DNA from: Ascidiella aspersa
Taxonomy: Eukaryota
Length of the DNA stretch: 64,000 nt
Assembly: GCA_963924565.1 (NCBI GenBank)
Contig: OZ004613.1
Coordinates: forward strand, 23,188,001 to 23,252,000
Reading direction: 5' to 3'
A program made the position numbers and the translations under genes. The notes beneath the pieces were generated by a model. The model did not search any database and was not told the DNA's origin. It saw nothing but the letters and a program-made list of their open reading frames with translations. Shown here one piece after another: positions 1 through 64,000 of the stretch; the first letter of the stretch is position 1, and each line of letters starts with the position of its first letter.

Positions 1-3000
1 TTGGTTTTTGGCCCACTTGATTCCTCGAATCACCACCGAATCTTATGGGACGCCGACCGTATGAAAAGGCGTGCTAAACCCCGAGTCCTTTCGTAACCGC
101 GGCAATCCTTTTTTGCTTCTATACTGTTTGGGTAACTTTCCATTGTGGATCGCCGATGTTTTCTTACATAAGCCGCATTCGGTTGTATCGTCTTTTCGCC
201 CGAAACTCTTCTTTTGCGATACGTCAACGGCTGGGTACGCACGCCCCGAGTATAATAGCCACTGTTACAGCGCGATCAAAGTTTTCTATGTTTTTTTAAC
301 TTCCCAGCCTGCCAGCTCTGTAGTCTCTCGAGCCGATATTGTGCGCGAATTATCTTCAATCGTTAAGTCTAGCGCTGTAAGGGCTTCTGACGATAATTTT
401 CGCCCTCAAGAATTGACAATCTTCGTATTGCCCAGGTCGCCAACAGACGCCCCCACCCCCCGGTGTAAGAGGGGTTGGAAAGGGTAAAAAATGTAACGCC
501 GAGCCTCGGGTGTCGGATTAGGGCGCCGCGTTGAGGTCACGACCGCGCCGTGCTGAAAAAGCCGAAAATGTTTGTAAATATGCGAAGGGAGAGATGTAAC
601 TCGGCAGCAAACCTTTGCCTTACTCCGAAGTTTATAACTTTGCCCGATAACGCGATCGAAATGCAAGCGCTCGTTGTGGCAAGCTGTCAGCAGGTAAAGC
701 GAACACTCCTGCACTGTTATGTATTCGTAAAAGTTTCGATGAGAATTTGGGAAAATTAAACTGGACTGGAGCTACTTAGATTAGTAAATGTTTATTTAAA
801 CCGTATCGCGCTATAAGGCACTTTAGGACAACATGACGCTGATACCGTTTGTAGACATTGCCTTTGAGGCTTACGTTTGATGTATAGTTATAAATGAGCT
901 GACGTCAGACGGTAGCACGCGGTCTTACTGCCGCAACCGCGTAATTTACACAAGGCACGCCATCATACCGGAGTTAAACCCTTTGTAAGTCTGGTACTAC
1001 CAGTACGCTAAGTTGTGCTGCAACCATGTGTAGTGTAGGGCAATTGGAGGCAACGCAAACTCCTTTTAATTGCATCAACCTGCCTATAAATACTTGAGAC
1101 AAATCTGCACAGTTGCCACCTAAAATTATAATCGAGCGGGCGTCTGCGAGCAGTGATGACTGACGGTTTCTCGGCAAGCCAAATGCTGTCAGATTCGGAG
1201 TTGCGGCGCGATCACTTTGCCTTCTTACTTCAGCCTGTCTACCAAAGCGACTGGTACATCACTAGGCTCTTTACGCCAAGTCGTGTAGATCCAAGACAAA
1301 TCTGACAAAGCTCCGTTTTCTTGCTGCGTTGCGTATTGCAGCGTGCGTCGCATATTTGCCTGTCGCCGTCGCTTGTGTGCTTGGCCGTCAGGCGTGGGAA
1401 ACACGCCAACTAATTAGCGCCTTTGGCTTAGCTCTCCTCCGCAAAGAAATCGCATAGTTTCACGCGGCGGCTTTTTTGCGACGTCACGCGAGTTCAAACG
1501 AGCGGCGATCCTTGATTAATGAGCCGCCGTGCAGCGTGTTGTACTTCGGCAACTAACGCCGAGCGGCTAAGCCGGTTTGGATTACAGTAGTTATAGGCGT
1601 TTAGGTTTCTACCTAAAGGTCGCCAGCTGCTTTCGGGCCCGCCACGACCGGTTATAAACATATGATCAGATTCTGGAAAACGTACATGTTGAATCACCAA
1701 TAATTAATGGACTCCAAATACAGCAAGGATGTAAAATATCCTCCCTATTGCCAAGTACCACAGCCTGATCTTTTTAATGTAGCCTTACAACTTTTTTTCA
1801 TGTCTACTGATTTAAAATGCGCCCGAATCTTGTAAAAAAACAATTTATCAAAATTTGTTTTATGTAAGGCCGTTTTAGTCCATAAAACCGCGATGTGCTT
1901 CAAACCCTTAATAGCTAGTTTGGAAAATCATTCAAAGTCACTCATTAAGAAAGTACAAGCTGGGGCATTTTTATGTTCTCACTTGACCCAGTCGCAGTCG
2001 GGGTGGTGTTGGGTAACGCCAAGTTCCGCAACCTAAAAGCAGCAAACAGGACACAGGGAGCTTAGAGCAAGCTCCCGACTGTAGAATATCAACATTCCTC
2101 TTTCGCGACTCGCCAAATAGACTTAAATGCCATATATGGCCGTTGCTGTTTTAAGTTTCAACCTGTAGGTTGTTCAACTTTAAATGACGTTTTCGCACGA
2201 ACTAAAGTTATTCAATTCAAAATTAGGAGCATCACCTCATCGTGGCTAGCACAACAGAACATTGAGCTTCGAAAAGTGGGGGATCTAATTTATTTGTATT
2301 TGTAACTGCTGCATTGAGCGACATTAATATTAAACACCAGTGATTTAAATAATGAAATATAAGTTGCAAATAGTCTTTTAATAAAGTTGATGACTAGTGT
2401 TTTGTTTTGTTTAATCCAAACTTCCTTTACCCCAACGCCACACCTATTTTACTCGCGAATCACGGAATGGGACTTAGTTGGCTAAACTCAAAATACGATG
2501 CCTAAAAACGGGCAAAATCTATCATCCTAGAAAAAGCATTTAACGAGGAAAAAAATGGTCGTAGTCGCGTCATCGAACCGTTGCTGTCCCAAAATAATAC
2601 TTTTTGGATTACTTTTGCACCGCAAATAGGTTTTGGGTCGACGTTTAATTTGCTACAGTCGAGCGCCCAAGCGCCAGTCATCATCGGCAACGGCTCTTAA
2701 GTGTCGCCGAGAGCCAGTCTTGTACCGTCATTAACCCCGGATTCGGTTGACCGGATTTCGCCGCGTCTCGAAACTGTTCCTCGCCGCAGTATTTTCGGAG
2801 TTCAAGTCGCGGCCGCGTTTGGGCGCAAACATTTAGCGAGTTCGGCTGTGGTTGAGTTGTCAGCGACGGCAATGGCTGTTGAATCTCACTTTCGCTTAGA
2901 CGCAGCGGGTTCCCATCGAAGCACGAAACCGCCATGGCTCAAGCGCGGGGTGAAAAATGCAACGCGGTGTATAACATTTACGTGCAATCAGCCAGTCGAC

Positions 3001-5923
3001 TTAGCTGCTGAAAAAGCAACCGCGGCGAAATGTGTAAACCTTTCCTGATTTTATCTGGCAGCGACACGGCGACTTTATCCGGCAACAAAACGCTACTAAG
3101 GAAATCCAGTGTCGGTTTGATTGACGCTTTTAAGTGCCCTAAGCTGCGCCCCGGTATTGCAGTACAGCTTTGTTGTTACAAGGGAGTAAGATTAGTCGTT
3201 GCGGTTTCGTTTTTTGGCTCTTAGGTCAGTCAATTCTCCTCAAAGCTACACTCACCCGTCCATGGACGCCGATTAATTAACCTAAAATCTGTTTGATCTG
3301 TGCCTCTCTATCTGCGCGCGTTTTGGAATGTCCAAAAAATGGCGAAAATCATCGGGCATTCATAAGTCATAACCTTGCCAGGCACGTAAGGCAAACACGA
3401 CAACTGCATTGTGCGACCGGGCCGGACAAAAGATCACAGGCGGGACGATTGAAAAGCATGCTCCCATAGCTCAAGACGCCGCGCGGGGGAATACACACTA
3501 GCCGATTTATGCCGACGACGGCGTCGCGAGGTGCACCTTTCTCCAACCACTGCGACCCATTTGTCAGCTGGGTGGGTTATTTTTTACGCGCGCATTCTGT
3601 CACAAAGAGACGCGATTTAGACGCCGCCCAAGCGCAAACAGCCCAAATGTAGGATGTCGTAAATTTGCGGTTCATGAAACGGGCTGATATCAAAAGCGAT
3701 TTTTCACAGCGAAACTGACATTTTTGCCAGGCGCGCCCAGAGCAACACAAACCTTCTGTTGTCAGTTTATTTTAAGTTTGAGTGCACCCCGAACCGAGTC
3801 GACCTACGCTTACAAGGGCCCCTAGGGTTTGAAGCGGTTTTATTTTAATCCAACTGCATTCCGCGTATTTCAAACGGATAGCCAGCGATGAAACCAGCCG
3901 GTTTTGCTGTGGCGCCATTGACGAGCAGGATGCCTTATTTATTTTACTTCGATTCTGCCTACAAACACTCGACGGTCATTGTACTTTCCCGTCACAATAT
4001 GCATTACAACTCAAGTTCTCGTTGAAAGGCAATCTGCACCGATAAGCTCTCTGTAGATTTTTAAGGGTCCAATATGGAAGCTTCTAGGCTCCGCAACCGA
4101 ACCTAACCTAAAGCATGTAGCAGACCGGGATTAAAATGATCAAGTTTCGTGATTGCGGTTCAAACCGCTTCAGTGGCGCAACGGATCAGCAGCACTTGAG
4201 AAGAAACAACAACACCAAAGTTTTTGAGGAGTGGTGTGTAGATGGCGATGGACCAACAATATAGACCATGGCTTCATGTTTCGTCGCGTTGTTAAACAAC
4301 ATTCCAGCTGGTGACCCCAAGGGGTCCGAATCGTTTAAGCCAACAGCCCCGGCCCCATCCCAGGCTTTAAAAGCCGCAAAGTACAATAGTAAAGCATTTG
4401 TTTCGTGTCACCGATGTGCAAGTTGACAGGCCGATGACAACAACTCTTTGTGGTAAAATAAAACGCGCTTACCGAGTTAGCTAGGCAGCAGCGCTCAGTG
4501 CACTTAAGTGCACCTTGCGGACACATGAAATAACGGTCGATTAGTTTGAGACCTGAACACACCTGCACGTTGTTGTGCATGACCGTTAGAGGCGAAAAGG
4601 CAGTGCTACTTTGGCAAAATAAGTTTTGTAGTCGATTTCGACGAAGTTGATCTTCTCTAGACAAGTTTCCTTGAAGCACACAGTGGAGAAAAGGCCACGA
4701 GTTAAACACAATTGACGCTAAATATACTCCACCATGTTCTTTGTGTTTAGCGAATGCCGCTTTCACATTGACGCGTAACAGGTGCCGTTCCGGTTCCTTG
4801 TCGGCAAACTCCTGTTCGAGACGCAACAAACAGAGAGCTTAGCGGTTTGCGGTCAAACAGCCAGGCCGAGTCGGGAAAACGGCACGAACCCAATATTAGG
4901 GAAGGCAAAACGCCGAGCTTGGCAACTCAAGCACGTAACAAACGCCAGTGGTTTCTTTGTAACAAGTCTGAGGAGCCTCAACGTTTGTCATCCGATACAC
5001 GGAATGTCCCCGTATAGTAGCCAAACGAAGAGCATAACAATGTACGGACCGCCGCCTCTGCAAAGATAGCCATAGGGGCCTGGGAAGACAACATGAATTC
5101 CTTTTTGAGGGGACACGGTCGGTCCTGTGTGTTTCTTGCGCGCACAAGAACAAAGGCAGCGAGTTACTCGACCGTTGAACGCGCGCGGAACGCCCCGATG
5201 ATGTGTACTCTTTATTAGAGACTCAGCGGGACCTTTCTGCTGCTATGACCGCGTGACCCTCACAGCAACCGAAGCGTCACCAGCATACAAAAATAGGGAA
5301 AACTAAAAGAAATGTTAAATAGCTTTCTAAGATGGCACCTTCGAGACTTCGAAAGCAGCAGTTGCAAGCAAAAGCAAACTACACACCTTTCGCTTTGTGT
5401 GGGGAATATTGCTTTTTTATCCACTCATGCCTTGGGAACACAAGTAGGCCTACAATGCCACAGGTTGCGGTTTTACGTTTAGCAAGTAGCCTACTGTACT
5501 CTATCTTCATTAGCCACACAACGTACCTATCCAAACACGTGTCTTGTTGTGAGAAGGTACTGCTGTGCTTGCTGTGCATACGTAAGTTTACGCTGTTTGG
5601 GTTTATACGCAGTCAAAGCGCATTTAGATTCTCAAACATGTGTAAACTATGAACCCGATGCACCTATGTTATACTAATTTTCACGTATGACTTTGTGCGA
5701 CCCGATTGCGGACCCTGATTCAAAGATATGGCTGAAACGTGTCGTGCAAGGCAAATAAATAGGCTAACCTTGTTTTGCACAGGTTGCCGGTCTACTTGTA
5801 TATCAGGGTGCTGCGACTTGTTGGGCTAAATAATGTGGTGTTTAAGCCTTGTAACGGCACCTGTTCACTCTCAAAGCTTGCTTTGTTTTCTTCGAGGAGA
5901 AGCATGGATCGGTTACTTCGATG

Positions 5924-6380
5924 CAGTGTTGTAATCATTTAAGTCAATGGCTTAAGTGCTCCTACGTCACTGTTTTTAAATGACCTGACTTGAACTTAAG
6001 TCATTTAGTAGAATAACTTTGGTTGAAATGTGGTATTTTCATTATAAAAATTATTTTAAACTGTGGTAACTTGGTGGAAGTAAGACCATTAGCTTGCTTT
6101 ATGTTGAATTTTTGTCATTTTAGTTACAATATTGCTCATAATTTGAAGTTATTGCTCACAATCGGGAATAATTGCTCGTAAATCGTGAGTTATTGCCCAT
6201 AAATGAGTTTCACATTTTAATAGTTTGACGTTTTATTTTTATATGAATGACTTGACTTGGACTGGTCTGGCAAGCTGATGGCTGCGACATGACTTGTTAT
6301 GTTTTAAAAAGACTTGACTTAGACTGAAGGTATTTTACCCATGACTTGATTGGTAGATTTATCATTTGAAAATGACTAGA
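5924..6380. mobile_element. Degenerate hAT-type MITE, family A (CAGTGTTGTAA end, GACTT arrays)
   Basis: One terminus plus internal similarity to 20285-20770; the other end is eroded. Confidence 0.6.
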
Positions 6381-9076
6381 TAATAAAATTTAAATACATT
6401 CAATTGGAAAAAGTATAAAGAACAACATAAAAGTTACTCGCAACAATAGAGAAAAGTAAATGTGCGTGACAAGCCCTAAAAGCTTCGAAGTTCGCTTTTC
6501 GATTAGCCTTAGTTAAATCGATTGGTTTCGGCTTCGATTCGTTAACTAAAGCATTGGTTTCTCATCGGCGGTTGTAAAGTAAGAGACTGGCGTTTATCTG
6601 CAAATAGAAGAATCGCTGTGGTTGGCGTTTTTATTGATTCACATCACTCAAAACTAGATCGAAAACGAGATGCGGCATCCCGGGCTCGTTTAAGTTACTC
6701 GCGGTAGCTTTCGGCTTCACAACTGAAACCCACTGCTAACTGGTTCCGAGCAATTGGCCCTGGTTTGTGTGCATTCACCTTCCAAGTAAAGCGAGCCTTA
6801 CGATAACCGTTCCTCGCCGCGCAGACCGCACATATCCCGTATACAGCACGCGTTTTTGGTGTTTTTCCATTAGCGAACGTCAACCTTACTGCTCATCGCC
6901 AATCTTGTGAGAAGAGAAAGCGCCCGCAACCCAAACCGCCTATATGGAAACGTGTTTATCTTTTACGGCGACTTTTCTTCTCATTTTGCTGCATGACGAA
7001 AGAGGAATTTTTGGAGAAACTTTGATACATATCACTGCTTTAAATAACGCGAAGGTTGCCGCAAGTTTGGGCCTGACGATCGCGATTGGATATAAATTTT
7101 AATTCAATCCTTGCCAACTTAATTATTGTTAAATGAAGCAGTTTTAATTTACTATGTAATACAAACCTGTTGCAAGCTTAATAAATTGAATTGCATCCGC
7201 AAACATATCATGTGACTTTATATCTATTAAGGAAATAGTTTGCGGGCAGGTAGAATTGACTACAAGGGTCGAATTTGGCCTCAGTTTGGTGACCCTTGGT
7301 CTACTTCAGGGAGATCTGGTCTTTTTAATTTAACAAACAGTAAATAGAGAAAATGTAACAGGGCTAAATCAATGGATCCATTGTTTGACGATTTGTCCAA
7401 ATTTTCCTCCCAACTTTCGACGATGATGCGTTTATTTGGAACGTGCACACAGTCGAAAAACCACACGATCGACGTCCGATTAATTACCACGAACACGAGT
7501 AATCCCGTCTGACCTTAGACGCGAAATGCTGCAACGCAAATTCTTTGCAGTAAACGGTGGCTTGTTTTGATTTAGGAGCTAATTTGTTGGAATCGGCAGT
7601 TGTGTATATTGGACCCGCTTGTGGGGAGTGTAGCCGACTAAAATTCATCCGGCCAGAGATTCGGGAGTCGGTTGCGTTTAATTTAATTTCTCTTTAAATC
7701 TTTCGGGCCCGGCACCACTTATCGAATCGTGGCTGCCGTTCAAATATATTCAGCGACCGTAAATAAATGCTCATATTGGCAGCAATTGCTGTTCATTATG
7801 CGTATACTTCACAAGAAATCATCTACGCACACCATTCCAAAAGTCTTGTACTTGATTGGCGAGTTTGGCGCATTTACGAAGAGCATCGAAAAGTTACGTT
7901 TACAAACACGTTTTTCCTGCTGCGCTGCAATTAACGTTAAGGATGTAAGCATCTTGGCCATGTTCTAAGAACGTACAGCGTCGTGATTGGCCGGTGTCAA
8001 GAACAACCTTCAAGGGTGTGTCACCGTTTTTATGTGACTCAACTCAAACTGCGAAGAAGCGAAACCTGCTCACGCAGGCTGAAGAAAAGGGGGAGTTGTT
8101 AAACACCGACACCATTTCGTGACATAAGCGAACAAAGAGGAGAAAAGACCTTTTTTATATTTTTTGAGATAAATTTTATACGTCCTCGTCTGTTGTGTGG
8201 TATTGGATTGAATTTAACTAAAACACTTTTTAATATATAGTGGAAAACTTCCAATCATGCGGAGAACATCCTGTAAATGTATATAGATAATTAAAAGACC
8301 TTTACCTACTCCATAAAAAGGTGTGTCCTTATATAATCCTAAACCATTGCAGCAGGTTTCCGCTTGAATCGGCAGTTTTTTCGCATTATAAAGCTATATT
8401 CCAGCTATTATTACGACGAACAGATGAAACGAAGTACTCCTTTAGAAATATGCAAGTTACAAAGGGCCATTTTGTCACAATGTAAGAGGAGTGAAGAATG
8501 GCCAACAAGTGAACGGAGTGTTATATTGACCCTACCCCCGCCCACGATTTCGCATAAAATGGATGTTTCGCAAGACCGCAGAAACCAAAGGGCACAAAAT
8601 GAAAGGCCAATATTGAAACAGTAGCGGTGGCTGTTGTTTGGTGGTCTTTATCTGCCAGGAACCATGCACAACTCACGCGACGGAGTGAATCACTGATAAA
8701 AGCGACTGCTAAGTGCATTTTTATTGACCGATGAATCGACGGTCTGCGCCGCTCCAGGCCGTCCAGAAATTGACCTGACGCCTTTAAGTGTTTTCCGGGG
8801 TAGATTTCAGGTCTTTGTTTGGTGAGGGCAAGGGGCACGGCAATTGGCATCACAAGGTTAGGCCATAAACAAGTAAAATGCCTGCTGATTATGAGCAAAC
8901 TCAAGACCACCTACGTATTTACAACGTTTGTCAAGCTCAAAGAGCAATTATCATTTACGTTTAGTTGGTGAAACTAACATGCCAAGTTATCGCTCTTTTC
9001 CAACAAAGGAAAAAATCACTGAATGCAATTGTGTTTGCATTTTTATAGTTAAATTGACCACAAATATAGCTTAAGG

Positions 9077-9406
9077 CAGTGGACCTTTGTGGTTGTGACT
9101 TGTGGCACCATATAGAAATTATTAGCGGCACCCTATAGAAATATTTTTTTTCTCGTATTTTGGCCAAGTTGTTAATTGTAACGTTGCAATAAACGAAATT
9201 GAAACAGCACATTGACTGTGCAACAAGATGGAAAAAAAAACTTTTTAATATTTGGCACTTTTATCTTACACAAAACAATTGTATCAATAAGCTTACCAAT
9301 AAAGCAAATTAAATGAAATCTTAATTAATTTCAAATATCTCTCAACACCCTGGAGCGTTACAAATGAAACCCTATAGCGACGCGACACCCCGGTTGAGAA
9401 CCACTG
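9077..9406. mobile_element. hAT-type MITE (CAGTGG...GGTTGAGAACCACTG)
   Basis: Terminal motif; flanks gcttaagg/gcttacgt (6/8); shares gcggcaccc with copies at 39599 and 48507. Confidence 0.55.
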
Positions 9407-12400
9407 GCTTACGTGGACATGACCTGTGACCTCCCTATTACATCCACCCTTGGTGTTTATTTGGTTTTCGTTATTTGGCGTGTGCAGTCTGTCGCTCGAT
9501 AAATGTTTTGCAGCACCCTTTGGTCAACACAGACTTGAGACTGGGCGCCCGGGTAAAATACGGCGTCTGGCCAGCGGTTAGCGGTTGGCCGGGGTCCGGT
9601 AATTTTCCCGCGGCGATTTTGGGTGAGAGCTTTTCGCGGAACAATGACGCCAAAGAACCCTGGTGGAAATTACCTGAGGGCATACAATTTGGGTCGATTG
9701 TTGGTTGTTTCGCGCTAATGAATTAGTTTTATGATCGGCAAGCATGATGAGCCTACACAATTACGGATAATTGTCAAGTTTAAGTGCAAATTAGATTTCG
9801 CATTAACGATACTTGCGAAATAAACGAAAGCAATCCAGTACCAACGAGTATAATTAACTTTAAAATGCCTAACGAGGACTTTTTGACCTTTGTAGCTTTT
9901 ATAACAAAGTTTTTAGGGTAAAAAAATCCACGGCATTTAATGAGGATTCTTTTTTTTCGTAAAACAACGTCGTATACTTCTTAGTTTTTGCCATTCGATT
10001 TGGTTGAGTCGCCGTCTGCTGTCGTTTACATGGTTAGATATGTTAAAAACGTTTCTAAACAAAATTTCGACAATATGTGAGAAAACTGCTGAAGACAAAA
10101 GAAGACAGGATCATATCAGTTTAATTCGAACTTGTATTGTTAATGTCGATATTGTGTTCGCTGACAAAAAATTCAACGAAGAAAATTGGGTCGCCAAAGC
10201 TTTATTGTTGTACGCTTTCGTATTTAATTCCCTGCGAGGAAACGCTGAGAATCATTGGTTTTGAAAAAAACTTTAACAGCCCGTGGTTTCTTAACATTGT
10301 ATGAAGAATCTTATACTGTTCAAAAAAAGTATGGCGTGACCCGCGGTTGATAAAAAATAATTTGTATTGTCTACTTCTCGAGTAATTTGTTTTCACAAAG
10401 TAAAATTTGTGATATTAGGGTTTGGTAAAATGCCTCCCCCCCCCCTTGTCTCATACCAAAAAACGCAAGCCGGGGACCACTGCGTAATTACGCCGGCGCC
10501 TGAGATAAAGCGCTGTCAACAGCCATATGATAAATGATTGACGCGTGCCGCGCACTGTACGCCTGTTTAAACCAGGCAATCTGTAGCTCTCCGTACCGCG
10601 CTTTAATCCCGTGTTTTCGGCCAGGTAAGCCCGATAGCCAACAACAGAGCTATCGTGTCTGACCGCGGACGGATTAAGAGGTTCATTGCCCTTGTTGTTT
10701 TTACGCGCCTTCGCCCCGGCCGCAGCGTCTTTGGTGTTCCTGCCGAGTTGCGTCCATGAAAAGGTTCGAAAGCGCCTACACCCGGGCACTTCAGGTTGTT
10801 GTTCTTGCCTCCTGGCTGAAGACGCGGACTCGCTTCGTTATAGCCGGTGCTGACGACAGCCCTGCAACTGTTGACGACTTGAAACTGACCGCTCTCCAGA
10901 CACGCGTTATACTGTTGCCGGAACAGTGGTGGGGAGGGGGGGGCGTCTAATCTCGTTTAAACGACAGACACAGCGGCCGGCAACGCAAGCACGTTGCACG
11001 CAAATAGCGGCAAACAACAGAAAAATATTTTCGTCTAAATGCCCGAAAAACAGATCGAGAGGGCGTCGCCGAATGCTTGTGTTTTTGAGGAATCCTTTTC
11101 CGAAGTGCAGGACTGACGTAAGAGGAACCTTGTCGATTTGTTGTGTCTCATGCACATAGCGGCTCCTAAAAAGTGGTAGGCTTACACGTCAAATACCCAC
11201 GATCAGGTTGCTTACCGTGGAAGGACGTCACGCATAAACCCTTAAAGTATCCTTAGGAATTTAGAAAACACTCTCTCTTATCGCGTTCAGCGCATTCTTC
11301 ATGGGCACAAATGCGTTGATTGTTTGCTGGAGTTGCCATAGCGCGTGTTTTTGTCTTCCTGTTTTTCACCTATGATCTATTTTCCAGGAACCTTCTTGTT
11401 TTTTTCGGCTTTGTGTGACAATTTGCTGACAAGGAAGCATACAGAAAACCGAGATTAACCTCGCGACCGAAGGGTTTAAATGTGCTTTTTGCTACAAATG
11501 ATTATATCACAGGGCGTCGCTGGATTAAATAGTAGCTACTATTTTGGCATGCTAAAAATAACTAAAAATAGCCATATTGACATTTGGCTGAAAAAAAAAT
11601 AGTAACTTTATTTAAATTCAACATAGCAATCGCAAAATAAAGTTGTAGCTAATAAAAAAACAAAAATAACGGTTACATTTTATCGAGTAGGAGAATCATT
11701 AACATGAAAATGAATAGACGAAACGAAAAAATATCGGTGATAAATGCACATTGCGTTTGCGAGATTTTTCGCGACGCAGCATTAAAGCTATTACTGAAAT
11801 GTTGACACGGCCTGCGGTTTTGGCAAACCTCCACTCGACACACAATAGCAGCACAGAAAATCGCAAACCTGATTAGGAAGTTTTGCCTAAAACATATTTT
11901 GACCATTAGCCTTGTTGTGTGACGTCTATTGGCTGCTGCGTCAGTAAATTTTCGAACAAAAAATCTATTCGATAGAGCGTGAATACTGACACCATGCACG
12001 TTGATGTAATAAATTCCGAAGGTGTTTATAAAACCTACAAGATTACAACGTTACACGTCTTAAAAAGGCATGAGAATGACTAAAGGCATTACCCAAACGG
12101 GAGCACGTGAACTTTCCGAATTTGTAATGTAATCATGACAAGGCGAATTTCGCGAAATAGCACATCAATGACGCCTTTTTTAAAACTTTATTTCGGTGAC
12201 AAAAAAAAAAAATACCTTTTTGATAAATTTGGCATACATTGCGACGCCATTGTGCAATACCTATAGAAAAACAAACGGCACTTACTGTTTTTAAAACGTT
12301 TCCAATTGCTACAAAAGTTATGCAGCGAAACCGCAATTTAAAATACGATTAAATGCCATTCAAAAAACTATAAGTTTTGCTGTTATTCTAATGTGGTCCA

Positions 12401-15400
12401 AGGAAATGCCCGTGCCCTCGTATAATACGCCTTGCTAATGCCACAATTATATAAAAGAAGCAAGATATATTCACATTTTTACCATCGTGTGCTGATCCTT
12501 GACGCACAAAAGCATTGACTTATAGTATAAGTCCTCTTCTCGTAGTCATGTTTAAGTTATTTTAAACCAGATTTAAACTTTCTAATGTTTTTTATGTGCC
12601 CATTAGTTCCTCAACCTAACTATCCTATATTTTTACATATACAGCAAACCTAGGTCGGGTTTGCCAATAACAAACAAAATACAATAAAGCATGAGTAACT
12701 AAAAAACGAGGCCATATATAGGTACACCGGAAGCATACTACTAATTAACTGTAGTGTATATGGCTTCACTTACGGCTCGTTTTGAAGAAGCCTCAGCCTC
12801 GTACATTGATTGATTTTTGTGGCAGGCAATAAGGATTAACGCCTGTCTGTCAGCGACCCACAGATTATTTGTTTGAACACCCGGCCCTTGAGCCAGCTTA
12901 GCCGTGTTTTTCCGTTTCCAAACCAATAGGAATTAAAGTCTTGGGTTGAGCCTCTGAGGGCCCTTATCCTGATGCCCTATGGCACTTCCTGGAAGCTTTT
13001 GGGATTGCTTTACCCTTGTTGATTGATGACGGCGATTTGCCTGTAGGCGCTAAATACCTTGCAAAAACAGCAATGTTAGTGTATTGGAAAATCGAACGTT
13101 CAGCAGCATCGCAAGCTATTTTGGGCGTTGAGTTTTGCAAATTTTTACTGACTGCGATAATTGGGTGGAGGATATGTACAGTTGTGTCAACTGATTGAGA
13201 GTGATTGTGAAGCTATACCCCCCGTAAAGTGCTGTTTTGCCACTAATAAACTGACTTTGCATCCTCTCCATACCTCCCACGGTTTAACACGAAGCAATTA
13301 CAAATGTTTTTTAACAAATTTGCGCTGCTGACTACTGAATTAAAGTGTGTTTTGCTATACTGTACCGCAAACCGTTAAACGTCACCCTTTTTTAAAACGA
13401 CACAAACATGACTGTACAACGGATGTTAACATATTCAAGGGACAAACACTTTTTCTTCTGACTTTTTTTCTTTCTGAATTTATATAGACTGGAAGGGGAA
13501 CGTTTAAAAATAGGATAGCCTTTAAAACGCAATTGAGTTTGAATTTGTCTTTATTATTTTACCACGGAATACAATATGTCTATAACAAAAAAGCATATAT
13601 TTGCTGTAAATTTAACATGGGAAGGTGACATTAACCAGTTTGATCGGCTTTGTGTGTGTTATGTGGTAACTTACAGAAGCACTTGTTACGATTGTCAGTT
13701 TACTAATGCAGTTTATGATTGTGTGAAATAATTTTATTTCATCGCGTCAAGGGATATGCAATCTCTTGACAAGGCAAACACCAGACTTCGTCGTCTACAG
13801 ACACCAACCAAATAAAGTTAATTCAAGTGATCGACGAAATGTCACAGCAGCAACAAGACAAAGGATGTGACGTTAAAATCGAGTTGCTGGGGTGCCGCAG
13901 ACAGCTTTATTGAGCTGTAAACTGTAAAGTTAATTGTGCATGCTGGTTAAGTTAGTCAAAAGTTTGTCTTTAACGGTGGTGGGTTAAACCGTGGACTTTC
14001 TACATATGACACTCTATACATTGTACAGTCTACAATCCAGTATATTTAACTAAAAATTCCGCGACAAACACAACGTTTTCTGTTAATTGCTTTTGCGTCC
14101 AATTGTGAAACTAATGATCGTTTGAGGAATTATGCTTAAAGTTTAAGTTTACAATTGTATATCAAAAAGTTATAAGAAGTAAATAAGTCTAGTAAAAGAG
14201 GCTATTCTTGTAAAAAGTGGGACGTTTACTTGTGAGTCCTAAAACGTGTGTGTGCGACCCACTGAATGTTTGCAAACTTAAGTCTGGGAGCTAAGGCAAA
14301 ACTACTTAATTTAATTCGAAAAGTTCAACCAAGTCTTAGCTAGAGTGTACTCTTTTATGTTATACGTGTTTAAAGTCGCCTATTGGCGCGAATGGCTGCC
14401 TAATACAGTGGCCTTTTGGCGAAGCGGCCATTGAAGATCCCCGGAGTTTTCCTGCGAACTCGCGCGACGTTCAACCCACAACCGCGGCCCATTGCGCATC
14501 ACAGTACAGTGCGCTGTAGATGAGCGTAGAAAGGGCGATGCTAACAAAGGAGCGGCTTCGCATTCCATAGTAATCCGTAATACATAACACACACACACAG
14601 ACGCAGACACGCGCGCGCCAACTGTAAGACTGGGGGGCGTTTCCACGCAGACCGTCGCCACCAAAGCGTACGTGATTGCCTGCTAAGGGGGTGTGCTGCG
14701 CCTCACGCCCCCCTGGCCAGGTACCAAAGGCGCCGCGACGTCGTCGCCGCGCGGATTCTCGGCACGGTCCCGCGGGCGCAAAAACTTGCGACTTTCGGCT
14801 GACGAAATCGTCCGTCAGCATCCTCGCTTGTGCACACATACCGTCCACATCAAATGCGGATTGGCGAGATCAAATGCGACCCATCGCACCTATTGAAACT
14901 ACTCAAGCTCAGGCTCCGGCCCTGGTTGTATATTCTGCTCTGCAAGTCCAAACTTTGCGGGCGCGCAAAGGCAACGCATCCAGTCAACAGAAAGCGACTT
15001 CTATGCAGATCTGCGCAGCGACGGCGATCGTTAAATATTCAATTAGGCAACGTCTAGACAGCGCCCAGACGACTGGGCGTTGAAATTTCAATTTCAAGTC
15101 GAGGGAGCACGTGGGGTTAGTCAAGTGCAATTAGAGAAACTTCATATTTTCGCTCACCAGGCTGAGTCGTCGTTATTAAAGGTGTTCGAGGGTCGGCAAC
15201 TGTCTCTTAACCTTCTCCAAAATCTCTCAAAATACACTTGAGCACCGTGCGTTTCAGCAATCTAGAATATATCTACTCTTTAATTATTTAATATGTGCCT
15301 TCAATTGAATTTTCAAAATGCGTTAGTCTAAAAAAATAAAACGTTCATGGAAACTTGTCGTACAGGAATTTATTTTTACTAAAGGAAATAAATTAGGCGA

Positions 15401-16918
15401 ACACAAACCTTTTAGTCTTTACATGCAAATACACCGTAAGAAGGTTATTCAACCTGATCGTCATAAGTGATAAAGCTCGCTAGCCGCTCCGTTGTATCGC
15501 ATCTGTAGATCACGGGAGACCATGCCTAACAATTGCCGATAAGTTGAGGCACCTGCAGCATTACTTACGCCGACCGCGTGCGCCTAAAATAGGAGAACGA
15601 ATTAAGGCGGTAACCTGACCCGCGTTTGTTTACTATGCGTTCTTGGTTTGGATTGAATAGAACCTAACATTAATTGCCACCGTTTTACGCTAAAGTGATC
15701 TGACCGGTTCGATATTTTAATTATATAATCGACTTAGTGTATTTTGGGTATAAATAGCTCTCTGTGTTGCTTTTAGAGTAGGAAAATGGATCGTCACTAG
15801 TTGTTACTCGATCGAGTCGAATTGTTGCACAAAAGAGTCAAATGATGTGAAAAAAAAGTAAAAAAAGTTAGGACCATCTGCTAATTTTACAATTTTCAAA
15901 AGACTATAGGCAGTTGGACAACATAGGTAGGAACTGTCGTTCAAATATAAATGTTGTTCATAACCCGGTTATTTGTAATAGCACCATAACGCCAATGACC
16001 CATTGGCAGTTGACCGGGAAATTAAACAGTAATCATTGCTCGTTCAAGCAACTGAGAAAAAATTAATTAAAACTTTTTTTTTAATTAAAACGTGAAAATA
16101 CACATACTTTACTGCCGCCTAAAACGCGTAGCAAAGTTAAAAAAATTGGAAAGTGATATTACCAGCGTAGGAAGGTACTGACGCAATTTACTATACTGAA
16201 AGTCCAAAAGCCGAGCAGAAACACCTCGAGTAAACCCCGCGGTGCGAATGGATTCCTAAAGTTCTTTTGTCCTGTTAACGCTTCCAACACGGAAGTGTGT
16301 TGCTAAGGGCCTTCTCTGCGCATACGTAAGAAACCCGGCAAAAAAATGTACAGTTTATCTCAGCAAAAGGAGCGCGGGCCAGCTTCGGGAAACCAATTGC
16401 GCAAGAAACGGTAACATTGTAACAAAATGTGAGTTTTGGGGGGCGGTTCAGGGGTATTGTTTTTAGTCCGACTTGTGTCACGAACCCCGCGGTTTCTCGG
16501 CGAAACGCTGACTCCTCGTTTCGCATTTCCCAAGCTTAGAAGCTTTTTGGTCCACGAGCTTGTACCAACAAGGCTGTATCCTTTTACCGCTTTGACGCAT
16601 CCCATAACTTAAACGAAGTGTTCTGCCGCTGTTCGATTTCTTTACGCAACGCCAACTGCACCCCCCCCTCAGCGCGTTATGACCACACAGCACCAAAAAC
16701 TGGCGGTTTTTAGGGTTGGCGTGTTTTTTCTAGCTATCCCACGGATTTTGTACACAACATGTAAAACGTTTAGAATGTTTTCGACCAAAGAGAACTTTTG
16801 TATCCTTTCTATGGCGAGTCGGTTTAAACGCTCACGACCCTGCGACCCAGACACCTGAAGTGTGCAAAGCTTGCTATCTTTCAAGTTGCCACAAGTTATA
16901 CCTGGCCAAATACCGACC

Positions 16919-18435
16919 ATGATTCTGTTGTCAAAACCAACTAGGTATCATCTGTCAATTTGACAGGGTTCGCTCTTGTGTCCACAATGTGCGAAGGCAC
17001 GGAGCCAGCTCGTTTGAGGCCCCTACATAATTTACCACAAAAGTTAGTCAAATTTTCAACTGTTTTGCTTTTGTTTATTGGTTACGAGTCGCTTGGGCTT
17101 TGGCGTCGATTGTGTAAATATAGGTTTACTTGGCAACCCATTTTGGCAGCTAAAACCAAAGCCTAACAGTGTTAATTGCTGGCAAAAACAGGCACAATTT
17201 AGATTTTTAGGGCCACATAAAAACAAAGATATTCCGAAAAATAAAGTGATTTTGACTGTATTGAAGGCACAAAGATTGCACAAGAAACTATCGAAATTAA
17301 AACCTTTCAAATGCAACTATATGGAAATAATTATCGAGTTTTTCAACAATACGGTAGCTCTTTGCTAATCTTGTCACAAGCCGGCTTCATTCCCGTGTTT
17401 TGTGACGTTACAGCAAACGTCATGCGGCCGAAACAGCCCTCCAGGACAAGATGTCGCGGACGAGAGCCCACCATCGGCGGAGGGCCGTGCTGGTGGACAT
17501 GTTAGACCTCGTCGACGCGTCGGGCGAAAGTTGTAAATGTCTACTTGAAAGAAAACCTCACAGGTGATTAAGCCCGATCGAGTTAAAAACTGTACGGTTT
17601 TCGTGTTTGGGCTTACTAAAAAATATTTCGAAGATTAGTTTTTATTTGAAATCATTGGATTCTGTCTCCGCAAATAATAGCATGAAAATATTTTTTTCGG
17701 TACGCAGCCATTACGCTGAATTAAAACCTGTACGGTTTTCGTGTTTGAGCTTACTAAAAATTGTTCAATAGATAACTCTTTTTAAAATATTTAAAATTAA
17801 AGGATTATTCTTGCGTATATAAAAGCATGAAAAGGTCTTAACGTTCAAAGTATCATTTAGAGACATATTTCGTTGTCTTACAACTTTACAAACGTTTCGA
17901 AGTCATTTGTTTTTCTATTTTTTTTATTTCTATGGTGTAATGTCTGGCTGGTTCAAAATGCGCCAAGTTCCAGCCTTAAACCTTCCAGTAGGCATTGGAT
18001 CAAAATCGCAGGTGCTGATTTATCCAAAAAAAAAACTTGCCTGTAAACTCCCATGTTACACCCATATATACCTCACGCTTATGTGTTTGTTACATGTGTA
18101 CTGAATCCAACCTAATTGCAGAGCGAAAAAGTTCATTTTAAAAGATCCTTTTTGTTTCTCGCAGCTGCCACAGCCGATGCCCGCTGGTAAGCCGCATGAG
18201 TTCGCTGCTGCAATTCTTCAACTCTTCGCCGGATCAGCAGGCAAAGAGCGGCGCGAGCTTGGCCTCGCTGTTGAACAACATGAATCACAAGGATCGCGCT
18301 GTGATGCGCGGCATCGTTATTCAGGAGCTGCGGCGTCTGCGCATGCGCATCGTGCTGCGCAGAAACAAGATCCTGCGCAACTGGCGCCGACGACACCACT
18401 CGGTGTTCGACAACAAGCAGCTCATTTCGTACTGA
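16919..18435 (+). CDS. Putative PTH/PTHrP-family peptide precursor; exons 16919-17042 (needs +1 T at ~16959), 17414-17563, 18165-18435; ~181 aa
   Basis: GT-AG exons with matching phase 2/2. KR is followed by HAAETALQDKMSRTRAHHRRRAVLVDMLDLV, sharing E4, L7, R19-R21, L24 and hydrophobic 27/28/31 with PTHrP(1-34) without gaps. The intron lies 1 nt before the KR codons, as I recall for PTH/PTHLH. Exons are GC-rich in an AT-rich background. Confidence 0.72.
17414..17563 (+). CDS. PTH-like precursor exon encoding KR, the mature 34-mer and the start of the Cys module
   Basis: acceptor gttacag|C AAA CGT CAT, open frame, donor AG|gtgatt. Confidence 0.8.
17583..17835. repeat. Two-copy tandem duplication (~137 bp) in an intron of the PTH-like gene
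   Basis: ctgtacggttttcgtgtttgRgcttactaaaaa and agcatgaaaa each occur twice. Confidence 0.8.
18165..18435 (+). CDS. PTH-like precursor terminal exon (CHSRCPLVSRMSSLL...LRNWRRRHHSVFDNKQLISY*)
   Basis: Strong acceptor tttttgtttctcgcag|, open frame to TGA, C/G-ending codon bias. Confidence 0.8.
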
Positions 18436-20284
18436 ACTCCGGCCTTAAGGCGACTGCGAGGGTGCTTTGACTGCCCAACATAAATCATCAGTCTCTTTTC
18501 GCACCTCACCGCTCTTTAGCCTTCTGTCTGCTGTCTGTACAAATTCGCTATTTCGTCGTCACGCCGTCGCGTTTTCGGTCTTCGCCGATTTGCAGGCCCC
18601 CAAAAGGCGCCGAAGAGGGATACTGGACCCGATGGGTTTACGGGGTTTGGCAAGTCGTCCTTATAGTAGTAACCTCGGTGCGTTGGTGGACGATTTATGT
18701 GCTGATTTTCTCACCAAAAGACTTACTTGGCAATTATTAAAGACGAAAACTTTTTTCAATACGTTTTGTTGACTGCTCTGTGTAGCATTTAAAATGCTTT
18801 TATCAAATTACAAACTAAGGCCGACGACAAATTCTATTAAAACTAGTTATTTTTTCGAATTAATCTGTATTATTACTGCACTTTAGTTTTGTTTTTTACA
18901 ATTTTACCAGAATTCAGTATTAATACTTTACAATGATATTGTGTTTACTTTTTCAACGTTCTTCAATATTAGAAATATTTATTACAAGCCTTAACTGCCA
19001 TCGTTACCCCTCATGGTCTTTAATAAGGTTAGAGTAAAAAATAGTAAAATTATGGTTTGCAACATATTTTTCGGACGTTTTATAATTGAAAAACTATTTC
19101 AACAAATAAATGACGCTTTGCTAAATTTTCCATTCTTAAAGCGTTAGGTATTGTGCTTTTGTCGCATTAGTGCATTACTTCTTCGGTTCCAATTACTGGA
19201 AAACAAGACCAGAAAAAAAAAATGCCCGTCAAAAAAACAACAACCCATGTTGGAAGGAGTCAGGAAAATCGACCACAAAAAGCATGACGTTCTTCGTATT
19301 AAACACAACCCGATTTAAGGATTTATATAGTTTTAATATTTTGGATCTAGAGTTTTAATATTTTGCGAAACTAGTTTGTGGCCGATTTGCTGCTTTTGTT
19401 TGTGTCTGTGTGACGCTCGCTGCGATAATGTGACGACCTCCATTGAAAACCGCGTTGTTGGCAGCTCTATAGAGCTCGCTACGCGTTTTAAGCAAATTGA
19501 AACACATCCGTTTGGAAACCTCAACCAATATTAGCACGAAATCGAAAAGTCATTTCATTGTCGTGTGCTTTTACGTCAAATTTCCGTTTAGGCAGAAACT
19601 GTACAAATATAAGAAATAACCGCCGCAGCACGTTCTATCGTATAATGCGACACGGTTATTTCACCGCTTACATTTTAGTTAAATATTGTTCCAAATATTG
19701 TTACGATATTTCTGGTTGAAAGTTCCAATGGCTTTGTTGTTTTTTTCATTTCTTCAATTTCAGTCGAGACGGGACTGAATATATTTCTTGTGTATATGGG
19801 GATAGGAGTCCCCGTTAATGAGATCTCCTCCTTGGCCGGACGAACCCTTTCCTTTTCCCCTTTAAAACATTTTCTTGCGCCCTCGTGCAGTGTTTATTTT
19901 TCTACGGCAGTGTAATACGTGTTAGTGTTGCAGATCTTGTTGTGTGCGGTTGTTGTGCCCCTTGTCAATAAATTGCAACAAAATACACCGATTCTGGTAT
20001 GTTTCTTATATAATTGGTTATTTAGAACCCAAGTTACAGGCTGTACACTGTACAGACTGTACTCACATGGGTGTAGATCAGTGTATTTTTTAAGGTGTTT
20101 TTGGGACCAAAACGGTCCCCCAAATTTCTCCAGCGGTTTCCCAAATTTCGGACTTGCAACTTTTTGGTATTTAAATGAAACACTTGCGGTCTCTCAAAAC
20201 TACTTAGCGGTCACCCAAACCAAATCTAAAAAAAACCCTTGGTGTAGTTGAGATAAAGCCTGTAGATATATGGGTTCTGTGAAA

Positions 20285-20770
20285 CAGTGGTGCAATTAAA
20301 TGACAAGTCAATGACTTGACATAAAGGCACTTAAGTCACTGTTTTAAATGACTTGACTCGACTTAAGTCATTTGGGAAAACTGACTTGACTTGACTTAAC
20401 TCTCTAGGACGAATGACTTGATTTATGTCTTTGGGACAAATGACTTGGGTTAAAACGAAGTGTTTCCAATAAGCAATTTTTCAATAAAATTTGGGTATTT
20501 ATTTTAACATTTTCTACATAAAACAATTTGCTTGCTATATGTTGCGTTTTTGGTGTTTTTTAGTTGAGTGCTGGCTCGTAATGGAACAAGTTTACCAATT
20601 TTAAAAGTTTAACGTTTAATTTTTATGACACGGACTTAATTTGGAATAGACTTTCTATAATTATGAGTTGAATTATGATTTGTTTAAAAAAACTTGACTT
20701 GAGCAAAATTTTTTTACGAATAACTTGACTGGAAGTTGAATCATTTTGAAATGACCTGTTTACAACACTG
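20285..20770. mobile_element. hAT-type MITE, family A (GACTT/AAGTC subterminal arrays)
   Basis: Imperfect TIR CAGTGGTGCAA...TTACAACACTG with perfect 8-bp TSD CTGTGAAA. Confidence 0.85.
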
Positions 20771-23205
20771 CTGTGAAATATAAACAGGTTTCGTAAAACG
20801 ATTAACCCAAGTGAACGAATGGGGTCCCCTGTTTACAACTGTGGGACTCGAAGTTTATGACTTTACTCAAATTCGAAGCTAATAATTAAAAAGGTTATTC
20901 TAATTCTGCTTTACTAAAATGGACGTTACAATAAAACATGGTCATGCCACACAAAATGCCTCAGTCCCTGCAGACTGAATTGTCACTACGATCTCGTTTG
21001 ATAAATCTGAATCGTTTCACCCTAAGTTATATTTTTTTTTACTTTGATTACAGCCAGTTTATTTATTTATCCATGAACATTCAAGCTGTTCAATCAACAC
21101 CAACAAAATCTACCATTACAATTTGTTTTTGTGGAACGAGCATGAGGTGTCAATGCAGCATGAAAGATTGGTTATTAATTTAACTGAAGAGGACTTCAAT
21201 TAAAAAACGAACAATACAGGAAAAATTAGTAAAACTGTAAGACAATTGAAAGTATTTATACTAAATTGTGCCCTAAAGAATAATAACTTGTAAGTCTATT
21301 GTTTTACTCTATTAAAACAGCAGGATCTATATCGTAAGGAAATCTGAAATACTGTCGCACTTGTAGATTTGTGGTCTAATGCGTTGTCTATCCTAGGCAA
21401 TCTTGAAACGTTAATACCTAGATCTTCTAAGCTCACTCTGCACTCCGAATAAGCCTTTGACAATTTGTCGACTAAGAGTGCAAGCATTCGGGAAAACGCC
21501 GCTTGTCGTTTATTGGTTTATTTCCTATATATATGAAACGCTGAACGCCAAACCTTGAGGTTAAATGAAACTGTGTATATGGCGCGCAAATACAGGGGGT
21601 GCGACGATAGGTGTCGAAAGGAGAAGACACATACAAGGGGTTACACACAAAAAACGCGTAATAACCTCATAAAAACAAACAGAGCAATTCGGCAAGAAAA
21701 CCAGAAGAAAACAAAATCGCACGGGGTTTAACACATTCGAATATTCAGTGCGCCGCTATAGTGAATTTCAACAGCTAAACGCGTACGCGGGAATTTAGAT
21801 TTTCTAACCGTTTGAAGTTTGACTCACATGTTACGGGGCCCGGGCGCCGAAGCCCCGTGAAGCCGAGTAAGCGTACGGGACTAATTTTGTTTGCAGAATT
21901 TGATACGGCCAACGCCAAAGCCTCGGCAAATACTCCACACGAATCGGGTTACGATTCAATCAGCGCCAAATTTTGCCAGCGCGAATATCGAAATTTGATA
22001 ACCAGAGGTAAATAAGAGACTTGGAAGGCTGCGTCTTGTTACGCAACTCTTTTCACTTTTATTGTGCTATATATAGTTCTCATGGACGCTTTAATGCAAT
22101 TTTTCGAGGTTTGTAGAATCAGTTAAGCCGTCATCATTTATTTTCTAATATTTCATCAATTATATCAGCGGGTCACTGGGCAAAACACACGTATTTCAAA
22201 ATAAAGATTAATGGTTCAAAGCAACGTATCATCAACCTATCATAATTCAGTATTTAATGTAGATTTTTGAAGTTATTTAACTTGAACGTATACGGAAAAT
22301 GCTGATTGATATATTAATGCAACCCTTTAGGAGCAAGTCCAAGCCTGTGACACATACTTATAACGCAAAAAAATCAAATGTTTTCTGTGGCCATAGAAAA
22401 TATGAGTCAGGCATTTCACCAAACATTATGTGTCAGTATTCGGTTGGACCAACTGTTTCAATAAAACAAACTTTAATCAGTACGCAAACAAAAGGTAGTG
22501 CAAAGGCCGAATATGCGACTTGTGTCAGATTTTTAAAAGTGTGTAAAAGGTGAAATCGGTTTGGGCGCCTTTCTCGCTAGGCACGACGCTCCAATGGGTA
22601 CACTGCTATGTACGCAATAAAATCGATTTACTCAAGTGTACACCACACAGTAATACTGATTAACAAGTGAAGACTCGAGTCAAAAACTTTTCTTGTTTAC
22701 CTTATTTTAGACCTAAACACGCGGTCAAACAATTTTTTTCGTAAAACTTATTCCCGAAAATGGACTTTTGCAGAAGTGAACCAAAACCCAGATTAGCACC
22801 GCAAGACATGTATAACACTATTGAACAGGAGTTTTTAACCTGGGATACACGAAACCTTTCATGGAAAGATGGCTAGGAGATTACATGTTGCTAGTTGAGA
22901 TTTTATGTATTGCAACTGAAGCTTTTGCGATAGTGATATTAAAATTATTAACTGTATATAGTTTAATGTATTACCCTTGCGTTAGTATATATATTATCAG
23001 GCTAAGTGGGATAAGGACTATTTTTTATGGTGGTACCTAACCGGGAATATAGAGGATCAGAACCCCCGCTTTGAAACGTTAACGCGACGTCGCTTTACCC
23101 GCATAAAAAAACAATAACGCGATAAAAGAGAGATAAAACAACGCAACGAAAATAAGAAAACGCAAGCAAACATAAAAAAAATCTGACGTCATGCGTAGTG
23201 ACGCA

Positions 23206-56691
<33,486 letters not shown>

Positions 56692-59174
56692 TAAATATTA
56701 TCCGTGGCGGTAATCCGTCGGGTAAATGTGCCACAGTGCGTTGCTCGCCTACAGCCTAACATTAATGTTGACGCGTTCCCAGTACGCCCTAAGATTCTCC
56801 GACTTTGCTGTGTTGTGCACACAAGGTCCTTTGTGCTGCCGAGCAAAAAAATATATTGAGTTTCGACGGTCCTGTTTAATGTAAACAAGTTCGCCTGTGG
56901 TGTCCATAATTGAAACGTCTCGCTTTGCGACGACTACAAAAGCAAAACGATATCTATCTGAAACTAAAATCGCTTTTCTCCAAAGGGAAAACATTTCTGC
57001 CCCGGAACCTCAAAAAGCCTGTTCAAACAGAGTTTGACCTCGTGCGGTTCATAATATCACCTATGCGCGGAATCTGTTAAACGCTTACTTCTGGGCGCAA
57101 TACTCTTCCTACTGATTCACTTACCCTGCTTTAATAACAAGTATACTGCTCTGTCATCATTGACTTAACTCCTTCATAATAATCAGGAAGGACAACAAAT
57201 CGTAGACCTTGCAAGCGACTTTGACTTTATGGCTGCAAGCAGCTTTTGTCAGAACAGCAAATTAGAGTGAATTTTACGACCAGACTACCATGCAAGCTTT
57301 CACCGTTCGGCACGGCTGGACAGTTGAACGGGCCGGCAGCTTAACAGTCTGCAATAAACTACAATGGCCTCGGCGGGTGCGCAAGGCACAGCTTGTTGAC
57401 TGCTGCTGCGTTCGCAAGTTAGCCTTGCAATTGCAAAACCACGTGCTCCTTGCGGAACAATAGGCGAGCAAGCAGTAGCGGCAGCAATACAGTCAATCAG
57501 ATAAATTATTAAAGGAAAAGTTGCGCTGCCCATGTTTGTACAGGGACTCGGGTTTGCCGCGTTAACATGCAAAGCCTTTTATCTGCCAATCAATGCGGAT
57601 TGCTCACACAGGGGCCACGCTTTTGCCATCCTAAACAATCCAATTTTGTTTCGACTCTTCTTCGGCGTTTCGGACAGGATCTGCGACCTATTACCATGAA
57701 GGCCTTGACTTTTGAGTGTCACCTGAATGCAATTTGTGCTAAGTGGGAGGAGTAACAACAAATACAAGTTTCACGCTATGGCGCTAGTAAATAATTCACA
57801 CCTGTTGCTTGTCCTAAACCGGCCCCTTAACTACACATAAGTTTCTTAACATAAGTCTTCGTCACTAATAAATGTCTTTAAACTTGCCTTGTAGTTTACA
57901 CTAGTTGACGCGCTTTGGCCTTTTAGCCGCTGCCGTGGCTGCCACCTATAGGACAAAATCAATAAATGTGCTGGATAAGACAACCTCACATTGATTAAAG
58001 TATAACAACGTGGCATCGAATCACTTTGAAAGAGATGCCAAAGGCGTGAAGGTAAAATTTTAATTGCTTTAAATCTTTTAAACTTCGAATTGGGTCACTA
58101 ACACTTTAAATGTATGAAAAAAAGCAGATCGAAAACTTTTATTAAAATAAAATATGCATTTCTAAGTGGCCGTTGTCGTTAAGGCCTTAAAATCTAATAT
58201 TATAAAGCTATCTAGTTCATACAATCAGACCAATATTCAGACGTTCCAATAAAAAAAAACAGGTAAAAATCTAGAATAAACAGAAATATAGCCTATCAAT
58301 TTTCGTTTTTTTCAGAATGCGTTGTTTTGCATAAAGGCTGACTAAAACTTCTATTTTGACTGTTGATACACCAACTGCAGTTTGGTTTCGCCAGTAAGTT
58401 GTAAAATTACCAGTTATGCCGAAAATTTGCTCTCTTCTAGGTAATTTTGTTTACAAATAGTTTAAATGAATGAGAAAATAATCAAGTCTGAGTTGAAATC
58501 TGCAATTTCGCATTTTCGCTCAAGGTGTTCCGATTATAACACAAATCTTGAGATAAATGTCTAGCGAAAGTCAAACTGCAAACATTTATGAATAAAATTT
58601 AACTAACACTCCGAAAACCTAACTCTATAAACCTGGTGGCATACTATGGGGTTACACAGAAACACAGGATTATATTGAATTACAAGTACGCTTGAGTCCA
58701 CATGAATGTCATTTCATACAGCGCATCTCAACAATCGGGTTTGGCAATGAACGAATTAGCTTTAATCGTATCTTGTTTGAACTCAACTTAATTTGGAAGT
58801 TTTCGTGCATGGCTAGGCTCAGTTTTCCATTTAAAACTTTTTCGTCAGCATGCCTTGATAAGGGATGTCCAGTAAATTATGTCTTTCCAGAAAACGCGAT
58901 GAAAGATAGGCACTGAAGCCAGACGAAATCCAGATCTGTTTTGATATGGTCATTTTACTGCTTATTAGGTAAAGTAACGCACGCGTTTAGATTTCCAACA
59001 TGAAAAGATTTTCAAACATGCAGGTTTCATCTAACAGGAAGGTCATCTGTCAGGTCAAAAACTAGCATAAACTTAGTTTTTTTGGAATTTATTGTTGCAT
59101 GTACAACGTGAACACGTACATACCCTAAAGTGACTAAGTATCAGGGCTGTAACTACGTTAGTGGGCCCGGTGCA

Positions 59175-59221
59175 ACTCCACTATCAAACACCGAATTTTT
59201 TGTGGTGTTTGATAGTGGAGT
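59175..59221. repeat. Perfect 18-bp inverted repeat with an 11-nt loop
   Basis: ACTCCACTATCAAACACC / GGTGTTTGATAGTGGAGT. Confidence 0.92.
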
Positions 59222-62200
59222 AACTTTTCCCGGCAATAAAAACAATGTTTCACAAAATACAGATTTTTGTAATTATACAACGCATCGCCAAAAAGCAATA
59301 ATGGCGAAGACTTAAAATGATACCTGATTTAGATAGTTCAGCAGAACATTTAACAAGCTTATACTTTAATTTTTATCATAGATATCTTACAACAAAATCT
59401 ATCAATGCGCCTCCCCCATTGTTATGTGGCGTTGGTTTATTTACGACCCTTTTCATTGTTCTTTCTAACCGCATTGGTCCATAAGTAACTACATTTTAAA
59501 GACCTGCTAATTATTTTGAGGAATTCCAAAAGCATTAATGACAAAGAAATCCTAATTTGCCGAATCACGGTCACCTTAAGTTATTCAGTACTGTAAAGTA
59601 TTAGGTTTGTGTCTAATTCGGATAAAGAACAGCTGTTTGGATGAAACGCATTGAGAAGCGCTTTTTTGCATTTTTATGGTGTATAAGACTTTACATATCT
59701 ATCTCTCCAGCAATGTCTACCACATGAACCTTAAAAGCTGTAAACAAAAACCACAACGTTCTAGTCACACACGGAACAAAAGACGAACAAACATCATGTT
59801 AGATCTGCAATGCAAACAAGACACCTATATTCCACACAAAGACAGGGTAAAGCCCCTAAGGCTATAAGAACACTTTAAAAGCCGAACATACATCATAACC
59901 ATTGGGACTCAAAGTGCACTACTGTGGCGGGGTTAAGACGCTACGCAGACTTTTGGCTTGCTTACTAACAGTACTGTCAATATTAATAAAAAAAACTGGC
60001 TGCCATAAGTTGTACTATAAGCGTTTAACGTTATTCATCCTGAAGACGGCGACTTAAATAGGTTGCCGAAACGTTGGAGAAGGAACTTAATTTCCAGATA
60101 AGCTATTGTTTGGTTAATATTACGCCTGGTAAGTACAGTTTGTATATTTCTGTAAATATGCAACAGAAAACATCCTCTCTTTTTTTTTGGAAGACAGATA
60201 CTTCTCGAGTATACCTCCGAGCCATGGCCACACACATACAAGTACAACCAGGCTCACTTATTCCACAAGCCCTCCCAAATAGCTTTCTGTCGCTGTGCGT
60301 CACTTTAGAATAGGCGAACGCTGACCTCGACAGACTTTCCGTTTTATAATTTTCAGAGTAGCGTTTCAACAAATTAGCATAATTACTTGCAAATTGACTT
60401 GACACAACGACACCTTTGACTGTTTAGATTTGTGGATAAATGCAGTACAAAACAAGCCACAATGTTAAGGTTAACACTAGGTATAAATCTGATTTTTTTT
60501 CACTTATGTTAAAGTCGATCCCTGCCTGACTCTGATGCTTTTCTCGACATTCTACCACTTATTTTTAACAGCCTTATCACAAACTAACGAATAGGCGATT
60601 CGGCTTCTGTATGTACGGGTCTGCGTTAATTGCTGCGCGAGTCTCTATCGCCGCGACGACACTACATTACCGACGAAAATAAATCGACTACGAGCCTCGA
60701 CGGCGAATTCCCACCACGGGACTGGCGAACCGACGCTCGGCAGGCATCTGACTCCTTGGCCTGGCGCGCGCTCACCATTCGACTGGTACCCGGGCGCCAA
60801 CGACCTAGGGTTAATTTCCCCCATCGCAGGCGCGCGTTCGAAGGAGCTTTATCGCCGCTGTGGAATTCGTCACAGTAACCGGCGAAGAAGAAGCAGCAGT
60901 GGCTGACGCGTTCGTTTGCCGTAACGCAGCACGTCGCGTACAACTGCGTAACCCTGGCGCAAGGGCGCGATGACAGGGGCCAGCTGAAGGCGCAGCAGCT
61001 CTGCTTTGATGTGCGGTTAATTGGCCGAAACCGCATCCCGCCGCTTGCTGACGACGTGCTAAGTGCGCGCAATCGACGCCGCTGCTGGCAGATTTGCTCG
61101 GCCGCGCGAAATGCAAGTGCTATATGAAACGCATCGTCAAGGTCATCAAAGCAAGACTGGGCCACTCTTACCGCAGGTTGTAGTAGATCAAGTGAGCCTA
61201 TATTAAATGTCTATTGATGATGCCCGGGGAGCCTTCATTGATCGCAGGCCACCAGTACCCAATAACCACTTCAGATTTTGGAAATTGAGAAAACAGCATG
61301 CAACATATAGCAATTTATTCCAATGTTTGAAAATATTAGTAACATGTGTTTTTCTTCAAAATTATTCCTGTGTTAGAAACTGTGAATCTGGCTTTTGCCC
61401 AATGTTTTAATAGCAACTTTTTTTGGCAACAAGTACAAAGCAAGGCTTAAGTTTCGCTACACACGTTCACGCCATCACGCTTGAAGCCGGAAAGCGGTTT
61501 ATCTACTTATCCAACATTCACATTTATGGCACTTTGTCAGATTTACTCTGAATTCCCACCAGTTGGGCGGAGCGAATTGGAGATTTTACCAAACTTACTC
61601 TAGTTATCTTCGACTGTGAATGTAAGCTTTTGCAGAAGGGCCAAAGCACCCGCCGTTATCGCGGTTACTTAGACCGTTCCCATCAGTAGGGTTCTCTACA
61701 GATTTTTAACAAGACTTCGTAACGGAATTCAGGATCGTTAGGCTTCAAATTTACTGCAGGGTGCGTGAAATAGAGCCTCAACGATTAAATTACCTTAGAC
61801 AAATGATATTCGTGTTTTTTCCAAAATGTTAAGCTAGTCCTAACATAGGCTAAGTGGCGCCCTGAACCTAGCGAAACCAAAACTTCAGATAAAACTAAAT
61901 GGTTTTGTGGCGTTTATGGCAGTTTTGTAGCAGGAAACATTTTAAAAGTCTAGCCGTATATGACTTTTACAATGCTTTTATTACTCTTCTTTGCAACTTT
62001 AAACTGGCGAAGGCCTACTAGACGTGTACGCAGCTATTAATTTAAGAAAAATGCCAAAAATGAAGACCGATTTTATGTTTAAGAAATTTGAACAGTTGGT
62101 TTTATTGGGTCAGTTCGTGGTCAACAAGAGAATAATGGTAGCTATTATTGCCCGCTGTCCAAATACTCTTTTCTTGCAATAAAACCCTAACACACGCCAT

Positions 62201-63224
62201 TCTCAAAACGTCATTTTGTTGGTACACAATTCTCTACAGATCTAACTGCACTTATCCTTGCCCTCTACCAGCAATGCAGCTGTACTGCTGACCTTAAATG
62301 CAGCAGAAAATATTGCTGTTAAAGGGTTTGCGTTTGCAGTGAATAGAGTTACGTCATATGACTTCCTTAAAGCTGATTTGTGGTAACTCAGTAAACAACC
62401 TGGACTATAAACGTTTATCGTGATGAGGTAAATTGCGTCATGCGAGCTGCTTGTCTAAAGAACTAAATACTAGTTTTACAAATTAAGGTTAAAGTAGCTA
62501 AGAATTCATTTAACATCAAGCATATTACAAGCTAATAACGTCGAATTTACTAGTATATATTGGTAAATATTTTGAAAATGTGGCCAATTACTGGAAGAGC
62601 GTATAGTTTTTCTCGAAGCATCAGTAAGTTATTCTGCCCGCATTAAATCGCTTTGTTTCGGAAAGTAAGAATGCAGTAGACTTATCCAAGCCAAAGAATA
62701 AACAAAAAAAGTACAACCCCATTTATCCCCAAAAATGTAGACATGTGGTTGTAATAAGTTTCTCAATCATGGTGAGTCTAATGGTTTGGGTTTAAATTAA
62801 ATGTTTTCAATTAAAAGTTATATTGAAAATTGCTAAAATTGTTTTGCGGGTAAAACAATTAGCTTAATATATGTTGGGTTTTTGTGATTTTTTAGTTAAA
62901 TTCATAACACTGGTTTACAACAAATTTGGTCCAGCCAAGGTGACAACCTTTTTTGACTAATTTTAGGGTGCTGAGTTCAAATCTGACATTGATTTTTGTC
63001 CATCACGTCAGAATTTTGAGTTATGAATTTTTTCAATTAGGGGTACAAACTAATATTTCGTTAAATATGTAAAAAACGGGACTTAAATCATAGCTTATAA
63101 AATTTGAATACAGCCTTATCAGAGATTGAACTTTTGCAGTAAGATGAATTCCACAATAAGTCGCCAAATCATGCACACTAAGCCTTTTTTACATAAATGA
63201 AGGATAGAGTACCGGGGGGAATTG

Positions 63225-63755
63225 TAATATTGGTAAGGTGCTGACAATGATCCAATATTACGAGGAAAAGCGGTCCATAATATAAAAGATATGTGGTCAA
63301 AATTAGTTTGGAGATAACAGTGTGAAACAGTTCAATATATCAAAACACTAAATTTAAAGCGGAGGAATATAACGAAAATGACAAACTGGAAATATCCAAC
63401 AGAACCAGGTTAATAACAAAGGACAACATCAGACGGAAAAAATAAGAAAGGCTATATAATACTTGTTGTAATACATGTTTAAACTAAATAAAGAGTTATT
63501 CGAAACGTTCAAAATGCTACCTACTTCTGTATGGGCTTTGATATTTTTATTATGTCTTGCTACAACCTTCAATCATTATGCTCAAAGTTAGTAAAATTGT
63601 GAATCATACCCAGTCAATTAAAAGAGCTATTAGAATCGTTACAGAAGCAAGAAAACCTGTTTGTAAATTTAAAAGAAGAAAGGGAGTTATTCTTTCCAAG
63701 TTGAACTCCCGAAAACTCCATGCAACATCTGAAACTAACCAGAATTTTATGTCAT
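63225..63755 (+). pseudogene. Decayed DNA-transposon transposase C-terminus (hATm-like)
   Basis: Frameshifted pieces DPILRGKAV, VKQFNI, LN..., MTNWKYPTEP and NHTQSIKRAIRIVTEARKPVCKFKRRKGVILSKLNSRK resemble the recalled motif CHTQAVERxVKxVTEA...RDGFI...SR; family assignment from memory. Confidence 0.6.
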
Positions 63756-64000
63756 TTGCAGTTACAGCTATATTGTTTTGACATTTTTGGCAAAAAATTC
63801 AATTTTTAATCATGGCGCAATTAGCATTAAAACGCAGTCTCCTGTCGCTATATCCATTTGTAGTGAGTTTTATCTTCCATAAACATTAATTTAAAGTCAC
63901 GTTTTACTTGTAAACTACAGATTAAAGGCAATCCAAAATTTTACCTTTTTATAACATTTTGCGTTTTTCGGCAAAAATTTAATTTTTAATACTACTGCAA

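What the first reader, a model, noticed from the sequence alone, without database searches (positions are those of the whole stretch)
16919..18435. Hidden PTH/PTHrP-family prohormone gene in a probable invertebrate chordate
Seen: three GT-AG exons splice in phase to ...LHNLPQN-KR-HAAETALQDKMSRTRAHHRRRAVLVDMLDLVDAS-GESCKC...; the key exon (17414-17563) is not shown in this frame in the ORF track. Known: PTHrP(1-34) is [34 protein letters not shown] after a KR site. Ungapped, the two share E4, L7, K/R13, S/T14, R19-R20-R21, L24 and hydrophobic 27/28/31; R20, L24, L28 and V31 also match PTH. As I recall, PTH and PTHLH have a phase-2 intron one base before the KR codons, and the same arrangement is here (AA|gttagt...cag|C AAA CGT). 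Inference: a divergent ligand for a class B1 PTH-receptor-like GPCR in an animal without bone or parathyroid, with an unusual His1 (as in secretin/glucagon peptides) and extra C-terminal modules. PTH-like peptides have been proposed in non-vertebrate chordates, so the novelty is mainly this precursor architecture.
Basis: partly seen in the sequence, partly recalled or inferred. Interest (0 to 1): 0.9.

Follow-up and report, generated by a model that had tools for sequence, protein, structure and literature searches.

The report
Orphan sea-squirt secreted protein gene
The flagged stretch is part of a real, transcribed but apparently unannotated sea-squirt gene for a secreted, very basic helical protein made as a precursor; its resemblance to parathyroid hormone is no better than chance.

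Summary
A transcript-like contig from a public run (X3) joins 17563 to 18165 (GT..AG), and the reading frame ends at 18435. The same contig joins 17414 to an exon 20.8 kb upstream, outside the window (G000:C7:23184402-23184607, L001:1327-1532).

The phase-2 intron one base before the KR codons is confirmed. The corrected model is 208 aa. The part after the furin-type site is 137 aa, has net charge about +16, is predicted all-helical, and carries four cysteines (CxC-x8-CxxxC) and one N-glycosylation sequon.

The PTH/PTHrP assignment has no statistical support:
- Pfam and PDB searches found nothing at E<=10.
- The ungapped score against PTHrP(1-34) is 9, or -6 without the RRR run.
- A second 34-mer after a dibasic site, out of 248 in this window, scores as well.
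- The family's residue 8-10 motif is absent.

No homologue of exon 3 turned up among 1.84 billion protein representatives, and the gene is single-copy. I read it as a lineage-restricted secreted proprotein of unknown receptor or target. The scan's first readers have called at least three other places in this genome PTH-like.

The parts
1..17413 (+). 3' part of intron 1. The whole intron is about 20.8 kb. Exon 1 lies outside the window at G000:C7:23184402-23184607 (L001:1327-1532 for the coding part): start codon, signal peptide and propeptide ending ..SLESLRR, plus 2 nt.
   Evidence: The 30 letters upstream of 17412 in the X3 contig are absent from the window and occur once in the genome. L001 reads ..CGACGAAG|gtgagt; translation. 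Sparse + strand RNA reads of X4 lie in 13600-17342. Large ORFs inside the intron have no Pfam domain.
17414..17563 (+). Exon 2. It completes a Ser codon (AG|C), then KR (the end of the RRSKR furin-type site), then a predicted basic helix HAAETAL...VDAS and the first half of the cysteine cluster (CKC).
   Evidence: Acceptor ttacag, donor gtgatt. X3 contig piece 17412-17560 at depth about 103.
17564..18164 (+). Intron 2, 601 nt, GT..AG, phase 2.
   Evidence: Joint 17560->18162 (cut +3) in the X3 contig. X3 depth is 0 over 17737-18130, while DNA runs X1 and X2 cover it continuously. GC 0.33.
18165..18435 (+). Exon 3, coding part. It holds the second half of the cysteine cluster (CHSRC), the NSS glycosylation sequon, three to four predicted helices including a long Arg-rich amphipathic helix, and the stop codon at 18433-18435.
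   Evidence: AlphaFold2 single-sequence model is all-helical with mean pLDDT 76; the helix at exon-3 residues 41-76 scores about 96.
18436..19500 (+). 3' untranslated region, reaching at least the end of the stretch examined. It carries two structural polymorphisms relative to the reference.
   Evidence: X3 contigs at depth about 100-118 and X4 reads with first mate on '-' (so + strand RNA) run through 18436-19500. There are 33 extra letters at 18648/18649 in X2 and X3, and 19159-19231 is replaced by 9 letters in X1-X3.

Best explanation
This is a real three-exon, single-copy, transcribed gene of a sea squirt. It encodes a 208-aa secreted proprotein with no detectable relatives.

Shown:
- The exon 1 - exon 2 - exon 3 splicing.
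- The open frame and its strong coding-type codon bias.

Read from the sequence:
- An N-terminal signal peptide (hydrophobic core AALCCAIHILLSLAV, likely cut after VQS29).
- A 42-aa basic propeptide ending in the furin-type site R-R-S-K-R71.
- A 137-aa product of about 16 kDa, pI about 11.3 and net charge about +16, with one N-glycosylation sequon.
- Four cysteines in a CxC-x8-CxxxC cluster that spans the exon 2/3 junction.
- Predicted helices throughout.

Inferred mechanism: the protein enters the secretory pathway. A furin-type convertase removes the propeptide. The product folds as a small helical protein in which two disulfides staple the first long helix to the following ones. It then acts outside the cell. 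I think a lineage-restricted signalling ligand (cytokine- or hormone-like) with an unknown receptor is the most likely role. A cationic defence or matrix-binding protein is the next option. Its likeness to PTH/PTHrP is what any amphipathic basic helix placed after a dibasic site can give, so membership of that family is not shown.
For: - Transcript: the X3 contig joins L001:1532 to 17414 and 17563 to 18165. Exon depth is about 100 and intron depth about 0. X4 stranded reads indicate + strand RNA.
- Exon 1 located and read.
- Joined model made locally only: 627 nt, one terminal stop, Cys at 109/111/120/124, basic sites, hydrophobic N-terminus.
- GC3 0.70 against 0.33-0.43 in the flanks; pI, charge and sequon.
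- Helical model of exon 3.
- Single copy in the genome.
- No family: Pfam 0 hits at E<=10. Of 1.84e9 representatives only a compositional, repeat-inflated hit. Word-indexed search found nothing at E<=10. Atlas scores are at most 0.86. Foldseek and VIA gave only generic helices.
- The PTHrP likeness is at chance level.
Against: - No orthologue was found, so purifying selection and the conserved core are unknown.
- The kind of run X3 is not on record; it is taken as RNA from its depth pattern.
- Only the last 30 of the contig's 291 upstream letters were seen, so the 5' end of exon 1 and a possible further 5' exon are unverified.
- Signal-peptide and furin cleavage are read by eye, not by a dedicated predictor or by experiment.
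- The whole protein could not be folded or searched as one piece.
- Extreme basicity and Arg-rich helices fit a defence or polyanion-binding role as well as a ligand.
- An intron directly before KR is shared with PTH-family genes.
Confidence: 0.55

Rival explanations
1. A highly diverged PTH/PTHrP/TIP39-family ligand. After cleavage at KR, the free N-terminal helix (HAAETAL...) activates a PTHR-like class B1 receptor, and the rest is a C-terminal extension.
For: - Signal peptide, propeptide and RRSKR lie directly before residue 1.
- An intron lies immediately before the KR codons, as reported for pth genes (PMC4354418), and is confirmed here.
- E4, L7, R20, L24, L28 and V31 are in register.
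- PTH-like peptides and PTHR-like genes are reported in urochordates (PMC4354418, PMC5640766), and known invertebrate class B1 ligands are very divergent (PMC7251081).
Against: - No Pfam or PDB hit at E<=10.
- Score 9, or -6 without RRR; another random 34-mer in the same window scores as high.
- The residue 8-10 motif (PMC3009671) is absent, as are S/A1-V2-S3 and Q6.
- The hydrophobic face of the helix is followed by a disulfide cluster and more helices, which would probably bury it (inference).
- Another locus of this genome has already been read as the PTH-like gene (s1-790823, unchecked). First readers flagged further candidates, which suggests a high false-positive rate.
Confidence: 0.07
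2. A secreted cationic defence protein. The Arg-rich amphipathic helices bind and disrupt microbial membranes or bind polyanions.
For: - Net charge about +16 and pI 11.3 after the furin site.
- A long Arg-rich helix modelled with high confidence.
- Taxonomically restricted.
- High depth in X3.
- Earlier notes describe other cationic Cys-bearing secreted peptide families in this genome (s1-788693, unchecked).
Against: - Single copy, whereas defence-peptide genes are usually in families.
- At 137 aa it is long for such peptides.
- Hydrophobic moments of the mature helices are moderate (at most 0.49).
- No activity data.
Confidence: 0.2
3. A multi-peptide neuropeptide precursor, cut at several basic sites (RRSKR71, RRR90-92, RR175-176, RR184-185, RRR193-195) into short peptides such as HAAETALQDKMSRTRAHH.
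For: Many di- and tribasic sites, and a signal peptide plus a furin-type site.
Against: - The basic runs sit inside confidently predicted continuous helices.
- There are no Gly-basic amidation signals and no repeated peptide copies.
- The cysteine cluster implies a folded domain.
Confidence: 0.1

Closest known systems
PTH / PTHrP / PTH-L / TIP39 prohormones (Pfam PF01279)
   Same: Signal peptide, a short propeptide and a basic cleavage site before the mature N-terminus. An intron directly before the KR codons. A basic amphipathic helix, with E4, L7, R19-21, L24, L28 and V31 in register with PTHrP.
   Different: No significant sequence or profile similarity. The activation-domain motif is missing (residues 1-3, 6 and 8-10). 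The coding part after KR is split over two exons. It has a four-cysteine cluster and further helices. Receptor activity is unknown.
Preproendothelins / sarafotoxins and apamin-type CxC...CxxxC peptides (own knowledge of the motif; toxin context in PMC8859281)
   Same: A secreted precursor of about 210 aa with an R-S-K-R furin-type site, and a two-disulfide-type cysteine pattern CxC...CxxxC.
   Different: The spacing is x8, not the invariant x7. The Asp and Phe/Tyr of the endothelin signature are absent, as is the C-terminal Trp tail. The cluster lies 37 residues after the furin site and no cleavage site flanks it. The motif is split by an intron, so Pfam could not be run over it (joined step left out).
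Helical cytokines, e.g. interferon gamma
   Same: A secreted, basic, all-helical protein of about 140 aa with a basic C-terminal region. There is a weak local match of exon 3 residues 5-53 to the N-terminus of human IFN-gamma.
   Different: Per-domain E-values are 32-35; the whole-chain E of 0.0088 arises only because the hit chains hold two copies. The Pfam scan returned no family at E<=10. No other IFN-gamma chain was hit. The match is not collinear with the whole protein. I treat it as chance.

Membership tests
PTH/PTHrP/TIP39 family (PF01279 Parathyroid) | Significant similarity to the family profile or to a member | tested here: not met
hmmscan of exon 2 against Pfam found 0 families at E<=10. 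phmmer against all PDB chains found 0 at E<=10. PF01279 found nothing anywhere in the genome, though its control also stayed silent, so that search is uninformative.
PTH/PTHrP/TIP39 family (PF01279 Parathyroid) | Conserved N-terminal activation region, including the M-H-N / L-H-D / M-H-D motif at residues 8-10 (PMC3009671, PMC4354418) | tested here: not met
   Residues 1-10 read H-A-A-E-T-A-L-Q-D-K. Only E4 and L7 agree, and positions 8-10 are Q-D-K. TIP39 also lacks this motif (PMC4354418), so the failure is not absolute for the wider family.
PTH/PTHrP/TIP39 family (PF01279 Parathyroid) | Prepro-architecture: signal peptide, short propeptide, basic site directly before residue 1 | tested here: met
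   The corrected exon 1 gives a hydrophobic signal sequence and ..SLESLRR; with exon 2 this reads RRSKR|H. The feature is common to many secreted precursors and is not specific.
PTH/PTHrP/TIP39 family (PF01279 Parathyroid) | Intron immediately before the KR cleavage-site codons (PMC4354418) | tested here: met
   The transcript contig joins ..CGACGAAG to CAAACGT.. (AG|C AAA CGT, phase 2). The intron phase in vertebrate genes was not checked in a source.
PTH/PTHrP/TIP39 family (PF01279 Parathyroid) | Receptor-binding amphipathic helix 15-34 with R20, W/F23, L24, L/I28, V/I31 (own knowledge) | tested here: inconclusive
   R20, L24, L28 and V31 are present and position 23 is Val. The i/i+4/i+7 pattern is that of any amphipathic helix, and R20 sits in an RRR run.
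PTH/PTHrP/TIP39 family (PF01279 Parathyroid) | Conservation of these residues in orthologues | tested here: inconclusive
   No orthologue or paralogue was found with exon 3 or in the own genome. Other ascidian genomes cannot be searched with these tools.
PTH/PTHrP/TIP39 family (PF01279 Parathyroid) | Activation of a PTHR-type class B1 receptor | not testable with these tools
   Needs a cAMP assay. No complex prediction was sent, because the report does not claim binding and the receptor ectodomain would be a joined multi-exon model.
Endothelin/sarafotoxin family | C-x-C-x7-C-x3-C with conserved Asp and Phe/Tyr and a C-terminal Trp tail, directly after a furin site (own knowledge of the signature) | tested here: not met
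   Cys at 109, 111, 120 and 124 gives C-x-C-x8-C-x3-C. The sequence CKCLLERKPH|S|CHSRC lacks the signature residues. The cluster lies 37 residues after the furin site.
Interferon gamma (type II interferon) | Significant similarity over the six-helix subunit | tested here: not met
   Only two human single-chain constructs were hit. Per-domain i-Evalues are 32-35 and the sum is inflated by the duplicated domain. Pfam shows 0 families at E<=10.

The most novel reading that the evidence does not exclude
The free N-terminal helix released at RRSKR is a genuine, extremely diverged PTH/TIP39-type agonist of a sea-squirt class B1 receptor. It would be built into a new precursor architecture: the ligand helix is stapled by two disulfides to a basic helical domain.
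Probability: 0.07. Interest if true: 0.65.

Novelty: new member of a known kind. Interest (0 to 1): 0.3.

Why it matters
If the PTH reading were right, it would give a testable ligand for tunicate PTHR-like receptors and a new precursor design. The evidence does not support that reading.

What remains is an apparently unannotated, expressed, taxonomically restricted gene for a furin-processed secreted protein. Such orphan secreted proteins are candidates for lineage-specific hormones, cytokines or defence factors in the closest invertebrate relatives of vertebrates. They are also common, and this one has no functional lead yet.

The practical value is threefold:
- A corrected gene model, with the true first exon 20.8 kb upstream.
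- A caution that PTH-like calls made by eye in this genome need statistics.
- A note for annotators that the gene appears to be missing from public protein sets.

Tried and rejected
1. Rejected: stops in the ATG frame, no junction reads, and the transcript uses a distant exon.
2. Interferon-gamma lead from the PDB phmmer search. Rejected: per-domain E is 32-35, the hit is doubled by single-chain dimers, Pfam gives no support, and the match is not collinear.
3. P0001, the only hit among 1.84e9 representatives (E 1.2e-4). It is a 3813-aa Tudor-repeat protein. The match is a Ser/Leu-rich linker repeated five times, so it is compositional and was rejected.
4. Endothelin-like reading of RSKR plus CxC...CxxxC. 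Rejected on spacing and signature.
5. Secretin/glucagon-type reading of His1. No Pfam hit; by inspection D3, G4 and F6 are absent.
6. PF01279 against the whole genome. Nothing found, but the control was silent too, so it is uninformative.
7. ESM Atlas on exons 2 and 3. Best scores were 0.86 and 0.81, below the level that means anything.
8. Foldseek PDB (no match at E<=0.001) and VIA wide search (Z at most 5.4, generic long helices and coiled coils) on the exon-3 model.
9. The search for homologous proteins with exon 3 at E<=10. Nothing found. Its length filter (49-155 aa) would also hide full-length relatives.
10. Pfam on large ORFs inside intron 1. No nested gene recognised.
11. Mirabeau & Joly 2013, the source of the published tunicate PTH-like peptides, is not held in the library. 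No comparison with those peptides was possible.
12. Steps left out. The joined model was used only inside local scripts for counts. No complex prediction was sent.

Full report
**The observation**

Bases 17414-17563 translate, after one base that completes a split codon, to KRHAAETALQDKMSRTRAHHRRRAVLVDMLDLVDASGESCKCLLERKPH. Bases 18165-18435 continue in phase to a stop codon. Splice sites are canonical.

I laid four public runs of the same organism on window 13600-19500.
- Runs X1 and X2 cover the stretch evenly, like DNA.
- Run X3 has depth near 0-4 between genes and in introns, and about 70-118 on exon 2, exon 3 and everything downstream to 19500. I therefore read it as RNA-derived, although its kind is not on record.
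- One X3 contig (1149 nt, depth about 103) skips 17564-18164 exactly, with GT..AG. This confirms the exon 2/3 junction.
- X4, a stranded RNA-seq run read only to 6%, gives a few reads whose first mate lies on the minus strand. That fits a + strand RNA.

**The first exon is elsewhere**

- The frame from the ATG at 16919 runs into stops.
- The frame that gives LHNLPQ is open only from 16945, has its first ATG at 16987, and would give no signal peptide.
- No read joins 17042 to 17414.

The X3 contig instead carries 291 letters in front of 17412 that do not lie anywhere in 13600-19500. Their last 30 letters are absent from the window. They occur once in the genome, at G000:C7:23184576-23184605, 3.4 kb before the window's first base. 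There the sequence reads ...CGACGAAG|gtgagt.

An ATG at L001:1327, preceded by an in-frame TAG, opens a frame of 68 codons plus two bases. That frame reads MTSPNPAVQKAALCCAIHILLSLAVSVQSGRLPLL...SLESLRR. The two bases AG join C17414 to give Ser, followed by KR. So the phase-2 intron one base before the KR codons is real, but it is 20.8 kb long.

**The corrected model**

The joined model was built only inside a local script. It is 627 nt and 208 aa with a single terminal stop.
- GC at third codon positions is 0.70, against 0.33 in intron 2 and 0.38-0.43 in the flanks.
- It has a signal-peptide-like N-terminus and a 42-aa propeptide ending R-R-S-K-R71.
- The product after that site is 137 aa, with pI about 11.3 and net charge about +16.
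- It has one NSS sequon and four cysteines at 109, 111, 120 and 124 (CxC-x8-CxxxC). The cluster is split by intron 2.
- AlphaFold2 on exon 3 alone, without an alignment, gives an all-helical model: mean pLDDT 76, with a 36-residue Arg-rich helix at about 96.

**Is it PTH-like?**

Every test I could run says the likeness is not more than chance.
- Pfam finds no family, PF01279 included, in exon 2 or exon 3 even at E<=10.
- phmmer of exon 2 against all PDB chains finds nothing at E<=10.
Three identities are an RRR run in a protein with 27 arginines, and without those positions the score is -6.
- Against shuffles P is about 0.01. However, two of the 248 34-mers that follow a [KR]R site in the six frames of this same window score at least as high, ours included, and the maximum is 11.
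- The family's hallmark at residues 8-10 (M-H-N, L-H-D or M-H-D; PMC3009671) reads Q-D-K here. Residues 1-3 and 6 do not fit either.
- The 34-mer has no C-terminal boundary. It runs into the cysteine cluster and further helices.

Two things do agree with the family. One is the prepro architecture. The other is an intron directly before KR, which PMC4354418 reports for pth genes. Both are shared with many secreted precursors.

PTH-like peptides and PTHR-like receptors have been reported for urochordates (PMC4354418, PMC5640766). A true member would therefore not be unprecedented. I could not compare with the published tunicate peptides, because the source paper is not held.

Earlier notes of this scan (unchecked) already assign another locus of this genome to a PTH-like peptide (s1-790823). 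They also list two more first-reader PTH calls (s1-805309, s1-805289), which suggests that by-eye PTH calls are frequent here.

**Relatives**

- Exon 3 against 1.84 billion representatives gave one hit at E 1.2e-4. It is a 3813-aa Tudor-repeat protein whose Ser/Leu-rich linker, repeated five times, sums to that score. This is not homology.
- The word-indexed search gave nothing at E<=10.
- Exons 2 and 3 are single-copy in the 308.6-Mb genome.
- The Atlas, Foldseek and VIA searches gave nothing specific.
- A PDB hit to human interferon gamma (E 0.0088) dissolves on inspection. Each domain scores E 32-35, and the two hit chains are single-chain dimers.
- The CxC...CxxxC cluster with an RSKR site recalls preproendothelin, but the spacing and the signature residues do not fit.

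The protein's own sequence did not appear in either protein library. The gene therefore seems to be missing from public protein sets.

**Host**

A GH6-like open frame over Pfam's cut-off exists in the genome. Among animals that fits the tunicate cellulose-synthase gene (own knowledge). It agrees with earlier notes that call this a sea squirt.

**What I think it is**

It is a lineage-restricted secreted proprotein. The steps are signal peptide removal, furin-type cleavage at RRSKR, and release of a 16-kDa, strongly basic, helical protein with two disulfides that acts outside the cell.
- A signalling ligand of unknown receptor is my first choice. The gene is single-copy, has a long regulated-looking first intron, has a CRE palindrome upstream, and encodes a folded domain rather than repeated peptides.
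- A cationic defence or polyanion-binding protein comes second.
- A multi-peptide precursor comes third.
- A diverged PTH-type ligand remains possible at about 7%.

**Limits**

- Other ascidian genomes cannot be searched here.
- Cleavage sites are read by eye.

Noticed in passing
window 36887-37249 (-) and 46569-46922 (-): Open frames matching the carboxylesterase/cholinesterase family (PF00135, E 1e-16 and 1e-14). They are exons of a cholinesterase-type gene on the opposite strand, downstream of the gene studied.
   Followed up: partly
window 18648/18649 and 19159-19231: Structural polymorphisms in the 3'UTR. Contigs of X2 and X3 carry 33 extra letters at 18648/18649. X1, X2 and X3 replace 73 reference letters (19159-19231) with 9 others, so the reference haplotype differs from all three runs there.
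   Followed up: no
L001:900-1130 and L001:972-979 (G000:C7, about 3.9-4.1 kb before the window): A GC-rich stretch upstream of exon 1 holds a perfect CRE palindrome, TGACGTCA, about 260 nt before the apparent 5' end of the transcript contig. It may be a cAMP-responsive promoter.
   Followed up: no
L001:1316-1339: A short out-of-frame upstream ORF (ATG at 1316) overlaps the start codon at 1327.
   Followed up: no
window 14400-15100 and 13600-13796: A GC-rich block (up to about 65% GC locally) inside intron 1, with a few + strand RNA reads of X4 nearby. It could be pre-mRNA, an alternative promoter or an unannotated transcript. Its ORFs have no Pfam domain.
   Followed up: partly
L004 = G000:C5:19612351-19615590 (match at C5:19613851-19614090): A glycoside hydrolase family 6-like open frame (28.1 bits, over Pfam's cut-off). 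In an animal genome this fits the tunicate cellulose-synthase gene.
   Followed up: no
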